Virus record (IMG/VR): IMGVR_UViG_3300024284_000007
Location: 23,380 to 87,379 of that record
Length of the DNA stretch: 64,000 nt
Strand: one strand, 5' to 3'
DNA from: a virus
Taxonomy: Duplodnaviria > Caudoviricetes
In this document: positions 1 to 64,000 of the stretch, in pieces
How positions within the stretch are numbered: position 1 is the stretch's first letter
Layout of the letters: every line of letters begins with the position of its first letter
Notes under the pieces: generated by a model
Told to the model about the DNA's origin: nothing
The model's input: only the letters and a program-made list of their open reading frames with translations
Database searches by the model: none
Translations under genes and position numbers: made by a program

Positions 1-1
1 G

Positions 2-325
2 GGTGCTCACGCTTCGATCGCCTGGCTGACTAACAGGATCACGAATTCTTCCAATGCTCTCATGTCGGTTACGCCAGCGGATTTCTCTGCAGCGGAATGG
101 GAATGGCTTCGGGGGAATTTCCGCAAGATCTGCTGCGTTGTCAGTTCCGAGCAGGAGCTGCTCGACCTGTGTGATGCAGCGAAGGAAGCGGATCTGATCT
201 ATGAGCTGATCGAGGACTCTGGACTGACTGAGTTCAGCGGGGTTCCCACGTTCACCGCAGCGGCATTCGGTCCTGACTTCGATGAGAACCTGGATCCCAT
301 TACGGGTCATCTGGTACTCTACTGA
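2..325 (+). CDS. pth2: Peptidyl-tRNA hydrolase, Pth2 family (5' end lies outside the window)
   Basis: Open from position 2: GAHAS (AQxxHA-like), FRKICCVV, LIEDSGLTEF, TAAAFGP, ITGHLVLY; all Pth2 hallmarks. Confidence 0.85.
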   Translation, partial: GAHASIAWLTNRITNSSNALMSVTPADFSAAEWEWLRGNFRKICCVVSSEQELLDLCDAAKEADLIYELIEDSGLTEFSGVPTFTAAAFGPDFDENLDPITGHLVLY

Positions 326-414
326 CATGCTCCAAGAAGAAGTCGGCAGGGCGTCGCTGGCGTGACCCTGCTAGTCCGGGCGGATAATAAGTCCTGGGGT
401 AGAGCGCCAGCAAT

Positions 415-498
415 GGAGAGTGAACGAGCCAGGGTGCTCGGCCTTCCTGCTAAGAAGTGCGCGGGTGATACCGTGGATTTCGAGTATCCCGCTCTCCT
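415..498 (+). tRNA. tRNA-Ser(GCT)
   Basis: Acceptor GGAGAGT/GCTCTCC, anticodon arm CTTC-CTGCTAA-GAAG, long variable arm, T loop TTCGAGT. Confidence 0.85.
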
Positions 499-499
499 C

Positions 500-844
500 A
501 TGGCTAAGGAACTCGCGTTCTCGGTAACCCGCAAGGACCTGAAGATCGAGACTTTTTCTGCGGGCGGACCGGGAGGACAGCATCAGAACACCTCCAACAC
601 GGCGGTGCGCATCACGCACCTCGCGTCAGGGGCGTCAGGAGTGGCGAGAGACTCCCGCAGCCAGCATCAGAACATGAAGAACGCCCTGCGCCGCATGGCG
701 GAATCGGGTAAGTTCAGGGTGTGGGTGAACCGGCAGCTGCTGGGGAATACCGAGCCGCCGGAGATTGCTGTACAGCGGCAGATGCACCCCTCGAACCTGC
801 TGATCATGGGCAGGGAGGAGGGGAGATGGAAGATCATCGACTAG
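500..844 (+). CDS. RF-1 (GGQ) domain peptide-release-factor homologue (ArfB/PrfH-like)
   Basis: SAGGPGGQHQNTSNTAVRITHLASG motif. ATG500 chosen because the upstream in-frame part is the tRNA-Ser gene. Confidence 0.85.
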   Translation: MAKELAFSVTRKDLKIETFSAGGPGGQHQNTSNTAVRITHLASGASGVARDSRSQHQNMKNALRRMAESGKFRVWVNRQLLGNTEPPEIAVQRQMHPSNLLIMGREEGRWKIID

Positions 845-853
845 GAAGAGACG

Positions 854-1066
854 ATGAAGAGATTCATGAAAGCAGGACCTCATCCTGCCGTGGGGATCCC
901 GGTCATGACCCTCTGCGGGATCGGGGGGATCCTGGAGCTGAGCGACAAGGGTCATTTCACCTTGTTCGGCAAGGTCATCCAGTCGCATGACGCCGCTGTC
1001 TTCGCGGTCATCGCCAGCGCCGGGTACCTTCTGCTGGAGCTGGTCTTGCTAGCCAGGAGGCACTGA
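854..1066 (+). CDS. Small membrane protein
   Basis: RBS-like GGAAGAG, two hydrophobic segments. Confidence 0.6.
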   Translation: MKRFMKAGPHPAVGIPVMTLCGIGGILELSDKGHFTLFGKVIQSHDAAVFAVIASAGYLLLELVLLARRH

Positions 1067-1067
1067 C

Positions 1068-1280
1068 ATGGGGTGGCTTGCCTTCCTGGTCGTAAGCTCT
1101 GTCGCGGTCTTCGCGCTGATGAAATACGCGGGCAGCAATCGCAGGGCGGCGAAAGTGATCAAGGGGAAAGGGCGCTCATCTCCCCGGATCTGCCCTGACT
1201 GTCGCGAGCCGGCGGGCAAATGCCAGTACCTGCGCCGTCAGGCTGAGCACCCTGGGGGCATGCTCGGGAAGAAGAAGTAA
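1068..1280 (+). CDS. Small protein with N-terminal TM helix and CxxC motif
   Basis: Follows the previous ORF by 1 nt; CPDC...C motif. Confidence 0.6.
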   Translation: MGWLAFLVVSSVAVFALMKYAGSNRRAAKVIKGKGRSSPRICPDCREPAGKCQYLRRQAEHPGGMLGKKK

Positions 1281-1285
1281 CTCAC

Positions 1286-1372
1286 GGAGAGTTCGCCTAG
1301 AGGCTTAGGGCGCTGCCTTGGAAAGGCAGTAAGGTGAAATATCCTTCACGAGTTCGAATCTCGTACTCTCCT
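1286..1372 (+). tRNA. tRNA-Ser(GGA)
   Basis: GGAGAGT/ACTCTCC acceptor, CTGCC-TTGGAAA-GGCAG, long variable arm, GTTCGAATC. Confidence 0.9.
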
Positions 1373-1412
1373 CCGGGGATTAAGCCAGTCAGGGAGCTGG
1401 CATCCCCTTCTC

Positions 1413-1492
1413 GGGAGCATGCTACCGGCGTAGCGCTCCGCCTCGAAAGCGGATACGGGGTAACACCCGGGGGATCGACACCTCTGCTCTCG
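1413..1492 (+). tRNA. tRNA-Ser(CGA), atypical T loop
   Basis: GGGAGCA/TGCTCTC, TCCGC-CTCGAAA-GCGGA, variable arm, T loop ATCGACA. Confidence 0.8.
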
Positions 1493-1514
1493 GCGCAGAA
1501 TAGAAAGAAGGAAC

Positions 1515-1757
1515 ATGCCCGACAGGAAGAAATGCCCGGCCTGCGGAACGATGATGCACCGGTTCATGAACCCTGAGCGGTATGTCTGCCCTAAAGAGAA
1601 CACTCACGCAGCTCTTCTCGCCGAGAAGAGAAGGGCTGAAGGGCGTTCCCGGGGCGGAAAAGCCGCTCAGGCTAAGCGAGCTGCGTCTGGTCGCCAGCGG
1701 GAATGGGCGCGGATACTCGGGAAGAGATTCGGGGGGAAGAACAAGAAGAGCAAGTAA
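1515..1757 (+). CDS. Small basic Zn-ribbon-like protein
   Basis: CPAC...CP motif, K/R-rich, RBS AGAAGGA. Confidence 0.6.
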   Translation: MPDRKKCPACGTMMHRFMNPERYVCPKENTHAALLAEKRRAEGRSRGGKAAQAKRAASGRQREWARILGKRFGGKNKKSK

Positions 1758-1763
1758 CATCAT

Positions 1764-1837
1764 GGGCATCAGTTCACCTGGTCGGTGGACTCACGCTGAT
1801 AACGTGATCGCGCAGGGTTCGATTCCCTGGGTGCCTA
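1764..1837 (+). tRNA. tRNA-Ile(GAT)
   Basis: GGGCATC/GGTGCCT, TCACG-CTGATAA-CGTGA, GTTCGATTC. Confidence 0.9.
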
Positions 1838-1838
1838 C

Positions 1839-1911
1839 GCCGCAGTAGCCTAACGGTCAGGGCAACTGTCTTATGAACAGCAGATTCCAGGTTCAAGTCC
1901 TGGCTGCGGTA
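1839..1911 (+). tRNA. tRNA-Ile(TAT)
   Basis: GCCGCAG/CTGCGGT, ACTGT-CTTATGA-ACAGC, CCAGG-TTCAAGT-CCTGG, discriminator A. Confidence 0.8.
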
Positions 1912-1922
1912 CGGGAGGTATC

Positions 1923-2051
1923 ATGCTGACAGGAAGCTGGAATCCTCACGACGAGGATGACGAGAATCTCGTGCTGGATGTCGAGTGGGTCTTCATTCGC
2001 GGAGGAAAGTACGTTTACTCGGTGAGAGCCGAGAATGCCCCTGTAGCTTAA
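1923..2051 (+). CDS. 42-aa acidic hypothetical protein; stop lies inside tRNA-Arg(TCT)
   Basis: GGAGGT RBS 3 nt before ATG; MLTGSWNPHDEDDENLVLDVEWVFIRGG... Confidence 0.5.
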   Translation: MLTGSWNPHDEDDENLVLDVEWVFIRGGKYVYSVRAENAPVA

Positions 2052-2110
2052 AGGACAAAGCGGCTGGCTTCTATCCGGTCCAGATCCGGGTTCGAATCCT
2101 GGCAGGGGTG
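2037..2110 (+). tRNA. tRNA-Arg(TCT)
   Basis: GCCCCTG/CAGGGGT, GCTGG-CTTCTAT-CCGGT, GTTCGAATC. Confidence 0.85.
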
Positions 2111-2111
2111 C

Positions 2112-2183
2112 GCTCCATTGGGGAAACGGTATCCCGCCAGCCCCTCAAGCTGGAGATCCCCGGGTCGGCACCGGGATGGAGCA
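2112..2183 (+). tRNA. tRNA-Glu(CTC), atypical (C33, T loop GTCGGCA)
   Basis: GCTCCAT/ATGGAGC, CCAGC-CCCTCAA-GCTGG, CCCGG/CCGGG T stem. Confidence 0.75.
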
Positions 2184-2345
2184 CGGAGAAAAGATGAGAG
2201 AAAGAATGTCCAGCCAGTGTACCGCTGCCCCAAAGGCGGTCTTCATCACTGGAAGCGCACTATCACGATTACCGCGATCCTGCGCCTGCGCATCTTCCAC
2301 GCGCGGTGCACGAAATGCGGCGGGTATCCTCAGAAGAGGTAACAT

Positions 2346-2417
2346 GCTCTCATCGTCTATGGGATAGGATCTGATCCTTTCAAGATCGGGAACGGAGTTC
2401 GAGTCTCCGTGGGAGCA
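2346..2417 (+). tRNA. tRNA-Glu(TTC)
   Basis: GCTCTCA/TGGGAGC, TGATC-CTTTCAA-GATCG, GTTCGAGTC. Confidence 0.88.
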
Positions 2418-2432
2418 CGGGAAGGGAAGAAG

Positions 2433-2633
2433 ATGCCGCTCAGCGAGGATGAGCAGGATGCCATGGCAGCCAACTGCCCCTGGTGCTGGGCGGGGATGGG
2501 TGAGCGCTGCAAGAGCCGCAGCGGGAAAGAGCGCCTGCACCCGCATAAACGGCGGATCGCGCGCGCGCGGCGGCGCGGAGGTCTCGGCGGGGTGGGCAGG
2601 ATGCTGCTGGCGGCGAGAAGGGGAAGCAAGTGA
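2433..2633 (+). CDS. Small Cys/His basic protein (Zn-finger-like)
   Basis: CPWC...C...HPH pattern, purine-rich RBS. Confidence 0.6.
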   Translation: MPLSEDEQDAMAANCPWCWAGMGERCKSRSGKERLHPHKRRIARARRRGGLGGVGRMLLAARRGSK

Positions 2634-2695
2634 GTAACGGGAAATTCTAGCCTGCATGGTGAACTGGCTATCACATCATGTGATAAACTAGTCGT

Positions 2696-2768
2696 GGCGA
2701 CTAAGCTCACTGGTGTGAGCGGCACCCTCATAAAGTGCACGAGGTGGGTCCGATTCCCGCAGTCGCTA
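2696..2768 (+). tRNA. tRNA-Met(CAT), elongator (Ile2 not excluded)
   Basis: GGCGACT/AGTCGCT, anticodon loop CTCATAA, T loop TCCGATT. Confidence 0.8.
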
Positions 2769-2769
2769 C

Positions 2770-3201
2770 GTGGGGAAACCGTATGATCCTGAATATTACC
2801 GAAAGTGGCAAGAGGAACGCCGCATTAAGTTCCTGGCGATAGCTAAAGAACGCCTTGGAGGATGCTGTGTTCGTTGTGGTACTACCGAAAATCTTCAGTT
2901 CGATCATATTATTCCAGGTTCCAGGATTCGTGCGATATCATCAGCAACTAATTGGTCGCTAGCTCGCTTTCTTGCCGAAGTGGACAAATGTCAGCTTCTT
3001 TGCGATGCGCATCATCGTGAAAAATCAAAGGAATGCGGAGAGCAAGGCGGAGGCTGGAATCGTATCGATAACCCAGAACACGGAACAGAGATTTGCTATA
3101 CACGTGGGTGTCGTTGCGAACCATGTCGTCAAGCCCGGCACGACGTGCGGGTAAGACGAGGTGAACTCAATGGCACGCGAGGACATTACAAAAAATCTTG
3201 A
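2770..3201 (+). CDS. HNH endonuclease 1
   Basis: CVRCGTTENLQFDHIIPG...CQLLCDAHHREK; lower GC; starts 1 nt after tRNA-Met. Confidence 0.9.
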   Translation: MGKPYDPEYYRKWQEERRIKFLAIAKERLGGCCVRCGTTENLQFDHIIPGSRIRAISSATNWSLARFLAEVDKCQLLCDAHHREKSKECGEQGGGWNRIDNPEHGTEICYTRGCRCEPCRQARHDVRVRRGELNGTRGHYKKS

Positions 3202-3227
3202 CATCTCCTCTTCGGAGGAGGTAAGGT
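3198..3227 (+). promoter_or_regulatory. SigA-type promoter
   Basis: TTGACA-18 nt-TAAGGT just upstream of tRNA-fMet; the spacer is a CTCCTC-TTCG-GAGGAG hairpin. Confidence 0.6.
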
Positions 3228-3238
3228 AGATCTACCGA

Positions 3239-3312
3239 CGCGGAGTAGAGCAGCTTGGCAGCTCGGTGGGCTCATAACCCTCAGGTCGCGGGTTCGAATC
3301 CCGTCTCCGCTA
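3239..3312 (+). tRNA. Initiator tRNA-fMet(CAT)
   Basis: Unpaired C1:U72, GGG/CCC at the anticodon stem end, CTCATAA loop. Confidence 0.9.
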
Positions 3313-3342
3313 CCGGTCCCGACAGGACCCTAAAGAGTCTAT

Positions 3343-3415
3343 TGGCCTCTAGCTTAACTGGCAGAGTCGCTCCCTGTTAAGGAGTTAGGTCCCGGTTCGA
3401 ATCCGGGGGGGTCAG
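3343..3415 (+). tRNA. tRNA-Asn(GTT)
   Basis: GCTCC-CTGTTAA-GGAGT, GTTCGAATC, discriminator G. Confidence 0.85.
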
Positions 3416-3540
3416 CGGGATGCAGGTGCACGCGATAAACTGGCTTACCTGCGCCTGGCAGATCAGCGCCCTACCCAGGGGGTGCCTCAGACGGAGACAG
3501 CGGGTCACGTACGTCCCAGTCCCCGCCGAGCTGATCACGT

Positions 3541-3596
3541 GGTTCTGTAGCTTAGCTGGTCTAAAGCACCGCCCTGTCAAGGCGGAGGTCAACGGG
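3541..3596 (+). pseudogene. Truncated tRNA-Asp(GTC): 5' strand, D arm and anticodon arm only
   Basis: GGTTCTG-TAGCTTAGCTGGTCTAAAGC-CCGCC-CTGTCAA-GGCGG-AGGTC, then no T loop or 3' acceptor strand before HNH2. Confidence 0.7.
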
Positions 3597-3612
3597 CTGA
3601 TAAGATGACCGG

Positions 3613-4029
3613 GTGCCTTACAGGGATCCTGATCGCCAGCGCGAGTATCAACGTCAGTGGGTAGCTAGTCGGCGTGCTGCATGGTTCAAGGATAAATCTT
3701 GCGTGATATGCGGGAGTGCCGAAGATTTGGAACTGGATCATCTTGATCCGGGCAAGAAAGTAAGCCATCGCATCTGGTCATGGTCAGCAACGCGACGCGA
3801 AGCTGAACTGCTTAAATGCAGGGTTCTTTGCGGTAGTCACCATAAAGAAAAATCTGCACTGGAGCATGCAAAAGGTATCGCGAACGGGACGGCGAAGCTA
3901 ACTGAAGAGCAAGTCCGAGAAATTCGTTCTTCAGGAATGGGTCACCGACCCGCCGCTAGGGTGTATGATGTAAATGAAAAAACCATCCGGTTGATCCGGA
4001 AGGGTAAAATCTGGGGTTCCGTGGTGTAA
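3613..4029 (+). CDS. HNH endonuclease 2 with C-terminal HTH-like tail
   Basis: CVICGSAEDLELDHLDP...CRVLCGSHHKEK; KLTEEQVREIR; stop codon lies inside tRNA-Asp. Confidence 0.9.
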   Translation: MPYRDPDRQREYQRQWVASRRAAWFKDKSCVICGSAEDLELDHLDPGKKVSHRIWSWSATRREAELLKCRVLCGSHHKEKSALEHAKGIANGTAKLTEEQVREIRSSGMGHRPAARVYDVNEKTIRLIRKGKIWGSVV

Positions 4030-4087
4030 AGGTTAGCACACTACCCTGTCAAGGTAGAGGTGGGGGTTCGACTTCCCCTCGGTTCCG
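4015..4087 (+). tRNA. tRNA-Asp(GTC) with two U.U mismatches in the acceptor stem
   Basis: GGTTCCG/CGGTTCC, CTACC-CTGTCAA-GGTAG, 8-nt T loop TTCGACTT, G73. Confidence 0.75.
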
Positions 4088-4189
4088 CTGGAGGCGTTCA
4101 TGTGACGCTCATGTGGTACGAGATGCCGGAGACTGGCATCCTTCCCCGGGGGGTATCCTGGAGGGAGCTGGCGGATCACTGGCTGACCC

Positions 4190-4399
4190 ATGATCCGCTT
4201 CCGGAAAGAAGAGATGATGATAAGCATGTGCGGGTCGAGTGTCCCGCTGTGGGAATTCCTGGCAGGGATACTGTGCGGACTGGTACTCTCGGTAACCCTG
4301 ATACGCCTGTTCAAGCTGTACGGGCTCCTGATCTGCCTGCTTATCATCATCGCGGGAGCTATCATTGTTAAGACAGCATTCATCAGGTACGGATGCTGA
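4190..4399 (+). CDS. Small 2-TM membrane protein
   Basis: Two long hydrophobic runs; start uncertain. Confidence 0.6.
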   Translation: MIRFRKEEMMISMCGSSVPLWEFLAGILCGLVLSVTLIRLFKLYGLLICLLIIIAGAIIVKTAFIRYGC

Positions 4400-4400
4400 C

Positions 4401-4574
4401 ATGTCATTCGACGGGCAGGACTATCCCTGGCTCCACCTGTGGATGCTGTCAGCAGTGCCGCTGGTGACATTCGCGGCAGGGGCGCTGTCCTGTAAGATCC
4501 TGGGGAAGTGGACCTGGCTGCTCATCGGGCTGGGAGTCCTGCTGCTGGTCATCCTGCGGGCAGCTGGAGGGTAG
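4401..4574 (+). CDS. Small 2-TM membrane protein
   Basis: MSFDGQDYPWLHLWMLSAVPLV...; abuts the previous ORF. Confidence 0.6.
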   Translation: MSFDGQDYPWLHLWMLSAVPLVTFAAGALSCKILGKWTWLLIGLGVLLLVILRAAGG

Positions 4575-4688
4575 ATGGCGATAAACAGGAAGTGCCTGGC
4601 ATGCAGGTGGAACAGCCGCCTGCTGCGCTGCAGCTGCACCTACCGGTGCTCTGCGCTATGGTGCAAGGGCAGGGGAGTGAAAATATAG

Positions 4689-4761
4689 GGACGCTTAGCT
4701 CAGCGGTATGAGCGCTGCCCTGACACGGCAGAGGGCGGCGGTTCGATCCCGTCAGCGTTCA
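4689..4761 (+). tRNA. tRNA-Val(GAC)
   Basis: GGACGCT/AGCGTTC, CTGCC-CTGACAC-GGCAG, GTTCGATCC. Confidence 0.9.
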
Positions 4762-4778
4762 CTCGGCTGGAAGAAAAG

Positions 4779-4868
4779 GCTGCTAGCGAGCCGGATCTTC
4801 CCGCGCCGGGGATAGAGACCCGGCTCCGGCGGCAGACGTGCCGTGCGTTCCATGAGCACATGGGCAGC
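4779..4868 (+). ncRNA. Candidate four-way-junction RNA of unknown family
   Basis: GCTGC/GCAGC closes three hairpins: GAGCCGG/CCGGCTC, CGGCA/TGCCG, CCATG/CATGG. Confidence 0.4.
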
Positions 4869-4876
4869 TGGACCAA

Positions 4877-4954
4877 GGGGATGAATGGTTCGACCGGGCT
4901 GCAAGACCGCATGCGGAACAGCCCGGGACCAGGGCTCGGTACCCTGCATCTCCA
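4877..4954 (+). ncRNA. Minimal tmRNA-like RNA (tRNA-like domain only, no mRNA-like domain)
   Basis: GGGGATG/CATCTCC acceptor with G3.U70 and A73; tmRNA D-loop analogue AATGGTTCGAC; P2a CGGGCTG/CAGCCCG; GGAC linker; T arm; only 17 nt between the P2a strands. Confidence 0.75.
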
Positions 4955-4998
4955 CTGCCGGGGGTTAAGCGGCGCAAGCCTCAAACCCCCGGCGTCCA

Positions 4999-5070
4999 GC
5001 CCCCATGGTGAAAGGGATATCATGGGAGATTACGAATCTCCCGGTGCCTGTTCGAGTCAGGCTGGGGGTG
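4999..5070 (+). tRNA. tRNA-Arg(ACG)
   Basis: GCCCCCA/TGGGGGT, GGAGA-TTACGAA-TCTCC, T loop TTCGAGT. Confidence 0.85.
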
Positions 5071-5084
5071 CGGAAAGGAAGAGA

Positions 5085-5291
5085 ATGAAGGCACTGAAGC
5101 CGCGTCCGGCAAAACGCGGGTACGTCATCATCGGGGGACTGTCAGTACTGGCGGTGTGGGCATGCACGCAGGCTCTCCACGTCACTCCGCTGGTAGCCCT
5201 GGTCATCGTCGTCGCGGGCATAATCCTGCTCGCGGGAGCATTCTCCCTGCGTTCCCGGGGAATTAACCGGGAGGTGAAACGCAGGAGATAA
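5085..5291 (+). CDS. Small 2-TM membrane protein
   Basis: RBS AAGGAAGAG, two hydrophobic helices, basic ends. Confidence 0.65.
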   Translation: MKALKPRPAKRGYVIIGGLSVLAVWACTQALHVTPLVALVIVVAGIILLAGAFSLRSRGINREVKRRR

Positions 5292-5362
5292 GGGCGGCTC
5301 GTCCAATGGGAGGGCCTCTGCGTTACGAGCAGAAGACAAGGGTTCGATTCCTTTGCCGCCTA
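5292..5362 (+). tRNA. tRNA-Val(TAC)
   Basis: GGGCGGC/GCCGCCT, TCTGC-GTTACGA-GCAGA, GTTCGATTC. Confidence 0.85.
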
Positions 5363-5363
5363 C

Positions 5364-5517
5364 GGGAATGAGAGAGGGTACGGCAGGGCTACTCAGGGAG
5401 TCCGGGTGCGTGCCATCCAGAGGAGTCCGAAGACGGCAGGACGGTTCCTGAGTCTGTCCTGCTTGCTTGACGGATCGCTCTCACCGAGCCCAGGGTCGTG
5501 GGCAGCTCTCATTCTCC
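5364..5517 (+). ncRNA. Candidate ~154-nt structured RNA between tRNA-Val and tRNA-His
   Basis: Terminal stem GGGAATGAGAG/CTCTCATTCTC, nested stems GGCAGGGC/GTCCTGCT, ACTCAGGGA/TTCCTGAGT, GTCC/GGAC, two apical hairpins. Confidence 0.55.
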
Positions 5518-5519
5518 AT

Positions 5520-5594
5520 GGCGGATATAGCTCAATGGCAGAGCGCTGGCTTGTGGTGCCGGTAATCCGAGTTCAATCCTCGGTATTCGCCCCA
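5520..5594 (+). tRNA. tRNA-His(GTG) with encoded G-1 and CCA
   Basis: G-GCGGATA/TATTCGC-C-CCA, CTGGC-TTGTGGT-GCCGG. Confidence 0.9.
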
Positions 5595-5617
5595 CGCGAT
5601 CATCCGGAAAGGGTATC

Positions 5618-5752
5618 ATGAAGATATTCAGGCGCAGGAAGAAGCGCAGTCAGGTGAAATGCTTCATCTGCCATACTCGTACGCCCCCAGAGGGCGCAGC
5701 TGTCTGCGCGCACTGCCTGAAGCACAATATCAGGATGAGGAGTACGCAATGA
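5618..5752 (+). CDS. 44-aa basic CxxC...CxxC peptide
   Basis: AAGGG RBS; CFIC...CAHC. Confidence 0.5.
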   Translation: MKIFRRRKKRSQVKCFICHTRTPPEGAAVCAHCLKHNIRMRSTQ

Positions 5753-5842
5753 GAAGTTATTATCCGGGTCAGCATAGCTGTCACTGACCCTGCCGGATCT
5801 TGCACTGGGATGCTTTGTGGTAAGGTATGATATAGTAAAACT

Positions 5843-6439
5843 ATGAACTATACCGCAGAGCAGATGCGAGAGTACCAGAACCGGAGGCGTGAAGCTCTTC
5901 GCGCCGAATTGCGCCTGTTGCTCGGCGGGAAATGTGCTCGTTGTGGCAAGACTGAGGATCTTGAATTTGATCATATAGATCCAAAAACAAAACTTTTCTC
6001 GATAGCAAATGGACTGGATAAGCCGCGTGCTGTTCTTTTGCAAGAAGTGGAAAAATGCCAGCTTCTTTGCACGCCTCACCATATCGAGAAAAACTCCGAA
6101 GATGGAACACGTGTCCGAGGAGAACGACAGTGGAAAGCAAAGCTCACTGTTGCCGATGTCCAGAGTATCAGGGCATCAACTCTTCATTATCGCGAACTGA
6201 TGAAAATTTATGATATTACCAAGGCTCATGTATTCGCTATTCGCAGACGTGCGGCTTGGAAGCATGTAGACTTATCCTTGCCAGGGTACTCAAGCGGCCA
6301 ACGAGATCTGACTGTAAATCAGATGGCATCGTCCTTCCTAGGTTCGACTCCTAGTCCTGGTACATGTATAACACAGCAAATAAATACGAATTCCCCAATA
6401 ACACCGAAGTCTGGACCTATGAGATCATTGCCTATATGA
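5843..6439 (+). CDS. HNH endonuclease 3; its frame runs through tRNA-Tyr
   Basis: CARCGKTEDLEFDHIDP...CQLLCTPHHIEK; KLTVADVQSIR; AT-rich. The C-terminal ~55 aa come from tRNA and downstream sequence. Confidence 0.85.
   Translation: MNYTAEQMREYQNRRREALRAELRLLLGGKCARCGKTEDLEFDHIDPKTKLFSIANGLDKPRAVLLQEVEKCQLLCTPHHIEKNSEDGTRVRGERQWKAKLTVADVQSIRASTLHYRELMKIYDITKAHVFAIRRRAAWKHVDLSLPGYSSGQRDLTVNQMASSFLGSTPSPGTCITQQINTNSPITPKSGPMRSLPI
6280..6362 (+). tRNA. tRNA-Tyr(GTA)
   Basis: GCCAGGG/TCCTGGT, TCTGA-CTGTAAA-TCAGA, long variable arm, GTTCGACTC. Confidence 0.88.
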
Positions 6440-6594
6440 TCACCGAAGGTAAGACTAGAGCTAGCGTCACTCTCGGATTCTATGGTGAATTGCGCGCTTC
6501 CGGAACTGGTGCAATCGTCGGGAAAGATGTTGGCGATACTGAGCAGCAGGTGATCCTCAAGCTTATCGGTACTGAGGATATCCAAAAGCTCTAA
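6364..6594 (+). CDS. Hypothetical protein (lower GC)
   Basis: 76-aa ORF starting right after tRNA-Tyr. Confidence 0.5.
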   Translation: MYNTANKYEFPNNTEVWTYEIIAYMITEGKTRASVTLGFYGELRASGTGAIVGKDVGDTEQQVILKLIGTEDIQKL

Positions 6595-6655
6595 GGGGAA
6601 CGTGCAGCAGGTTCGATTCCTGCATCCGGTACCCATTCGCCGATTAAGGACCGAC

Positions 6656-6790
6656 ATGAAGACCATTGCCATTCTCCCTTCCGAATGCCATACGATGATG
6701 CTCGGCATGCGGCTGTGCGTGGTATGCTGCCATGCATGCCGGAGGGGATTCCGGTGCGACTGCTGCAGGAGGATGAGAGAAGATGCTTAA
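6656..6790 (+). CDS. Cys-rich peptide
   Basis: AAGGA RBS; CVVCCHAC...CDCC. Confidence 0.45.
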   Translation: MKTIAILPSECHTMMLGMRLCVVCCHACRRGFRCDCCRRMREDA

Positions 6791-6914
6791 CGAGCTAGCC
6801 GCGACAGGGCATTCCGCCGGGTTCACTATCGGCGCGATAGTGCTCGGGGCGATCTGCGTCATCATCATCGTGGTGCTGCTGGTCATGACCCGCAAGCGGC
6901 GCGGGAAGAAATAA
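6783..6914 (+). CDS. 43-aa single-TM peptide with basic C-tail
   Basis: ...GAIVLGAICVIIIVVLLVMTRKRRGKK. Confidence 0.55.
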   Translation: MLNELAATGHSAGFTIGAIVLGAICVIIIVVLLVMTRKRRGKK

Positions 6915-6920
6915 AGTAAT

Positions 6921-6990
6921 GCCCCCGGTAGCGGATTCTTCCACTGGGTTTCCGAAATCCGGATGCCGTGTTCGACTCACGGCGGGGGTG
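6921..6990 (+). tRNA. tRNA-Arg(CCG) with a reduced D arm
   Basis: GCCCCCG/CGGGGGT, CTGGGT-TTCCGAA-ATCCGG, CCGTG-TTCGACT-CACGG; D region only GGA-TTCT-TCC. Confidence 0.7.
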
Positions 6991-6996
6991 CTATGT

Positions 6997-7071
6997 GACG
7001 CTGTGGCGAAGATGGCATAACGTGCACGTCTGCAAAACGTGTATTCGCGGGTTCGAGTCCCGCCAGCGTCT
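6997..7071 (+). tRNA. tRNA-Cys(GCA)
   Basis: GACGCTG/CAGCGTC, CACGT-CTGCAAA-ACGTG, U73. Confidence 0.9.
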
Positions 7072-7092
7072 CTGATTTCCGGTCTGTTTCAA

Positions 7093-7167
7093 GCCCGAGT
7101 ATCCCGCCTGTTTCCTAAACAGAGTCAGGGTAATGGACTGATGGGAGTTCGAGTCTCCTCTCGGGTA
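7093..7167 (+). tRNA. Atypical tRNA with anticodon CCT (Arg): no D arm, long variable arm
   Basis: GCCCGAG/CTCGGGT, 7-nt connector TATCCCG, CTGT-TTCCTAA-ACAG, ~19-nt extra arm, GGGAG-TTCGAGT-CTCCT. Confidence 0.6.
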
Positions 7168-7265
7168 CATGGCTGTCCCCTGGAGGATACGGGTATATTA
7201 CTGCCCGAAGTGCTGGAAACCCGGGAGGAAGCCGGGAAAGTGCAAGAATTGCAGCGGAGGATGAG

Positions 7266-7448
7266 ATGAGAAAGAAAGTTGCACGGCAGAGTGAGCGCCG
7301 CTCAAACCGCCCGGCGAAGCACCTCCCGGAGAAAGGCGAGCGTGTCGTCGTCTGGGGGACCCGGGGCAGGTCAGTCCCGGAACGGGCAGCGTACATCATC
7401 ATCCCGCTGCTGATCGTCGTCGTCGCGATCATCCTGCTCTCGCTGTGA
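7266..7448 (+). CDS. Small protein with C-terminal TM helix
   Basis: Basic N-terminus, YIIIPLLIVVVAIILLSL. Confidence 0.6.
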   Translation: MRKKVARQSERRSNRPAKHLPEKGERVVVWGTRGRSVPERAAYIIIPLLIVVVAIILLSL

Positions 7449-8122
7449 TGGCGGAAGAGGAGAAGAAGCTCAGCCCCCTCGCAGTGGGAGCGGCTGCCCT
7501 CGCGTCGGTGACCTCGATGGTCGTCGGGTCCCTGTTCGGGGACTCCGGCACGCTCCTCGGGGCGGCACTGTCCAGCGTGACCTGCTCCGTGGCGGGGTAC
7601 CTGTATGAGGACAGAGCCCGCAGGGCTCACGCGAGGCTCAGGGCGCGGAAAGAACGGGGCAAGAGCGGGGAAGGTTACGCCGCCCGGCTGGAGGACATGC
7701 CGCTGGAACGCCATCTCCACGAGGACAGGGCGCACCGCATCCTGCACGGGTCCTGGGGGCTCAGCCGCCGGATCGGGGTAGCTGCCGGGCTCCTCGCGGT
7801 GATGGCGGGATCGTGCGTGGTGACGCTGACCGCGATCGAGAAGGCTACCGGGCAGACGTTTTCCTCCGATGTCCGCCACGTCACTTTCGGGGCTCCGGTC
7901 CAGTACGGCACCACCCTGGGCAGGCACGGCATCCAGAGCCCTTCTCCGGCTCCCTCTCCCACGGCGAGCCCGTCACAGCGGAGCACCTCTGAAAGTCCCT
8001 CAGCGACGCCTACGGCGTCTCCTGATGCCTCTCCGGACCAGAGCCCTTCCGTCTCTCCGGACGCATCCCCCGATTCATCCCCGGCGACGGAGACTCCCGT
8101 TCCTGCCGGATCGGGAATGTGA
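7445..8122 (+). CDS. Membrane protein with Ser/Pro/Thr-rich C-terminal tail
   Basis: GTGA overlap with the previous gene; three hydrophobic segments; SPSPAPSPTASPS tail. Confidence 0.75.
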   Translation: MMAEEEKKLSPLAVGAAALASVTSMVVGSLFGDSGTLLGAALSSVTCSVAGYLYEDRARRAHARLRARKERGKSGEGYAARLEDMPLERHLHEDRAHRILHGSWGLSRRIGVAAGLLAVMAGSCVVTLTAIEKATGQTFSSDVRHVTFGAPVQYGTTLGRHGIQSPSPAPSPTASPSQRSTSESPSATPTASPDASPDQSPSVSPDASPDSSPATETPVPAGSGM

Positions 8123-8134
8123 GAGGGTAAGGTC

Positions 8135-8575
8135 ATGGCTGACTGGGATGCCCGCTGGCTGGATCTCGCCGGGGAAGTGGCAAAATGGAGCAAGGACCGC
8201 TCTACCAAGGTCGGGTGCATCGTCGTCGGGGACGGGAAGCGGCTGCTGTGCTGCGGGTACAACGGCTTCCCCCGGGGGATTGATGATGATACCGCCGACC
8301 GTCATGAGCGCCCGCTGAAATACATGCTCACTGAGCATGCCGAGAGAAACGCCATCTACAATGCCGCCCGGGAGGGCGTGGATCTGCATAACTCGGTGAT
8401 GTACAGCACCCTGTATCCCTGTGCCGACTGCGCTCGCGGCATCATCCAGTCAGGAATAGCGGAAGTGGTCACCCGTGAGCCGGACTGGAACCTCCCGATA
8501 TGGGGCTTCAGCTTCACGGTTTCCCGGATCATGCTGCAAGAGGCGGGCGTTCATGTCCGTCTCGTCGCGCCTTAG
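8135..8575 (+). CDS. Deoxycytidylate (dCMP) deaminase
   Basis: SKDRSTKVGC, GYNGFPRG, HAERNAI and PCADC Zn motifs. Confidence 0.92.
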   Translation: MADWDARWLDLAGEVAKWSKDRSTKVGCIVVGDGKRLLCCGYNGFPRGIDDDTADRHERPLKYMLTEHAERNAIYNAAREGVDLHNSVMYSTLYPCADCARGIIQSGIAEVVTREPDWNLPIWGFSFTVSRIMLQEAGVHVRLVAP

Positions 8576-8906
8576 TGGTCTCGCAGGCGAGGAGGTTGAA
8601 GACGACGGCTGCCGCATGATCTTCATCTTCTTCCTCGCAGAGCCACTGCATCAGGTGACGGAACGCCGACCCCTTGAAGCGGGTTATCTCTTCCTCTCCT
8701 GATGCTTTCTCCCAGTTGCGTTCCCCGTACTTGACCGCACCCCGTGTCAGCAATGCAGCCAGCCTGGTCAGGAACTGCTCCTTGTAGGGGATTCCCTCCG
8801 GGAGGATCAGGTCGAATCTCGGTTTATCCCCGTTGATGTCCCGGACCATTCCCGAAGCGTATTCCTCGCGACGTCCGGAATCTTTCGTGATGTACTCGCG
8901 ATTCAT
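8529..8906 (-). CDS. dATP/dGTP diphosphohydrolase domain protein (DUF5664-like)
   Basis: KPRFDLI, GAVKYGERNWEK, SAFRHL, EDHAAAVVFN motifs. Confidence 0.8.
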   Translation of the reverse strand: MNREYITKDSGRREEYASGMVRDINGDKPRFDLILPEGIPYKEQFLTRLAALLTRGAVKYGERNWEKASGEEEITRFKGSAFRHLMQWLCEEEDEDHAAAVVFNLLACETTKARRDGHERPPLAA

Positions 8907-9129
8907 GACTTCCAGTTCCCAGTCAGGTATGAAAGGCTGCCCTGCCGTCATCCGAAAACGATGCTCCATACCTGCAACCCGATGTAAAGACCTCCGGCGA
9001 GAATGCACAGCAGGCTCACCCTCCAGTCACGGGGGAGTTCCTTCCACGCCTGCCAGATGTACTCGAAATCCATGCCTCTCCAATGAGAAAAGGTGCCTCC
9101 CGTCTCCGGGAGGCATTTCCTTTTCCGCT

Positions 9130-9414
9130 CTATGCGGTCAGCGCCTGTTCCAGGTCCTGGACCAGCTTGGCGATCAGCTGCTCCACATCTGCCTTGACGC
9201 CGGGTCCAGCTGCCCCGATCGCCTGCTCGACGTCGGATTTCGCAGCACTGGCGAGAGTCCTGACCCGCGCCTCGATGTCAGCGGCTTTCGCCTCCAGGAC
9301 ACTGATCTCCGTCCTGGCATCGGCGAGGGCGGATTCGACCGCTGTCCTGGCGTCTCCGGAGACCTCGGACCACAGCTTGCTCAGCTCGGCTTCGAGTCCT
9401 GAGAGAATGCTCAT
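9130..9414 (-). CDS. Helical Ala/Glu-rich hypothetical protein
   Basis: Strong GC3 bias, GGAG RBS. Confidence 0.7.
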   Translation of the reverse strand: MSILSGLEAELSKLWSEVSGDARTAVESALADARTEISVLEAKAADIEARVRTLASAAKSDVEQAIGAAGPGVKADVEQLIAKLVQDLEQALTA

Positions 9415-9424
9415 GATGTAACTC

Positions 9425-9556
9425 CTATATTTCCTTGATGATGACGCTGGTGCGCTTGCAGTTCAGGCAGCGGATCCAGTTGCACTGACTGTTCTCGCAA
9501 TGAGCCTGCGTTCTTCCCTCGTCACCGCAGTGCGGGCATTCCGGGGATTCTGTCAT
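9425..9556 (-). CDS. 43-aa Cys-rich peptide coupled to the endolysin
   Basis: ATGA overlap with the lysin stop; CPHC...C...C...CLNC. Confidence 0.55.
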   Translation of the reverse strand: MTESPECPHCGDEGRTQAHCENSQCNWIRCLNCKRTSVIIKEI

Positions 9557-10314
9557 CCCCCGACCACCTTGCTCCAAGTATCCGGACCGCAGATCCCGTC
9601 GATAGCAAGCTTGTGCCGCCCCTGGAGCAGCCTGACGGCGTTGACGGTCATCGGGTCGTAGACACCAGTGAGGTTGCAGGGATAACCGTAGACGTAGTTG
9701 AGGATCGCCTGGAGCCTGCGGACGTACCAGTGCGGCAGGTCCTTGTCTGCCATGCCCTTGCTCAGGACCGGGAGATCGTTCATGATCGCCTCCATTTCCG
9801 CCGGGGACAGGAATGCTCCTCCCGGGATGTCGCTGAAGAAATCCGGCAGCAGCAGGGACTCATCGAGATTGATCCCCCGGGACCTGTCGGTGAACTGGGT
9901 GCCGTCTGCGGAGATGTCCATCTCCCGGCAGGTGTCCGGACCGCAGATGTGCGCCTGGTCCGTGTAATGCGCGCTCCACAGGCGCAGCAGGCTCCTCGGC
10001 ACGCCCGCTGCCTTCATGTCGCTCAGCACTTCCCGCATCACCGAGGCGCTGGCGTACAGGCAAGGGCGCTTCAGCCCTCTCGCGAGCTGCCGGGAAACCC
10101 ATCCCGCCGCCTGCGCGGGAGAAGCGTCGCCGGTCTCGATATCGAGGCAGTCCGCGTTATCCCTGGCGAATACCGCGATGGAAAGGACACTGGCATGAGG
10201 GAAGCGCGCCCGGATCTGGGCAGTATTGGCGAACCTGCCGTCAACATACCCGGCATAAGCGAATCCGCCAGGCGGGAGCAATGGCGTGTCCACCGTGTCG
10301 AACATGGTGATCAT
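9553..10314 (-). CDS. Endolysin: GH25/DUF1906-like catalytic domain plus C-terminal peptidoglycan-binding domain
   Basis: AYAGYVDG, DCLDIETGDA, PCLYAS, LWSAHY, GTQFTD; C-terminal VRRLQAIL...DGICGPDTW; GGAGGT RBS. Confidence 0.85.
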   Translation of the reverse strand: MITMFDTVDTPLLPPGGFAYAGYVDGRFANTAQIRARFPHASVLSIAVFARDNADCLDIETGDASPAQAAGWVSRQLARGLKRPCLYASASVMREVLSDMKAAGVPRSLLRLWSAHYTDQAHICGPDTCREMDISADGTQFTDRSRGINLDESLLLPDFFSDIPGGAFLSPAEMEAIMNDLPVLSKGMADKDLPHWYVRRLQAILNYVYGYPCNLTGVYDPMTVNAVRLLQGRHKLAIDGICGPDTWSKVVGG

Positions 10315-10523
10315 GGCACCTCCTCTTCCGAGGGTAGCGATTCTTTTCCTGGCTGTCCATTGACCGCGCTGGCGTGAGCCCTGCTTTTCTCGTGCTCGGC
10401 GGTGATGTGCCTCTTCAGGCTGAAGTGATGCCACAGGAACATCAGGACGGTCCAGAAACTGATCGCGAACACGTTAGGCCACAGCTGAGCCCAGTCTTCC
10501 GCGATAAGCTTGAGCATGCTCAC
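10311..10523 (-). CDS. Membrane protein, holin candidate
   Basis: One TM segment; overlaps the lysin start. Confidence 0.6.
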   Translation of the reverse strand: MSMLKLIAEDWAQLWPNVFAISFWTVLMFLWHHFSLKRHITAEHEKSRAHASAVNGQPGKESLPSEEEVP

Positions 10524-10556
10524 GCCTCTTCTTCCTGCCATTGCGCAGCGCGCTCG

Positions 10557-10862
10557 TTAGCCCACGCGACACCGCACGGACCGCACATGCAGGTAAGCGC
10601 ACACAATTCCGCGAAACGCCCGCAAGCGTGACAGTAGCCTTCTCTCACGGGTCACCTCGCAATTGCAGCCGGTACATCTATCATGCCACATTCCCGCCAG
10701 CGCCCGGATGGAAACCGCTTCACTCTTCCCGTGCCACTCGATGCGGGATTCCTCTTCCAGGTACCCGGCGATCTCGCAGGGACGGCAGGTTACGGGACTC
10801 TGGGGTGTTCCGAAAGCCACCAGAACAAGATCCCGAACAGGAACAGGAACTGGTAGCCCCAT
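10557..10862 (-). CDS. Hypothetical Cys-containing protein
   Basis: Fills the operon gap; start uncertain. Confidence 0.35.
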   Translation of the reverse strand: MGLPVPVPVRDLVLVAFGTPQSPVTCRPCEIAGYLEEESRIEWHGKSEAVSIRALAGMWHDRCTGCNCEVTRERRLLSRLRAFRGIVCAYLHVRSVRCRVG

Positions 10863-10942
10863 ACGCCGTGATGGACCGACCAGGCAAGGCAGATGATCGA
10901 GAGGATGAAGAAGACTCCGGCAATGACCCAGCTGATCTTCAT
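10790..10942 (-). CDS. 50-aa 2-TM membrane protein (not in the ORF track), holin candidate
   Basis: GGAG RBS; MKISWVIAGVFFILSIICLAWSVHHGVWGYQFLFLFGILFWWLSEHPRVP. Confidence 0.6.
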   Translation of the reverse strand: MKISWVIAGVFFILSIICLAWSVHHGVWGYQFLFLFGILFWWLSEHPRVP

Positions 10943-10951
10943 GGTGCTCCT

Positions 10952-11275
10952 TTACGGATTGCAGTCACGGGGCTTGAACACGGTCTTCAGGTACGCCTCG
11001 AACAGGGCGACATTCTGCTTCTGCTGAGGCGTCTTCGGCGGTGAGGACAGTCCGATGATGTACTGCCACAGCTCGATCTGCTGGGCACGCGCCGTATTGC
11101 CCGACTCGCACAGGGCGCGCTGGTCCTGCTGCGCCACCTGCGCAATCTGGCTTGCCGTGCTGGCCACGCCGAACAGGAAGTACTCGCCGACCAGCGCGCT
11201 CGCCACCAGCAGGGCAATCGCCACGATTGCCAGCACCACCCGGGTCGCCGGACTCGCGTACAGGAAGTTCTTCAT
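10952..11275 (-). CDS. Membrane-anchored lysis-cassette protein
   Basis: N-terminal TM helix, helical C-terminus with two Cys. Confidence 0.7.
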   Translation of the reverse strand: MKNFLYASPATRVVLAIVAIALLVASALVGEYFLFGVASTASQIAQVAQQDQRALCESGNTARAQQIELWQYIIGLSSPPKTPQQKQNVALFEAYLKTVFKPRDCNP

Positions 11276-11490
11276 CGCTTGAGCCTGTCTTCCAGGACGG
11301 AAATGCGCGTCTCGTGATTGGCGTACATCGCCTTCATGTCGGAGACTTCCTTCGAGAGGTTCTGCACGGCGAGCGTGTTCTCCTCAGTGGCATTGACCTG
11401 CTTGAAGATGCCCCTGCCGATGACGATGATCGCCGACAGCAAGACCACCAGCCCGCCGAGCCCGCCGATGGCGACCAGTGCGTTCAACAT
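11272..11490 (-). CDS. Membrane protein with coiled coil (lysis cassette)
   Basis: TM helix followed by heptad repeats ending RISVLEDRLKR. Confidence 0.7.
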   Translation of the reverse strand: MLNALVAIGGLGGLVVLLSAIIVIGRGIFKQVNATEENTLAVQNLSKEVSDMKAMYANHETRISVLEDRLKR

Positions 11491-11496
11491 TTCTCC

Positions 11497-11898
11497 CTAG
11501 AGCAGGTCGGCGATCATCTCGACATCGCGGCGGGCGGTCCCGGTCAGGTCATCCGGACGGGGAGTGAAATCCAGGTCACCCCAGGACAGGGTGTCGGAAG
11601 GGTCCCCGTGGAAACCGTGGAGAAGATACTCCCGCAAGGATGCCTGCCTTTCCTGCGCAGTCTCCCCGGTGATCTCGTGAGGTTCCACCACGACATGATT
11701 CCACCTGCCGTGGAACCGCATGAAACGGCTGTATCTCTCTTGCTGGAAATGCAGGGGCTTGGGCTCGCCGGAGGCGGTTACTGACGATTCGCAGACGATA
11801 TGCACCAGCCCGGGAACGCTTTCGAGGGCTTCCATCCGGGCTTCCAGCTCATCGAGGCGGTTTTCCGCCAGGACGATGCAGTCGAAAACACGCGGCAT
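11497..11898 (-). CDS. Short GT17-like (beta-1,4-GlcNAc transferase N-terminal) protein
   Basis: VFDC...LDELEARM...HIVCESSVTASGEPKPLHF...NHVVV...ERQ...SWGDLD resembles the GT17 pattern. Confidence 0.55.
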   Translation of the reverse strand: MPRVFDCIVLAENRLDELEARMEALESVPGLVHIVCESSVTASGEPKPLHFQQERYSRFMRFHGRWNHVVVEPHEITGETAQERQASLREYLLHGFHGDPSDTLSWGDLDFTPRPDDLTGTARRDVEMIADLL

Positions 11899-11935
11899 AT
11901 CAGCTCCAGTAGGACGTGGGCTCGTGACGGGAGAG

Positions 11936-14900
11936 TTAACTCCAGTATGTAACTGGTTCATAATCGAGCGTGAGGGTGACCTGCCCGGTGACGGGCTGGT
12001 TGTGCGTGCCGAAATCGAGACGGCGCTTGATCTCCGTCACGCGCATCGTGTAGACGGCACCGCCACCCCCGATGATCCAGTCTTCCAGGGTCACGATGTC
12101 TCCCACGTTGATTCCCAGCACCAGCGGCCATGCGGCAGGATAGGCGGCGGCATCGATGAAGACGTTCTCTGCCCTTCTCCTGGGGGTGCCGAACGTGGAA
12201 AGCAGCCAGTCCGCCTGCGCCTGCATCTCCACAGGATCCTGCAGCCAGGAAGTGACCTGCAGCGGCTGGGCTCCGTAGCGGATCTGCGAGGCATTCGCGG
12301 TCGTCGCGTCAGAGGGGGTGATCAGTGGCAGCGCTGCGCCCGTGGGGGACAGCGGGGAGATGGTGATCGCGTTGTATACCCGCTGCGGGTCGGTCACCCA
12401 GTTGACCTGCTGGTAGTAGGGGATCTTCCCGGCAGAAGGACCGATCTGCCAGACCGGGGAGGAGTACTGCGAGGCAAGGTGGGGGCGCTCCCAGTAGGTG
12501 AGGTTGCCGCAGTTGTCGATGAACAGCATGCCGTCATCGGACTCCTGGATCGCCTGGACGGCGGAGCCGGTCTGGGTTCCCCCTCCGGTGCTCCCGGGTG
12601 CCTGCACCAGCAGGGGAGCCTGGTCGATGCATCGCTGCGGGCTGGAGCACCTGCCGCCGCGCATCAGCCGCTCGATCCGCTGTCCCACCGTGTCCCCGAT
12701 GGAACTCGGCGCGGTCGGAGGGGAAGACCCGTCCCCGCCGCTGACCTGGCCGACGCCCTGCCCGTTCGCGGAAGCGCCGTAGCCGGAGTTGAAGGAGTCC
12801 CCCGCGCCCAGGACCACGGCAGCCTGCGTCTCGCTGCCCAGCGAGGAGGCGGTGTAGACATCGAAGGTGCTCGCGACCCCGCCCCAGCCCACCCACAGCG
12901 CGAACCACTGGGTACTGGACGGGAAGTACTGGGCACCCGTCGCCCAGGCGGACGGCCCGGAGGTGTACCCGCCGATGTTCGCGACGACCACCGCGCTCGC
13001 GGACGGCACGGAGTTCCCTGTGTAGCCCCCCAGGTTCAGCGAGCCGTCCGGGGTGAAGCTCGCGGAGCCCCCGAGCTGGGCGGGACCCACCCACTGCACG
13101 GACGGGGTAGTCGGCGCGGGAATCTGCCCGAATGCCGTGGTGGCAGCCCAGTAGTGATCGTAGATGCGGTAATAGGGGAGAATGTAAGGATAGACCGCGA
13201 TATGAGAGAAAGCGGCATTCCCCCCGTGCTGGATTCCCGCCGGGGAAGACCCTCCGCCGCTGCCGAAGTCAGCATTGGCGATAAGGCAGGTCCATGCGCT
13301 CGTCATTCCCGCGCCGGTACCGGAGACCTGGGCGGTGGCACCCCCGTTGATCCACACCGTCCACGCGCTCGTCGTGGCGGTCAGGGTGACCTGGAACCAG
13401 CTCTCCGAACGGAGGTCGGAGGCGGTGTAAACGGAATGGGTCGTCGGAGTGGAGCCATTATACGTGATGAGGTTCAGGTGCCCGCTGTTATTCAGCTGGA
13501 GAATGGCGACCGGATTGGACGAGGTAGCCAGTTCCAGCAATGTCAGGCTGGTGAAAGGCTGCTGGCAGGCGCTGGCGAAGCCGCTCTGCCCGGTCGGGAC
13601 GTATCCGGTGGCGCTGCCGAGGTACTGGTAATTGAACCAGCCTTCCACGGTGATGCCGTTCGCCAGCGGGGGGAAACTGGCGTCATTGCAGATCAGGTAC
13701 CAGCCGTAGGAGCCGGTCGTACCGGCGTGCCCGGACTGCTGCCAGCTCGCGGAACCGGGCTGGGCGCTGACCGGGTTGCCGGTATCGAAGGAAGCAGGGG
13801 ACTGCACGGGGTCCCCGAACATCCACCCGGAGTTGGTGCCCGCCGCGTAAGTGGCGATGCTGGGCGGCACGATCACTCCCGACCCCGCTCCCAGCGAGTT
13901 GCCGTCCGTGTCGTAGATAGCCTGCGGCAGCGCCCCGTTCGGGGATAGCCTCACGCCGAGGGTCTTGGTGTTCCCTACCGCCGCATTGAGCATCTCGGTC
14001 GGCAGGACCCCTGCCGTGCCCGGCTGGTCATCTAGCGGCCACCAGGCGTAGGGTCCGTCCTCGAAGACCTCGCTGCGGTAGAACGTCGGCGGGGTGGCGC
14101 TCAGCGCGTTCCACAGGTCAGTGCCGGTGATGTTGACATAAGGGCGGAACTGCTCGTCGATCTTCTCGGTCCACTCCTGCGCATTTCTCTGCAGGATGTA
14201 CCACCGGTTCACGGTCGTTCCCCCGATGGTGCCCAGTGCCATTCTCAGCCGCAGCGGGGTGCCAGGCTCGATGTTGGGGTAATAGGGAGAAGACGCGTTA
14301 GTGGACGTCAGGGCGAGATCAGGGTTATCTGCCTGGGCTTCGAGGAAGCTAGCCTGCAATTCGCCCAATTGATACTGGATTCCCGTCGTTTCATCCCAGT
14401 TCCACAGCCGTGATGTCAGGTCGGTCCAGGTCAGCTCGGAATTGGGGGTGTTGAATCCCGCCCCGAGCGCCGCCTCGAATTTCAGGTACGGCCAGTTCGC
14501 GTTCTGCCCGGCGGGAATGGGGGTGGCTGCCGACACCTGCACCCCGAGCATGAAGCCGGACATGTCCTCGGCGACGGAGGAGGTCCCGGTGATGCTCTGG
14601 GAGAAGACGGTGGACGGGAGCACTGCCGCTGACAGGATGTTGTCCGCCAGCGTGTTGCTGCCGTTGCTCTGGGTCTGGGTGTCCAGCGGGAGCCAGCCCG
14701 CGCCTGCCTGGTAATGCTGGGAGACCTGGGTCGCGGTTAGCGCGGTCCCGTAAATCGCGCATTCCGCCATCAGCCCGTTCAGGTAGTTGCTGTTGAAGGT
14801 GGAACTGTACCCGATCCCGATGTTCTGGGTGCCCGCTGGCATCGACCCGGAGAACGGGACGGCGGTAGCAGCGAGAACCCCCTGCAGGTAGACCTTGATA

Positions 14901-16759
14901 TTAGAGCCGTCCCACGTCCCGACGACGTGCGTCCACCCGGTAGCCGCGATCGGGATGGAGGACTGCACGAGGTTCCAGTTCGTCCCGTTCCCCACCCAGA
15001 AAGTCGGGAGATTGTGCCCGGCTCCTTCCAGCGAGAACATGAAGCCCTTGTTGTCGGCGGTGGGATTGTCATTGCTCATGATGACGGTAGGGCCGGGGGT
15101 GAGCCCGTTGTAGTTGACCCAGGCTTCCGCCGTCACCGCCGACAAGGCAGGATTGTAGGATGTCAGGACGTGGCTGGAACTCGCAACGGAGAACCCGGCG
15201 ACGGTATTCCCGGGAACGAGGTCGTTGGTATTCCCGAAAGTCACTCCGGTCGCGGTCCCGGAATGACCGTTGCCGCTGGAGTCGGCGGCGGTTCCCGATC
15301 CTGCGGTCTCGTTGAGCTTCCACCATGCCAGCGGCGAGGACCCGGAGATCAGCTGGTTGTAGGCGTCGGGGAAAGCCTGCCCGGAAGAGGCGTTGTCCCC
15401 GCCGAGCGCTGCGATGATGAAAGCCGCCTGCGAGGGCGCTCCCAGTGACATGGACAGCGAGGTGCTGGCGGCGTTATATGCTGTGGTCGTGGCGGTGACC
15501 GTATCCCAGGGACCCAATCCCGATATCTCGACCACCAGCACGTTGATGGCGGCGATCTCCATGTCCGGGGCGACGTAGACCCTGTTCACCACCCGGGCGG
15601 TATTGGGGGTATAGGCAATCGAGGTGCGGACGTTCCCGTTCGAGCCCGCTGCGGGGTACTGACGCCAGTAGGAGTGGATGTCATCCCCCACCCCGACGTG
15701 GACGTTCGCGATCGCCGGGTTCTGCGTCCAGGACGCGATGCAGAACAGCCAGTTTCCTGCTGTCGGGGTCCCCGAGCCGGTGCCCACCGAGCTTGCCGGG
15801 TTCAGCTGCACGACTGCGGACTGCAGGGCGGAGGTGATCGCGGCGAAGGTGGTCCCCTGCCCGTAGCCGCCCGCCCACTGGTTGACTACCGCAGGCTGCG
15901 GGGCGGTGCCCAGGGCTGTCAGCGTGCCCGTCCCGGACAGGGCGGCGCTCGCGGGGATCCTTACCGGGGGCTGAGCAGGCGGCAGGGGGTGGCTTCTGTG
16001 CGGGGCGAAGCGCCGGAGCCAGGTGCGCCCCGGGGCTATCACCGACAGCGTGTTGTTCGCGCCGGGGGCGGCGGAGACGGCGGTGGCAGTGAGGGTGCCT
16101 GTCCCGGCGAGGGTCGCGGTGCCGCTGACCGAGGAGGTGAAAGTCAGGGTGATCTGCCCGGGAGCGCCCGTTCCCCCGGCGTGGTTGATGGAGCCGCCGC
16201 TGCCCCCGCCGCCCGCGCCGCTGCCCGGGGCGTTCCCGTTGCTCCCGGCGGAAGTGTTGCCGCCGCCGGTTCCCCCGGCAGCCCCCCCGCCCGAGCCCGC
16301 CGAGCCCCCGGCTCCGCCGCCGCCGAGTCCTCCGGCACTGCCGGTGCCGCCCGCACCGGAGCTGCCGCCGGAGCCGCCGCCGCCGGAGCCGCCGTCGTTG
16401 GATCCGGCAACCCCGGTGCCCCCGGTGCCCCCGTTGTTGTGGATGGCGTTGGTGCTGCCGGTGCCGCCCGCACCCGCGTTCTGCCCGGAGGCGTTCGCCC
16501 CGTGGTGCGCGGTGACGGTGACGGAGGTCCCCGGGAAGCTGGTGTCGGTCCCGGTGCCCCCGGAGCCGATGGTGAAGCTGATCGTGCCGGAGACCGCGAC
16601 CGAGGTGTCTTCCGCGTACTCGCCGCCGCCGCCGCCGCCGCCGGAGCGGACTCCGTGGGCGGAGGTGCCGCCGTTGCCGCCCTCGCCCCAGGCCTGGCAA
16701 TCGACGGTGGGAGCAGCCGCAGCCCACGATCCGGAGGAGGTGAACGTAACGGTAGTCAC
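11936..16759 (-). CDS. Large minor tail protein (Gly-rich N-terminus, LamG/concanavalin-like domains, C-terminal hub-like region)
   Basis: 1607 aa downstream of the tape measure; PLAWWKLNETAG, WTHVVGTWDG, ECAIYGTALTATQVSQHY motifs. Confidence 0.85.
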   Translation of the reverse strand: MTTVTFTSSGSWAAAAPTVDCQAWGEGGNGGTSAHGVRSGGGGGGGEYAEDTSVAVSGTISFTIGSGGTGTDTSFPGTSVTVTAHHGANASGQNAGAGGTGSTNAIHNNGGTGGTGVAGSNDGGSGGGGSGGSSGAGGTGSAGGLGGGGAGGSAGSGGGAAGGTGGGNTSAGSNGNAPGSGAGGGGSGGSINHAGGTGAPGQITLTFTSSVSGTATLAGTGTLTATAVSAAPGANNTLSVIAPGRTWLRRFAPHRSHPLPPAQPPVRIPASAALSGTGTLTALGTAPQPAVVNQWAGGYGQGTTFAAITSALQSAVVQLNPASSVGTGSGTPTAGNWLFCIASWTQNPAIANVHVGVGDDIHSYWRQYPAAGSNGNVRTSIAYTPNTARVVNRVYVAPDMEIAAINVLVVEISGLGPWDTVTATTTAYNAASTSLSMSLGAPSQAAFIIAALGGDNASSGQAFPDAYNQLISGSSPLAWWKLNETAGSGTAADSSGNGHSGTATGVTFGNTNDLVPGNTVAGFSVASSSHVLTSYNPALSAVTAEAWVNYNGLTPGPTVIMSNDNPTADNKGFMFSLEGAGHNLPTFWVGNGTNWNLVQSSIPIAATGWTHVVGTWDGSNIKVYLQGVLAATAVPFSGSMPAGTQNIGIGYSSTFNSNYLNGLMAECAIYGTALTATQVSQHYQAGAGWLPLDTQTQSNGSNTLADNILSAAVLPSTVFSQSITGTSSVAEDMSGFMLGVQVSAATPIPAGQNANWPYLKFEAALGAGFNTPNSELTWTDLTSRLWNWDETTGIQYQLGELQASFLEAQADNPDLALTSTNASSPYYPNIEPGTPLRLRMALGTIGGTTVNRWYILQRNAQEWTEKIDEQFRPYVNITGTDLWNALSATPPTFYRSEVFEDGPYAWWPLDDQPGTAGVLPTEMLNAAVGNTKTLGVRLSPNGALPQAIYDTDGNSLGAGSGVIVPPSIATYAAGTNSGWMFGDPVQSPASFDTGNPVSAQPGSASWQQSGHAGTTGSYGWYLICNDASFPPLANGITVEGWFNYQYLGSATGYVPTGQSGFASACQQPFTSLTLLELATSSNPVAILQLNNSGHLNLITYNGSTPTTHSVYTASDLRSESWFQVTLTATTSAWTVWINGGATAQVSGTGAGMTSAWTCLIANADFGSGGGSSPAGIQHGGNAAFSHIAVYPYILPYYRIYDHYWAATTAFGQIPAPTTPSVQWVGPAQLGGSASFTPDGSLNLGGYTGNSVPSASAVVVANIGGYTSGPSAWATGAQYFPSSTQWFALWVGWGGVASTFDVYTASSLGSETQAAVVLGAGDSFNSGYGASANGQGVGQVSGGDGSSPPTAPSSIGDTVGQRIERLMRGGRCSSPQRCIDQAPLLVQAPGSTGGGTQTGSAVQAIQESDDGMLFIDNCGNLTYWERPHLASQYSSPVWQIGPSAGKIPYYQQVNWVTDPQRVYNAITISPLSPTGAALPLITPSDATTANASQIRYGAQPLQVTSWLQDPVEMQAQADWLLSTFGTPRRRAENVFIDAAAYPAAWPLVLGINVGDIVTLEDWIIGGGGAVYTMRVTEIKRRLDFGTHNQPVTGQVTLTLDYEPVTYWS

Positions 16760-16799
16760 GCTGTCCTCCAGGAGATCAGGCTGTCAGGCACTCAGGCAC

Positions 16800-17195
16800 C
16801 TACACGAGCGATACGGTGATGCCAGCGGCGCTGACCTGGAACGTGTTGCCCGTCGCGACGTTGACCGGCTGCCCGGTCCAGGTTCCCCACAGGTGGCGCA
16901 GGGGGCTTCCCGCCGTATCCCAGATCTCCAGCCCGACAAGAGACCAGGCGCTTCCCGAATTAGTCCACGACACGGTGCCGGAATTGGATGTGGCAGCGGC
17001 GGAGACAGTATTCCAGGTAATCGCCGATCCGCCCGTGGTGTATCCCGTGCCCCCGGTCAGCTCCGTCATGTTGGACGTAGCGGTAGGGGCGGTCGTGCCG
17101 AGCCGGATCTTCGTCGCGGCGACCGTCGTGTAGGCGGTGTTATTGAGGATGGCGGCGAGGATGTTAGTGGCATCCGTCTGGTCGAACATTGCCAT
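16800..17195 (-). CDS. Minor tail protein (Thr-rich beta)
   Basis: Position in the tail module and composition. Confidence 0.7.
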   Translation of the reverse strand: MAMFDQTDATNILAAILNNTAYTTVAATKIRLGTTAPTATSNMTELTGGTGYTTGGSAITWNTVSAAATSNSGTVSWTNSGSAWSLVGLEIWDTAGSPLRHLWGTWTGQPVNVATGNTFQVSAAGITVSLV

Positions 17196-17207
17196 GGAGA
17201 TGTCCTT

Positions 17208-17816
17208 TTAGTTCAGCCCGAGGACGATGAAGCTGTAGACGGTGAGGGAATTAGACGCAGCGCCCCACAATGCCCCGAGTTCCACGTAATACGCAGCCTG
17301 AGTCCCCGAGGACCCGATCGAGACCGTGGTATTGGGGTTAGCCGTCGAGGAACTGCAGCGGGATGCCAGCAAAGTGGACGTGGTGGGATAGACCTTCATG
17401 ATCCCGTCACTCAGGAACGTGTTGGTACCCGAGCCTCCGGGAGTCACGTTGGCGATTACCACTTCCAGTTCCCATGGCACGTTCGTCAGGGATGCGGTCT
17501 GGTTGACCGCCCCGGTCGTGGCGAGGATCCCGGCAGTACCGGCGGTCAGGTTCGCTGCGGTGAGGGATCCCTGGGTGGTGTTCGCGGTCACCGCGAGAGT
17601 CAGCGCGTTCGTGCCGGTCGTCGTGGAGAGCACTCCGTGCGCCTTGACGAGCAGGGACTTGCCGGGCGCGCTGTAGCTGGGCAGCCAGAAGTTCGCGGGC
17701 AGGAATGCCGCGCCGGTCGGAAGGATGACGGCAGCAGCGGAAGTTCCGGTGAATGCCGTGCTGTTCGCACTGGCGGAGGACAGTGCCTCCGTCTGGGTGC
17801 CCGTAGTCCAGGACAT
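17208..17816 (-). CDS. Minor tail/structural protein
   Basis: Thr/Ala/Ser-rich beta-type ORF in the tail module. Confidence 0.7.
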   Translation of the reverse strand: MSWTTGTQTEALSSASANSTAFTGTSAAAVILPTGAAFLPANFWLPSYSAPGKSLLVKAHGVLSTTTGTNALTLAVTANTTQGSLTAANLTAGTAGILATTGAVNQTASLTNVPWELEVVIANVTPGGSGTNTFLSDGIMKVYPTTSTLLASRCSSSTANPNTTVSIGSSGTQAAYYVELGALWGAASNSLTVYSFIVLGLN

Positions 17817-17831
17817 GGGATGATTTCTCCT

Positions 17832-17990
17832 TTAAGCGGCGAATGCGGTAATAGTGACGGTGCGACAGCCGCGCCCGGCGTGATCGTGATTTTCGGGGCA
17901 GCAATCGCAGGACAGGGCTCCGTCCGGGTTGCTCCCGTTAAGAGTGCGCGCGGATTCCCCGCAGGAATCGCAGGTGACTTCCAGGAACAT
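17832..17990 (-). CDS. 52-aa Cys-rich peptide
   Basis: AAGGA RBS; CDSC...CDCC...HDH...C. Confidence 0.5.
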   Translation of the reverse strand: MFLEVTCDSCGESARTLNGSNPDGALSCDCCPENHDHAGRGCRTVTITAFAA

Positions 17991-18003
17991 GGCGGTCCTT
18001 TCC

Positions 18004-21000
18004 CTATGCGGTCTTGCCGGTCTGCCTGATGCCGGTCTTGCGGTTGCGCTTCGCCTGCTTGAGCAGGGCTGCCTGGATCTTGGCGACCAGCGCGTTCAGT
18101 TCCTTGGTGCTCAGGTCAGCCAGGTCGCCTTTGCCGCCGCCGGACATCGAGATGTGAATCGAGACGTTGTTGTTGACGAACGTGCCGCTCTTGAGATTGG
18201 GCGCGAGAGTGCCGCCGTACTGCCCCATCGCCGCCTGCGCGCCCAGGCCCTTCGAGGCTTTCTGGATCTGCGACCACAGCTTGTTCACCGACTTGACGCC
18301 GCCCTGACCGCCGAGGATCGACTGGGCGAGGGCATCTCCCTGCTGCGGTCCCGCCGCGATCAGCTGCGCCAGCACTGCCTTATTCAGGTGCCCCTTGCGC
18401 AGCTTCGCGATGTCCTTGGCGAAAGACTGCTCAGTCTTCAGGTAGTCCTTCATCTGGTCCTGCACCGACTGCGCCTGCTGGGTGGGATCGCCCTGCGCAT
18501 ACGCCGCGACGTAGGCGTTCCAGTCCTTGGCGTTGAACCCCTTCGTGCCGGGGCCTGCGGGGTGCATCTGCGCCGCCGTCAGCCCGGACGGGCTGGTCAG
18601 GTTCATGTTCCCGAAGATCCCGGTCCCCTTGCCGGACGGGTCGTAGCCCTGCCCGTAGGCGGCTGCCTGCGCGACGCCCTGGGCATACTTGATCTCCTGG
18701 GAGATCCGGCTCACCAGCTGCTGCGCGATCTTCTGCGCTCCCGGCCCGATGTTCTTCATGCCCGCCGCGATGCCGTCGATGATGCTGACGGAGATGTTCT
18801 TGAGGTCCTTCGAGTTCTTCATGTCCCTGCCGAGCTGGCTGATCAGGGTGTCGATCAGGTGCTCGCGCTGCGGGCTTACGCCGTGGACGGGAGCGCCCGG
18901 ATGGATCCCCAGCGACCTCATCAGCGGATGGGGACCGGTCACGGGCATGTGCGGCACTCCGGAGCCGCCCTGGGTGCCCTGCATCTGCTGCTCCAGCATC
19001 GCGAGCAGGGCGGGATTCCACTGAGCCATGCCGGAGCCCAGCCAGTACCGCATCGGACCGTAGATGGGCAGCCCGGCAAACCCCCCGGCGGCGAAGCCGG
19101 GGACATTATGCGCGCCGAGGAACGGGGCGACGGCACTGACAAGGTGCTTGGGGACGACAGCCTCGCCGGGTTCGAGCATGGCGGGGAAGATGTCCCCGCC
19201 GCCGTAGCCGGGGATTCTCATGCCAGCCTGCGCCCCGGCACGGAGCCGCATGTTCGGCGCTCCGGTCCCGGCGAACGTGGCGGGAGCTATTCCCCCTGCT
19301 GGCGTCCCGGCGGCTATGACCTGGTTGATCGTCCGGTTGATCGTGTTAATCTCGATCGTGACGACCTTGTTGTGCAGTGCGGCGATCTCGGCGTTCAATG
19401 CTGCTACCGCACCAGCGCCCTGCGCGTGCGCGGCAGCCTGGACCGTCTTGCTCCTCAGTGCCGCGATGGCGTTGTTCAGGGTCTTGACCTGATCGCTGCC
19501 GGACGCCTGGACCTGCGCCTTGACGACCTTGTTCTGCAGCTTCCCGAGCGCGGACTGCACCTGGGAAGTGTCCGCCTGGACCCTGACCTTCGCATAGGCT
19601 CCGCTGACCGCCGAGTTGATGGCAGCCTGGATTGACGCGGTGCTCCCGGCACCGGAGCGCTGGGCGACTTCTTTCGTCATGTCCAGCCCGGCTGCCTTCG
19701 GGATGCCGGAATTCGCCAGGAACGTCGCGTAATCCCGCAGCGCTCCGGTATTGACGCTCTTCCCGCCGGAATGCAGGATGCTGTCCATGAACCTGTTCTG
19801 CAGGTCCGCCCCGTGCGTGGTGAGTCCCTGGGCGAGCCCCCCGACGATTCCCGAGCCGATCTGCTGGGTGAACTGCTGGGCGTCGCGGGGAATTTTCGAC
19901 GCGGCAACCGTCCCCTGGTTCATGTTCCTGTTGTAGGCTTTGGCATTCTCCGCGAACTGGTTAGTCCAGTCCGCGACTTTCTTGAAGTCCTGCTGCTGGT
20001 TCGTCCCGGAAATGGCGGGACCGCCGAATTCCTGGGCGATCGTGGACAGCATCGACAGCCCCGCCGGGGACTTGCGCATCATCGGGAGCAGCTGCTGGAT
20101 CTGGAATGCCGCCATCTGCGTGGTCTGCCCGGGTCCCAGTGCCCCCATCGTCTGCATGTTCCGCAGCCAGTCGGTCTGACTTCCCAGCTGCGGGATGAGT
20201 CCGCTCTGGGGATTAGTGAGGACATTCCACGCCCCCGCGCCCTGCTTGGAGGTGAACGAGGTCAGTGCGTTCGCGAACGCCTTGAAAGCGGGAGGTGCCT
20301 GAAGCTTGATGCCGCCCCTGGAAGAGGTCACCTGAGCACCGCCGAGCGTGCCGAAGAAGCCGGAGGCTCCCGCCGCGCCTCCCGTCACGAGCTGCAGCAG
20401 CTGGTCGTAGGCCTGGTTGACTGCCCCGACCTCGGAATGCTGCAGTCCCGCCATCGCGGTCTGCGCGCCGACCGCCGCGCCGAACATCCCGCTGCCGTGG
20501 ACCCCGGTGAAGTTCATCGCCTGGTAGCCCGCCTGCAGGTTGGCGATCATCGTCTTCGCCTGAGAGGACAGCTTGCCGTTCTTCTCGAAAGCGCTCCCGA
20601 GCTGGAGCTGCGCCATGGTGGCGACGTCGTAGGCCTTGCCCATGTCCAGGGTGGAGCCGGTGATGCCCTTCCACACGTTCGCGACCTGCTGCCCGGCTCC
20701 GAGGGCGCTGACCATCGTGCTGGACAGGTTCTTCAGTTCCTGCTGCGCGACACTGAAGTTACTGGGAGTGCTTCCGCCAAGCCCGATCAGGGAACCGAGC
20801 GTGCCGAGCCCCCCGCTGAAGGCTTCAGTCAGTCCCTGCCATGCTTCGCCGGGCCTTCCTTTCCCGATGCCCGCGCCGATGGCACCGAAGCCCTGGAGGG
20901 ATCGCTGGACGGGGCTCATGGATCCCGCCGAGGTAGCGGGAACCTTCCCTGCCGCCTGCATCGCCGACAAGATGGAGGGAACCGCCTGCGCGAATCCCAT

Positions 21001-23343
21001 CTGGTTAATGTCCTGCATCGTCCGGTCGGCGGCGAGCTGCGCCGGGCTCTTCCAGGTGACGCCCTTGTTGATCAGGAAGGCGCTCGCGGCGAGCGCGCCG
21101 ATGTCCACCGCGCCCAGGCTGCCCATCGCCCCGGCGACGCCTCTCCCGGCGATCGTCTCGCCTTCCTTCGCGGCAAGACCTGCTGCCACGTCCTCGGCGG
21201 TCGCGGTCCTGGCGACCTGCCCGAACAGCCCGCCGGGGATCCTCGCCAGTCCGCGTGCGGCTCCTCCGACCAGTGCCGGACCCCACCGCGCCCCGCCTTC
21301 GAACGACAGGATGGGGCCAAGCGCGGGACCGAGCCAGCCGGTGAGCTTCGCCAGCCCGCCGGTAGCCCCCTGGAGGGTGGACAGCAGGTCCCCGCCGACG
21401 CCGGGAAGGTTCGGGGCGGTGTGCAGGAAGATGTCGCCGACGTTTGCCAGGACGTCACCGAGCTGCTGGAGGTATCCTGTCCCGCCCGACACGATGTCCC
21501 CGAGCTGCTTGCCGAGCCCGTGCTGGAACTCCTGGGTCATCGTCGCGGCGAACCGGTCGAACATGGCGACGGTGTTCGTGCCGAGCTGGACGAAAGCGTT
21601 CCCGGCCCCGGCGCGGAGCATGTTGACGCCCGCCCCGGCAAGCTCGAAGGTTCCCCCGGTAGCGAGGTCCTGGGCAGTCTGCAGAGGGCTGTTCTTCAGC
21701 CCCCACGCCTGCCCGGTGGTGATCCCGAGGGAATCCCCGAGGGATTCCGAGGTAGCGAAAATCGCCTTTGCCCGGGGGATGAGCTGCTCGCCGCCCTGCA
21801 TGCCGACGAGCGTCCCCATGCCCGCCGCGACCGTCGCCGGTCCCACGGTCGCCAGCAGTTCGTTGGACAGCATCATCACCCAGTGCGCGACCGGGTACCA
21901 CTTCTTGATGAACCCGCCGACCGCCGCCGACTCGACGGCAGCCCTGCCCAGGTCGAAAGAGCCGCCTCCGGCTGCGTTCCGGACCGCTCCGAGAGCGGAG
22001 CCCGCGAGGCTCCCGGCTCCTGCGGCGGCACCTCCGAGGATCCCGCCGACGCCTCCGGCGTTCCTGACCGCATCCCCGATCCTGCCCGTGACGCCGGAGA
22101 CTCCCGCGCCTGCGGCGGCGGTGGCAGCCGCTACCCCCCTGGCGATGCTGCCCGGCAGCGACTTGACCCCGTTGATGAAGTCCCTGCCCATGTCAGGGCG
22201 CTCCAGGAGATGCGCCAGGGCGGCGAACCCGCCCCCGGCGATCATGCCGGGGATCGCCGAGCTGTACCTGCGGCTCTCGTCGATCACCCGCATGACCCTG
22301 GCGATGTTCTCGCTGGAACCCAGGATGTCTTCCTGCTGACCGGGCCTGCGGGGAGGCCACGGGAAACCCGTATAGGTCCCGTACTCCCGGTGGGGGTCCG
22401 GTGTCCAGTTCGGGTTCCAGGCATCTTCCGGCGGCGCGGACCGCCGTCCCCTGCTGACGAGATCTGCCGCCTCCCTCGCGGCGTCTCGCATCTCCTGGAT
22501 GAGGGACTGCCGGGGCTGCACGGTCGCGGCAGTCCGCAGGCGGCTCAGCTCCGCTTCCGCCTGCGCCGCACCGGCATGAGCGCTCGTGGAGCCGGTGCGG
22601 AGGATGTCCATGAGCTGGCTGGAGGTGGCGATCCGCTGAATCCCGGCTTCGGCAGCCTCAGCATCCTGGGTGACGCCCTGCAGTTTCTTCCGGAAGGAGT
22701 CGATCCCCCGCTGGGCAATTCCCGAGGCGAAGGATTTCTCTATGGACTTCCCGGTTGACTCGATCTGCTGCTGCAGCTTCACGTGCTCGGCGGCGACTTC
22801 GCCGAGAGCTGTCATCTGGATGCTCTTGGACGCCTGCACGACCTTGGCGATAGCCTCGTAGTGGGCTTTCTGCTCGGCGGCTGCTTCCTTCGCTGCCGCT
22901 GCCTGGATATTCCTGGAAGCCTGGGCTACCTTCGCAACCGTCTCGTAGTACTCCTGCTGCGCCTGCTTCTGGATCCCGATCGAGGCAACGGCGATCCTGG
23001 AGACATCCTGCTGCGCTTCGGCGGTGCGCTCGCTGGCGGCAGCGAGGAACTCGTACCCGTTGGCGAGCCCCCTGACCCTTTCGGTATATGCCTGCACGGA
23101 AGTGCCGAGGCTGTCGAATTCCTTCTGGACCCGAAGGAGCCGCTGGTACTGCCCTTCCGTTCCCGCGAGCGCGGCGGTGACCTTGATCTGCATGTCCGCC
23201 AGCTCGCCGAAGGACCGGCGCGCATCTTCATTGGCTCTCGCCATCGCGATGGCGGCGAGAACAGTCTCGTCAGCTCCCCTCTTGTAATCGGAAGCATCGA
23301 AAATCGCCTTCTGCTTGACGTCGGGAAGACCGGTTGCGGGCAT
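18004..23343 (-). CDS. Tape measure protein
   Basis: 1779 aa, Ala/Gly/Gln-rich helical, downstream of the tail assembly chaperones. Confidence 0.92.
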   Translation of the reverse strand: MPATGLPDVKQKAIFDASDYKRGADETVLAAIAMARANEDARRSFGELADMQIKVTAALAGTEGQYQRLLRVQKEFDSLGTSVQAYTERVRGLANGYEFLAAASERTAEAQQDVSRIAVASIGIQKQAQQEYYETVAKVAQASRNIQAAAAKEAAAEQKAHYEAIAKVVQASKSIQMTALGEVAAEHVKLQQQIESTGKSIEKSFASGIAQRGIDSFRKKLQGVTQDAEAAEAGIQRIATSSQLMDILRTGSTSAHAGAAQAEAELSRLRTAATVQPRQSLIQEMRDAAREAADLVSRGRRSAPPEDAWNPNWTPDPHREYGTYTGFPWPPRRPGQQEDILGSSENIARVMRVIDESRRYSSAIPGMIAGGGFAALAHLLERPDMGRDFINGVKSLPGSIARGVAAATAAAGAGVSGVTGRIGDAVRNAGGVGGILGGAAAGAGSLAGSALGAVRNAAGGGSFDLGRAAVESAAVGGFIKKWYPVAHWVMMLSNELLATVGPATVAAGMGTLVGMQGGEQLIPRAKAIFATSESLGDSLGITTGQAWGLKNSPLQTAQDLATGGTFELAGAGVNMLRAGAGNAFVQLGTNTVAMFDRFAATMTQEFQHGLGKQLGDIVSGGTGYLQQLGDVLANVGDIFLHTAPNLPGVGGDLLSTLQGATGGLAKLTGWLGPALGPILSFEGGARWGPALVGGAARGLARIPGGLFGQVARTATAEDVAAGLAAKEGETIAGRGVAGAMGSLGAVDIGALAASAFLINKGVTWKSPAQLAADRTMQDINQMGFAQAVPSILSAMQAAGKVPATSAGSMSPVQRSLQGFGAIGAGIGKGRPGEAWQGLTEAFSGGLGTLGSLIGLGGSTPSNFSVAQQELKNLSSTMVSALGAGQQVANVWKGITGSTLDMGKAYDVATMAQLQLGSAFEKNGKLSSQAKTMIANLQAGYQAMNFTGVHGSGMFGAAVGAQTAMAGLQHSEVGAVNQAYDQLLQLVTGGAAGASGFFGTLGGAQVTSSRGGIKLQAPPAFKAFANALTSFTSKQGAGAWNVLTNPQSGLIPQLGSQTDWLRNMQTMGALGPGQTTQMAAFQIQQLLPMMRKSPAGLSMLSTIAQEFGGPAISGTNQQQDFKKVADWTNQFAENAKAYNRNMNQGTVAASKIPRDAQQFTQQIGSGIVGGLAQGLTTHGADLQNRFMDSILHSGGKSVNTGALRDYATFLANSGIPKAAGLDMTKEVAQRSGAGSTASIQAAINSAVSGAYAKVRVQADTSQVQSALGKLQNKVVKAQVQASGSDQVKTLNNAIAALRSKTVQAAAHAQGAGAVAALNAEIAALHNKVVTIEINTINRTINQVIAAGTPAGGIAPATFAGTGAPNMRLRAGAQAGMRIPGYGGGDIFPAMLEPGEAVVPKHLVSAVAPFLGAHNVPGFAAGGFAGLPIYGPMRYWLGSGMAQWNPALLAMLEQQMQGTQGGSGVPHMPVTGPHPLMRSLGIHPGAPVHGVSPQREHLIDTLISQLGRDMKNSKDLKNISVSIIDGIAAGMKNIGPGAQKIAQQLVSRISQEIKYAQGVAQAAAYGQGYDPSGKGTGIFGNMNLTSPSGLTAAQMHPAGPGTKGFNAKDWNAYVAAYAQGDPTQQAQSVQDQMKDYLKTEQSFAKDIAKLRKGHLNKAVLAQLIAAGPQQGDALAQSILGGQGGVKSVNKLWSQIQKASKGLGAQAAMGQYGGTLAPNLKSGTFVNNNVSIHISMSGGGKGDLADLSTKELNALVAKIQAALLKQAKRNRKTGIRQTGKTA

Positions 23344-23366
23344 GTCTCACCTCCTCGCGGGAAAGA

Positions 23367-23867
23367 TCAGGGGTCGTACTTGCGGAACTCGTCCCGTCCC
23401 GCATCAGCGAGAGAGCCGTCATCGACGGCTTCCTGCGTGGTCGGGCTGAGATAAGGGTGCGCGGGGATCTCCAGGACGTCGTGGAACCAGCCCTTGCGCG
23501 GGGAGCCGCTGTCCTTCCAGTGCAGCTTGTCCCTGTTCAGGGCGCTGACCACGCAGCCGAATTCGGTGACGCGGGAGTAATCGGAGTCGTTGCCGACCCA
23601 GGCGAACGCCCGGAGCCCCCCCCGCGAGGCGGGGATCCAGTACATGGCGTCGGCGAGCTTCCCGGTGGACATCGCGGGCGGCTCTCCCGGGCGGGCGCGG
23701 TGCCATGCGCCGGACGGTTTCTTCGTCCGGCGCAGGGTCACCCGCTGCGCCCGCTGCGCGATGTGCTTCGCCAGGGCGGTGGCAGCTGGCGCAGCTCCCT
23801 GGGCGGAGAGCTTGGCGACTTCCTGCCAGAGCCTGATGTTCTCCTCGAACGAGATCTCGCCGCTCAC
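23367..23867 (-). CDS. Tail-completion protein (HK97 gp10-like)
   Basis: PPAMSTGKLA, EFG, HPYLSPT-type motifs. Confidence 0.6.
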   Translation of the reverse strand: MSGEISFEENIRLWQEVAKLSAQGAAPAATALAKHIAQRAQRVTLRRTKKPSGAWHRARPGEPPAMSTGKLADAMYWIPASRGGLRAFAWVGNDSDYSRVTEFGCVVSALNRDKLHWKDSGSPRKGWFHDVLEIPAHPYLSPTTQEAVDDGSLADAGRDEFRKYDP

Positions 23868-25006
23868 ATCCTGCGCGCCTCCATGCGCTTCAGCAGTTCG
23901 CTGACTGCGGGCTTCATGTATTTCTCTGAGACGTTCTCCACGGAATACTCCCCGGCGAACTCACGGAGCCTGGCGTGATCGACCTGGTTACGGTCCTGGT
24001 ATGCTTTCTCGTAGGCGATGGCGATCTCGGTAACTGACGGTTTCACCCACCATCCTTTGTGGACGCCGTTCCAGAACGGCTCGCCATTGACCTCGGTGCC
24101 TAGCGGGTTCAGCTCGCTCATCGAGGACGCGGCGGTAGTGATGACCGGGGTCCCGCAAGCCTGCGCCTCCATGATGGGAATCCCGAAACCCTCCCCGAAT
24201 GCGCAGGCGGAAAGGACATCCAGCATGCCGTACCATTCCGCGAGTTCCTCCGGGCGGATCAGCCCTGCCGCGTAGCGGTACTGGTCCACCGTCCTCACCA
24301 GGTGGGTGATGCCCAGGGACTCGGCGAGAGCCTCCAGGTCCTGCCCGCCATCGGTGTGCACTCCCGAATGCAGTGCCAGCAGGGCATCCGGGTGGCTCTT
24401 CGCGAATCTCGCGAATGCCAGCATCTGCTCGGGCAGGCCTTTCCTGATCGCGTCGTTGTTGGCACCGTTGATGCCCACCACGAAAGCGTCCGGGTCCACG
24501 CCCATCATCTCGCGCAGTTCCTTCTTGCCTTCCGGGAGGGCAAAGACGTCCAGGTCGATCCCGTGCGGGACGTAGACCGGATCGAAGCCTGCCGCGCGGA
24601 ACCGGTCGTAGCCGAACCGGGACATCGCGATCAGCTGGGCTCCGGAAGCCTCCACGTTCACCCGGTCCGCCGTGGACATCGGGCGGCAGTCCGCCGGGAG
24701 CCAGTGCGCTAGCGGCAGTTCCGAAAGAAGATTCGGGTCGAGGACCCATACGTCACCCAGGGTGATCACCAGGTCAGGACTGGTCATCTTGCAGTGCTGG
24801 TGCAGTGACGTCGTGCAGTAATTGCTCCCGAAGCCGGGCAGGACGGGCATCCCGTTCCACTGGGTCGGGGATCCGGACAGCCCCCAGTAGGAGCTGATGA
24901 TCACCTCGTGCCCCATCCTGAGCAGTTCCTGTGTCCAGACGGCAGTCTGGGTGCCGTAGCCGGACGGTGCCCAGGGGGCACAGGAATGCCAGACGATCTT
25001 CGCCAC
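23864..25006 (-). CDS. Glycosyltransferase, GT4 family
   Basis: PSGYGTQ, VPHGID, EGFGIPIMEAQACGTPVI. Confidence 0.9.
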   Translation of the reverse strand: MAKIVWHSCAPWAPSGYGTQTAVWTQELLRMGHEVIISSYWGLSGSPTQWNGMPVLPGFGSNYCTTSLHQHCKMTSPDLVITLGDVWVLDPNLLSELPLAHWLPADCRPMSTADRVNVEASGAQLIAMSRFGYDRFRAAGFDPVYVPHGIDLDVFALPEGKKELREMMGVDPDAFVVGINGANNDAIRKGLPEQMLAFARFAKSHPDALLALHSGVHTDGGQDLEALAESLGITHLVRTVDQYRYAAGLIRPEELAEWYGMLDVLSACAFGEGFGIPIMEAQACGTPVITTAASSMSELNPLGTEVNGEPFWNGVHKGWWVKPSVTEIAIAYEKAYQDRNQVDHARLREFAGEYSVENVSEKYMKPAVSELLKRMEARRM

Positions 25007-25018
25007 TCGCGGTTCCTC

Positions 25019-25291
25019 TCAGTTGTCATGCTGCAGCGGGCGCTGCATTTCCGCCATCGCGCTGAGCGTTCCCAGGGCATCGGTCCTGGCTTGCTTTACC
25101 ACGGGCAGCCAGAATTCTTCTTCCAGGGACAGCTCGTCTATCAGCCGGGGATGCCAGTCCATGTCCTGGATGAACTTGTCATAGGTCAGCATCCTCTGCG
25201 GGAATCCTTCCGGGAAATCCGGGGCAAATGCCGGGTCCCGGTTCTGGAAATGATGCAGGAAGACCTTGGCTAGCTGCTCGGCTGCTTTTTT
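25019..25291 (-). CDS. Tail assembly chaperone, -1 frameshift extension
   Basis: Slippery A AAA AAG (25291-25285) near the end of the chaperone ORF opens a 90-codon -1 frame with no start codon of its own. Confidence 0.8.
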   Translation of the reverse strand, partial: KKAAEQLAKVFLHHFQNRDPAFAPDFPEGFPQRMLTYDKFIQDMDWHPRLIDELSLEEEFWLPVVKQARTDALGTLSAMAEMQRPLQHDN

Positions 25292-25626
25292 GGGTCCGGG
25301 GTCCCGCGTCCGCCGATCTTGTCCATCAGCGGCTGGACTGCCTCTTCCAGGGCGGCGTAGTCATCAAGGTCCATCACGTCCCCGATGATCACGTCAGCGG
25401 CAGCGAAGGAATTCTGCGCCGGGACGGGGACCGGGTAGCTCCAGGCAGTGATGATCCTGCCGAGCAGGGCATTGCGCATGTCGTTCTGCATCGCCAGGAA
25501 GGACGTGGAATTGCTCGTCTCGCCGATCTGGACTTTCGCCACTTCCTGGACCTCGAAACGGTCCCGGACCTTCAGGTCGGTCCGGTATTCTACCCACGCT
25601 CCCGAGGGCAGTTCAATGCGAGCCAT
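25270..25626 (-). CDS. Tail assembly chaperone
   Basis: Between major tail and tape measure; ends at the slippery site. Confidence 0.85.
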   Translation of the reverse strand: MARIELPSGAWVEYRTDLKVRDRFEVQEVAKVQIGETSNSTSFLAMQNDMRNALLGRIITAWSYPVPVPAQNSFAAADVIIGDVMDLDDYAALEEAVQPLMDKIGGRGTPDPKKQPSS

Positions 25627-25653
25627 TCGCGCTCCTTTTTCCTGTGTTCTTGC

Positions 25654-25698
25654 AGAAAAACGCCCTCCCGGGAATCTTCCGATTTCGAGAGGGCGTTT
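25654..25698 (-). terminator. Intrinsic terminator after the major tail gene
   Basis: AAACGCCCTC...GAGGGCGTTT hairpin followed by TTTTT. Confidence 0.65.
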
Positions 25699-25708
25699 CT
25701 GCGGGGTT

Positions 25709-27079
25709 TTAGTAAGTCGGCGTGCCGTTCACCAGCGTGACCGTGCCCGGCCCGAGTCCTCCGGAACCGCCGATGTCCGCGCTGTTCGCGACACCCTCGA
25801 ACGAGTTCCCGTAGCCGATCAGGACCTTGTTCCGCATGATCTTGGACTTCACGTTCGCCACCTGGTTCGCGTTGAAGGTGAGCGTGAACGGAGTTCCCGA
25901 GTTGGGGATGTTCGCGTTGGTGATGGAGATGCTCATCGGTGCCTGGGCGTTGAGGAGCATCAGGTCCAGCGGGGTCTCCGAGTTAGTCGGGTCCCACTGG
26001 ATCGTGCCGTCCATGGTCAATGGACCCCTGGCGATGACATAGGGAGTCTGCGTTCCCGCGACCAGCCAGTAAACCTGCGTCTGGCGCTTGAAGGAGACAT
26101 TGAACTCCCCGATTCCCGCGTAGCTGCCGGAACTGGAGATGGTATTCCCGGCGACGACAACCGTTGATGCCCAGTTGGGAATGGGGCGGCTGTTGGTGGT
26201 CGTGTTGGTGACCGCCTGCGTCGCCACGGTGGACTGCCAGGAATCGCCGGACATCTTGATTCCCAGGAGCTGCTCGGCGTTCCCGGAGAAGTCAAGGCTC
26301 TTCAGTACGGCGCTGGGATACTGCCGGGCTCCGAACGTGTTCGTCGGGGCAGTGCCGTATGTCGCCGAGGTGAATACATTGACGATGTTGGTCACGTCGG
26401 TGAAAGTGTGCGTCGGCGGCTGAGCGCCGAATGCGCCGCCGTATCCCAGCTGCGAGTTCAGCGCCGCGAAACGGTGCGTGAACTGCGTTCCGGTCGCCAG
26501 GTTAGCGAGCGTGGAACCCGCGATCGTGGACCCGCTGATTACCGAGGGATGCGGGAAGCGGAGCGGTGTACTGGCGAAGTTGACGACGTTGCTCGCGGCG
26601 GTAGAGGAGATCTGGATGACCTCATTCACGTATGACCCGGGAGTCACGGCAGTGGTCGCCGTGCCGATCTGGAGATATGCGCCTGCTGTATATCCGGCGG
26701 GAGGCGCGGCGCTCAGCGTCATCGCGATAGCGCCGATTCCCAGGGTTCCCGTAATTGTCGAAGGAGTCCCGATCGCGCTGCAGGTAGTGGACAGGTCTCC
26801 GAATACGTTATCGAAGAAGTACCCGTGACTGTCGAGGAAGTTAGGTCCCCCGAAGGAAAAGGACGCGGATTCAACGCCGAGGGTCTTGTAGAACAAGTCC
26901 GTCATGCTTCCCCTGATTGCCTTGTCGTCAAGGAATTTCGGGGTGTCCTCGGGCTCGAACTGCGACTGATCGAGGGGATGGGTAATAACAGGGTTGACTA
27001 CCGTACCGACTGTCAGCTCGCGGGCAATTCCGAGCCAGGACAGTACGCCCGGGTAGATGTTGGGGCCACCGAGTGCCAC
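25709..27079 (-). CDS. Major tail tube protein
   Basis: 456 aa, beta-rich, upstream of the chaperones; has an internal Thr/Ala-rich insertion. Confidence 0.8.
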   Translation of the reverse strand: MALGGPNIYPGVLSWLGIARELTVGTVVNPVITHPLDQSQFEPEDTPKFLDDKAIRGSMTDLFYKTLGVESASFSFGGPNFLDSHGYFFDNVFGDLSTTCSAIGTPSTITGTLGIGAIAMTLSAAPPAGYTAGAYLQIGTATTAVTPGSYVNEVIQISSTAASNVVNFASTPLRFPHPSVISGSTIAGSTLANLATGTQFTHRFAALNSQLGYGGAFGAQPPTHTFTDVTNIVNVFTSATYGTAPTNTFGARQYPSAVLKSLDFSGNAEQLLGIKMSGDSWQSTVATQAVTNTTTNSRPIPNWASTVVVAGNTISSSGSYAGIGEFNVSFKRQTQVYWLVAGTQTPYVIARGPLTMDGTIQWDPTNSETPLDLMLLNAQAPMSISITNANIPNSGTPFTLTFNANQVANVKSKIMRNKVLIGYGNSFEGVANSADIGGSGGLGPGTVTLVNGTPTY

Positions 27080-27113
27080 ACAGTCCTTTCTTTGCCCTCA
27101 CGGGCGACAGCCG

Positions 27114-27629
27114 TTATGCGTTGAAGATTTCCCACATGGAAACGGTCATGAGCGCGTCATAGCGCTTGATGCGCTCATCGGCGGTTGATTCAACCCCGAT
27201 CCGGTAGCTGATATCCTCACCGGTATTGTAGATGGTGGAGGTTATCTCGGTACTGGGGTCCGTGATGTACACCGGGTTCGGCATGGAATAGCGCAGCGCG
27301 AACATCACCGCGTCCACCATTCCCGGGAAAACCGGGTCCTGCTGCTTATCTGATCCCGCTGAGAACCAGGTCAGGTAGACATCCATCTTGTGCAGGATGC
27401 CCTTGGTCCCCGAGGAAGTCCCCGGTCCCGTATTGCGGGGAATAGTCCCGCCCAGTTCGGAGGACCGGTTCTCCTCGCCGTCAGAAGGCCAGATGTAGAT
27501 CGCCGGGACCTTCGCCTGGATCCGGGGATCAGGCGGGGTGATGTAGGCTTTCGCGGCAGGCTTCCCGTAAGGCATGGGAAGGTCATCGAGAAGGCTCAGG
27601 AGAAAGGACTGGGCATTGACGATCGGCAC
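27114..27629 (-). CDS. Tail terminator / head-tail joining protein
   Basis: Position just upstream of the major tail gene; GTG start inferred. Confidence 0.6.
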   Translation of the reverse strand: MPIVNAQSFLLSLLDDLPMPYGKPAAKAYITPPDPRIQAKVPAIYIWPSDGEENRSSELGGTIPRNTGPGTSSGTKGILHKMDVYLTWFSAGSDKQQDPVFPGMVDAVMFALRYSMPNPVYITDPSTEITSTIYNTGEDISYRIGVESTADERIKRYDALMTVSMWEIFNA

Positions 27630-27661
27630 AGTTATCCCCTCAGCTTTTATACTAGCATGAA

Positions 27662-27898
27662 TTAAGCTTTCTGCGCCTTTACTGCTTTCACCGGCTTCTG
27701 CGGCGTCACTTTCCCGCCGCCCTGGGGGGCGGTGACATGGTGATTGCCGGGAGCGGCGGTGCGCTTTTTCGCGGCACACTGCCTCGCGTGCGCGGCGGAA
27801 GCCTTCTTCGCTTTTGCCGTGCTGCGCTTCTTCAGCGAGGTAGACCTGCGCTTACCGGCGGCGGACTGCCGCCTGGTCTTGACTGGACCGCAGGACAT
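27662..27898 (-). CDS. Small Lys/Ala-rich basic protein
   Basis: KKRSTAKAKKASAA...PVKAVKAQKA. Confidence 0.6.
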   Translation of the reverse strand: MSCGPVKTRRQSAAGKRRSTSLKKRSTAKAKKASAAHARQCAAKKRTAAPGNHHVTAPQGGGKVTPQKPVKAVKAQKA

Positions 27899-27906
27899 GA
27901 GACCCC

Positions 27907-28897
27907 CTAGATCGTGCGCTTGTACGGATGGCAGAGCAGTTCCGCCTCCGTGGTGAGCCCTACGACGTCGCCGCCAGTGCTCTGGGAGTGACCGCCGATG
28001 TCGTGGATGGTGGTCGTGGTGGCACCCCTGGTCAGCGCCTCGGCGGTGGCGAAGTGGATGCACGCCTGCTCAATACTGGCGGGCAGGGTGGTGATGATCG
28101 TGCCCGCCACGTGCGGGTAGACCAGCGGCGCGGACAGGCTCAGGGTCCCCGGTCCCGCCGCCGCCGACGCGGAGTTCGCGTGGACGGTCTCCTGCTGTCC
28201 GGAGTCCTTGATCACCCCGGTAGCCCCCGTGGTGCCCTGGTAGCTGGTGATGCCCCAGCCGGTGACGTCGCTGACGGACAGGGTGGTCGCGCCAGCGAGA
28301 GCGCTGGAGGTGATCTCCGCGTGCGGGAAGCCGTTGATGTAGCTCACCTGGATGACATAGCCGTTGCGCCCGAAGCACCAGTTGATGAATCCCGGTCCGA
28401 TGATGATCGCCTGCCCGCCGTAGGCGTCGGTGGCAGGCGCGACCGAGTTGAAGATCCCGAACGGGGGGTACTCCGGCTCCGCCCATCCCGTGGGCAAGGT
28501 GGTCCACTGCCGGGGCCACGTGTTGTTGGGGCACACCTGGACCTGGGTGACTTCCAGGATGGGGAAGCGGGAGAGGATAGCCCTGGCATTGGACCCGGTA
28601 TTGTTCCAGTAGGGCGTGCGGGTCGCTCCGCCTGCGCCCGGTCCGACCGTCACCCGGAAATCCGGACCCCGGAGCACCTCGATATCGACGGTGGCTCTCA
28701 GGATCTGGTTGCAATAGCTATCGACCTTGGCAGTGGCTCTCGCGCACATGTTCCACCACTCGGCTTCGTTCTGCGCGGGAGTGATGTCATCTCCTACGGG
28801 AATGCTGGTCCAGTCCTAAATCGATACCCGTAGGAGCAGTCAGGAGCGTCACCGGGGAAATGTACGGTGCTGTGATCAGCGGCATCGGGGTAGTCAT
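27907..28897 (-). CDS. Head-tail adaptor; frame interrupted by a 7-nt insert TTAGGAC (28813-28819)
   Basis: N-part MTTPMPLITAPYISPVTLLTAPTGID starts at an ATGA overlap; the C-part frame continues WTSIPVGDD...MCARATAKV. Confidence 0.75.
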
Positions 28898-29094
28898 CGG
28901 GCATCACCTCCCCTCTTTCTCTCGCATTTGGTGCAGATCCACGCCTCAAGCGCACTGTCCCATACGGAATGCCTCGGGCAGATGTCATCACCGCAAGTGT
29001 CCACGGCGCACTGAGCCCACGGAGCAGCAGTCCTGGCGACACGTCCCCTCTTGGGACCTCCACACCTTCTACAGAGGCCAGGTGCTCTTGACAT
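28894..29094 (-). CDS. Zn-finger-like small protein
   Basis: GAGGTG RBS; CRRC...C...C...C..H...CTKC. Confidence 0.6.
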   Translation of the reverse strand: MSRAPGLCRRCGGPKRGRVARTAAPWAQCAVDTCGDDICPRHSVWDSALEAWICTKCERKRGGDAR

Positions 29095-29104
29095 GCACCA
29101 CCTC

Positions 29105-29491
29105 TTAGCTTTTTTCCAGGTATGCAGCAAGAGCCCGCAACCTGTCCGGATCGTCGTGAGCCCATCCCAGAAGCCTATTGCAGGTATTGCACAAGATGCC
29201 CCTGACGCAGTTCTCACATCCAAATCTTCCAGGGCAGCAAGAATGATCATGGTCCACGCAGAGCTTTTCAAAAGAACCGCAGACTTGACAGCCTTGCGAC
29301 GCTGCGTACCCACGCCAGTAGGCTCTGGTCTTACCGGCGTGGGTTCTCGCATTATCGTGAGGGCGCGTAGCTTCAAGGTAAATCTCATGCGCAGCGCAGC
29401 ATTCTTCGCATCGGCAGCCACGCTTCTTGTATGTAGCGTTCTTGCCGTGACTCCAGACGCCGTTTTTGCAGCCTTCCCGGTGATTGCTCAT
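29105..29491 (+). CDS. Endonuclease VII-family (homing-like) nuclease, antisense in the structural operon
   Basis: CQVC...VDHDHSCC...VRGILCNTCNRLLGWAHDD. Confidence 0.88.
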
Positions 29492-29547
29492 CAGGGATAC
29501 CCTGAATTATCTTGCCTGCACAACCCCGGGGCTCGGCTCATAGGCTC

Positions 29548-29925
29548 CTACGTCTTGTACTCGTAATCCGCGAGGGTGTCCTGGGAAACGGGGGTGAATG
29601 TCACTCTCGGAGGCCAGCTCCACTGACCTTCCTCATCACCCTCATGCCGGGAAGTCGCCCAGAACAGGTCATTGCCGTCGAGGTGGACCTGGAGGTTAAC
29701 GACGTCATGCGGGTTTCCCGGGAATATCCTGACGACTATCGCGGGATAAACCTCACCCGGGCGAACGGGATTCCCGAAATGCCCGACGTGACCGGTAGCC
29801 CCGGGATTGCCGCCCTCGCCGTAAGTGCGGGTGAAAGTCATGTAGTCATGACGCCTGCGGTTGATGTCCTGGGCGTCAGCCTCTGCGATCCGGTACTGGA
29901 CGATGCGTCCTGCCGTGGGAGTCAT
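29548..29925 (-). CDS. Hypothetical phage protein
   Basis: PTAGRIVQY...PAIVVRIF...VNLQVHLDG...WSWPPRV, a recurrent phage motif; ATGA coupling. Confidence 0.7.
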   Translation of the reverse strand: MTPTAGRIVQYRIAEADAQDINRRRHDYMTFTRTYGEGGNPGATGHVGHFGNPVRPGEVYPAIVVRIFPGNPHDVVNLQVHLDGNDLFWATSRHEGDEEGQWSWPPRVTFTPVSQDTLADYEYKT

Positions 29926-30623
29926 ACTGCCACCGGAGTAGTCTCCAGGCGCTCGATGAGCGCGGCTTTGCTGCCCTTGTCGGAGATGCCCGCCGTACGG
30001 CACATCTTCTTCAGGGTGGCGACATGAAGCGCCGTCAGCGAGATAACGCTGTCGTGACCCGGCTCGAACGGGATACTGTCCGCCGGAGCTGTCCCTATTT
30101 CCTTCTGCTTCGCCATGGAGATGCCGCACTCAGCGCAGAACTTGGCTCCGGCGGCGTTGTCGTGACCGGTGGCGCAGACGGTCTTGCCCTCGATGAAATG
30201 AGAGGGAAGCTCGCGCTTCATCATCCACTCGGTCTCGAAGGGGATCTCGGTGCCCGCCGCCCGCAGCGCTGCCAGCGCCTGGATCATCTGGATCTGGTGG
30301 GTGGCACGCTCGGTGCGGACCGCGTTCGTGGCCTGCTCGTCGGGGGTCAGCGGGATGGACTCGGGAGTGGAGGACCAGTGCGGGTCCGCATCGGCGACGC
30401 GCTCCTGCTTGGCGGGGATGCCGAGCTTGGGGTCGCCCGGGGTGGTCTTGAGGATCTGCGGCTTGCGGGCTCCCCGGAGGTAAGCCTCGCAAGAAGGGCA
30501 GTCCAGCTCCCAGTCTTTCGCGGGAGCGCCTCTCACTACGGGTCGGCTGTGCGAGTCGCCGCAGCCTCCGCTCGTGGAGGGAATGGATACGCTCATGAGG
30601 TCAGAGCGTGCGTACAGGGGCAT
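29922..30623 (-). CDS. Protein with Zn ribbons and a C-terminal SAP-like motif
   Basis: CPSC, CATGH...CAEC, LHVATLKKMCRTAGISDKGSKAALIERL. Confidence 0.65.
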   Translation of the reverse strand: MPLYARSDLMSVSIPSTSGGCGDSHSRPVVRGAPAKDWELDCPSCEAYLRGARKPQILKTTPGDPKLGIPAKQERVADADPHWSSTPESIPLTPDEQATNAVRTERATHQIQMIQALAALRAAGTEIPFETEWMMKRELPSHFIEGKTVCATGHDNAAGAKFCAECGISMAKQKEIGTAPADSIPFEPGHDSVISLTALHVATLKKMCRTAGISDKGSKAALIERLETTPVAV

Positions 30624-30634
30624 TGGCAGTCCTT

Positions 30635-30961
30635 TCAGGGAACATATTGCCCGCTCGGTCGTTCGCGGGACATCTGGGATTCCGGGACGGTCTCCGACCC
30701 GCAAGAAGGGCAGGTTCTCGTCCAGGAATGGTGGATGGTATTGCTCGGGCAGTCCGGGCACCATCTTCCTTCAGGTCCTCTTCTCACGAAATGCTTCTCC
30801 GGTCCGGCATCGACAAGTCCTGCCTGGGCGTAGTTGTTGCCCTTCAGCGCCGCCATGTGATGATCGGCGACATCCACGAACGTTCCCGGCTTGGCGACAT
30901 AGCGGGTCCCGTCATCCGCCTTGAATCCCATGCAGCCAGGGGGGAGGTTCACTCTGGTCAT
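30635..30961 (-). CDS. Hypothetical protein with a C-terminal Zn ribbon
   Basis: CPDC...CPSC. Confidence 0.65.
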   Translation of the reverse strand: MTRVNLPPGCMGFKADDGTRYVAKPGTFVDVADHHMAALKGNNYAQAGLVDAGPEKHFVRRGPEGRWCPDCPSNTIHHSWTRTCPSCGSETVPESQMSRERPSGQYVP

Positions 30962-30968
30962 TGCGCTC

Positions 30969-31250
30969 CTATGTGCTGATGATGTAGCTGACGGTCGCGG
31001 TCTGCCCGTTCTGGGTGACGCAGAAATTCAGCCCGCCGCCCTTGGAGATCGCAGTGGTCACGAACGACGTGGGAAGCGCATTAGGCGTCAGCAGGAACCC
31101 CGTGGAGGAGGTGACTCCCGTGGCGGGTCCTACCGCCACGGTCGCGGGACCGATGTTCGCCAGGACGATGCTGCACAGTCCGGCAGGGACGGTGCACAGA
31201 GCTGTGGGGACAGTGTTGTCATAGGACAGCTGCCCGGTGATGATGCTCAT
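30969..31250 (-). CDS. Small beta-rich putative virion decoration protein (paralog family)
   Basis: Shares the V-x-G...VT...G motif with its neighbours. Confidence 0.65.
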   Translation of the reverse strand: MSIITGQLSYDNTVPTALCTVPAGLCSIVLANIGPATVAVGPATGVTSSTGFLLTPNALPTSFVTTAISKGGGLNFCVTQNGQTATVSYIIST

Positions 31251-31828
31251 CAGTTCCCGGTAGAGATAATGAAGCAGAATGACGATGCGGTGCCGTTGCC
31301 GGTCGTGGCGTAGTACGTAGCCCCGCCGACCGAGTTGTAGGCTTCCTGGCTGAGCGGGGTCACCGGGACCGGCATGCCGCTCGCGGCGGTGACCCTCGCC
31401 GATGTCCCGAGGTAGACCGCCTGGGGGGTGGTCGGCTGGTAGAGGGTGAAGTTGCTCAGCCCGGCGGGGAGGATGAATACAGTAACCGTGCTGTTAGCAG
31501 GCACCGTTGCCGTTCCCATGATCACGGACATGATTTTTCTCTGTAACGCCGTAGCAACATAAGTAACTGTCGTACTATTGCCCGTAGCTGCAATGGCATA
31601 CAGGTCCTGTCCGGGATGCAGGTGCACCTGAAATCCGTAAGGAGTAATAGTGCTATACGGATTCCCCTGGAAGAACCCCGTTGATGATGTGACGCCGGAG
31701 TCACCAAAATAGATTGCACATTGCGCGTACAGTGCACTTACTGTAACTTCGGTGATGTGTTCAGAATCTGCGGCGACAATCAAGGCAGGAGCAGAATCCG
31801 TTATACTTACCTGACCATAAGAAAACAT
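31250..31828 (-). CDS. Two tandem paralogous decoration-like units joined through an in-frame TTA
   Basis: Unit 1 is AT-rich (aa 1-94), TTA is codon 95, unit 2 starts MSVIMGT. Confidence 0.6.
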   Translation of the reverse strand: MFSYGQVSITDSAPALIVAADSEHITEVTVSALYAQCAIYFGDSGVTSSTGFFQGNPYSTITPYGFQVHLHPGQDLYAIAATGNSTTVTYVATALQRKIMSVIMGTATVPANSTVTVFILPAGLSNFTLYQPTTPQAVYLGTSARVTAASGMPVPVTPLSQEAYNSVGGATYYATTGNGTASSFCFIISTGN

Positions 31829-31834
31829 GATCCC

Positions 31835-32122
31835 TCACTGATCAGTGACGATGATGTAATTAACGAGTCCAGTGGTTCCGGATGTATTTGCCCCGTAAAG
31901 CGTAGCTCCTCGGGAGGAGACATAGCTTGAAAAGCTTGTGGGAATCGAGTGGCATTGCAATCCGTTCAGCCCGGTCACCGCTGTACTCGTCCCGACTGAT
32001 ACGACATTCGTAGCAGAAGTTGACGAGTTCCAGAACGTGGCATTGCACAACCCGGGAGGAACAGTGAAGAGAGCGATCGTGGATGCGTTCGGCACCGTGA
32101 TCTGCCCCATGACGTAGGTCAT
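31835..32122 (-). CDS. Small beta-rich putative decoration protein (paralog family)
   Basis: VSVGTSTAVTGLNG motif. Confidence 0.65.
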   Translation of the reverse strand: MTYVMGQITVPNASTIALFTVPPGLCNATFWNSSTSATNVVSVGTSTAVTGLNGLQCHSIPTSFSSYVSSRGATLYGANTSGTTGLVNYIIVTDQ

Positions 32123-32137
32123 CTCAGCTTACTCCTT

Positions 32138-32845
32138 TTATACTTTCTCCAGGATCCACTGGACGTCAGGATTGAATTCCTGCCGGACGCGGGAAACGGT
32201 ATTCGACAGATGCATCGCGCGCCATTCCCGGTAGGCGGTGAGATCGGAGCTGCCGCTGGACTCCTCAGCTTCGGCGTAGGTGACGTCACGCTCGGTACCG
32301 GGGGTGACGGTGTAGTGCAGGTGCTCGATGACCGCCTCGGGGACGTACCGGATCAGGTCAGTGCGCTTGCCGATCTCGCTGATGGCGTTGTCGCAGTAGA
32401 AGTGCCTGACTGCGGAGAGCGCGAACCAGCCGAGGAACCTCACGAGGTCGCTGGAGACCGCCCAGATCTCCGGGAAGCCGCTGCGGCGCTTGTCGTCGGG
32501 GTAGACCCACCCCGTGCCGCCCAGGTCTTCCAGGGCGTCCATGAGCGCCTTGTCCCATTGCGGGGTGGTGAACAGGTGATCGTCCCCGACTGTCATGATG
32601 GCATCGAAGTCATCAGCATGCTCCAGCGCGACCCGGTTGAAGATGCCGGTCAGGCAGTCCCTCGGGGAGAGCACCGCGTGCACGGCGGGACCCCAGTCCA
32701 TATCCTCGTAGGAATCGTCGTCGTCGTCGGTGATGAACATCAGGACGGTCTCGTCGGCGGGGTCGCTGTCCGCGAAGGACTTGATCAGCCGGGCTGCCTG
32801 CTCCCGGCGGTTGCGGGTGGGAACCATTACCAGGAGGCTCTTCAT
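32138..32845 (-). CDS. Glycosyltransferase, GT2/GT-A fold
   Basis: VMVPTRNR, TDDDD, VGDD, HFYCDN, VIEHLHY. Confidence 0.85.
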   Translation of the reverse strand: MKSLLVMVPTRNRREQAARLIKSFADSDPADETVLMFITDDDDDSYEDMDWGPAVHAVLSPRDCLTGIFNRVALEHADDFDAIMTVGDDHLFTTPQWDKALMDALEDLGGTGWVYPDDKRRSGFPEIWAVSSDLVRFLGWFALSAVRHFYCDNAISEIGKRTDLIRYVPEAVIEHLHYTVTPGTERDVTYAEAEESSGSSDLTAYREWRAMHLSNTVSRVRQEFNPDVQWILEKV

Positions 32846-33204
32846 GCATCCCTCTCGATCAGCGGCACGGGAAGCCGCACGGTGTCGGATTCGTAGGCTT
32901 CGCCGCTTCGCGGGCCTTTCGTGAAGACCAGGACCCTGGTATCTTCCAGTGCCCGCCAGGCGTGCGGGATGCCCGCAGGCTCCTTCACCAGCTCTCCGGG
33001 ACCATGAACGTCCTCATGGAGCCCGTCATCGGCGACACTGGCGAACAGCATCTTCCCGCTGACGACATACGCCCACTGGACGGTGTTGTGATGAACGTGA
33101 TTACCCCGGACGGCTCCGGCTTTCGTGAAGATCTCGGTAACGGCATCGATCTCGCCCAGGAGGTCCTGGATGACGCCGCGCTCATCCTCGAATCGGTCAG
33201 TCAA
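32842..33204 (-). CDS. Cupin, NDP-sugar epimerase/isomerase-like
   Basis: FEDERGVI, VRGNHVHH, IPHAWRALED. Confidence 0.75.
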   Translation of the reverse strand: MTDRFEDERGVIQDLLGEIDAVTEIFTKAGAVRGNHVHHNTVQWAYVVSGKMLFASVADDGLHEDVHGPGELVKEPAGIPHAWRALEDTRVLVFTKGPRSGEAYESDTVRLPVPLIERDA

Positions 33205-34321
33205 CGATCCTCGCTTCAGGAAGGGGGATGATGAACTTGCCTTCGTAGCCTTTTTCGCGGAGCTTCGGGATCAGGTCATCCGCGATATGCCAGGACAGCA
33301 GGAGGGCGTACTGGGGCTGATCCTCGAAAAGCTTCTTCTCGTCAACGACCGGGATATCCGTGCCGGGAATGCATGTCCCGATCTTCTCGCTGGAAGAGAC
33401 TTCGCAGACATATTCCAGGAAGCCCGCGATATCTGCGTAATTAATCAGCGGGGTAGCGCGGGTGGTTGCCCCGATACCGCAGATGCTCCAGCCGTCCCGC
33501 CATAGCGGCTGCATCAGGTCGAACAGGGCATTGCGGGCTTTCCAGGCACGGGAAGCCAGTTTTCCCTGTTCCTTCACTGCCCAGATGCGGAAAGATCCGC
33601 CGTGAGTGGGGATCTTCTCGATGTCCTCGATGATCAGCCCATGAAAGGCGAGCAGGCGGGACAGGGAGGCTACCGAGTAATAGCGGAGGTGCTCATGGTA
33701 GACGGTATCGATCTGCAGCCCGTTCGCAATGGATGCCCAGTCGTGGTTCTCGGTGACGAAAACGCCGTCGTCGGCAAGCAGGGTCAGCACTCCGGCAAGG
33801 AAGTCATGCGGGTCCGGGACGTGTGCCAGGACATTCGCCGCAGCGATGACTTTCGCCTTGCCATTGTCCCGGCGGATGACCTTCGCGATCTCGGAGGTGA
33901 AGAATTCCTGGTACGTGGCGGTAATGCCCTTACTCAGGCACTTACCCACCTGATTGGTAGGCTCGACGGCTACCGTGGTAAGTGACTTCACCGGGAGCAG
34001 TGACAGGAAAGTGCCGTCATTAGCCCCGATATCCACGACGAGATCATTCATGCACAGCCACGGCTTGACCTTTTCTGCCAGCTCGGCGAAGTGCTCTCGC
34101 ATCGCCCTGGTATTGCCGGTGGCGTAAGGGTGATCCTCCGGGAACATGTCGCGCTGATCCGGGATGTAGCTCAGCTGGACCAGCGTGCAGTTCTCGCACT
34201 TGAGCAGCTTCAGCGGGTATCTCTGCCCGTTATCATGCTCCGCGAGAGGCTGCATGCCCATGTCGAGAACGGGAGCCATGTCCCTCTCCCCGCAGGAGCC
34301 GCAGCGGAGGATCTCAGCCAT
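33197..34321 (-). CDS. NDP-hexose C-methyltransferase (class I SAM, Zn-binding N-terminus)
   Basis: CGSC...LDMGMQPLA...CENCTLVQL, DIGANDG, NVLAHV, DTVYHEH, THGGS, GIGATT. Confidence 0.88.
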   Translation of the reverse strand: MAEILRCGSCGERDMAPVLDMGMQPLAEHDNGQRYPLKLLKCENCTLVQLSYIPDQRDMFPEDHPYATGNTRAMREHFAELAEKVKPWLCMNDLVVDIGANDGTFLSLLPVKSLTTVAVEPTNQVGKCLSKGITATYQEFFTSEIAKVIRRDNGKAKVIAAANVLAHVPDPHDFLAGVLTLLADDGVFVTENHDWASIANGLQIDTVYHEHLRYYSVASLSRLLAFHGLIIEDIEKIPTHGGSFRIWAVKEQGKLASRAWKARNALFDLMQPLWRDGWSICGIGATTRATPLINYADIAGFLEYVCEVSSSEKIGTCIPGTDIPVVDEKKLFEDQPQYALLLSWHIADDLIPKLREKGYEGKFIIPLPEARIVD

Positions 34322-35282
34322 TCGCGCGATACCACGATCCGGTGCGGGTGACGCCTTCCTCGAAAGTCACCTTAGGACCGGTCCAGCCCAGCGCGGTGAT
34401 CTTCGAGATGTCCGGGCACCTTCTCGGCGGGCTTCCCTGCGGGAGTTTCCCGGGAATGACCTTGATTTCCCGGTCGTAACACCACCAGGCTACCTCGCGG
34501 GCTACTCCGGAAATGGTGCGCTCTTCCAGCGTGCCCATGTGGTAGACGTTCATGTGCTCACCCGCGTCAAGCAGGATGATGAACTGGTCTACGCAGTCAT
34601 CGATATAGCAGAAGCTGCGGGTTTCCTCCCCGGAGCCCTGGATCGGGAAGGGAATGGCTCCCTCATGATCCTGGACCAGGGAGTTCATCCGGATGCAGAA
34701 TTCCGGGATGACGTGTTCCCTGCCCATGTCGGGACCGTAGATGTTATGCGGTCTCGTGATGATAAGCCTGTCGAGAATGCCTGTTCTCGCCCAGGCGAGG
34801 GACATGATCTCGCAGGCGATCTTCCCTCCGCCGTAGGAATAGCGGGGGTTGAGGACATCCGGAACTACGAGCGGGATGTCTTCCGGCGTGGGCACTTGCG
34901 GTGCCACCTGGTACGCCTCCGAGGAGGAAACCAGGAGGAGTTCGCTGCACCCCGTCGCCTCGCAGGAGGCAAGGACATTAAGCATCCCCCGCATCGCCAC
35001 GTCGAGCACCTGCCGGGGCTCGGCGTAGAAGGTCTGCGTTCCCTGGAGATAAGCCAAATGCACGACGGAATCGCATCCGTGCATCGCGGCACGGACATTC
35101 TTCTCGTCGCGGATATCACCCTGGAAGATAGTGCACGGAACGCCCTTGAGGCGGTCCGCCTGCCCTCTGGACATGTCATCGAGGACATTGACCTCGCTCC
35201 CGAGGGAAACGAGCTTCTTCACGAGATTGCTCCCGATGAAACCCGCTCCCCCGGTCACGAGATATTTCCTGCCGTTTCCCAT
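34314..35282 (-). CDS. NAD-dependent NDP-sugar epimerase/dehydratase (SDR)
   Basis: VTGGAGFIGS, SSSEAY, YGGGK, RPHNIYGP. Confidence 0.9.
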   Translation of the reverse strand: MGNGRKYLVTGGAGFIGSNLVKKLVSLGSEVNVLDDMSRGQADRLKGVPCTIFQGDIRDEKNVRAAMHGCDSVVHLAYLQGTQTFYAEPRQVLDVAMRGMLNVLASCEATGCSELLLVSSSEAYQVAPQVPTPEDIPLVVPDVLNPRYSYGGGKIACEIMSLAWARTGILDRLIITRPHNIYGPDMGREHVIPEFCIRMNSLVQDHEGAIPFPIQGSGEETRSFCYIDDCVDQFIILLDAGEHMNVYHMGTLEERTISGVAREVAWWCYDREIKVIPGKLPQGSPPRRCPDISKITALGWTGPKVTFEEGVTRTGSWYRANG

Positions 35283-35301
35283 GAGGAAATGGTAGCAGAA
35301 A

Positions 35302-35811
35302 CTAAACCACGCCTGCGGTAACCCGCAGGGAGCCCTGCTGCACGACGGCAGTGGAAACGGTAACGCTCGCCGCGTGGTCATACAGCAATCCGGTGGAGAC
35401 GGTGACAGCAGTCGCGGTAGTGCCCGCGACGACCGCCAGTTCCTGTCCCTTGCCGGTATTGCCGATGATCAGCGTGGTCCCGGCTGGCATTCCCGAGGTG
35501 GTGCCCAGGGTAAAGGAAGTGGCGCCAGCGGAGAGGGCTACTGCGGTCAGGGTATTGCTGACCGTTCCCGGGACAACGTTAGAGCACGCGTAAAGGGTGC
35601 TCGCGGCGTTCTGGAATTCAACCGGGCGATTGCCCGGGTAAATCGGGAACCCGTTATATGGCGAGACGTTGCTCTGTCCCACCCAGACGACGTTAGAGCC
35701 CAGGTTGAAGAAGCGCACCGTAGACGGCGCGTTCGGCGTCGGGGTGAAAACCCAGTTGGGGATCGTAGTGGGGTTGACCACCTGATCGACCCCTGCACCG
35801 AGGTTAGGCAT
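35302..35811 (-). CDS. Thr-rich putative capsid decoration protein
   Basis: Beta-rich; VWVGQSNVSPYNGFPIYPG resembles the paralog motif. Confidence 0.65.
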   Translation of the reverse strand: MPNLGAGVDQVVNPTTIPNWVFTPTPNAPSTVRFFNLGSNVVWVGQSNVSPYNGFPIYPGNRPVEFQNAASTLYACSNVVPGTVSNTLTAVALSAGATSFTLGTTSGMPAGTTLIIGNTGKGQELAVVAGTTATAVTVSTGLLYDHAASVTVSTAVVQQGSLRVTAGVV

Positions 35812-35820
35812 GTCGGCTCC

Positions 35821-36135
35821 TTAGATGACGGAAACGACGCTGCCCTGCCCGACGACGAGGGTTGCCGCCGAGACGCAGGTTGCGTAGATCTGGGTGCTGG
35901 CAGCCAGTGGTCCCTGGAGGAGCATTGACTGACCGGCGGGGATCCCGAAAGCAACCGAAGGCGTGGGCGCGGACGCGGTTGCCACGAAGATCGTGAACGC
36001 GGTGCCGGTGCTCGTGTTGGCGTTGGTCAGGATCAGGTCGCGGAACCCGGTATTAGTGCTGGGCACCGAATAGCAGGTCGTCGTTCCGCCTGCTGCAATC
36101 GTGGCAGTAGTCAGCGGAGTCGCTGCAAGAGGCAC
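35821..36135 (-). CDS. Thr/Ala-rich putative capsid decoration protein
   Basis: Immediately downstream of the major capsid gene. Confidence 0.65.
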   Translation of the reverse strand: MPLAATPLTTATIAAGGTTTCYSVPSTNTGFRDLILTNANTSTGTAFTIFVATASAPTPSVAFGIPAGQSMLLQGPLAASTQIYATCVSAATLVVGQGSVVSVI

Positions 36136-36204
36136 ACTTTCTCCTTTTTGATTGTGCCCTGTACCAGTCCCGGAGAATCAGCTTCTCCGGGACTGGTAAG
36201 TTGC

Positions 36205-38187
36205 TTAGCTGAAAGGCGTAACGTCGCTTACCTGCAGTCCCTGCAGGATTCCGCTGTAGAATGGCGCGTGCGCCACCAGGGAACCGAGCAGGAAAATGGA
36301 GTAGCGGAAGGTGGCGTCGATTACAGGCCAAGCTACTGAACAGTAGTCCTGTACGACGGTCATTTCCCAGGCATTATCGACCTGGCTCCAGGTCTGCGGC
36401 AGCTGATAAGACATCAGCAGCGCAGTTCCCTGGCTCATCCACGGGTGGACCGTGAGCTTGACGGTGGACCTGGTAACCGGGTTCACGAATTCGGCGACTG
36501 CCGCTCCCGCGCGGATCCCGGAAATCTGGTCCTGGGAGATGTTGAGCAGGTAGTTGAGGCTGTTTCCCTGCAGCAGCATGTCATTTGCCAGCCGCATGAG
36601 GTCACCGCCGTCAGCGACGATCTCAGACGGGTCAGCCTTGTAGACGCCAGGGCTGACGTTGTTCATGCCGTTGTTCTCCCACATTGCATCCAATGCGGTG
36701 AAGATGGCATTCGTGGAAAGGTGAGTTCCCACGCTGGAGTTGACGTAGCCGCCCTTCCAGACATTGCTCGACCCGCCGAACCCGACATTGCTGTAAGGTC
36801 CGCTTCCCGTTGCGGAAAGACCGGTCAGGGTGGGGATGAGGCCTTCCATCCGGTTGGAGCTTCCCGTTCCGGTGTCAACGGTGGTCGGGTTGCAGTTCGT
36901 GGTGCTCGAACCGGGTCCCGAGGCGTTGGTGCTCGTGGCGACCGGACCCTGTACGGTGAACCGCAGCCCGCCGATGGAGTTCGCGGTCTGGGTGCCCTGG
37001 TACGTGGTGGTACCAGCCGCGCCGGAGCCGTTCTGCACAGAGGTGCCAGCCTGCAGGAAATAGGTTCCCGCGTTAGTGGTCATGTACAGGTTGTACTGCT
37101 GGGCTCCTGCAACTGGCGCAATCGTGACATCCACGACCTGCCCGGCGGAAATGGCGACGGCGCTGCCGATTGCCGCAGAGGCAATGGACTCGCCGAAGTA
37201 ATTCAGCGCGGACACCTTGAAGTTGACGTTCGTGGTGAACCCGGTGATGGCGGTCTCGTTGGAACCGGCGGTCCGGGCAGTTGCGGTAACTGCTGCCGGG
37301 GTTGCCAGGTTCTGCGAGGAACCGGCAATCATCTGGTATTCCTCGCCGAGCATCATCTCCTGGAGAAGGACCAGGTTCGCCAGCGCGGAAATGTCCTCGA
37401 ATCCCTGGGATTCGAACTGGGCAAGCCACGAGAGCGACTCACTCAACCCGAAGAAACGATAAGGGACATTGAGCTTGTACTCGGTCTGAGTCCCGGTCTT
37501 GGGGATATTCAGCGGCCAGGTGGCGGTGGTCGTCAGCTGACCTCCGGAAGTGACGAGTTCCGGGATGGAAATGTCGATGACGCCCTGTCCGCCGGTCTGG
37601 GAACCGCTGATCCCGAGCAGCCCGTAAACCTGCCGCGAGGAACCCTGTCCCGCAGGGCGCGGGAACTTATTGCGGAAGAGGGTGTAAACCGGGTAAATGA
37701 GACGGCTCGGTGCCAGCAGGTCAAACGGGACCAGCCCGTAGGGGACTCCGGCGGTGCCCATGTTCGTGGCAGTGAAAGACTTCTGCAGCTGCGCGGTCAT
37801 GGACTTGCGCATCAGGGAGTCGCGCGACGCCATCGAGTGGATGCCCGCGTACTGCGGGATGGAGCGGGTGGCAGCCCAGAAGTCAGGGGAAATGCGCCCC
37901 ATGGCATTCTCGGTCTCCCAGGCACCTTCGTAGGTGGCTGCCCGGACATCGAGAATAGCCTGGTGGCTCTTCGTCATGATGTCGCGGTTGTGAGTTGCCT
38001 CAGTCAGGGGAGCGCCGTTGTTAGTCACATGACCGACGCCCTTGACGAGGCTCTTGGCGAGGGACGTCGCAGTCGCCTCGTAGTTAGACCGGCGCGCTAC
38101 GCGCTCGGCGAAGGCATTTGCCCCGCCGAGGGAGGCATTCCCCATGGAAGGGGCTGCGATTCCCTCATCGGTGACGATATCCGCCAC
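36205..38187 (-). CDS. Major capsid protein with an internal FN3/Ig-like insertion
   Basis: Follows the scaffold; PFDLLAPSRLIYP, RNKFPR, EEYQMIAG; beta-rich insert VSALNYFGES...YNLY. Confidence 0.85.
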   Translation of the reverse strand: MADIVTDEGIAAPSMGNASLGGANAFAERVARRSNYEATATSLAKSLVKGVGHVTNNGAPLTEATHNRDIMTKSHQAILDVRAATYEGAWETENAMGRISPDFWAATRSIPQYAGIHSMASRDSLMRKSMTAQLQKSFTATNMGTAGVPYGLVPFDLLAPSRLIYPVYTLFRNKFPRPAGQGSSRQVYGLLGISGSQTGGQGVIDISIPELVTSGGQLTTTATWPLNIPKTGTQTEYKLNVPYRFFGLSESLSWLAQFESQGFEDISALANLVLLQEMMLGEEYQMIAGSSQNLATPAAVTATARTAGSNETAITGFTTNVNFKVSALNYFGESIASAAIGSAVAISAGQVVDVTIAPVAGAQQYNLYMTTNAGTYFLQAGTSVQNGSGAAGTTTYQGTQTANSIGGLRFTVQGPVATSTNASGPGSSTTNCNPTTVDTGTGSSNRMEGLIPTLTGLSATGSGPYSNVGFGGSSNVWKGGYVNSSVGTHLSTNAIFTALDAMWENNGMNNVSPGVYKADPSEIVADGGDLMRLANDMLLQGNSLNYLLNISQDQISGIRAGAAVAEFVNPVTRSTVKLTVHPWMSQGTALLMSYQLPQTWSQVDNAWEMTVVQDYCSVAWPVIDATFRYSIFLLGSLVAHAPFYSGILQGLQVSDVTPFS

Positions 38188-38213
38188 AGTATCTCCTTAG
38201 AATCGGAGCGAAA

Positions 38214-40976
38214 TTACTCAGTGAATCCGTACTTATCGAGTTCCGCCCGCGCAGCTTCCCGCTCGAAGGGGTTCTCGGAAGTGCGCCAGGTACGGTATGC
38301 CTGGCGCATGTGCGCTACCTGAGTACGCTCCGCGTTCTCAGCTACTGTCGTGACACCCGCCGGGCGCACGTTCTTATTCAGCGCAAGACCTGCCCAGGAG
38401 GCGGTCTTGGGGTCGGGGAGATCAGCAGCGGCCTCCCAGCGAGCTTCCTGCTCGCTGATGGTCTTGTCCTGCTTCTCGATCTTCTCCAGCAGCGGCGCAA
38501 TCGCGTCCGCTACCGCGTTCTTGATGACCTCAGGGTCAATTCCGTCCTTGGCGACCTCGGGCTCGGCACCCTTGATCGCAGGCGGCAGGAAGGTAACCTT
38601 GCCTGCATACTGCGGGTCGGCAGCCAGCTTCTCGATAGCCGCCTGAGCCGCCTTGGCGATATCCGCATCCGGGGCATTCAGCGGCTTGAGTCCCAGCTGC
38701 GCCCGCGCCTCATCGACGGACATGATGCCCTTCTCGACGGCATCTGCGAGGAACTGCTGCTGCTTCTGCGCACGCATCCTGCCGAGCTTGGAGCGTGCCT
38801 CATCGACGGTGAGCTTGCCGCTGAGGACCTTCTTGGCGAGCTTCTTGCGCATGCCCTTCTCGATGGACTCGTCGGAGAACTCTCCGCTCAGGGCGGCAGC
38901 CATCTCCTTCTCCGCGACCGGCTCCGGCTTGGCGTCTTCCGCCTTGCCCGCGATCGGGGGGACCGGCGGCTTCTGGTCGATGCGGTAGGCGTCCTGCTCG
39001 ATCATGGGGCAGCCCTGCGGGAACTGGTGCTGCAGGTGGTCGTGCATCATAACCAGTGCCCGGCGGGCGTTGTCCTTCTCCATGTGCGCGTAGGTCAAAG
39101 AAGTCGGCATGCCGGTCTCGGACGGGTACTGCCCGCCGCTCTTCATGAACGAGGGGCTCGGGGACTGGTGCCCGGCGCTGAGCGGGGGACGCCCGAAGGA
39201 GCCTGCGCTGGGGGGGGTGTCCGGGATGGTGGCGGACGTGTTCGGGCTGCCGTAGCCGGGGGAGTTCGCGGCGTGACCTCCCGTGATGACCGGGCGCTTG
39301 AACTTGCCGGGAGACATCATGCCCGGGGTCGGGTAGCTGGTCGGACCGGGGTTCGCGTCCCGGAACGCCTTGTGCAGCTCCAGCCTGAAATCGTTGAGGT
39401 CAGCGGCGTTAGCGTTCTTCAGCGTCTGCACCGCCTGCCAGACCCGGGTCATGAGCATGGCGTTCTCGACGGGACCGCTCGCCGCGTCCACTGCCTTGCG
39501 CATCCACAGGTCCTCATCGAGGAGAGTGGCGAAGTCCGCGAAGGGGTGGTACTTGGCTACCTCGTCCGGGTGGAACGCGGCGCAGCTCAGATCGTGGAGC
39601 CTGCCCAGGTCCGCGTCCATGCCGATGTGCTTGAAGCGCAGCAGCGCGGCGCTCTCCGGGGACATGCCCGCACCCTTGTGGTCGGGGGTGTCCCGCCCGG
39701 CGGGCATCGGGGAGTTCTGGTAGACGCTGGGGTTCGGCATCTCGTCCATGGACGCGGCATCAGAAGCGCCGGAAGCGGACTGCGGAGTACCTGACGGCAT
39801 GCACTTCTCGGAATGCGCGTGGTCGAGCTTGCAGGACTCGGGAACTGCCGACTTGTCATCGGCGTCACCATCGTCTTTGCTGCCCTTGCCGTCGTCGTCG
39901 GACATCCACGGGGGCATCTTCTTGCCCTTCTTCTTGGATGCCTTCTTCGCCTCGGGCTCGGAATCCTTCTCCGGGTCCTTGGTCACGTCCGGGGAAGCCT
40001 CCTTGGGGGTGACATCTTCCGCCCCGTCCAGCTTGTCATTGTCGGTATCGGAGAGGGGATTTGCCACACCCAGTTCCTTTGCCCTTCTGGCAATAAGCGC
40101 TCGTGCGCCTTCTGCATTGCCGTGACCGGTGGATGCCAGGTGTGCTGCATTCTGCAGGTCCCCTGCATTCGCGATTGGATAAGAGCCATCGCTGAGCGCA
40201 TGACCCTGGCTTGCGAGACTGCGGCGCTCCGCCGTGGTGACATCGCGCTTGTACACTTCGGCTTCGGCGTCATAAAGCGCCTTTGCCGCAAGTTCCTCGT
40301 AGTGACCCTCGATGATCTTGGACTTCAGGATCTTCGCCAGGTCGTTGGGAGTGAACGTGAGAGACATATCCTCAGCCAGAGCAGGCTCATCGTGGTAATT
40401 CACCTTGATGACATCAGCGTCGGTGAACTTGGCGATGACATCGGAATCCCCGAAGACCTTCCCGGTAAATTCTGGAGAACCGTCATCAGCGGACTTGACC
40501 AGCTGGATGCCGCAGGACTTGTTCGCGGGGCGGTCCACCAGGGAGATCTCCACGATCTGCCCTCCGGTGATGATGCCGCCGCGCGCCTTGCCGGTGACGT
40601 CCCTCTCGATGGTGGGACGGGCAATGCCCACGGAATAGGCGCGGAGGGCTCCCTTGGAGACCAGCTTCTGCGCTACCGGCTCGATGACCAGTGACTTCAC
40701 CCAGGTAGCTCCGCTGGCATCAGTTTCAGCACTGACGCCGATCCCTGCTGGGTCACGCTGAGCATTGTGCTGGACGCGGACATTCCCGCCGGTCGCCAGC
40801 CATTCCCCGATCGCCTTGGAACTGAAGTCCGGGTGGACGATCTGCTGATCGGCATCGACCGTGCCGTCAGTCGCCTTACCGTAGACGAGGATATCCCCGT
40901 CAGGGGTTGTCTCCGTCTTGTCGATAGGGAAACTGAGGTAGGTCAGCTGTCCGGTGTCGGTGAGCGTGGCTGCCAC
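38214..40976 (-). CDS. Prohead protease-scaffold fusion
   Basis: N-terminal VYGKAT..D.DQQIV, VRVQH, YSVGI, EISLVDRPAN; acidic and helical C-terminus. Confidence 0.85.
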   Translation of the reverse strand: MAATLTDTGQLTYLSFPIDKTETTPDGDILVYGKATDGTVDADQQIVHPDFSSKAIGEWLATGGNVRVQHNAQRDPAGIGVSAETDASGATWVKSLVIEPVAQKLVSKGALRAYSVGIARPTIERDVTGKARGGIITGGQIVEISLVDRPANKSCGIQLVKSADDGSPEFTGKVFGDSDVIAKFTDADVIKVNYHDEPALAEDMSLTFTPNDLAKILKSKIIEGHYEELAAKALYDAEAEVYKRDVTTAERRSLASQGHALSDGSYPIANAGDLQNAAHLASTGHGNAEGARALIARRAKELGVANPLSDTDNDKLDGAEDVTPKEASPDVTKDPEKDSEPEAKKASKKKGKKMPPWMSDDDGKGSKDDGDADDKSAVPESCKLDHAHSEKCMPSGTPQSASGASDAASMDEMPNPSVYQNSPMPAGRDTPDHKGAGMSPESAALLRFKHIGMDADLGRLHDLSCAAFHPDEVAKYHPFADFATLLDEDLWMRKAVDAASGPVENAMLMTRVWQAVQTLKNANAADLNDFRLELHKAFRDANPGPTSYPTPGMMSPGKFKRPVITGGHAANSPGYGSPNTSATIPDTPPSAGSFGRPPLSAGHQSPSPSFMKSGGQYPSETGMPTSLTYAHMEKDNARRALVMMHDHLQHQFPQGCPMIEQDAYRIDQKPPVPPIAGKAEDAKPEPVAEKEMAAALSGEFSDESIEKGMRKKLAKKVLSGKLTVDEARSKLGRMRAQKQQQFLADAVEKGIMSVDEARAQLGLKPLNAPDADIAKAAQAAIEKLAADPQYAGKVTFLPPAIKGAEPEVAKDGIDPEVIKNAVADAIAPLLEKIEKQDKTISEQEARWEAAADLPDPKTASWAGLALNKNVRPAGVTTVAENAERTQVAHMRQAYRTWRTSENPFEREAARAELDKYGFTE

Positions 40977-40999
40977 ATGACTCCTTGATCTCAGGGCAT

Positions 41000-41022
41000 A
41001 AAAAAAGCCCCGGGAAGGGGCT
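41000..41022 (-). terminator. Intrinsic terminator just upstream of the protease gene
   Basis: AGCCCC-TTCCC-GGGGCT-TTTTTT. Confidence 0.7.
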
Positions 41023-41056
41023 GGAGGGAAAGCAGCGAAAGTTATACCACGCTGCG

Positions 41057-41086
41057 ATTTTAAACCATTACCGCAGGAAATGTCAA
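41057..41086 (-). promoter_or_regulatory. SigA-type promoter
   Basis: TTGACA-18 nt-TAAAAT; spacer contains CTGCGGTA. Confidence 0.65.
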
Positions 41087-41087
41087 A

Positions 41088-41258
41088 TTACCTGCGGTTA
41101 AGCCTGCGGGAAACCCATCTGTCTTTCACGACCATCACGTAACCGGCGTCAGTAAAGACGATCCCGTGGCGCAGCCTCGGGTTGATCCCGGCTTTCTCGC
41201 AGGCATTCAGCGCCACCGCGAGATCATGGAGAAGGAGCCTTTTCCGCTTCTTACTGAT
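41088..41258 (-). CDS. 56-aa basic ORF with an apparent ATC start
   Basis: AAGGAG-7 nt-ATC AGT AAG AAG..., overlapping the upstream stop; GC3-biased. Confidence 0.35.
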   Translation of the reverse strand: MSKKRKRLLLHDLAVALNACEKAGINPRLRHGIVFTDAGYVMVVKDRWVSRRLNRR

Positions 41259-41558
41259 GGTGGGACTCCTTCAGCCTCTCCCATTCGGCGAGGGCGGCGC
41301 GCGAGGCCGCGATCACCTCGGGGTGGACTTTCCCCTTGCCTTTCGCCCATCGCCGGGTGGCATTGACCGCCGTGGCGATGGCAGCGGACTCGCTCATCCC
41401 GTTCCGCATGAGGGCATGCGCGATGTTTTCGATGTTAAGTAGCTCGGAAGCTTCTGCTTCTCTGGAACCTTCTTGGATGGCGTATGCCACAATCCGTGCG
41501 TTCCAAGAGGATTGGGCGTTGACGCCAGTTCTGGAGTCTTAGCTGACTTTCCGACCAT
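41251..41558 (-). CDS. Capsid-morphogenesis-associated small protein; frame interrupted by a 5-nt insert TTAAC (41434-41438)
   Basis: GGAGGT RBS and ATG41558 give ...PLGTHGLWHTP...KLPSY; the second frame continues IENIAHALMRNG...AIATAVNATRRWAKG...AEWERLK. Confidence 0.7.
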
Positions 41559-41594
41559 TTTACATCACCTCCATTCCCCTGCTACATTAGATCT

Positions 41595-42263
41595 ATGGAA
41601 TCTAACAAGGAATGCAGTCTTCCCGAATGCCGGAGGAAGCATGTCGCCCGAGGATACTGCAAACTTCACTACAGGCGTTTCATGGATCATGGTGATCCAC
41701 TTGTTGGCGGTCCAGCGCCCGAGAGTATTGACTTCGAGGGGAAGCGCACTTGCACACGATGCAAGGAGACAAAACTCATCGAAGAATTTGGGTCCGATCC
41801 TCGCTATCGAACCAGCCATAAGCGTATCTGCATCAAATGCATGAGTAAGACCACGATTGCGTGGCATCACGCGAACAAGGAGCGCAGTCTCAAGAACCAG
41901 AGAATCGCTCGCGTACGTCGTATCTTCGGCGAGGATGGCTTGAAGATCGAAGAGCGACGACGAGCCGGTGAAGGATGTGACATCTGCGGCAACCGGACTG
42001 TCCGCATGTCTATCGATCATTGCCATGAGACCGAACAGGTTCGCGGGCTTCTTTGCAAAGACTGCAATCTCATCCTCGGCTGGGTTAAGGATGATCCAGA
42101 CCGACTTCGGCTGATGGCGGACTATCTAGACCACTTCGCTTCTTCCAGAGTCGGTATTCAGCCTCATGTCGCATCACCTGCCGACTTCCATCCTTCAAGG
42201 GGATTTTCTGCTCAAGAAGATCTCGAAGTTTACGAAGTGCGCCATCATAGTCATCATGATTGA
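41595..42263 (+). CDS. Endonuclease VII-family nuclease with extra Zn fingers, antisense
   Basis: CSLPEC...GYCKLHY, CTRCKETK, CDICG...IDHCHET...VRGLLCKDCNLILG. Confidence 0.88.
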   Translation: MESNKECSLPECRRKHVARGYCKLHYRRFMDHGDPLVGGPAPESIDFEGKRTCTRCKETKLIEEFGSDPRYRTSHKRICIKCMSKTTIAWHHANKERSLKNQRIARVRRIFGEDGLKIEERRRAGEGCDICGNRTVRMSIDHCHETEQVRGLLCKDCNLILGWVKDDPDRLRLMADYLDHFASSRVGIQPHVASPADFHPSRGFSAQEDLEVYEVRHHSHHD

Positions 42264-42357
42264 TGTACGCCCAGAGACTGGCAAGCCCCCATCCTGTCCG
42301 TTCGGAAATAATATCCGCTTCGCGGATCAGGTAATACCAGTCAAGGTGCCGCTTCAC
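42085..42357 (-). CDS. Hypothetical protein
   Basis: ATGA-type overlap with the portal stop. Confidence 0.5.
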   Translation of the reverse strand: MKRHLDWYYLIREADIISERTGWGLASLWAYINHDDYDGALRKLRDLLEQKIPLKDGSRQVMRHEAEYRLWKKRSGLDSPPSAEVGLDHP

Positions 42358-45300
42358 AGGACTACCCCAGCTCCGTAGACCTGACCGGGCTGCGTTACGG
42401 CTGTTCCCGCTTCCTCGAACTTGAGATGAACTTGCTCTACTTCAGGTCGAGGCTCCCAGTATTTGCAAACCCCTTCGGGAGCTATCTCACCAGCGACGAG
42501 ATCGCATGTTCCATCGTGAAACATAACGCAGTTTCCGCAACGATGATCACCTGTGGCAACGCGATAATCAGCGCTCCACTGTGATACTTTTGGGCGATTT
42601 ACCGACTTATTTCCGGGATCAGAGCCCTGGTGAATCTGCTTGGTGTGAGTTTCCAGCGCCGCCATGCGGTCCCGGGGGCTGATGTTGCCCACGTAAGCAA
42701 GGACCGGCTGGTTCAGCTTGTAGTGCCGCGCCAGGGCTCGGTGATGACCGTCCACGATGAACGCCCTGTTGGAATTCGGCTCCTGCACGAGAACGGAAGG
42801 AGAAGTGTTCCCCTCTCCTGACCTGATGCCCTTCGCGAAGCGGTTCACCGCGTCCGGCTGGTGACTTGCCGCCCACTTGTCTTCGTCGTCGGTATCGACG
42901 CGCTCCCAGGGCACATTGACCGGACCGATCCAGCGTGCCCGCTTGACCCACTCGATGGCGTCGTTGGGGAAGTTCTTCTCCAGCTGGGCGTAGACGTGCC
43001 GCCATTCCACGGGATTGGCGTCGGTGACGTGCTGAGCACCCTTCCCGGCGACGACATTGCTTTCTTCCTCCGGATCCCAGTGCTGGACGAAGACGGAAGG
43101 ATCGGCTGTCTCGGGAAGCCCCGGGCGCGGCGTCGCGGGCTTCGGGGTCTTCGGACCGGGAGTGCTGACCACCGGATGCGGGGCGACCTTAGGGGATCCT
43201 ACCGAGATGGCTCCCGGTCCGGGATCGCTGCCGATTCCCCCTTCAGGCCATTTGTCCTGCTCTTCCTCTCCCTGATCGGGGAACCTGCTCGCAGGACGGT
43301 TGCGTACACGCCGTTTCGGGTATTCATCATCGGAGGAGCCTCTCGGGTAGAGATGCGCGCCAGCCGAGTCAGCGTGATCCGGATCGCTTCTCGGAGGCTC
43401 CCCGCCAGCCGAAGGTCCCGGGACAGCCCCAGGTCCCGCGTCAGGCCACTCAGCACCGCCCCGCTGGGGATAAGGCCACCTGGAGCCCAGTCCCGCGCCG
43501 TGGCGGTCGGGGTCATCGATGGTGATCTGCTGCCCGGTCTCGGTGACCATGTTCTGCAGGACCTTAAGCGACTGGTCTTTCAGTGCCTGCTCAAGATGCG
43601 GGGTCTCCGGTCCGTCCCAGTCATCGCGGAACTTCGGGGAGAGATCAAGATCGCTGATCTCCTTGCGGCGGAACCAGCCTGTCCCTGCGGTCTCCTCGGG
43701 GGTGCTGCCGTTCATGGCGGGAGTGAACATCGCGGGCGATTCGCACAGGTACAGGTAAGCCAGCTTGCCGTCTTCTTCGAGGTGCGTGAAGTCCCTTATG
43801 ATATTGAGAGCCGGGATCTCGCCGATTTCCTCGGTGGTCTCGCGGAATGCGGCGGTCATTCCCTCCTCGCCGACATGGGCGGTTCCGCCGGGCATTCCCC
43901 AGGTCCCGTCATCGCGCTGCTGGAGGAGGTAGCGCCATTTCCCGTCATCATCTCTTGCGCGGATCAGCAGCCAGGCGACGCGGGATTCGTCTTCGCTCTT
44001 ATGCGCCTGCGGCGGCATGGCGTCGGTTCCGGCGGGAAGGGGGACGCACCGGCAGTTCGGGTGACAGGGACCGGAGAGACCGCCGTGGGAAAACGAGGCG
44101 TCCAGGGGGATAACCCCGTCAGAGGAGGCGTCCTTGCAGATATCGCAGGCGTCGTCGGGGGCTATGGCGAGATGCTTGTGACTGACCCCGTTATCGCGGT
44201 AGCACTGCATCGCGCCGTCGTTCATGGCTCGGGCTACCTCAGTCCTGGCGATGATCTCGCTGCGGGCATTGGAGTTCCCCAGCCCGGTCCGGGAGACCTG
44301 CTCCAGCCAGTGAGCGCCCTCGGTGTTCAGGAAGTCCTGAAGGTGATCTCCGTAATCCCCTGCGCTTTTCCCGAGAAGTTCTCCGGCGGAATCATACCCG
44401 AGCTTCCACGCCTTGGTCCACATAGGGGTCATCGCCGCGAGGAAAGTCTCTTTCGTGGCGTCGGAGATGAGCCCGTGGAGAGTCCCCACGGAGACGTACA
44501 TCTTCCCCGAGGCGGCATCCTTGCGGATCTGCGAGCCCTTGATCTCGGCGTCCTGGAATGCCTGGCTGATTTCCTCTTTGTAATGCCCGACGAGACCGAG
44601 GTCCTGCTGCCAGCCGGGGAACTGAGAGGAAGACTTCACGGCTGCCGCGATAAGCTCAGGGGCTTCCGAGAAAGGGACAGGTCCTTGCAAATAGCCGCTG
44701 ACCGGCGTCATGTCCACCCACGGTGAGAGATCAAGCTGGTCAGTGATGCTCTCGGATTTTGCCTCGATGTCCATCGCCCGCCCGATGGCGGTATCCAGCA
44801 GCACGCCCTTCGCGATATCCTCCGCGATCCTGGCGAGGGTGCCGTTGGTGATGTTCACCGGCTCCCAGGAAGTGATCTCCCTGCCCTTCCTGAGGTGCCT
44901 TCTCAGCGCGTCCAGCTCGGAAGCTGCCGCTGCCTTGTTGCGGATCCGGTTCTGAGTGGGAGCGAGTCCCTGCCCTCTCTTGCGGGAGCCGTTGTTGCCA
45001 GTTCTTCCGGTACCTCCGGTAGAACCCCGCTGGGGGCGCAGGGTCCTGGTAGCCCCCTGTGCCGCCGCGTGCTGGGGAGTGGAGGAAGGATCGGGTCGCG
45101 AGGGGGAGACCGGGGCGGAATGGGTGCCGTTCGGCTTGGTGGCGGACGTGCCCTTCTTCGGCTTGGCGGGACTCTTCTTCCCGGAGGAGGAGCTTCCCTG
45201 ATTCTGCCCCTGGGTAAGCATCGCCTGGATGAGCTTGGGTGCTTCGGAGAACGGGATGGGTCCGTTCTGGGTCATCACGATCGGCTCGGAGGTCTCCTGC

Positions 45301-46853
45301 AGTCCCCACGGGGGCATGTCCAGCCGGTCCCGGACCTCATCGATGGAGGCAACGCCGTTCTGGATCTGCTCGACGCCGAGAGAGGTAATCGCCTGCTTGT
45401 CCTGGTCGTTGACCAGCCCCTCGAACTCGAACTGCATGTCCGGCTGGTCGCAGATGTCCCGGAGGATGTGATTGAAGATGTCCGCGATCCACTTGAGCAA
45501 GGGCAAGGTGGACTTGCGGGACTTCACGTCACGGGCTTCCTCGCCGGAGAACCTCACCCCGGAGGCGGAAGGGCCGGTGGGAGTCCCCCCGATGTCGGGG
45601 ATGATGCCCAGTTCCGAGGGCTGCACGTCGAATGCCATGCAGACCTGGTTCATGACGAGATAGTCGAAAGAATCGCTCAGGTCAACCGGGCGCTGCGGCT
45701 CTACCTTACTTCCGGGAGGCAGCACGACGACCTTCAGGTGATATGCCGGATCACCTGCGAGGGCATTGAGGGCATTCTGCAGCTCGCCGATCTGAGTAGG
45801 TGTTATATTACTATCGCCCGGCGATATGTAAACGGCGGGAACCGTTCCTTCAGTGAAATAGTCGAGCTGGAATTCCTGCTTCTGCAGACCGCTGATGATA
45901 GGCAGCAGCGCCCTTTCAACCGGGGGGAACCCGTAGGGAGTCTCTCTCGTCGCCCAGTAGGGGGCATAAAGCATGATATCGGAGTTGAAATCATTGACTT
46001 CAGCCCCGGCGAGACCAGCTTCCTCGATATCGGAGCCTGTTGCCAGCGTCATGTAGTCGCTGCGAGGGACTCCGTAAAGAAACTGCTGGTAAGCAGGGGC
46101 AGGGGGTCTCGGGTGCCCTCCGTGGATGTCGATCAGGGGGCGGATCGTAGGTCCGGACACAAGATTGAGCGAGTCCAGGTTGCTGCCGAGGAGTCCTCTT
46201 CCGCCCATTCCGAAGGAAGCGCCGTATTTAGGCCGGAAAATGAGCGCGAGGGCATCATAGACGAAGATTTCCTCAAGGAACGCATTGAGGAAGGTGTCGA
46301 AATTCCAGAAATCCGGGTCAGGACGCCGGAAGAACCTCTTGGCTTTCGCCTTGCGCTCCCCGAAATCCCGCATGGCGCTGCGGTCGCCCTGGTATGCCTT
46401 CGCGGCATCAGTAGTGAGGGTGATATCCCAGCGCAGCCCCCGGATCTCCTCGCAGCGCAGCTCAATGGCAGCCCTGGCGACCGAGTACTTCTGGGCGAGG
46501 GTGCGGAGCTGGTCGAAAGACGCCAGCTTGAGCCCTTCCGACCCGGGAGGAGTCGGGAGGTTCCAGGCATTGCGGTACTGCCACCACCTGGGACCGGGGA
46601 ATGTCCCGCCAGGCGGCGGCTCATCGACCGGCGTCGGCTGGATCGGGGACATCGGGGCGAAAGCCCCGTCAGTGAACACTCTCGGATCGCGGGGAAGAAA
46701 AGGACCGTAAGTGTTGGCGTAGGAGTTGTTGTAGTACATCTCCGCCTGGACCGGGCTGATCCTGCCCATGCCGGAAGCCTGCGGGGCAGCGGTGTAACGC
46801 GCCCCTCCGGGAATGGACTTGATGGCACTGACGATCGCGCCGGGCCGGGTCAA
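42354..46853 (-). CDS. Portal protein fused to MuF, NUDIX, ParB-like and HiPIP-like domains
   Basis: Portal-like N-terminus (YGFPPVERAL, YFTEGTVP, DEVRDRL); IARTEVARA...PCHPNCRC; GGTAHVGE...AAFRETTEEIG; IVDGHHR; CGNC...C...GVCKYW. Confidence 0.85.
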   Translation of the reverse strand: MTRPGAIVSAIKSIPGGARYTAAPQASGMGRISPVQAEMYYNNSYANTYGPFLPRDPRVFTDGAFAPMSPIQPTPVDEPPPGGTFPGPRWWQYRNAWNLPTPPGSEGLKLASFDQLRTLAQKYSVARAAIELRCEEIRGLRWDITLTTDAAKAYQGDRSAMRDFGERKAKAKRFFRRPDPDFWNFDTFLNAFLEEIFVYDALALIFRPKYGASFGMGGRGLLGSNLDSLNLVSGPTIRPLIDIHGGHPRPPAPAYQQFLYGVPRSDYMTLATGSDIEEAGLAGAEVNDFNSDIMLYAPYWATRETPYGFPPVERALLPIISGLQKQEFQLDYFTEGTVPAVYISPGDSNITPTQIGELQNALNALAGDPAYHLKVVVLPPGSKVEPQRPVDLSDSFDYLVMNQVCMAFDVQPSELGIIPDIGGTPTGPSASGVRFSGEEARDVKSRKSTLPLLKWIADIFNHILRDICDQPDMQFEFEGLVNDQDKQAITSLGVEQIQNGVASIDEVRDRLDMPPWGLQETSEPIVMTQNGPIPFSEAPKLIQAMLTQGQNQGSSSSGKKSPAKPKKGTSATKPNGTHSAPVSPSRPDPSSTPQHAAAQGATRTLRPQRGSTGGTGRTGNNGSRKRGQGLAPTQNRIRNKAAAASELDALRRHLRKGREITSWEPVNITNGTLARIAEDIAKGVLLDTAIGRAMDIEAKSESITDQLDLSPWVDMTPVSGYLQGPVPFSEAPELIAAAVKSSSQFPGWQQDLGLVGHYKEEISQAFQDAEIKGSQIRKDAASGKMYVSVGTLHGLISDATKETFLAAMTPMWTKAWKLGYDSAGELLGKSAGDYGDHLQDFLNTEGAHWLEQVSRTGLGNSNARSEIIARTEVARAMNDGAMQCYRDNGVSHKHLAIAPDDACDICKDASSDGVIPLDASFSHGGLSGPCHPNCRCVPLPAGTDAMPPQAHKSEDESRVAWLLIRARDDDGKWRYLLQQRDDGTWGMPGGTAHVGEEGMTAAFRETTEEIGEIPALNIIRDFTHLEEDGKLAYLYLCESPAMFTPAMNGSTPEETAGTGWFRRKEISDLDLSPKFRDDWDGPETPHLEQALKDQSLKVLQNMVTETGQQITIDDPDRHGAGLGSRWPYPQRGGAEWPDAGPGAVPGPSAGGEPPRSDPDHADSAGAHLYPRGSSDDEYPKRRVRNRPASRFPDQGEEEQDKWPEGGIGSDPGPGAISVGSPKVAPHPVVSTPGPKTPKPATPRPGLPETADPSVFVQHWDPEEESNVVAGKGAQHVTDANPVEWRHVYAQLEKNFPNDAIEWVKRARWIGPVNVPWERVDTDDEDKWAASHQPDAVNRFAKGIRSGEGNTSPSVLVQEPNSNRAFIVDGHHRALARHYKLNQPVLAYVGNISPRDRMAALETHTKQIHQGSDPGNKSVNRPKVSQWSADYRVATGDHRCGNCVMFHDGTCDLVAGEIAPEGVCKYWEPRPEVEQVHLKFEEAGTAVTQPGQVYGAGVVL

Positions 46854-46863
46854 TGAGCCTCTT

Positions 46864-47199
46864 TCATGACACCTGGAGCTGTCCTGCGATACGCACGGGG
46901 ATTTCCGGGCTGTCCGTGATCTTCACGTAGATGATGTAGGTACCGATTCCCAGGGTGATCGTTCCCGCCGGACCGACCAGGCATTTCGCCGTATAGGGGT
47001 ACAGCACGTTCGACGGGACGGAATCCCAGGAACCGGAAACCCAGTCGGAGTTCTGCGGGACCTGCGTCGGGGTCGGCATGAACGCGAACTGGACGGTATC
47101 CGCCGTGGGGTTATAGGAAACCCCGGCCCTGAGTGCGTTTACCGGGATGTTCACGTCCTCGGTGGACAGGTGAGACTGCCCGATCATGGCGAATCCCAT
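46864..47199 (-). CDS. Small beta-rich structural protein
   Basis: Thr/Pro/Val-rich ORF between terminase and portal. Confidence 0.6.
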   Translation of the reverse strand: MGFAMIGQSHLSTEDVNIPVNALRAGVSYNPTADTVQFAFMPTPTQVPQNSDWVSGSWDSVPSNVLYPYTAKCLVGPAGTITLGIGTYIIYVKITDSPEIPVRIAGQLQVS

Positions 47200-47334
47200 T
47201 TACCCTCCGGTTATCCAGTTCGAGTAGGGAATCCCGAGGGTGAAGGTGATCGCGGGAGAGGAAGCCGACACCGGGATAACCCGCAGTGATCTCCTGCGCC
47301 GGAACATGCGCAGGACCCGGTAACGGCGCTGCAC
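47200..47334 (-). CDS. 44-aa Arg-rich peptide
   Basis: Exactly fills the gap between two genes (TAA-GTG and TAA-ATG junctions). Confidence 0.45.
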   Translation of the reverse strand: MQRRYRVLRMFRRRRSLRVIPVSASSPAITFTLGIPYSNWITGG

Positions 47335-47808
47335 TTACTCTTCCCATTCCACGGTCAGGGTGTAGCTCGATCCTGACGGCATGGTGTTGACCCGGTTCAC
47401 GAACGCGAACCCGACATTGGTCGCGGGAGCATACGGCGGGGAAAGGTCCTCGGGGATCTCCCACGGGAAGTCCCCGCCGGACTGGGAGTTGAAGGTCAAG
47501 GTGATCTCGTCGGCGGCATTCAAGGTCGGAGCCCCGGTCCAGGCGGAGATCAGGTTGTTGCTGTTCGCGGCGAAAGCGGAGTTCATCGGGAAGGCGGTCG
47601 CGTTCACCGGGGTATTCGGGGATCCGGCGTGGGTGGGGTTAATCCCGACCTGGAGCTGCTGGCTGCTCACCGCCGACGATCCGGCGATCACCCCGATGAT
47701 CACCCTGCGCAGCCGCAGCCCGGTCGCGGACGAGTACCCCAGCCACGCGAAAGCCGTCCCGGACGCCAGTGCCGCGCCGGAGGTGAGCTGTGCCTTATAG
47801 CGTGCCAT
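47335..47808 (-). CDS. Putative structural protein
   Basis: Beta-rich 157 aa with an RBS. Confidence 0.65.
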   Translation of the reverse strand: MARYKAQLTSGAALASGTAFAWLGYSSATGLRLRRVIIGVIAGSSAVSSQQLQVGINPTHAGSPNTPVNATAFPMNSAFAANSNNLISAWTGAPTLNAADEITLTFNSQSGGDFPWEIPEDLSPPYAPATNVGFAFVNRVNTMPSGSSYTLTVEWEE

Positions 47809-47823
47809 AGAAGCCTTTCAGCG

Positions 47824-49128
47824 TCAGAAGAGCCCGGATCGCTGGCTGGTGAGCGGCGGGACGAGAGTTGAAGTAACAGGAGTGACCTCGGCGTCCAGCC
47901 AGTAATTCTGCGCAAGACCGTCAACGTAGAGATAAGGGAACTGATCGGGACCTGGCGGGGAAACAGGCTGCGAGAACGTGCACTGACCTCGTTCCGTCGT
48001 TCCCGAGCCATTCGAGAACGGCGGGGTATTGCCTCCGCCCGCACCCAGGAACACGTACGCCAGCGATGCCGTGGACAGTCCCGGGGCTGACAGCGGACCC
48101 CATGTGATCCCGCTGCCTCCCGCTCCGGTCCCCCAGTAATTCGTAGCCGCATCCTTCACCGACCACCCGACCGGGGATGCCGCGTTATTGAACACGGATA
48201 CCTTGTAGTTGCCCGCAGGAAGCGTCACTCCGGCGAACGAGCAGGAAATCCATCCCGCACCGGCAGCTCCCGACCACGACGGGGAGTTCGTCCCCGCGAC
48301 TTTCGTCCCGGAGCTGGCTCCCTGGATCGACCATATGTCAGCTGACGTGGCGAGCTGCGTTGTTCCTGACGGGGAGTAATACCAGATCTTATTCAGCGTG
48401 CACGGCTGCGACAGGTGGAATTCCGTTCCCAGCACATAGTTGACGCCGAGGTCCGTGACCGTCGCCGGGTTCGTATCGACCTTATTCGGGTATATCCTGT
48501 ACGAGCCGGAATACGTCACGGGACCCGTATCGGTTACCTGCACGTCCACCCAGAAATTTCCCGAGTTCGACCCTGCGTTCGGCATGATCAGCGACGGGTC
48601 GGTCCCGGCGGTGGAAAACACTCCCTGCGAGGTGCCGTACGGCTCAGCCTTTGTCCCGCCGTGCACCGGCTGGTCCGAGAAAGCCGTCAGCGGCCCGTTC
48701 GTGATGCCAGCAGTATTCCCGCCGGTCCCCCAGGATCCCGCTGGTCCGCCGCCTGCGCCTGACGTGTCGGAATCCGGGAATCCCGTGCCGTTCGTGACGA
48801 ACCACCCGATCGCCGCGTTATAGGCGGTCCCGATCGCAAGGGGCACCGGGGATGCCAGTGCCACGAAATTCCACTGCCCCCGGGTGAGGACGCCGGAAGT
48901 GACCGTCGTGGCGGGAACCAGCGTCCCGGTCGCCGCGCCGTTGATGTTCCACAGCGCGCATTTCCGCGCTACGGTATCGCCGTTGGTACCGGGCACCCAG
49001 ATCCAGTACCCGCTGAACCACATTCCCCCCTGGGTGACCTCGAAGATCACCCCGGAAAGGAAATTCCCGGTATAGGAGACCGGAGACGCGGGACCATTCG
49101 TCGCGGGAAACAGCCGGTACGTAGTCAC
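47824..49128 (-). CDS. Tandem DUF4082-like beta-sandwich protein (putative carbohydrate-binding)
   Basis: Two repeats ending NFWVDVQV and NYWLDAEV; LGTEF...IWYY motif. Confidence 0.6.
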   Translation of the reverse strand: MTTYRLFPATNGPASPVSYTGNFLSGVIFEVTQGGMWFSGYWIWVPGTNGDTVARKCALWNINGAATGTLVPATTVTSGVLTRGQWNFVALASPVPLAIGTAYNAAIGWFVTNGTGFPDSDTSGAGGGPAGSWGTGGNTAGITNGPLTAFSDQPVHGGTKAEPYGTSQGVFSTAGTDPSLIMPNAGSNSGNFWVDVQVTDTGPVTYSGSYRIYPNKVDTNPATVTDLGVNYVLGTEFHLSQPCTLNKIWYYSPSGTTQLATSADIWSIQGASSGTKVAGTNSPSWSGAAGAGWISCSFAGVTLPAGNYKVSVFNNAASPVGWSVKDAATNYWGTGAGGSGITWGPLSAPGLSTASLAYVFLGAGGGNTPPFSNGSGTTERGQCTFSQPVSPPGPDQFPYLYVDGLAQNYWLDAEVTPVTSTLVPPLTSQRSGLF

Positions 49129-49146
49129 GGGCTGCCTCCGGGCATG

Positions 49147-49172
49147 AAAAAACCCGCCGAGGTCACGGCGGG
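49147..49172 (-). terminator. Intrinsic terminator just upstream of the DUF4082-like gene
   Basis: CCCGCCG-TGACCT-CGGCGGG-TTTTTT. Confidence 0.7.
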
Positions 49173-49191
49173 CACAGGTACTCCTGTGATA

Positions 49192-49220
49192 CTTATATCA
49201 CAATACCGCAGTTAAGGCAA
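49192..49220 (-). promoter_or_regulatory. SigA-type promoter
   Basis: TTGCCT-17 nt-TATAAG; spacer contains CTGCGGTA. Confidence 0.55.
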
Positions 49221-49401
49221 ATACCATCTCCGCCCGTATGCCCAGCTGGAGAAACCTTTCCTGGGTCGCGCGGATGATGATATTCCTATCGTATCCTATT
49301 TCCTCTTCCGGGGACAGGAATGCCCGGCGAAGGTTTTGTAGACATCCCCGCAGTCGGAGCAGACGCTCTGCCAGCCCAGCACGACAGACCGCGCCAGCCG
49401 C

Positions 49402-49593
49402 CTAGCCTTCCTGCTGGGCATTCTGCATCATCGACAAGGTGATGAAGACATTGGAGATAAACTGCGTCATCACCGGCTCGGAGAGACCGGACATCATCCC
49501 GGCAGAATGAATCTGGGCGAGTCCCTTCATGATATTCAGGACCTCTTCCGGCGGACCGAAAGGGTCCGGGGGCATGGGCGTTTCGTCGCTCAA
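49402..49593 (-). CDS. Hypothetical protein
   Basis: Coupled small ORF. Confidence 0.55.
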   Translation of the reverse strand: MSDETPMPPDPFGPPEEVLNIMKGLAQIHSAGMMSGLSEPVMTQFISNVFITLSMMQNAQQEG

Positions 49594-49832
49594 TCATCCT
49601 CCTCAGGAGAATCGTCGAAGACATCTTCTATGAATATTACCTGGCTCTCATCCCATTCCTGCCAGTATTCCACCTCAGTGCGGTTCCCGTTGCCGATCCA
49701 CGTCTGCTTCTTGACGCGCGGGCAGGCGCGGAGGTGATATCCCCCGCAATCCTGGCACAGCCCCTCCGGGCGGGCACTGAAAAGCCCGGTAGCCTGCATC
49801 GCCAGGCGTTCCTCCGGGGTCAGCTTAGCCAT
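49590..49832 (-). CDS. Small Zn-finger-like protein
   Basis: CQDCGGYHLRAC. Confidence 0.6.
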   Translation of the reverse strand: MAKLTPEERLAMQATGLFSARPEGLCQDCGGYHLRACPRVKKQTWIGNGNRTEVEYWQEWDESQVIFIEDVFDDSPEEDD

Positions 49833-50001
49833 CTTCGGGAGTAAGCTTCCCGGGGATGTCGGACTTGCCGCAGCAAGGGCAGTAGCCGCAGTTCAGGCAT
49901 TTCCCGGCATGAGCAGCATGCGCCGGATACCAGTAAATGCCCGTATCAGGAACCGGGTTCCACGGAATAGCCGAGGTCACCGAGTAGTTAGTGAAAGTCA
50001 T
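49825..50001 (-). CDS. Small Cys-rich protein
   Basis: Overlaps the terminase stop; CLNCGYCPCC. Confidence 0.5.
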   Translation of the reverse strand: MTFTNYSVTSAIPWNPVPDTGIYWYPAHAAHAGKCLNCGYCPCCGKSDIPGKLTPEDG

Positions 50002-51695
50002 CAGATTCTCCTCCCGGAAAGCCAGTTTCTCCCAGTATAACTTCTCCCGGAATTTCCCGCTCCGGTAAGCTTGGCGATCTCCGACATATACGCCATCGGA
50101 TCGGGGTTGCATTCCGGGCACTTCCCTAGCTTCATGGCGTATTCGTGACCCTGCGGGCAGGTCCGGCTATATGCTGCCGCCCACCGGATCGCCGACTTCT
50201 GGTGCTTGAGATCCCGCTGCGGCTTCATCTCTACCGGGGCACCGCATTTCTTGCAGGCTTTATCCACCATGATCTGCACGTCCTCGCGGCAGTTGCCGCA
50301 GGGCATGAACCCGTAGATCTCCTTGTAGTTGACCATGGCGAAGCCGCACAGCTCGCGCATAGCGTAAACCCAGGCATCGGCGCGGTCGTCGTGGGCTTTC
50401 ACCCGGTCGTCGTAGGCGGTCAGGGCGCACAGCTGCCTTTCCAGCTCCTCGAAGGCATTATGCTCCCCGACCATGTGTATCTGCCCGCGCTCCATCAGCG
50501 GGGAAATGGGCTGCGCCCGGATCTTCTTGGAGTTCATCGCCTGGATGGCCTTGAACGGGATGTAGGGATTCTTGTTGTAGAGCATAGTCTTGAAGTAGTC
50601 CCCGACCCCGTTCTTCTCCCCGACGACCATATCGGCACTCCACCTGTGGAACGCCCCGATGAGGGTATCCATCACCTGATCCGGGGTTCCCTGGATCGAG
50701 CAGTCCTCCAGGGTGTACAGGTGCCGGTCCTCTCCTTCGGCGCAGACCGCGATACCGGTCTCGTCGGATTTGAAGGAAGAGGAAGACGCCGGGTCCACCG
50801 CGACGACCACCCGGCGGAAGTCGGGGATCTCGTCGTGACCGACGCGGAACCTGTCAAACCATTCCATCTGGAACAGGGCACCGGGGATCTCTGCGATGAA
50901 CTCGCCCTGCAGCTCCTGCCTTTCCAGGAAAGAGCCTTCCTCGAAACGGGAGGTCACCCTCTCGATCATCTCGGTGACGCCGCCCGCCTTCCAGTTCTCG
51001 GCGGAGGTGGCGTGAGTGAAGTGGACTTTCTGCGGGTTCGTCTCCGCTTCCTTGATGATCTCCCGGAGCAGCTTGGTATTGCGCGGGGTGGTGGTGATCA
51101 TCATCTGGCCCTTGCTGACACGCAGGGCAGGAAGCAGCCCGGCTTCGTAGAACTCGGGGTAGCGGATAATCCCCAGCTCATCGAACCAGCAGTACGCGAG
51201 GTTGGCACCACGGATCGACTCGGGCTTCTCGGCGGAGAAACCCTGGATGATGCTGCCGTTGCGGAGGGTGATGCGCAGGTCGTTGCGGTTATGGTCGATA
51301 ATCTCGCCGGGCTGCGCCATGTGCTTGATCCCGGACGGACCCTCGAAACAGGTGTTCTTGACATCGGCGAAGGTGGGGGCGCAGACCGCGACCCAGATGC
51401 CCGGCTCGGAAAGACCCCGGGAGATCGCCCAGTTGGCTCCGGTGCGGGTTTTCCCGAATCCACGTCCGGTCATCAGCAGCCAGGTCTGCCAGTCCGGGTT
51501 GGGACCGTCGCAGCCGCAGCGCTTCCCGGTACGGGGATCGGTCAGGTGATGCCTGGGATGGTCGGGGGGGAGCTGCTTGAAGTAAGCCTGCTCTTCCCAC
51601 TGGCGGGGCTCCCTGGCTGCCTTGAAAGCGAGGATTTCCTGCGCCAGGCGAGCCTTGGTCTCGTCGGAGAGCTTCTTGGGGTCTGTTCTTGCTAC
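50001..51695 (-). CDS. terL: Terminase large subunit (N-terminal 74 codons lack a canonical start)
   Basis: QLPP...DWQTWLLMTGRGFGKT (Walker A), WFDE (Walker B), TTTP, VAVDPA, HDDRADA. Confidence 0.92.
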   Translation of the reverse strand, partial: VARTDPKKLSDETKARLAQEILAFKAAREPRQWEEQAYFKQLPPDHPRHHLTDPRTGKRCGCDGPNPDWQTWLLMTGRGFGKTRTGANWAISRGLSEPGIWVAVCAPTFADVKNTCFEGPSGIKHMAQPGEIIDHNRNDLRITLRNGSIIQGFSAEKPESIRGANLAYCWFDELGIIRYPEFYEAGLLPALRVSKGQMMITTTPRNTKLLREIIKEAETNPQKVHFTHATSAENWKAGGVTEMIERVTSRFEEGSFLERQELQGEFIAEIPGALFQMEWFDRFRVGHDEIPDFRRVVVAVDPASSSSFKSDETGIAVCAEGEDRHLYTLEDCSIQGTPDQVMDTLIGAFHRWSADMVVGEKNGVGDYFKTMLYNKNPYIPFKAIQAMNSKKIRAQPISPLMERGQIHMVGEHNAFEELERQLCALTAYDDRVKAHDDRADAWVYAMRELCGFAMVNYKEIYGFMPCGNCREDVQIMVDKACKKCGAPVEMKPQRDLKHQKSAIRWAAAYSRTCPQGHEYAMKLGKCPECNPDPMAYMSEIAKLTGAGNSGRSYTGRNWLSGRRI

Positions 51696-51704
51696 ACAAC
51701 CACC

Positions 51705-51748
51705 TCCTTACATAACAGAACCCCGGAGGGTCAAGCTCCGGGGTTCTG
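51705..51748 (-). promoter_or_regulatory. 13-bp inverted repeat with a -35 (TTGACC) in its loop; terminator and/or terL promoter
   Basis: CAGAACCCCGGAG-loop-CTCCGGGGTTCTG; TTGACC-18 nt-TAAGGA. Confidence 0.5.
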
Positions 51749-51785
51749 TCTTCTCGCCGAAGGGCGCGTAGCGCTCGTCAGCCTA

Positions 51786-52271
51786 TCACCTGACTACCCG
51801 GAACGCCATCGTCGGTGCCCAGTAGCCGTTCCAGTGCGCGTACCCGACCCGGGTCCCCGAGTGGTGCGCGCCATAAGACGTGTGGTACCAGCGCGTTTTC
51901 AGCTCCACGTGCCCGGTGCCGTAGAACAGCAGGTCCCCTCGCCGCGCGTCCGCCACCGGGATCGCCTGGAGGTGCGGGCTGCGCAGCATGGCGTAGGTGT
52001 CGCGCCCCAGGTTGATGCCCGTCGCGTGAAGGAACGCTTCATAGACGACACCGGAGCAGTCGTAGCCCTGCCCGCAGGAAGTGCCGCCGTAGTTGTACCA
52101 GCAGCCAGCCGCATGGGCCTCCTCCCAGTTCAGTGCGGCATTGCCGGGGGTAGCCGATGCCTGCGCGGGAGTCCCCGCGAGAGACATCCCGAAGATCACG
52201 GCGGAAACGGCTGCCGTTGCCGCGTTCCGGGCGTGCTTTGCGTAAGAGGCGTGCTTCCTGTGCCGTCCCAC
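51786..52271 (-). CDS. Secreted NlpC/P60 cell-wall peptidase
   Basis: GRHRK signal peptide ending AQA; YDCSG, GDLLFY, GHV. Confidence 0.88.
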   Translation of the reverse strand: MGRHRKHASYAKHARNAATAAVSAVIFGMSLAGTPAQASATPGNAALNWEEAHAAGCWYNYGGTSCGQGYDCSGVVYEAFLHATGINLGRDTYAMLRSPHLQAIPVADARRGDLLFYGTGHVELKTRWYHTSYGAHHSGTRVGYAHWNGYWAPTMAFRVVR

Positions 52272-52273
52272 GG

Positions 52274-52969
52274 TCAGCACCCGTCGTAGGGAGCCCACGG
52301 GCTGGTGCCCCGCGCCGCGTAGACGCTGGCGAACACCCGGTCTTGCTCGGACACGCTGGCATGCCCGAAGTCGGCGGACGAACCGCCGCCGGATACCCAG
52401 GTGCCGTAGTCGAACTGGTAAAGCCCGTAGTGACCGCTGGAGTTCATCACCTGGCTACGCCCGCCGGATTCACGGGTGATCACGCAGGACTGGAAGCCGC
52501 CCATGCCCGCCGTGGAAACGTTGCCCTGCAGGCTCTGCACCTGCTGCGTCGCGGAGTGCCGGGGGGTATAGGTCTCCGTGACCGGCGGGGGCACGTAGGA
52601 GGTCTTGCAGGACAGGGTGAAGACCTGCCCGGGGTAGATCATGTTGTAGTCGGAGATCTTGCCCTTGTTCGCCGCGTAGATACCGGTCCAGTCTGCGGGA
52701 TTGCCGCAGCGGTCCCTGGCGATCTCCGAGAGGGTGTCCCCGCTCTGCACGGAGACCGTGAGAGGCTGCGCGGCGCGGATCGTGTCGGCGACCGCCCTGA
52801 CGGGAAGGTGCTCCGACGAGACAGGAGCGGACGGGGCAGGAAGGGTTCCTGCCGAGGCTGCGGCAGGCGTGCCCGCGATGATCGCGGTTACCGCGAGACC
52901 TGATCCTGCGGCAGCTACGGCAGTTCCCGTCCGGCTAGGGCGGCGGTGCCGTCCTCGGTGCGAAGTCAT
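52274..52969 (-). CDS. Secreted LysM plus resuscitation-promoting-factor (Rpf-like transglycosylase) protein
   Basis: GRHRR signal peptide; VQSGDTLSEIA...IYPGQVF (LysM); RESGG...YGLYQF...TW...EQD (Rpf fold). Confidence 0.85.
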   Translation of the reverse strand: MTSHRGRHRRPSRTGTAVAAAGSGLAVTAIIAGTPAAASAGTLPAPSAPVSSEHLPVRAVADTIRAAQPLTVSVQSGDTLSEIARDRCGNPADWTGIYAANKGKISDYNMIYPGQVFTLSCKTSYVPPPVTETYTPRHSATQQVQSLQGNVSTAGMGGFQSCVITRESGGRSQVMNSSGHYGLYQFDYGTWVSGGGSSADFGHASVSEQDRVFASVYAARGTSPWAPYDGC

Positions 52970-53064
52970 ATGACTCCTGAGCTAGCAGTACGCTCGCAAA
53001 GGGTCCCCAGGAATCAGCAGGACAGCGAGCCTGTCGGTGACAAGGGATAGCTGTCCTTACGTCA

Positions 53065-53093
53065 CTTATACGCTATTGTGCACAGGTCGTCAA
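53065..53093 (-). promoter_or_regulatory. SigA-type promoter of the Rpf/NlpC pair
   Basis: TTGACG-17 nt-TATAAG. Confidence 0.6.
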
Positions 53094-53452
53094 ACGCTGT
53101 CAGGAGAATCGGGAAATTCCATCGATTCCGCGATGCGGATAAGCTCACAGGCGGGATACGCCCGAGGCTGCCGCCCCTGGGACCGGTAGTCCCGCATGCG
53201 GATCACTCCGGAGGGCTGAAGTCCCTCTTCCTTTACTCGTTTCCGCAGGTCAGGCTCCTTCACGCCGAGGATCTGGGCAGCGAAGGGAAGAGGCCAGCTG
53301 GTGCCGTCAAGGTCCACGAAGGGAAGACTCAGCCATCCGGCGAGCTTGCGCCTGAAATCAGGACCGAGATCACCGGTAACAGCGCTGTCGTCGTCAATAC
53401 CGGGAAGGGGGTGCGCTCCTTCAGGCATCGTCACCTTCCGCTGTTTCCTCAT
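53090..53452 (-). CDS. Putative HTH DNA-binding protein
   Basis: WPLPFAAQILGVKEPDLRKRV resembles an HTH. Confidence 0.5.
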   Translation of the reverse strand: MRKQRKVTMPEGAHPLPGIDDDSAVTGDLGPDFRRKLAGWLSLPFVDLDGTSWPLPFAAQILGVKEPDLRKRVKEEGLQPSGVIRMRDYRSQGRQPRAYPACELIRIAESMEFPDSPDSV

Positions 53453-53554
53453 AAGCGAGCGCCGCAGTCAGTTCCCGCTGCCGTGACGGCTGCTTCTTCT
53501 CCGTGCCATATGCCGCCGTGACGATAATCCACGAGGAAGGCAGCCCCCGGGGTC

Positions 53555-54205
53555 TCATGCAGGCAGTCCTACGACATTATCCATCCAGACCATCTCCCAG
53601 TTGCCGGTAACAGGAGAGTATTCCATCCGGGCTTCGGGCTTACGCCCTTCTTCATCCTTGCAATCCGGGTTGACGCAGAAGATCTTTCCTTCCAGGGCTC
53701 TTGCCCTCAGCGTGTGGTTCTCGCAGAACGGGCACTTCGGCTCGGGAGAACCCGGAGAGCGGGGAAGCCGCTTGGGAATCTCGGTCAGTTCCAGCGCAAT
53801 GGACGCTTTCCTGGACCACTTCTCCAGCTCTCTCGTGCAGAGGCGGACCATGAAATCATCGGTTCCTTCGGAAAGCTGGCAGACAGCATCCAGGGCCTTG
53901 CGGGTATTAGCATTGCTCCCGCCTCTCGCTCTTTGCGGCAGGACCAGCTCCCAGCGCATCTCCCTTTCCAGCTTGCGGCTCAAGGCGTGCAGTTCGAGAT
54001 GAGAGTGGGCAACAGGGGCATACCACGGGGGCTGGGAGAAATCGATCTTGCCGTGGAAGCCGCCCGAAGGCTTCGAAGGCCTTTCCGCGATGAGAAGCTC
54101 AAGCTTCTGGTCGAGAATGAGGGCATGCCCGGCGGAGTCACGGAGCCGGGTGCGGATAGCGACGTGAACCGGGATGACAGCTGGCATGATATACCAGGTT
54201 ATCAC
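53555..54205 (-). CDS. Hypothetical protein with a C-terminal Zn ribbon
   Basis: CPFC...CVNPDC. Confidence 0.7.
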   Translation of the reverse strand: MITWYIMPAVIPVHVAIRTRLRDSAGHALILDQKLELLIAERPSKPSGGFHGKIDFSQPPWYAPVAHSHLELHALSRKLEREMRWELVLPQRARGGSNANTRKALDAVCQLSEGTDDFMVRLCTRELEKWSRKASIALELTEIPKRLPRSPGSPEPKCPFCENHTLRARALEGKIFCVNPDCKDEEGRKPEARMEYSPVTGNWEMVWMDNVVGLPA

Positions 54206-54232
54206 GAAAACCAGTTCGAATTGAAGACGGAA

Positions 54233-54273
54233 AAGAAGCCCCGGAGAGAAGGATGCGCTCTCCGGGGCTTCTT
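54233..54273. terminator. Strong hairpin after the RyR-domain gene
   Basis: AAGAAGCCCCGGAGAG/CTCTCCGGGGCTTCTT. Confidence 0.6.
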
Positions 54274-54298
54274 GCCTGCCGGGAAGGATCGGCAGGGG

Positions 54299-54670
54299 CT
54301 AGAGCAGGGACCTGACGATCGCGATTGCCATCTGGTCCTTCTTCTGCTGCTCAGGAGGAAGCTTGCGCCAGTCCTGCAGGCAGGGGTGCGTAGGAGGGAC
54401 AGCCGCCGGATCCTTCACCTTCCCCAGCCTCCACCCCCTGGCGATCATCAGGTCCACCCACTGCTGGTGGATGTACAGCGCCAGGTCCTCGTCATCCAGG
54501 AAGACGGACTCATCCCGGATCGCCCGTACCCGGTCGATGATGAACTGCTTGTGCCAGTCCGGGAGGATGTCGAACCCAGGATCAGGAGCGGGATCCTCCA
54601 GCCCGATGTTCCACCCGATATTGGCGTAATGGACCGTCCGGGCGATCCGGGTCAGCTCGTCGTCCGTCAC
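54299..54670 (-). CDS. RyR-domain protein
   Basis: HQQWVDLMIARGWRLGKVKD...THPCLQDWRKLPPEQQKKD. Confidence 0.8.
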   Translation of the reverse strand: MTDDELTRIARTVHYANIGWNIGLEDPAPDPGFDILPDWHKQFIIDRVRAIRDESVFLDDEDLALYIHQQWVDLMIARGWRLGKVKDPAAVPPTHPCLQDWRKLPPEQQKKDQMAIAIVRSLL

Positions 54671-54897
54671 GCGACCGCCTCATCTTCCACGGTGTTGACG
54701 ATCGCGTCGAGGACCGCATGGGGGATCAGGTGCGTCTTGACCACATGGACGCCGTTATCCACGTAGGTCATCACGAGCTTGACCAGCCCTACGTCCTCCA
54801 GGGTCTTCTTCTTGCTCGTCAGGGTCTGGAAGATCCGGTCCTCGCTTTCTGAGACCGGGATCGCCTGGAGGGCCTGGGTGTCACCGTTGTTCGCCAT
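54667..54897 (-). CDS. Hypothetical protein
   Basis: AAGGGA RBS; coupled to the next gene. Confidence 0.65.
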   Translation of the reverse strand: MANNGDTQALQAIPVSESEDRIFQTLTSKKKTLEDVGLVKLVMTYVDNGVHVVKTHLIPHAVLDAIVNTVEDEAVA

Positions 54898-54911
54898 GCT
54901 TCGTTCCCTTC

Positions 54912-56543
54912 CTAGATGTCCCCGCGCGAGAAGTCTGCCAGCATCGCGGGGACGTTGCTGTCAAAACCTGCAACATCCAGGCTTCCGGGGTCTGCCGGGT
55001 CCGCGATGCTGCACTGGGTTGCGGTCATGCCAACAACCGCGAGGCGGGCATTGATTCCCGTCGCGTTGCGGTACTGCACCAGAGCCTGGTGCGGGTGGAT
55101 CCGTCCCGCCCAGGTCTCGTTGTCCGTGTAGACCTGGAAGGTATCCACCTCGATCTTGTTCTTCTGCGCCCAGATCATCGGCAGCGAGCAGTCCGTGCCG
55201 CCGAACGGGAGATTCGCGATTACCCGCACGGCATCATCCAGGCGCTGTTTCGGGGAGATCTTCAGTCCCGAGATGCCTTCACCCCTGCCGTTGCCGCTGG
55301 TGAAGCCGGTGATGAGGTAGTTCTCCTCCGTCGCGGCGGTGACCAGGGACAGGGCGGCGGAGATGTCTCTGGGGGACAGTCCCGGAGTTCCGGTGTTCCC
55401 CCACGTCATGGATCCGCTGACGTCGAGAGCCAGCATGGTCCGCTTCCCGCTTGGCGTGACTGCCTTGAACGCCAGGTAGAAGGCGTCATTGAAGGCATCG
55501 ATGACCTGCGGGACCGGGGTCCAGGTGCTGCCACCGTACATGGACTGACCGGCAGCGTAGGTCTTCATCGCGATCAGCAGGCTCACCGGATGGACCCGCG
55601 CACGGATCAGCTTGTCCTGGTCGCGGAGCTGGTCCGTGACCTTCTTCAGGTGCTCCGACATGGGAGCCAGGACCCCGAGCCGGGTCAATGTCGGGAGCTG
55701 GCGGATCAGGGCAGTCATGGGCATCCCCTGGTCAATCAGCGCACGCCAGAAGTCCGCGTGGGTGCGCGCCTCGTCGGGGAACGCCTCCCAGGGAAGTCCC
55801 GGGATGTTCCTGACCAGGTTGACCCATGCCTTCGCGCGGGCGGTTCCCGTGGCGCGTTTCTCGATCTCCCGTGCCTGCTGGTAACCCCTGATCACCTGGG
55901 GCAGGGCAATATCCGTCTCCCGCCCGCAGGCGAAGTCGAAAAGAGCCTTCAGCTGCGGGTCGGAGGTCTTCGGGTGAGCGAGGCGCAGCAGGTCCTTGTG
56001 CGTCCAGCCGTTGCGCTGGCGGTACTTGATCAGCTGGCGCGCCAGCTCCTCCGGGTCCTTATCCAGGTACCAGCCGCTGACCGCCCTGCGCGAACCCCGG
56101 GTCCATCCGCCGAACAGCTCGCGGTATTCCGCCCAGGCGTACAGGTGGGTGCCGATACGAGCCACCTCCGGCAGGATCTCCAGGGCGCGCTTGCGACCGT
56201 CATCATCTCCGAGAACACTGGCGGCGGCAACGGCGTAGAGAGCCGGGTCATTTCGCGGAGCCCTGCCTGCCACGGAGATATCCCGGGCGGCCCCGGCGAG
56301 GGCAGTGGCGTTCTCCCGGGCAACCCTCTTCACGACGTCGGTTGCATCCTTGGTCAGCTTCTTCTCGCCGACGTAGAAGGTGCCCCCGGTGGTGCCGAGA
56401 GTGAGGAAGCGGTAGATCTGCGGGAAGTTCCCGAGCTGGAAAGTCCAGCCCCCAGCGTTGTTTTTCACCTGCCGGGGATCCGCCTGCTCTGACTGGGCAG
56501 TCTTCTTGGTGCCCGTGGAGAGCAGCGGGTCATTGCGTGGCAT
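54912..56543 (-). CDS. rsr: Ro60/Rsr orthologue (TROVE plus vWA)
   Basis: NNAGG, RFLTLGT..GTFY, KYRQRNGWTHKDLLRLAHP, PMTALIRQL, LALDVSGSM, YTDNETW. Confidence 0.95.
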   Translation of the reverse strand: MPRNDPLLSTGTKKTAQSEQADPRQVKNNAGGWTFQLGNFPQIYRFLTLGTTGGTFYVGEKKLTKDATDVVKRVARENATALAGAARDISVAGRAPRNDPALYAVAAASVLGDDDGRKRALEILPEVARIGTHLYAWAEYRELFGGWTRGSRRAVSGWYLDKDPEELARQLIKYRQRNGWTHKDLLRLAHPKTSDPQLKALFDFACGRETDIALPQVIRGYQQAREIEKRATGTARAKAWVNLVRNIPGLPWEAFPDEARTHADFWRALIDQGMPMTALIRQLPTLTRLGVLAPMSEHLKKVTDQLRDQDKLIRARVHPVSLLIAMKTYAAGQSMYGGSTWTPVPQVIDAFNDAFYLAFKAVTPSGKRTMLALDVSGSMTWGNTGTPGLSPRDISAALSLVTAATEENYLITGFTSGNGRGEGISGLKISPKQRLDDAVRVIANLPFGGTDCSLPMIWAQKNKIEVDTFQVYTDNETWAGRIHPHQALVQYRNATGINARLAVVGMTATQCSIADPADPGSLDVAGFDSNVPAMLADFSRGDI

Positions 56544-56571
56544 TACCTTCCCCTTTCCCTGGATTCATGCG

Positions 56572-56603
56572 AAAAGCCCCGCAGTGCGGAACTGCAGGGC
56601 TTT
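56572..56603 (-). terminator. Intrinsic terminator between the Y-RNA array and rsr
   Basis: AAAGCCCTGCAGT-TCCGC-ACTGCGGGGCTTTT. Confidence 0.6.
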
Positions 56604-56612
56604 GAGAAAGGA

Positions 56613-56749
56613 CCGCGCGGATGTGTTCATGGACACCGGGTTTAGTGCTCTGCCATTAAGCTACAGCCTCCACGAAGGGAGGCTGGCGGGAATCGAACCC
56701 GCACCCTCTTCTCCCAGAAAGATAACCGACATCCGTCCGACCCGCGCGG
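56613..56749 (-). ncRNA. Y RNA-like unit 1 (YrlA type with tRNA-like module)
   Basis: Closing stem GCGGGTCGG/CACATCCGC; T arm GCGGG-TTCGATT-CCCGC, looped acceptor CAGCCTCC/GGAGGCTG, D arm TAGCTTAATGGCAGAGC. Confidence 0.85.
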
Positions 56750-56764
56750 ATTCCTCCTGATGGC

Positions 56765-56833
56765 CCTGCAGATGTGTGAATGGGAACCGGGTTGCATCTG
56801 TATGGTGATAACCGATCCCCTCCGACCCGCAGG
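56765..56833 (-). ncRNA. Y RNA-like unit 2 (minimal, 69 nt)
   Basis: Same two closing stems and TTATC motif around a ~16-nt insert. Confidence 0.75.
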
Positions 56834-56840
56834 AGCTTGT

Positions 56841-56978
56841 GATGGCAGATATGTTCTGTGAGAACCGATGTTTAGGCACTCTGCCAATTGAGTTACCCCG
56901 GTTTTACCCGGAGACGGGACTCGAACCCGCAACTTCCCGCTTAAAAGGCGATAACCGATCCTCGTCCGACCCGCCATC
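56841..56978 (-). ncRNA. Y RNA-like unit 3 (YrlA type with an extra Lys-like anticodon hairpin)
   Basis: TCGC-CTTTTAA-GCGG, T arm TTCGAGT, looped acceptor, D arm ACTCAATTGGCAGAGT. Confidence 0.85.
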
Positions 56979-56996
56979 AGGTCTATGTAATTGTGC

Positions 56997-57086
56997 CCAG
57001 CGGATGTGGCAAGTAAAGCACCGTTTTCTGAATCCCAAGGCGAACCCTGGCTGGGACTGATAACCGATGCCCGTCCGACCCGCTGG
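56997..57086 (-). ncRNA. Y RNA-like unit 4 (UUCG hairpin cargo)
   Basis: Conserved closing stems; CCAGGG-TTCG-CCTTGG insert. Confidence 0.75.
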
Positions 57087-57099
57087 TTATGTAGTTCGG

Positions 57100-57211
57100 C
57101 TGACGGATGTGTTGCTGAGACCGGGTGCCTGAGCCATCACAGGCTTTGCCAGGTTTTACCCCGGCAGGTGGATTCGAACCATCGATAACCGATCTTCATC
57201 CGACCCGTCAG
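57100..57211 (-). ncRNA. Y RNA-like unit 5 (YrlA type)
   Basis: T loop TTCGAAT, acceptor hairpin TGCCGGG/CCTGGCA, D-like arm GCCT/AGGC. Confidence 0.8.
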
Positions 57212-57227
57212 TATATGTACTTGTCAG

Positions 57228-57326
57228 CGCGCGGATGTGTTAATGAGAACCGGAACCGGTCTCCCGGGGTAACGCTCACCGAGGTTATCAGTGTGTCAGA
57301 TAACCGATCCTCGTCCGACCCGCACG
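57228..57326 (-). ncRNA. Y RNA-like unit 6 (first transcribed; non-tRNA cargo)
   Basis: Conserved closing stems GAGGATCGG/CCGGTTCTC and the TTATC motif. Confidence 0.75.
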
Positions 57327-57332
57327 AGAAGA

Positions 57333-57361
57333 ACACTACTCTCCTGCGGGAAGGCTGTCAA
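57333..57361 (-). promoter_or_regulatory. SigA-type promoter of the Y-RNA array
   Basis: TTGACA-17 nt-TAGTGT, 6-7 nt before unit 6. Confidence 0.7.
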
Positions 57362-57390
57362 ACGGGTAACCTGGTCCTGCGGGCGGCGTT

Positions 57391-57588
57391 ATGCTCCTGC
57401 GGAGAGAGAAGGGAAGAGGGATGCACCGAGGCGGGACGAACGGGAAGAGGAAGTGCTTCAACGGCTGCGGGAGGCGGGTGCGGTTCCGTCTTATCTGCGG
57501 ACCGTGCAGGCGTAAGGCCAGGAAGATCGACCGGGACATGCGCAGGAACCGGCGCTCGAAGAACGCGAAGCTCCCCGGGAAGAGGTAG
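57391..57588 (+). CDS. Arg/Cys-rich small protein
   Basis: CFNGC...CGPC. Confidence 0.45.
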   Translation: MLLRREKGRGMHRGGTNGKRKCFNGCGRRVRFRLICGPCRRKARKIDRDMRRNRRSKNAKLPGKR

Positions 57589-57590
57589 CA

Positions 57591-57905
57591 GTGGAGAACC
57601 CGGCGGGCTGGGATCCGGCAGAGAAGGTCATCAGCGACGCGATCAGGAAAAACCAGGAGGAAACGAATGCCTTCGGCAGGATCGGGTGGTCCCTGGCGAA
57701 AGACATCGCGGATGCCCTTCGGAACGCGGGACTGCTGGCGGTTACCAGGAAAGTCACTCGCTTCGAGGTAGTCAACCACTCCGGGCGCAGGATAAGCACC
57801 AGCCCGGAATCTCCCCGGGCACTGGTGGCATATGATATCTCAGTGTCACTGAGCCTGCAGGATGATGACAGGACGCTGAAGGTGTTCCTGGGTGAGGGAT
57901 CGTGA
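57591..57905 (+). CDS. Hypothetical protein
   Basis: GC3-biased; coupled to the next gene. Confidence 0.65.
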   Translation: MENPAGWDPAEKVISDAIRKNQEETNAFGRIGWSLAKDIADALRNAGLLAVTRKVTRFEVVNHSGRRISTSPESPRALVAYDISVSLSLQDDDRTLKVFLGEGS

Positions 57906-58321
57906 TCATCGGGGTGACCGCATCGCGGACCTGGAAGGACAGAAAGCAGATCTCCGATGCCTTCGATGAGACGGCTGAGTTTTTCCTGCGTACGTGGAGG
58001 AAAGAACTCGTGGTGGTGATCAACGGCGGGGCTGCCGGGGGAGATGAACTGTGCCACGTCGAGGCAGACTCCCGGGGATGGCACACCGCGATCATCAAGC
58101 CCCTGTGGGGCTTCTACGGGAAACCCGGCGGGCACGTGCGGGATTCCGCGATGGTTTACCTGGGGAAGGGCACCGCCAGCAGGTGGCTGGCATTTCTCGA
58201 TCAGTGCAGGCGAGATGAATGCCAGGGGGAAATACCGCATGACACTCACGGAGCCGGGAAGACCGCAGAAAGAGCGGAAACAGCGGGAATCGAGGTCAGG
58301 AGATACGGATGGCGGTACTAG
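57902..58321 (+). CDS. SLOG-superfamily protein (YspA/DUF2493-like)
   Basis: IGVTASRTW, VINGGAAGGDE, GHVRDSAMV, HGAGKT. Confidence 0.75.
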   Translation: MIIGVTASRTWKDRKQISDAFDETAEFFLRTWRKELVVVINGGAAGGDELCHVEADSRGWHTAIIKPLWGFYGKPGGHVRDSAMVYLGKGTASRWLAFLDQCRRDECQGEIPHDTHGAGKTAERAETAGIEVRRYGWRY

Positions 58322-58701
58322 ATTCCTGTGCGATTTGCACAACAGCGCTCGATATGCGTACTTGCTATCTCTGCGCGAAGATCACGCTGGCAAGCGGCTG
58401 TGATCACTACCAGCCTGCGGAATCCCTCTGTCAAGGTCATACCCTGAAAGAGATATCCCGATTCATGGAATCCGGAGAACAGGCAAAGGTCGTCAGCTGC
58501 GAGTGGTGCTGCGGATGCCCTGAGTGCATGGAGCACCATCGCGGAGGCTGGACGCCGAAAGACAGCGGGGTCCAGGTCCGCCACGGGGGAGCGTGGGACC
58601 GGGTTACCCGGTATGCGGCTCCGTCGCCAGGTGATACCCCCCGCAGTGGCGGCAGTACGCTCTCCTCGGGCGGTACTGCGCCGGACCCCGGTCAGCCCTG
58701 A
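58309..58701 (+). CDS. Cys-rich hypothetical protein
   Basis: Several CxxC motifs. Confidence 0.5.
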   Translation: MAVLDSCAICTTALDMRTCYLCAKITLASGCDHYQPAESLCQGHTLKEISRFMESGEQAKVVSCEWCCGCPECMEHHRGGWTPKDSGVQVRHGGAWDRVTRYAAPSPGDTPRSGGSTLSSGGTAPDPGQP

Positions 58702-58851
58702 CGGTGAGCAGCGCCATCCCGAGGAACAGGCATGCTGCCGCATTGCCCCAGTTCCCGGTGGCAGCGTTATAGACTGCTGCCAGGACAAGGAACCCTCCGA
58801 AACCTGTCATCATCACCACGTCCTTTCACCGGATGCAACCATGAGGATGCC

Positions 58852-59391
58852 GTGACTATTCCCCAGAGCCAGGCGCTCGCCTTCACTGCCGCCGAGAGGG
58901 CTTACCTCATCGACGCCCTGACGGTCTTCATGAGACAGATGGAAGGTACCTGGGAGGAAGATCAGTTCACTGAGCTGAAGATCCTGATGGAATATCTCTG
59001 CCGCCCGAAGCATCACCATGAAGGTTTCCTGGGGAAACAGGTCATCGTCACCCTGGACAGAGAGGGCGTCAATCCGGATGGCACTGCCTACGGGAGCAAT
59101 GAGGTCATCTCCGGGCAGCTGCTGGGGATCGGGGACGGCGGGAACTTCGAGATCCTCGAAGATGACGGGATGGTTTATCATTGCTGGCCCGCGCTGGAGA
59201 TCAGGGAGAGAAATGAAGCGCAGCAAGTGCGTCATCTGCAATACCCGCAGGCGGAAACGGGGGTCGGATTTGTGCGGTCCGTGCGGCAGGACGGTGGGGA
59301 GGTGGGTGACCTACCTGAAGGGGAGCAAGCCCGGGAAGGGAAAATGAGACAGGAAACCAGGTTCCCGGAAGAAGATGAGGCGACACGGTGA
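58852..59391 (+). CDS. Hypothetical protein
   Basis: GAGGA RBS with GTG start; the true C-terminus is uncertain. Confidence 0.55.
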   Translation: MTIPQSQALAFTAAERAYLIDALTVFMRQMEGTWEEDQFTELKILMEYLCRPKHHHEGFLGKQVIVTLDREGVNPDGTAYGSNEVISGQLLGIGDGGNFEILEDDGMVYHCWPALEIRERNEAQQVRHLQYPQAETGVGFVRSVRQDGGEVGDLPEGEQAREGKMRQETRFPEEDEATR

Positions 59392-59506
59392 GCAGGAGAC
59401 AGCGGCTCAGCAATCATGAGGCCTTCGCGGTGCTCCTGCTCGCGGCGACCAGCCTGTTCGTGATCTCCGCGATGGCTGTCGCGTGGTACATCCGGAGGAT
59501 GAGGAA

Positions 59507-59902
59507 ATGACAAGCTACAGCGAGGAAGAGATCCGCTATGCATTCCGGGGATGGCTGACGGAATCCTCCGGGGAATCATTCCTGCGGAGGCTGCATAACA
59601 ACAGGGAGAAATCCGTGCTCTCCGATGACGATACCGTCACGGTGAAAGAGATCAGGGACGCGGAGAAGGCACTGCAAGTCCGGGGGCAGGGGTCCACGAT
59701 CTACTCCGCTGAGCAGCTGCTGCGGAAGATCCACAGTTCCCGGGAGCCGGAATACCCAGTGAACAGCGTCTGGAAAGACGCAAACGGGATGGTCTGGCTC
59801 CGGGTAGCCGACGACGGCGGGGGATGGGCGTGCTTCGGGTCTGCGGGGACATATTCCCTTAACTCCCCCAAGCGCCCGCTGAAGAGAATGGACGTCATAT
59901 GA
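59507..59902 (+). CDS. Hypothetical protein
   Basis: GAGGA RBS, GC3-biased. Confidence 0.65.
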   Translation: MTSYSEEEIRYAFRGWLTESSGESFLRRLHNNREKSVLSDDDTVTVKEIRDAEKALQVRGQGSTIYSAEQLLRKIHSSREPEYPVNSVWKDANGMVWLRVADDGGGWACFGSAGTYSLNSPKRPLKRMDVI

Positions 59903-60043
59903 CCCAGGCAGTAGGCGTGATCCTGCTGATCATCACGATCGTGGGGGTGATCCTGGTCGCAAGCAACATCGACAGCTTCTCCCGCAGGGAGCGAGGTCTC
60001 CCGAAGAAGAAGCGGAAGGGCATCAGGAAGGGGAACGGGGAAC

Positions 60044-60328
60044 ATGAGAAGTGACATCTTCATCAGTCACCAGGCGGGGAGATGCCCGGTCTGCGGAGCC
60101 CCGATCCTGGACTGCGGGTACTCCGATGATCCAGCGCTATGGGAGCATGACTGGTCTCGCAGCGAGGACAGCAGGGCAGCCCTGTTCTACCTCAACCCGG
60201 AGAACCGGCAGAGCGACGGTCCCGCATACAGGAAAGACGGGACGCAGGTGAACCGAGGTGCAGGACCTGCCCAGGGTCCGGAGACAGGTCCTGCGGGGGC
60301 GCTTACATCGCCCAGTGCTTCACCGTGA
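60044..60328 (+). CDS. Hypothetical protein with a CPVC motif
   Basis: GGGGAA RBS. Confidence 0.45.
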   Translation: MRSDIFISHQAGRCPVCGAPILDCGYSDDPALWEHDWSRSEDSRAALFYLNPENRQSDGPAYRKDGTQVNRGAGPAQGPETGPAGALTSPSASP

Positions 60329-61727
60329 TCTCCATCGCGAGCACGAGGCAGCGCCTGCCCTGGTACTTGACGTAGCCCCCGACGACAGGAGCCCTGCTGC
60401 GGGTGACCGTGATGATGTCATCACGGTCCCTGATCTTCACTGTGACCATCATCTTCCTTCTTCCGGGAGAGACCCCCTGCAAGAGGTCTTACCCAGCCCC
60501 TGGGGATTAAACATCCTCGGGGGCTTCCTCATGTCCTTGCAGGAGAGTCAGGGACTGCCTGCGGACCTGGGAGACGCAGTGGTGCCGGTTCCCGAACTTG
60601 CGCAGGACCCCCTCCCTCCAGATGACGTAAGCAACTCCATCAGGGTAGTTCAGCTCCGGCTCCGGGGAACCTCATGCCCGGTGATGACGTACCTGCCGTG
60701 GAGACTGCGGTGATGCGAGCCGTGGTACTCCACGGCAGATCCCACCGGGTAAGGCTCCAGCTTCATCTCTTCCCTTCCGCCAGCCATCCCCTGAGAAGCC
60801 TCTACACGCGGGGATTTTCCTTCCTGAAAATTTTACCAGGAAAAAATACCAGCATGTTCATGCAGCTCAGAAAGCTTCTGAGGAGTTCCGGGATCTTATC
60901 TCAAAAATACGGGAGGGTGCTTGTCGGCACATCCGAACTCCAGTTCGAATATGTCGAATCATCTACCTCTTTACCTGCACGTGCTTTCGGATTTCTGTGG
61001 TGCCTGGATTTTCGAAAGCTTGTGCTAAGCATGATCCTATATGATCACTGGCAGGATCATATATCATCTGGTGATGCATCATATTCCATCTGCTCCAGGA
61101 TCCTGTATGATTCCCTGGAGTACGAGATATGAGATATCATCTGAGGAATCGAGAGACTGTTCGAAATGCACCATAGGCGCTATCTAGGCTACCCCGTTCG
61201 ATGCTTCGCTATTGTTTTCGGATTGTTCCTGTGAAGTGCAACTTTCCATAGCACCGGGGCACCATCACATGGTAGCACACTCGAACAAATTTTCGCAACT
61301 GTTCGATCTAAAGAACCTTCTGACCTGCGCTTCTATTCGAAAACCTGTCTGAAAGTGCCCCTGCATGACCCTGTGCTCCACGCTGTCAGCAGACCCTGGC
61401 CTGATACCTGACTGCCCCCGTTATGGTCTCTCCGTGGCTCTCAGGAGTTTTCAGAGGGTATCCCGCCACTGGTCTCCTCCCCTGGTTTTCGAGAGTCCTT
61501 CCATGCCCCGATACGTCCGCTGCAGACCCCGTTCGGTGCCCCTGCCTGCCCTCCTGCACCGCTTCCCCGCTGGTGCCTGGCACTGAGGGCACCCTTCAGC
61601 CCGTATGCAGTCGCGGATTGTGGGCATGCGCTTATCATACCCTTCCCTATCTCTCCGGTCTGGATTACCTGCTTTACGGGCAAAGAGAAACCCCCGGGGG
61701 TAATCCCCGGGGGTCTGCTCCTGTCTC

Positions 61728-62207
61728 CTACACCAGCACGCGGTACCCGCCCGGCACCCGCAGGACAGTAAGGCGGATGCCGTTCCATTCGTCATCGTGG
61801 TCAGCGGCTCCCAGGATCATCTCGGCGCGGTCCGGGTGGATCCCGTAGGAGGTGACCAGCTTGCCGCAGGCCTCATCACGGGTCAGCGGACGCGGGGTGA
61901 ACACCGCTCCCCGGAAGGTCTCCGGGGAAGTGCTGGCAGCTTCCACGGCAGCGTCCAGGGGAGCGGTCACGGGTACCGCGATCTTCACCCATCGCTCCCC
62001 GTAGCCTGCCACGGTCACCAGGACAGTTTCCGGGTAGGTGGACTCCTTCCCGGAAACCCAGCCGCGAACGCCGCTCATGGCGGGCATCGAACCGCAGGCA
62101 GGCTCATTCCACTCGATGAGCTGACCCGGACGGGGCATCACGGGGACAGTCAGGGTCCAGATGCGGGCGTTGCCGATGCGCTCTGAGGTCATGGTTCCGG
62201 TGATCAC
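61728..62207 (-). CDS. Hypothetical protein
   Basis: GGAG RBS, GTG start, GC3-biased. Confidence 0.65.
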   Translation of the reverse strand: MITGTMTSERIGNARIWTLTVPVMPRPGQLIEWNEPACGSMPAMSGVRGWVSGKESTYPETVLVTVAGYGERWVKIAVPVTAPLDAAVEAASTSPETFRGAVFTPRPLTRDEACGKLVTSYGIHPDRAEMILGAADHDDEWNGIRLTVLRVPGGYRVLV

Positions 62208-62210
62208 GGT

Positions 62211-62420
62211 TCACGCTCCGATCAGGATGAGGGTCACGGCAGTCACGGACAGGACAGCGATGACGGAGACCAGGAACGTGATTCCGGCTCTGGCTCCCTT
62301 CATCCTGGTCATCCCGATGGCAATCGCCAGGATGACCATTGCGATGAGCGCTGTGAGCATTCCGTGTCCTTCCGTCGCTGGAGACTCCAGCGTAACCCCG
62401 CAAGTGCCTGATCTGTGCAC
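62211..62420 (-). CDS. Small 2-TM membrane protein
   Basis: The likely start is the internal MLTALIAMV; two hydrophobic helices. Confidence 0.6.
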   Translation of the reverse strand: MHRSGTCGVTLESPATEGHGMLTALIAMVILAIAIGMTRMKGARAGITFLVSVIAVLSVTAVTLILIGA

Positions 62421-62966
62421 TTTTCAGGTTACAGCTCCATAACAATGCAACTGATTACATTCAGTGAGATCATCGAACTGATTACAGCGTTAACACTGCT
62501 TACGCCGTTCGAGCTTGCGGGACCTGGGGACCTCGGGACACCGTTCTGGCGTAACCAGCTGGCTACTGCCAGTAGCTTCCCTGCATCCCGGCTAGATGAC
62601 TGCCTGGGTACAACTCTCTGACCTGCCCTTTTCGAGCGATTCGAACTGTTAGCAAGACTAACGGAAATGCTTTCGGATTTCTGCGGACGCAAGTTACCCG
62701 TCAGTATGTCAGGACATACCACCTGGGAAAACGTGATGCAGGAGTCTGCGGAAGGCTCGGGATGTGCCCTGTAACCAGCCACGATGCACTGTGAGCCTGC
62801 CTGCCACTCTCAGCGCATCCTGGTATAGGGGTGTTCGAATAACCGCTTACAGGCGCTCTGAGAGCCTCCATTCGAACACCACTCCCCGGTCCCTTCGGTG
62901 CCTTATTCGAAATCCTCCGACGAAACCCTTGTCAAGGGTAATCATGCAACTACTTTCCGATGTTTG

Positions 62967-63076
62967 TGCAGGTCAGAGCACCATGATTTTCCGTTACCAT
63001 TCCGTGATGGAATAACTTGCCTGGTAGCAAATGTGCAGGTCAGAGCTTGATCATTTGCGTTACTGCAGGTCAGAGC
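62967..63076 (+). repeat. Three direct copies of TGCAGGTCAGAGC
   Basis: 62967-62979, 63034-63046, 63064-63076; inverted partial copies at 62616 and 61319. Confidence 0.8.
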
Positions 63077-63344
63077 ATGTAACACGCTGACCAACCATGC
63101 GATAGCGTTTGGCTTGTTCGGAAGCGCGGCAACGAGGACCGCAGGCAGGACAGAGCGGACCAGGGATATCCACCCCTGCCACCATCGCGAGAACCCGCGT
63201 GGGAAGTGGTGACAACTGAACGTCTCGGAGGGCTATGCGCGGGCTGGTCCCGTGACCTCCTGACACGCACTCCCCTAGCGGGCATGCAACGGACCTGACG
63301 TGAGGCGCAAGCCTGCGGAAAATCCATGCTGGCAGTCAAGGACA

Positions 63345-63765
63345 ATGCTGGCGTGAGTCACTGACCACATGCCCGTTAGGTACGGAGTAAAAGGCTAACT
63401 AGCTCACGGTTAAGGCGAATGCCGCACGGGTTTGTCACCAGCATCACAGGATGCCCGGTAAAGCGGTTAAAGGCTGAGGGGAACGCTCCCGGAGCCACGC
63501 ACGATACGTAGACAGAGCATGGGTCGCGTGCCTAAAAATGCATAACGGATCAAGTGGGAGCCCGGTAACCCGGCGTCGCTTCGGCAAGAAAACTCCCAGC
63601 GTGCCCATGGTGAAGACACGTACCTGAGAATCAAGATCCGTTATGCTACAGCGCGTGACTAAGCCCTAGTCACGGCAAGCCGATGGCAAGTGAGTTGAGA
63701 GATCACCTGCCTGACGCACCCTTCAGCTAGCGGGACCGCTTACGGGTCCCGCGCTTTACGCTGAA
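63345..63765 (+). ncRNA. Candidate large pseudoknotted ncRNA
   Basis: No credible ORF; many long stems including a perfect 12-bp GCATAACGGATC/GATCCGTTATGC and crossing pairings. Confidence 0.55.
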
Positions 63766-63814
63766 GACCTCAGAGAGTGAGTGCCCTACCGGGTACCCGG
63801 GGAATCGAGTGAAA

Positions 63815-64000
63815 ATGACTGCTGACACTGAGTTTGATCTCGCCAGCGAATATGACCAGATTCTCAAGGAGCGCAACGACTTCGGTGATGAGCTTGACAA
63901 GCGCGACTACTCCCGTTATGCCATCACGCTAGCGGGCATCGTCGCGGTTCTCATCACGCTGATCATCTGCGCTACCTTCTTCGGTATCGCCTGGATTACG
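63815..64000 (+). CDS. Membrane protein, runs off the window end
   Basis: MTADTEFDLASEYDQ...ITLAGIVAVLITLIICATFFGIAWIT. Confidence 0.65.
   Translation, partial: MTADTEFDLASEYDQILKERNDFGDELDKRDYSRYAITLAGIVAVLITLIICATFFGIAWIT

What the first reader, a model, noticed from the sequence alone, without database searches (positions are those of the whole stretch)
56613..57326. Six tandem modular Y-RNA-like genes directly upstream of phage Ro60
Seen: six minus-strand units share an outer stem (GCGGGTCGG...CACATCCGC, bulged C), an inner stem (RGGATCGG/CCGGTTCY) and an unpaired TTATC. The stems covary between copies, e.g. CCAGCGG/CCGCTGG, CTGACGG/CCGTCAG, GATGGC/GCCATC, GGGCATCG/CGGTGCTT. The enclosed cargo differs completely: units 1, 3 and 5 carry the permuted T arm - looped acceptor - D arm module, while units 2, 4 and 6 carry unrelated short hairpins, so the two types alternate. 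Established: Ro60 binds a bulged-helix Y-RNA stem, bacterial YrlA RNAs next to rsr have this permuted tRNA-like module, and rsr loci usually carry only one or a few Y RNAs. Inference: this is a cassette library of interchangeable Y RNAs on one scaffold, which could tether different partners (e.g. PNPase, RtcB, tRNA-modifying enzymes) or act as decoys for anti-phage RNases.
Basis: partly seen in the sequence, partly recalled or inferred. Interest (0 to 1): 0.9.

Follow-up and report, generated by a model that had tools for sequence, protein, structure and literature searches.

The report
Six Y RNAs before phage Ro60
An uncultured soil phage carries six small structured RNA genes in a row in front of its Ro60 gene; all share the Ro60-binding handle of known bacterial Y RNAs, so this is a large example of a known system whose multi-RNA arrays have not been described in the papers I could search.

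Summary
Six minus-strand units (57326-56614) lie between a promoter-like site and a Ro60 gene (54912-56543; TROVE + Ro60 vWA). Each has a 9-bp outer stem, an internal loop with invariant CGGA, an 8-9-bp upper stem and GGUUAUC. The variable stem positions differ between copies in a compensatory way.

Covariance models support this. A model built only from relatives scores U6 at 103 bits, U4 at 100, U2 at 53 and U1 at 35. A short-unit model finds U1, U2, U3, U5 and U6, and nothing else comparable in the 64 kb.

U2, U4 and U6 are YrlA-type tRNA mimics. U1, U3 and U5 are short and YrlB-like. The handle motifs also occur in the published Ro60-bound M. smegmatis YrlA and YrlB.

The array is not unique. 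Related loci carry 0-7 such units upstream of Ro60: 48 of 105 viral or metagenomic loci have two or more, and bacterial genomes have up to four. Strict alternation is not general. Earlier notes of this scan describe similar phage Ro60-linked RNA arrays on other DNA.

One feature seems undescribed. In about half of this clade's tRNA-like units, including U4, the so-called V hairpin has the geometry and loop signature of a real anticodon arm.

Ro60 binding, processing and function remain inferred.

The parts
57333..57361 (-). Promoter-like site TTGACA-17 nt-TAGTGT. It ends 6 nt before the first base of U1.
   Evidence: The pattern TTGACA N16-18 TANNNT has 3 matches in the window against 0.21 expected. 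The -10 hexamer matches TATAAT at only 3 of 6 positions, so the consensus scan did not list it. Function is inferred.
57228..57326 (-). U1, a short Y RNA unit of 99 nt with a 45-nt non-tRNA cargo. The cargo contains GAUAACC, which is complementary to the unit's own GGUUAUC.
   Evidence: R1 48.0 bits; R2 35.0 bits on the scaffold only; 9/9 outer and 8/8 upper pairs; fold.
57100..57211 (-). U2, a YrlA-type unit of 112 nt. The T arm follows UUAUC directly, then come a closed acceptor-like stem and a D-like arm. There is no V hairpin.
   Evidence: R2 52.8 bits, E 5e-10; R1 34.4 bits; Rfam YrlA 17 bits, below threshold. Cargo homologues occur in L090, L180 and L093.
56997..57086 (-). U3, a short Y RNA unit of 90 nt with a 34-nt hairpin cargo.
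   Evidence: R1 28.3 bits, E 9e-4; 9/9 outer and 7/8 upper pairs.
56842..56977 (-). U4, a YrlA-type unit of 136 nt. In order it has an anticodon-arm-like hairpin (loop CUUUUAA), a 5-nt variable loop, a T arm, a closed 6-bp acceptor stem and a D arm.
   Evidence: R2 99.6 bits, E 1.7e-20; Rfam YrlA 34.1 bits against a gathering score of 69. ARAGORN calls part of it tRNA-Lys(ttt), but Rfam tRNA gives only 16.2 bits.
56765..56833 (-). U5, the minimal Y RNA unit of 69 nt with a 16-nt loop cargo.
   Evidence: R1 65.9 bits; this unit was in R1's training set. 9/9 outer and 8/8 upper pairs.
56614..56748 (-). U6, a YrlA-type unit of 135 nt. It has a V hairpin that is not anticodon-like, a T arm, an 8-bp closed acceptor stem and a D arm.
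   Evidence: R2 103.3 bits, E 2.5e-21; R1 47.5 bits; Rfam YrlA 32.3 bits over the full model length.
56572..56601 (-). An 11-bp G+C-rich hairpin followed by UUUU, lying between U6 and the Ro60 start codon. It could be an attenuating terminator or a processing or stability element.
   Evidence: Fold -31.5 kcal/mol, z -2.9. The terminator scan did not list it because the run has only 4 U. Most related loci have no such hairpin, and there the last unit lies 13-50 nt from the Ro60 start.
54912..56543 (-). Ro60 (Rsr) gene, 543 aa.
   Evidence: Pfam vWA_Ro60 3.8e-58 and TROVE 4.9e-34; PHROG 850 RNA-binding protein 1.6e-87; D. radiodurans Rsr 2nvo 2e-114 and Xenopus Ro60 1yvp 1e-92.

Best explanation
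The region is a transcription unit of six Y RNA genes, the RNA partners of the phage's own Ro60 protein.

A host-type promoter (TTGACA-17-TAGTGT) most likely starts a precursor of about 760 nt at the first base of U1. Each unit closes on itself through a 9-bp outer stem. Inside that stem come an asymmetric internal loop with invariant 5' CGGA, an 8-9-bp upper stem and GGUUAUC. This handle is the Ro60-binding module.

The precursor is probably cut in the 8-19-nt spacers into six RNAs of 69-136 nt. Each RNA binds one Ro60 ring through the handle and presents a different distal module:
- U2, U4 and U6 present a tRNA look-alike: T arm, closed acceptor stem and D arm. U4 also has an anticodon-arm look-alike.
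- U1, U3 and U5 present short, fast-evolving hairpins.

By analogy with Deinococcus Yrn1 and Thermus phage Yrl1 and Yrl2, the distal modules would tether or gate Ro60 towards different host factors. These would be PNPase and tRNA-binding enzymes.

Shown here: the anatomy, the covariation, homology to experimentally Ro60-bound M. smegmatis YrlA and YrlB motifs, and the strand-specific linkage to Ro60 in hundreds of loci.

Inferred: transcription start and end, processing, Ro60 binding and every downstream function.
For: The downstream gene is Ro60.

All six units share the handle with fully paired, copy-specific stems.

Model R2 was built from 44 relatives and no window sequence. It scores U6, U4, U2 and U1 at 103.3, 99.6, 52.8 and 35.0 bits. 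R1 scores U1, U6, U2 and U3, none of which were in its training set, at 48, 47.5, 34.4 and 28.3 bits. Nothing else in the window or the 87-kb genome compares.

Covariation is strong. 14 of 18 handle pairs show compensatory changes. 29 of 35 pairs do so in the full YrlA-type structure. That includes all 7 acceptor-stem pairs, which played no part in picking the sequences. 94.8% of cells pair, against 33-46% when the partners are slid.

Linkage to Ro60 is strand-specific. My scanner found 230 units on the Ro60 strand and 0 on the other strand in 160 loci, almost all within 2.5 kb upstream of Ro60.

Rfam YrlA gives sub-threshold but correctly registered alignments of the T arm, acceptor stem and D arm.

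Chen et al. 2014 (PMC4201824) showed that M. smegmatis YrlA and YrlB lie upstream of rsr, bind Rsr and come from one precursor. Their probe sequences are complementary to UUACCACUUCUAAUGG... and UAUCUGG...GGUUCGAC, the motifs seen here.

Thermus phage phiLo Ro60 binds two upstream Y-like RNAs and, together with them, host PNPase (PMC12135203).
Against: No experiment bears on this phage. The RNAs, their ends and their binding to Ro60 are all unobserved.

No unit reaches the Rfam YrlA gathering score: 34.1, 32.3 and 17.0 bits against 69. The actinobacterial and mycobacteriophage homologues I tested fail it too.

The 5' motif is GUCGGACG, one base off the published GNCGAAN0-1G.

The units in A3 and A5 were picked by a scanner that requires the two handle stems to pair. 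The paired percentages for those two stems are therefore inflated.

The -10 hexamer is weak.

A strong hairpin with UUUU lies between the array and Ro60, so coupling of their expression is unclear.

No partner enzyme gene lies nearby, and the neighbouring ORFs have no family match.
Confidence: 0.85

Rival explanations
1. The array is mainly a cis-acting structured leader of the Ro60 mRNA. Ro60 would bind the repeated handles on its own transcript and regulate its own synthesis or transcript stability. It would not be a set of six free trans-acting RNAs.
For: In most related loci the last unit lies only 13-50 nt before the Ro60 start, with no terminator. In M. smegmatis the Y RNAs and rsr lie on one precursor (PMC4201824). 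In the window there is no room for a separate Ro60 promoter between the hairpin and the ribosome-binding site.
Against: M. smegmatis YrlA and YrlB accumulate as discrete Rsr-bound RNAs. The diverse, conserved tRNA-like cargo has no obvious role in a leader. In this window a hairpin with UUUU separates the array from the gene. Gordonia phage Sixama has units inside a tRNA array downstream of Ro60. The two readings are not mutually exclusive.
Confidence: 0.1
2. The units are decayed or rearranged tRNA genes, remnants of a phage tRNA array, with no specific relation to Ro60.
For: ARAGORN calls a tRNA-Lys inside U4. R2 gives partial hits on real tRNAs and a full-length hit across a tRNA-Ile dimer. 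In relatives the arrays often directly follow tRNA arrays.
Against: Three units have no tRNA-like part at all, yet carry the same handle. The handle covaries and is found only on the Ro60 strand next to Ro60. Rfam tRNA gives only 16.2 bits for U4.
Confidence: 0.03
3. The repeats act at the DNA level, as protein-binding iterons, recombination sites or a small mobile repeat. The apparent RNA structure would be incidental.
For: There are six direct repeats of 23-32 nt at spacings of about 85-230 nt.
Against: Compensatory changes keep two stems paired in every copy and across over 60 homologues, while the sequence between them is free to vary. Orientation relative to Ro60 is strict. The tRNA-like modules carry T-loop and D-loop signatures.
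Confidence: 0.02

Closest known systems
Mycobacterium smegmatis YrlA and YrlB upstream of rsr (Chen et al. 2014, PMC4201824)
   Same: Both are actinobacterial-type loci with Y RNAs directly 5' of Ro60 on the same strand. Both combine a tRNA-like YrlA with a shorter second RNA. Both carry the GGUUA(U/C)C motif and a hairpin before the T arm; this is read from the published probe sequences. In M. smegmatis the RNAs come from one precursor and bind Rsr.
   Different: M. smegmatis has two RNAs and this window has six. Here a hairpin with UUUU separates the array from Ro60. The locus is in a phage. Nothing here has been tested experimentally.
Salmonella Typhimurium YrlA/YrlB (rsr-yrlBA-rtcBA operon; Rfam RF02553; structure in Wang et al. 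2018, bioRxiv 10.1101/312249)
   Same: The tRNA-like module has the same order: T arm, closed acceptor stem, D arm. A long and a short Y RNA are paired in both.
   Different: In Salmonella the RNAs lie 3' of rsr, next to RtcB and RtcA. No RtcB was found in this phage record. The Rfam model scores the window units at only 17-34 bits. Salmonella YrlA is described as lacking an anticodon loop, whereas U4 has an anticodon-arm-like hairpin.
Thermus phage phiLo Ro60 with Yrl1 and Yrl2 (PMC12135203)
   Same: It is a phage-encoded Ro60 with Y-like RNAs in the upstream non-coding region. Binding to the phage Ro60, and ternary complexes with host PNPase, were shown.
   Different: It has two RNAs, identified through a CGAA motif. 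No tRNA-like modules are reported in the passages I read. The host lineage is unrelated.
Deinococcus radiodurans Yrn1/Yrn2 with Rsr and PNPase
   Same: Several Y RNAs are encoded upstream of rsr. The RNAs are modular, with a Ro-binding stem and an effector-binding end.
   Different: Yrn1 keeps both strands of the metazoan-type helix, and its T and D elements are in a different order.
Circularly permuted tRNA genes of some algae and archaea (as cited in Wang et al. 2018)
   Same: The acceptor end is a closed loop, and the RNA's own 5' and 3' ends pair elsewhere in the cloverleaf.
   Different: Those RNAs are precursors of working tRNAs. Here the ends are extended into a Ro60-binding stem, and no maturation into a tRNA is known.

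Membership tests
Bacterial/phage Y RNA (Ro60/Rsr partner RNAs) | Encoded within about 4 kb of a Ro60 ortholog, on the same strand | tested here: met
   The array at 56614-57326 (-) ends 70 nt upstream of the Ro60 gene at 54912-56543 (-).
Bacterial/phage Y RNA (Ro60/Rsr partner RNAs) | The 5' and 3' ends pair into a long stem that carries, on its 5' strand, the motif GNCGAAN0-1G, which resembles GGUCCGA of animal Y RNAs | tested here: inconclusive
   The stem is present in all six units. The motif reads GUCGGA(N)G, one substitution (A to G) from the published motif. Many homologous units read GCCGAAG at the same columns.
Bacterial/phage Y RNA (Ro60/Rsr partner RNAs) | Physically bound and stabilised by Ro60 | not testable with these tools
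   This needs pull-down or gel-shift experiments.
YrlA (Rfam RF02553) | Reaches the Rfam gathering score of 69 bits | tested here: not met
   U4 scores 34.1, U6 32.3 and U2 17.0 bits. None of the homologues tested reaches it either, including units in the mycobacteriophage-derived loci L140 and L113 and in Nocardia and Mycolicibacterium loci. The model therefore seems not to cover this branch.
YrlA (Rfam RF02553) | tRNA-like module in the order T arm, closed acceptor-like stem, D arm, enclosed by the Ro-binding stem | tested here: met
   The Rfam alignments place the T arm, acceptor stem and D arm of U4, U6 and U2 in register. The clade model R2 scores them at 99.6, 103.3 and 52.8 bits. The T, acceptor and D helices covary in 44 homologues.
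YrlA (Rfam RF02553) | Conserved T-loop (UUCGA), GG in the D loop and UA between the acceptor stem and the D arm | tested here: met
   U6 and U4 both show GGGUUCGAnUCCC. The linker and D arm read GUAGCUUAAUGGCAGAGC in U6 and GUAACUCAAUUGGCAGAGU in U4. U2 keeps the T loop but has a degenerate D arm.
YrlA (Rfam RF02553) | Substrate of tRNA enzymes (TruB, DusA; RNase P and CCA addition in M. smegmatis) | not testable with these tools
   Known only for Salmonella and M. smegmatis (PMC4201824).
YrlB-type short Y RNA | Ro-binding stem with only a small distal hairpin or loop, encoded beside a YrlA | tested here: met
   U1, U3 and U5 carry the full handle with cargoes of 45, 34 and 16 nt. No sequence homology is expected, because YrlB has no conserved sequence outside Salmonella.
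Animal Y RNA (Rfam RF00019) | Match to the Y_RNA covariance model | tested here: not met
   No Y_RNA match at E up to 10 in 56400-57500.
Canonical tRNA gene | Rfam tRNA gathering score of 29 bits, with the arms in normal order | tested here: not met
   U4 scores 16.2 bits. The ARAGORN tRNA-Lys call uses the handle as a false D arm and acceptor strand.

The most novel reading that the evidence does not exclude
In this actinobacterial and actinophage branch, many YrlA-type Y RNAs would be complete circularly permuted tRNAs. They have an anticodon arm, a variable loop, a T arm, a closed acceptor stem and a D arm, opened between positions 26 and 27. The Ro60-binding stem is attached at that opening.

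The evidence comes from the hairpin that the literature calls the V arm:
- It sits at exactly the tRNA distance from the T stem.
- Its 7-nt loop follows the anticodon-loop rule: Y32 84%, U33 76%, R37 94%, A38 71%.
- G36 goes with G37 and U36 with A37.
- The middle triplet varies between units (UUU in U4; elsewhere GCU, UCU, GUU, CAU and others).

On this reading, a phage array such as this one is a panel of Ro60-bound tRNA look-alikes and other cargoes. The panel would present different anticodon arms to host enzymes that act on anticodon loops. Examples are modification enzymes, or the tRNA-cleaving toxins common in Actinobacteria, for which the RNAs could act as decoys, sensors or repair guides.
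Probability: 0.2. Interest if true: 0.8.

Novelty: new variant of a known kind. Interest (0 to 1): 0.5.

Why it matters
Published work on bacterial and phage Ro60 describes one or two Y RNAs per locus. What the tRNA-like end of YrlA binds is still an open question.

The survey here shows that arrays of three to seven Y RNAs on one conserved handle are common in Actinobacteria-type Ro60 loci, and largest in phages. None of these RNAs is annotated in the three GenBank phage records I inspected (Cashline, Tonenili, Sixama).

Such arrays offer a natural set of handle-plus-cargo variants for finding Ro60's partners. The anticodon-arm signature gives one concrete, testable lead about which enzymes those partners might be.

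For this single window the value is moderate. It is a clear, large example, not a new kind of system.

Tried and rejected
- **Rfam at gathering thresholds:** only the tRNAs were found, and no Y RNA family.
- **Megablast of the locus against GenBank phages:** no match. The closest phage Ro60 proteins are below 53% identity.
- **The look-up of encoding contigs:** The protein-based scans did not recover them either; the best loci reached 57%.
- **A single-protein scan of viral contigs:** one locus only.
- **The exact handle pattern in viral contigs:** 87 stretches, but by my own estimate (no tool result) that is about the number expected by chance for 15 fixed bases. I therefore used only those with a Ro60 gene nearby.
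- **R1 with filters off:** it truncated units longer than about 115 nt and missed U4. R2 solved this.
- **The first alignment of long units (A4):** it mixed subtypes and was not used for counting.
- **The consensus promoter and terminator scan:** no promoter found. The only minus-strand 'terminator' lies inside U1 and is part of its fold.
- **Alternation as a design rule:** rejected after comparison with other arrays.
- **Reviews by Sim et al. 2020 and Boccitto & Wolin 2019:** not held in the library. Larger arrays or the anticodon-like hairpin may be mentioned there.
- **Supplementary tables of Chen et al. 2014:** not held.

Full report
**What is there**

The window is part of an 87,379-base IMG/VR virus record estimated to be 71% complete. 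On the minus strand, 54912-56543 encodes a 543-aa Ro60. Support comes from four searches:
- Pfam vWA_Ro60 3.8e-58 and TROVE 4.9e-34.
- PHROG 850.
- D. radiodurans Rsr 2nvo at 2e-114 and Xenopus Ro60 1yvp at 1e-92.

Upstream on the same strand lie six units:

| Unit | Coordinates | Length | Type |
|---|---|---|---|
| U1 | 57326-57228 | 99 nt | short |
| U2 | 57211-57100 | 112 nt | tRNA-like |
| U3 | 57086-56997 | 90 nt | short |
| U4 | 56977-56842 | 136 nt | tRNA-like |
| U5 | 56833-56765 | 69 nt | short |
| U6 | 56748-56614 | 135 nt | tRNA-like |

The spacers between units are 8-19 nt.

**Anatomy of a unit**

Each unit has these parts, from the outside in:
1. A 9-bp outer stem, made of five copy-specific pairs plus GGGU/AUC(C/U).
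2. An asymmetric internal loop: 5' CGGA(N), and 8-11 nt on the 3' side ending in a conserved AC.
3. An 8-9-bp upper stem.
4. GGUUAUC.
5. A variable cargo of 16-81 nt.

All six units have 9 of 9 outer pairs and 7-8 of 8 upper pairs. The variable outer positions are different and complementary in every copy.

**Is it more than chance?**

I aligned U5 with 22 short units from Ro60 loci elsewhere (A3). RNAalifold returned exactly this two-stem structure, with compensatory changes at 14 of 18 pairs. Slid and shuffled controls were far lower.

There is a caveat. The sequences were collected with my own scanner, which demands that these two stems pair, so the paired percentage is partly circular.

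Two other results are independent of that bias:
- Model R1, built from A3, finds U1, U6, U2 and U3 at 48, 47.5, 34.4 and 28.3 bits. None of these was in its training set. The next hit in 64 kb scores 11.6 bits, and no further hit appears in the whole record.
- Model R2 was built from 44 long units of other loci only. It scores U6 at 103.3, U4 at 99.6, U2 at 52.8 and U1 at 35.0 bits.

In the alignment behind R2 (A5), the acceptor-like stem and the D arm were not used for selection. They covary strongly: all 7 acceptor pairs show compensatory changes. Over the whole structure 94.8% of cells pair, against 33-46% when the partners are slid.

**What the units are**

Rfam's YrlA model aligns U4, U6 and U2 with the T arm, closed acceptor stem and D arm in register. 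The scores are 34.1, 32.3 and 17.0 bits, below the gathering score of 69. Homologous units from mycobacteriophage-derived, Nocardia and Mycolicibacterium loci also fail that threshold. The shortfall therefore says more about the model's coverage than about these RNAs.

Chen et al. 2014 (PMC4201824) reported four relevant things:
- YrlA-like RNAs lie near Ro60 in 254 bacteria and 22 phages.
- In M. smegmatis, YrlA and YrlB lie upstream of rsr.
- Both RNAs are bound by Rsr.
- Both are processed from one precursor.

Their Northern probes are complementary to UUACCACUUCUAAUGGAAUGGUC (YrlA) and UAUCUGGCGACUUCAAGGUUCGACU (YrlB). These contain the UUA(U/C)C motif and the hairpin before the T arm seen in this clade.

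The 5' motif here, GUCGGA(N)G, is one base off their GNCGAAN0-1G. Many homologues read GCCGAAG at the same columns.

I conclude that U2, U4 and U6 are YrlA-type Y RNAs, and that U1, U3 and U5 are short, YrlB-like Y RNAs on the same handle.

**How common are arrays?**

I fetched Ro60 loci with a protein alignment: 80 viral, 80 metagenomic and 80 from bacterial genomes. I scanned them with a handle detector. At the threshold used it found 230 units on the Ro60 strand and none on the opposite strand in the first 160 loci.

Units upstream of Ro60, in loci with at least 1.5 kb of upstream sequence:

| Set | Loci | 0 | 1 | 2 | 3 | 4 | 5 | 6 |
|---|---|---|---|---|---|---|---|---|
| Viral and metagenomic | 105 | 32 | 25 | 20 | 15 | 7 | 3 | 3 |
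| Bacterial genomes | 73 | 12 | 28 | 18 | 13 | 2 | 0 | 0 |

Counts with the covariance models in the largest arrays gave seven units in L099. They gave six in each of L090, L097, L133 and L247.

Cultured phages have arrays too: Gordonia phage Cashline has 2 units and Mycobacterium phage Tonenili has 3. Gordonia phage Sixama has 2 upstream, plus 2 more inside its tRNA array. None of these is annotated.

Six is therefore at the high end of a continuum, not unique. The order of long and short units varies between arrays. The perfect alternation in this window is not a rule.

The long cargoes have recognisable orthologues in other loci. The three short cargoes have none.

The scan's earlier notes also describe many phage Ro60-linked RNA arrays on other DNA. 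I treat those as leads only.

**Expression signals**

TTGACA-17-TAGTGT (57361-57333) ends 6 nt before U1. The pattern has 3 matches in the window against 0.21 expected, and another match sits just before a tRNA gene. The -10 hexamer is weak.

After U6 comes an 11-bp G+C-rich hairpin followed by UUUU (56601-56572). It lies 28 nt before the Ro60 start codon. Most relatives lack such a hairpin, and there the last unit sits 13-50 nt from the Ro60 start. In this phage the array may therefore be partly uncoupled from Ro60 expression. This is inference.

**Mechanism**

By homology, each processed unit binds a Ro60 ring through the handle and presents its cargo. In Deinococcus the cargo end tethers PNPase. 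Thermus phage Ro60 with Yrl1 and Yrl2 also forms complexes with host PNPase (PMC12135203). The tRNA-like end of YrlA is recognised by tRNA enzymes (PMC4201824).

The phage record has no RtcB, CCA-adding enzyme or RNA ligase family match. The neighbouring ORFs have no family match. Any partners would therefore be host proteins.

**A feature that seems undescribed**

I examined 109 distinct tRNA-like units from 87 loci. The hairpin between UUAUC and the T arm is called the V (variable) arm by Chen et al. In these units it lies exactly where an anticodon arm would: a 5-nt stem strand plus a 4-5-nt variable loop before the T stem.

Its 7-nt loop reads as follows:

| Loop position | Base(s) | Frequency |
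|---|---|---|
| 32 | C or U | 84% |
| 33 | U | 76% |
| 34-36 | variable | - |
| 37 | purine | 94% |
| 38 | A | 71% |

Of the 109 units, 72 have three or more contiguous stem pairs, 55 match YU-NNN-RA and 52 have both. Shuffling gives 13.8, 1.9 and 0.2.

G36 is followed by G37 in 17 of 19 cases, and U36 by A37 in 29 of 30. From my own knowledge, real tRNAs show the same pairing.

Real tRNAs of the window align to exactly this part of R2, model positions 26-62. A tRNA-Ile dimer aligns over the full model length. That fits the published idea that YrlA arose from a dimeric tRNA.

U4 carries such an arm, with loop CUUUUAA. U6 has a different hairpin, and U2 has none. Wang et al. 2018 describe Salmonella YrlA as lacking an anticodon loop. 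I could not read the two main reviews, so this may have been noted there.

**Verdict**

It is a large member of a known system.

The existence of multi-unit arrays, and the anticodon-arm signature, are the parts not found in the literature I could search. Function remains inferred.

Noticed in passing
L089-L328 (109 units from 87 loci); window 56940-56960 (U4): The hairpin before the T arm of YrlA-type units has tRNA anticodon-arm geometry and loop signature (Y32, U33, R37, A38; G36 with G37, U36 with A37), with varying middle triplets. The literature calls it a variable arm.
   Followed up: partly
L089:226-553: A viral contig with a related Ro60 carries a full bacterial class A RNase P RNA (252.7 bits). 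It is followed on the same strand by about 20 tRNA genes, four Y RNA units and Ro60.
   Followed up: no
L335:5179-5308 and 5387-5517 (Gordonia phage Sixama): Two further Y RNA units lie between tRNA genes in the array downstream of Ro60. A tmRNA gene lies at 4504-4925. None of the Y units is annotated in the record.
   Followed up: partly
L334:2155-2295 (Mycobacterium phage Tonenili gp136): An annotated 46-aa 'hypothetical protein' overlaps Y RNA units at 2102-2176 and 2199-2345. It is probably a false gene call.
   Followed up: no
window 57212-57227, 57087-57099, 56978-56996: Three of the five spacers between units contain UACAUA (GUACAUAUA, CUACAUAA, UUACAUAG). This could be a shared processing site.
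   Followed up: no
window 3198-3227 (+): A second TTGACA-18-TAAGGT promoter-like site lies 12 nt before the tRNA-Met gene at 3239. The tRNA array and the Y RNA array may use the same kind of promoter.
   Followed up: no
L099:687-825: One unit of a seven-unit array encloses a tRNA in normal arm order (Rfam tRNA 32.8 bits at 726-797), not the permuted module.
   Followed up: no
L090:3617-3991, L093:3559-4000, L094, L171: In several close relatives a small ORF-sized insert of 375-730 nt, with similar starts (ATGA...TGCACTCC), lies between the last Y unit and Ro60. The window has no such insert.
   Followed up: no
window 57270-57305 (U1): U1's cargo contains GAUAACC, a perfect complement of its own GGUUAUC motif. 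The conserved motif could therefore be masked in this unit (fold).
   Followed up: no

What the first reader, a model, noticed from the sequence alone, without database searches (positions are those of the whole stretch)
63345..63765. Unannotated large ornate ncRNA candidate with several pseudoknots
Seen in an ORF-free stretch: ATGCTGG/CCAGCAT (63345/63438) stacked on TGAC/GTCA with a 10-nt bulge whose CGTGAG pairs with CTCACG (63403); GCCCGT/ACGGGT; a perfect 12-bp stem 63540-63551/63635-63646; TGGGAG/CTCCCA inside it; CATGGG (63518) and TACGT (63505) outside it pairing with CCCATG (63604) and ACGTA (63618) inside it; and hairpins GTGACTA/TAGTCAC and GCGGGACC/GGTCCCGC. This density of crossing helices resembles the large phage-associated RNA classes (ROOL, GOLLD, raiA type), but I cannot assign it. 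It could also be a long regulatory leader of the membrane-protein gene at 63815.
Basis: partly seen in the sequence, partly recalled or inferred. Interest (0 to 1): 0.7.

Follow-up and report, generated by a model that had tools for sequence, protein, structure and literature searches.

The report
Stem-closed modules in phage operon leader
This stretch is not one large knotted RNA: about half is plain spacer, and the rest is three separate hairpin elements that appear to start a chain of stem-closed segments, each wrapping one small gene or RNA core of a soil phage operon.

Summary
But short helices (5-7 bp), including both proposed pseudoknots, are as frequent in shuffled sequence. Only three elements stand out:
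- a 107-nt domain closed by a perfect 12-bp stem (63540-63646)
- a hairpin at 63651-63676
- a hairpin at 63721-63766

The 5' 195 nt fold no better than shuffles. Rfam gives no match. A close relative (L045) is 94% identical from 63679 onward but not convincingly alignable upstream, so the interval is not one inherited unit.

Adding a contig that continues the window's phage (L046), the 12-bp domain becomes the first of five tandem stem-closed units. The other four have unique 19-27-bp long-range stems. Two enclose small genes; one encloses a conserved non-coding core.

Two related phages (G003, L028) have the same layout. Their stems show 7 compensatory changes (1.4 expected), G.U pairs tolerated, and A.C depleted. 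That points to selection on the + strand RNA.

Best reading: a modular structured operon leader, probably cut or stabilised by an RNase III-type enzyme. That function is inferred, and there is no expression data. The 12-bp domain has no alignable homologue. The scan held no look-alike on other DNA.

The parts
63227..63265 (+). 39-nt island. It is the only sequence in this spacer that is alignable with the G003-type relatives, and it lies just upstream of the finding. It can form a GGAGG/CCTCC hairpin. Its role is unknown; a promoter/operator or a 5' hairpin are possibilities.
   Evidence: 82% identity to G003 210-248, against unalignable flanks. A metagenome scan with its pattern returned only G003-type copies.
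63345..63539 (+). Spacer with no detectable structure or conservation.
   Evidence: Fold z -0.9 (63340-63448) and 0.0 (63445-63539). Helices of 5-7 bp are at shuffle frequency. No convincing alignment to L045 or G003.
63540..63646 (+). Unit A: a non-coding domain closed by a perfect 12-bp stem (63540-63551 / 63635-63646), with 83 nt inside. It is the first stem-closed module of the array.
   Evidence: z -3.7 on +, -4.1 on -. The stem is kept in the MFE of the 1.3-kb composite. It is the first of five tandem long inverted repeats. No homologue is available for covariation.
63651..63676 (+). Local hairpin: 8-bp stem CGTGACTA/TAGTCACG plus 2 outer pairs, loop AGCCC. It lies immediately before the mosaic breakpoint.
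   Evidence: z -3.9; the MFE structure makes up 0.91 of the ensemble.
63679..63720 (+). Start of the module shared with relative L045, with 5 substitutions in about 42 nt. It contains an imperfect hairpin, GGCAAGTG/CACCTGCC at 63685-63710, which is a perfect 8 bp in L045.
   Evidence: Pairwise alignments.
63721..63766 (+). Two-tier hairpin: CTTCAGC/GCTGAAG outside and GCGGGACC/GGTCCCGC inside. There is no U-tract. It is identical in L045.
   Evidence: z -4.5. There are no substitutions between 63721 and 63809 against L045. The terminator scan does not call it.
63771..63791 (+). 5' arm of unit B. This long-range stem (17 bp perfect, 19 of 21 extended) encloses the small membrane-protein gene. 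Its 3' arm lies past the window end, at composite 64032-64052, which is L046 131-151.
63815..64000 (+). Small membrane-protein gene, cut by the window end. It ends at composite 64006 and is 65 aa in L045.
   Evidence: ORF listing and GC3 periodicity. 93% identical to P0007. Its continuation is seen in L046.

Best explanation
The interval is the last third of a 1.4-kb non-coding spacer that leads into a rightward operon of small genes. It is not one RNA.

It contains about 195 nt of unstructured, unconserved spacer and three independent elements:
- a 107-nt domain closed by a 12-bp stem
- a hairpin at 63651-63676
- a hairpin at 63721-63766

The 12-bp domain appears to be the first member of a 'beads on a string' array. 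In that array successive segments of the + strand transcript are each closed by their own long-range duplex. Each segment holds one small ORF or a non-coding core.

Shown:
- the anatomy
- the excess of long stems over shuffles and over the genome background
- selection for + strand pairing of such stems in two related phages

Inferred:
- the whole array is one transcript
- the 19-29-bp duplexes are substrates for host RNase III or a similar double-strand-specific enzyme
- cleavage separates the cistrons and leaves each with paired, nuclease-protected ends, and frees the non-coding cores as small RNAs

Unit A is assigned to the array by position and form only.
For: 1. Three elements carry all the fold signal.

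2. L046 is 100% identical to window 63902-64000 and extends it. The composite holds 5 perfect inverted repeats of >=12 bp within 1.3 kb. Dinucleotide shuffles give 0.03 (0 of 200 reach the observed count), and the rest of the window gives 0.167 per kb.

3. The extended stems are 13/15, 19/21, 27/29, 24/26 and 24/26 bp. From unit B onward the units are separated by only 2-7 nt. All arms are unique in sequence, and all are kept in the MFE.

4. G003 and L028 have the same architecture in the same place, downstream of the shared 39-nt island.

5. Covariation between L028 and G003 (84% identity) over 128 stem pairs:
- 109 unchanged
- 7 compensatory doubles (1.4 expected, P=0.001)
- 9 G.U (9.3 expected)
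- 3 A.C (9.7 expected, P=0.012)
- 0 other breaks (18 expected)
- shifting the register by 1-3 nt drops pairing from 125/128 to 33-56/128
G.U tolerated and A.C depleted points to the + strand RNA.

6. L045 carries a different domain at unit A's position. It is closed by 12 bp with one bulge and one + strand G.U.

7. RNase III is documented to cut long-range intramolecular duplexes spanning up to 505 nt in bacterial mRNAs (PMC11780869).
Against: - There is no transcript or cleavage data.
- Unit A's stem is only 12-13 bp, short for RNase III. Such repeats occur at 0.167 per kb elsewhere in the window.
- Unit A has no alignable homologue, so it has no covariation of its own.
- Unit A is separated from unit B by 126 nt with two hairpins, whereas units B-E abut.
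- The array is seen only by joining the window to another assembly's contig (L046).
- Covariation was measured in the G003/L028 lineage, not in the window's phage. L045 and L046 are nearly identical in units B-E, and the one arm difference is an A.C mismatch.
- No phage RNase III gene was found in G000 or G003, so a host enzyme must be assumed.
- The - strand folds at least as stably.
Confidence: 0.5

Rival explanations
1. One reading: 63345-63765 is one large, ornate, pseudoknotted non-coding RNA comparable to ROOL, GOLLD or raiA.
For: The stretch is non-coding. The whole-interval fold has z -2.8. The phage is rich in RNA genes: 11 tRNAs and YrlA-like modules next to a Ro60 gene.
Against: No Rfam match at E<=10. 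Helices of 5-7 bp, including both pseudoknots, are at shuffle frequency. The 5' 195 nt have z -0.9 and 0.0. The MFE structure makes up 0.0001 of the ensemble and differs from the centroid. A 94%-identical relative shows no convincing alignment upstream of 63679. G003 shows no similarity across the interval.
Confidence: 0.04
2. Only unit A (63540-63646) is a gene. It would be a small stand-alone non-coding RNA of about 85-110 nt released from its closing stem, unrelated to the downstream array.
For: Well-defined fold: z -3.7, with the MFE structure making up 0.19 of the ensemble. Non-coding stem-closed units with covarying cores exist in this phage group: unit D / island 3 has three covarying variants.
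Against: No homologue in IMG/VR, in the one metagenome scan available, or in the GTDB genomes. At the same position L045 has a different domain with at most faint similarity. There is no Rfam match.
Confidence: 0.15
3. The inverted repeats act at the DNA level, as cassette or recombination boundaries, invertible segments, cruciforms or origin elements.
For: A mosaic breakpoint lies inside the interval at 63679. Gene content inside the units differs between lineages. The spacer upstream holds repeat clusters typical of protein-binding arrays.
Against: Each unit has unique arms, so there is no shared recombinase site. G.U is tolerated and A.C depleted in the stems, an asymmetry that DNA pairing would not give. 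The breakpoint does not coincide with any long-stem arm.
Confidence: 0.08
4. Nothing specific lies in the interval. It would be decaying intergenic DNA with a chance 12-bp repeat and two ordinary hairpins that end or stabilise upstream transcripts. Only the gene-enclosing stems beyond the interval would be functional.
For: Repeats of >=12 bp occur at 0.167 per kb in the rest of the window. Sequence upstream of 63679 turns over completely between close relatives. Unit A is set apart from units B-E.
Against: Unit A sits directly at the head of a highly non-random array. L045 has its own closed domain at the same place. The 63721-63809 block is invariant against L045, while the flanking 42 nt carry 5 substitutions.
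Confidence: 0.2

Closest known systems
RNase III processing sites of the phage T7 early polycistronic mRNA (from my own knowledge; not checked in a paper here)
   Same: Double-stranded RNA elements punctuate a phage operon of small genes. They are presumed to separate cistrons and leave stable structured ends.
   Different: T7 sites are local intergenic hairpins with a shared form. Here the duplexes are long-range (82-285 nt apart), each encloses a whole cistron or non-coding core, and every one has a unique sequence. Cleavage is untested.
Processing stalks of bacterial rRNA operons, where the flanks of 16S and 23S pair and are cut by RNase III (from my own knowledge)
   Same: The 5' and 3' flanks of a functional unit pair to form a closing duplex. 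Tandem units sit on one precursor.
   Different: The enclosed units here are mostly tiny protein genes, 130-340 nt per unit, in a phage.
Long-range intramolecular RNase III substrates in Bacillus subtilis mRNAs (PMC11780869)
   Same: Duplexes are formed by mRNA segments hundreds of nucleotides apart (up to 505 nt between cuts).
   Different: Those are scattered single cases (73 sites on 45 mRNAs), not a back-to-back array enclosing successive cistrons.
5'-3' UTR pairing of icaR mRNA in Staphylococcus aureus (PMC3868564; title and abstract only)
   Same: Pairing of the two ends of one cistron, tied to control of translation.
   Different: A single host gene. No array and no non-coding units.
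ROOL, GOLLD and raiA large RNAs (Rfam)
   Same: Non-coding, phage-associated context with tRNA genes in the same genome.
   Different: No covariance-model match. No conserved multi-helix core. The interval is not conserved as a unit.

Membership tests
ROOL / GOLLD / raiA and any other Rfam 15 family | Match to the family covariance model | tested here: not met
   Nothing in the interval at gathering score or at E<=10 in 60000-64000.
Large ornate ncRNA (generic) | Architecture conserved across homologues, with compensatory changes | tested here: not met
   L045 is 94% identical from 63679 on but shows no convincing alignment upstream. G003 shares only a 39-nt island outside the interval.
Large ornate ncRNA (generic) | Fold stability and helix density above shuffled controls along its whole length | tested here: not met
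   The signal is confined to three elements, and the 5' 195 nt have z -0.9 and 0.0. Helix counts of 5-7 bp equal the shuffles.
RNase III-type processing duplex | Duplex of about two helical turns (~20 bp or more) | tested here: inconclusive
   Units B-E have 19-27 paired positions, but unit A, the only one inside the interval, has 12-13.
RNase III-type processing duplex | Pairing maintained by selection at the RNA level | tested here: met
   In G003 against L028: 7 compensatory changes (1.4 expected), A.C depleted, G.U at the neutral rate. This was not testable for the window's own units.
RNase III-type processing duplex | Staggered cleavage by RNase III in vivo or in vitro | not testable with these tools
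Intrinsic terminator | G+C-rich hairpin followed by a U-tract | tested here: not met
   No terminator-like site in 60000-64000. The hairpins at 63651-63676 and 63721-63766 lack a T run.
Y RNA / YrlA | Match to RF02553, or a tRNA-like module | tested here: not met
   YrlA-like hits lie only at 56614-56938 and 57097-57211. ARAGORN finds nothing in 60000-64000.
Recombinase-bounded cassettes or invertible segments | A shared repeat consensus at all unit boundaries | tested here: not met
   All stem arms are unique in sequence. The strand-asymmetric G.U tolerance argues for RNA.

The most novel reading that the evidence does not exclude
A group of soil phages writes an operon as a chain of individually stem-closed modules. 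Each tiny gene, and several non-coding cores, is enclosed by its own unique 13-29-bp long-range RNA duplex. The duplexes evolve by compensatory change. The transcript would be cut into end-paired mini-mRNAs and small RNAs. The window's 12-bp domain would be the first such module and would release a new small RNA.
Probability: 0.3. Interest if true: 0.65.

Novelty: new variant of a known kind. Interest (0 to 1): 0.42.

Why it matters
As stated, the finding is mostly negative: there is no new large RNA class here, and the apparent pseudoknots are what any 420-nt sequence of this composition offers.

What the region leads into is more interesting. It is an operon in which successive cistrons and non-coding cores are each enclosed by their own long-range duplex, with statistical evidence for RNA-level, strand-specific selection in related phages.

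If the stems are processing or stabilising sites, this would be a compact way for a phage to set the stability and dosage of many tiny genes from one promoter. It would also be a source of processed small RNAs. It is directly testable by end mapping with and without RNase III.

Tried and rejected
- **Rfam.** Searches at gathering score and at E<=10 gave nothing in the interval.
- **Phage database.** blastn of 62300-64000 gave no match.
- **Flanking proteins as anchors in IMG/VR.** The 159-aa, 62-aa and 139-aa proteins gave no relatives.
- **Terminase-anchored relatives L002-L009.** All of these contigs stop before the region.
- **Homologues of the 159-aa protein.** They sit in unrelated contexts.
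- **Pattern scans.**
  - Island-2 pattern in IMG/VR and metagenomes: only G003-type copies plus random hits.
  - 12-bp stem pattern: none.
  - Hairpin pattern for 63721-63766: none.
  - Island-3 pattern in IMG/VR and GTDB genomes: G003 only, or none.
- **Downstream protein search.** It gave L045 and L046. A third JGI contig of 2542 nt carrying the same genes could not be fetched.
- **Hidden or decayed genes.** No Pfam or PHROGs hit for 9 ORFs in 62429-63900, and GC3 is flat.
- **Residual homology between the window and L045 upstream of 63679.** Local alignment is marginal (9 of 300 shuffles reach the score) and the global alignment is uninformative.
- **Islands 1 and 3 as paralogues.** They do not align convincingly.
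- **CCCGGTAA motif.** It is enriched in the window (6 observed, 1.3 expected) and occurs in the non-coding stretches of L045 and G003, but no common context was found.
- **Sigma-70-like promoters.** None in 60000-64000.
- **Phage-encoded RNase III.** None in G000 or G003.
- **Earlier notes of this scan.** No look-alike on other DNA.

Full report
**Context**

The window is the last 64 kb of an 87,379-nt IMG/VR phage contig, and the finding lies 235 nt from the contig end. The phage has about 60% G+C and carries 11 tRNA genes. It also has a Ro60 gene with YrlA-like modules next to it. Its portal and terminase relatives include phages of Arthrobacter among other hosts.

A GC3 frame plot shows two long non-coding stretches, about 60750-61730 and 62380-63790. 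The finding occupies the last third of the second stretch.

**Observation**

The statistics do not support a dense set of crossing helices. Perfect complementary runs in the 421 nt, against 100 dinucleotide shuffles:
- >=5 bp: 64 observed, 65.4 in shuffles
- >=6 bp: 19 observed, 16.2 in shuffles
- >=7 bp: 7 observed, 4.3 in shuffles
- >=8 bp: 4 observed, 1.1 in shuffles
- the 12-bp stem: 0 of 100 shuffles

The two pseudoknot pairings are a 6-mer and a 5-mer, which is chance level.

The whole interval folds at z -2.8 on the + strand and -2.9 on the - strand. The MFE structure makes up only 0.0001 of the ensemble. Folding it in pieces localises the signal:
- 63340-63448: z -0.9
- 63445-63539: z 0.0
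- 63536-63650: z -3.7
- 63650-63680: z -3.9
- 63718-63770: z -4.5

Rfam gives no match at gathering score or at E<=10. The terminator and promoter scans call nothing. No ORF in the stretch matches Pfam or PHROGs.

**Relatives**

Contigs related through the terminase (57-86% amino-acid identity) all end before this region.

The 135-kb relative G003 is collinear by wrap-around. Contig L028 bridges G003's two ends. G003 shares with the window only 39-nt islands:
- window 61242-61280 with G003 134286-134324
- window 63227-63265 with G003 210-248

Nothing inside the finding aligns to G003.

A search with the partial downstream protein found L045, a 1308-nt ENA contig. L045 is 94% identical to window 63679-64000. 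Upstream of 63679 it has at most faint similarity; 9 of 300 shuffles reach the local alignment score. A mosaic breakpoint therefore lies inside the candidate. The last ~130 nt travel with the downstream gene, and the first ~335 nt do not. This alone argues against one inherited RNA unit.

**What is there**

L046 is a Logan contig that is 100% identical to window 63902-64000 and continues it by 810 nt. In the composite of window plus L046, the 12-bp stem is the first of five tandem stem-closed units:

| Unit | 5' arm / 3' arm | Paired positions | Content |
|---|---|---|---|
| A | 63540-63554 / 63632-63646 | 12 perfect, 13 of 15 extended | non-coding |
| B | 63771-63791 / 64032-64052 | 19 of 21 | small membrane-protein gene |
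| C | 64056-64084 / 64346-64374 | 27 of 29 | 76/88-aa gene |
| D | 64375-64400 / 64500-64525 | 24 of 26 | non-coding, holds a conserved core |
| E | 64529-64554 / 64637-64662 | 24 of 26 | not resolved |

- Units B to E are separated by only 2-7 nt.
- All arms are unique sequences.
- Perfect repeats of >=12 bp within 400 nt number 5 in 1.3 kb. Shuffles give 0.03 (0 of 200 reach the observed count), and window 1-60000 gives 0.167 per kb.
- The MFE of the 1.3-kb composite keeps all five closing stems.
- L045 has units B-E too. Immediately upstream of the shared block it has its own domain, closed by 12 bp with one bulge and one G.U on the + strand.

**Test of the architecture**

G003 and L028 are 84% identical over 3241 aligned positions. 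Both have the same kind of array starting about 670 nt downstream of the shared island, with eight units in L028 carrying 14-21-bp perfect stems. Over 128 comparable stem pairs:

| Class | Observed | Expected* |
|---|---|---|
| Unchanged | 109 | 89.5 |
| Compensatory double change | 7 | 1.4 (P=0.001) |
| G.U on the + strand | 9 | 9.3 |
| A.C | 3 | 9.7 (P=0.012) |
| Other disruption | 0 | 18 |

*Expected under the substitution pattern of the non-stem columns.

- Of the changed pairs, 84% remain paired, against 28% expected.
- Sliding the register by 1-3 nt drops pairing from 125/128 to 33-56/128.
- G.U at the neutral rate with A.C depleted is the signature of pairing in the + strand RNA, which is the strand of the enclosed genes.
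- The non-coding core of unit D (island 3) is a hairpin whose inner stem reads CGC/GCG, CTC/GAG and TGC/GCA in the three lineages.

**Interpretation**

The long-range stems are real RNA structure under selection in this phage group. The window's phage has the same layout at the same genomic position. I did not measure covariation in the window's own lineage, because L045 and L046 are nearly identical across units B-E.

Unit A is assigned to the array by position and form only. Its stem is short, it has no alignable homologue, and it is set 126 nt apart from unit B.

Function is inferred. Duplexes of 19-29 bp are the size class cut by RNase III. Long-range intramolecular duplexes up to 505 nt apart are documented RNase III substrates in Bacillus subtilis (PMC11780869). 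Neither G000 nor G003 encodes an RNase III domain, so a host enzyme would act. No expression data could be obtained.

**Verdict**

The reading as one large ornate pseudoknotted RNA is rejected. The fallback reading, a structured leader, is closer to the truth. The interval itself holds spacer plus three discrete elements. Its interest comes from the modular stem-closed array that it appears to open.

Searches of this scan's earlier notes found no look-alike on other DNA.

Noticed in passing
window 62967-63076 (also 62615-62627 on the - strand, and 63144-63156): The 13-mer TGCAGGTCAGAGC occurs three times exactly within 110 nt, plus two 2-mismatch copies nearby. G003 has GCAGGTCAGA once in its equivalent spacer. 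It looks like a cluster of protein-binding sites (operator or iteron).
   Followed up: partly
window 60944-61336 and 62640-62906; L020 4814-5487 (G003 133813-134486): TTCGAA is strongly enriched in the non-coding stretches: 8 copies in 3.7 kb, against 0.15 per kb elsewhere. In G003 it forms 12 copies in about 700 nt, many spaced 45-52 nt apart. This is a possible binding-site array or origin.
   Followed up: partly
window 61242-61280: A 39-nt island, 90% identical to G003 134286-134324, inside otherwise unalignable non-coding DNA. Function unknown.
   Followed up: no
L046 474-624 (composite 64375-64525); L021 2132-2280; L028 reverse strand 3305-3552: Unit D is a ~150-nt non-coding, stem-closed element just past the window end. 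Its 39-nt core hairpin covaries in three lineages, and its closing stems differ in sequence between lineages. It is a good small-RNA candidate and has no Rfam-type assignment.
   Followed up: partly
window 63679: A mosaic breakpoint with relative L045: 94% identity downstream, at most faint similarity upstream. In both phages it lies directly after a hairpin.
   Followed up: yes
G003 contig ends (L019, L020) and L028, L036, L037: Other assemblies run across the two ends of the 135-kb G003 contig, with about 160 extra nt in L028. G003 is therefore circularly permuted or broken by assembly here, and these are not true genome ends.
   Followed up: partly
window 54912-56543 (-) and 56614-57211 (-): A Ro60/TROVE-vWA-like ORF, recognised by eye and not run against Pfam here. 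It is followed by YrlA-like matches below the Rfam gathering score (E 2e-5 and 7e-5) and an ARAGORN tRNA-Lys(UUU) call at 56905-56982. The closest relative, L002, shows no tblastx match to this block.
   Followed up: partly
window 63454, 63561, 63787 (-); L045 200, 344, 584, 637, 913: CCCGGTA(A) recurs in the non-coding parts of this phage group, 6 observed against 1.3 expected in the window for the 8-mer. Several copies lie inside or beside stem arms. Its meaning is unclear.
   Followed up: partly
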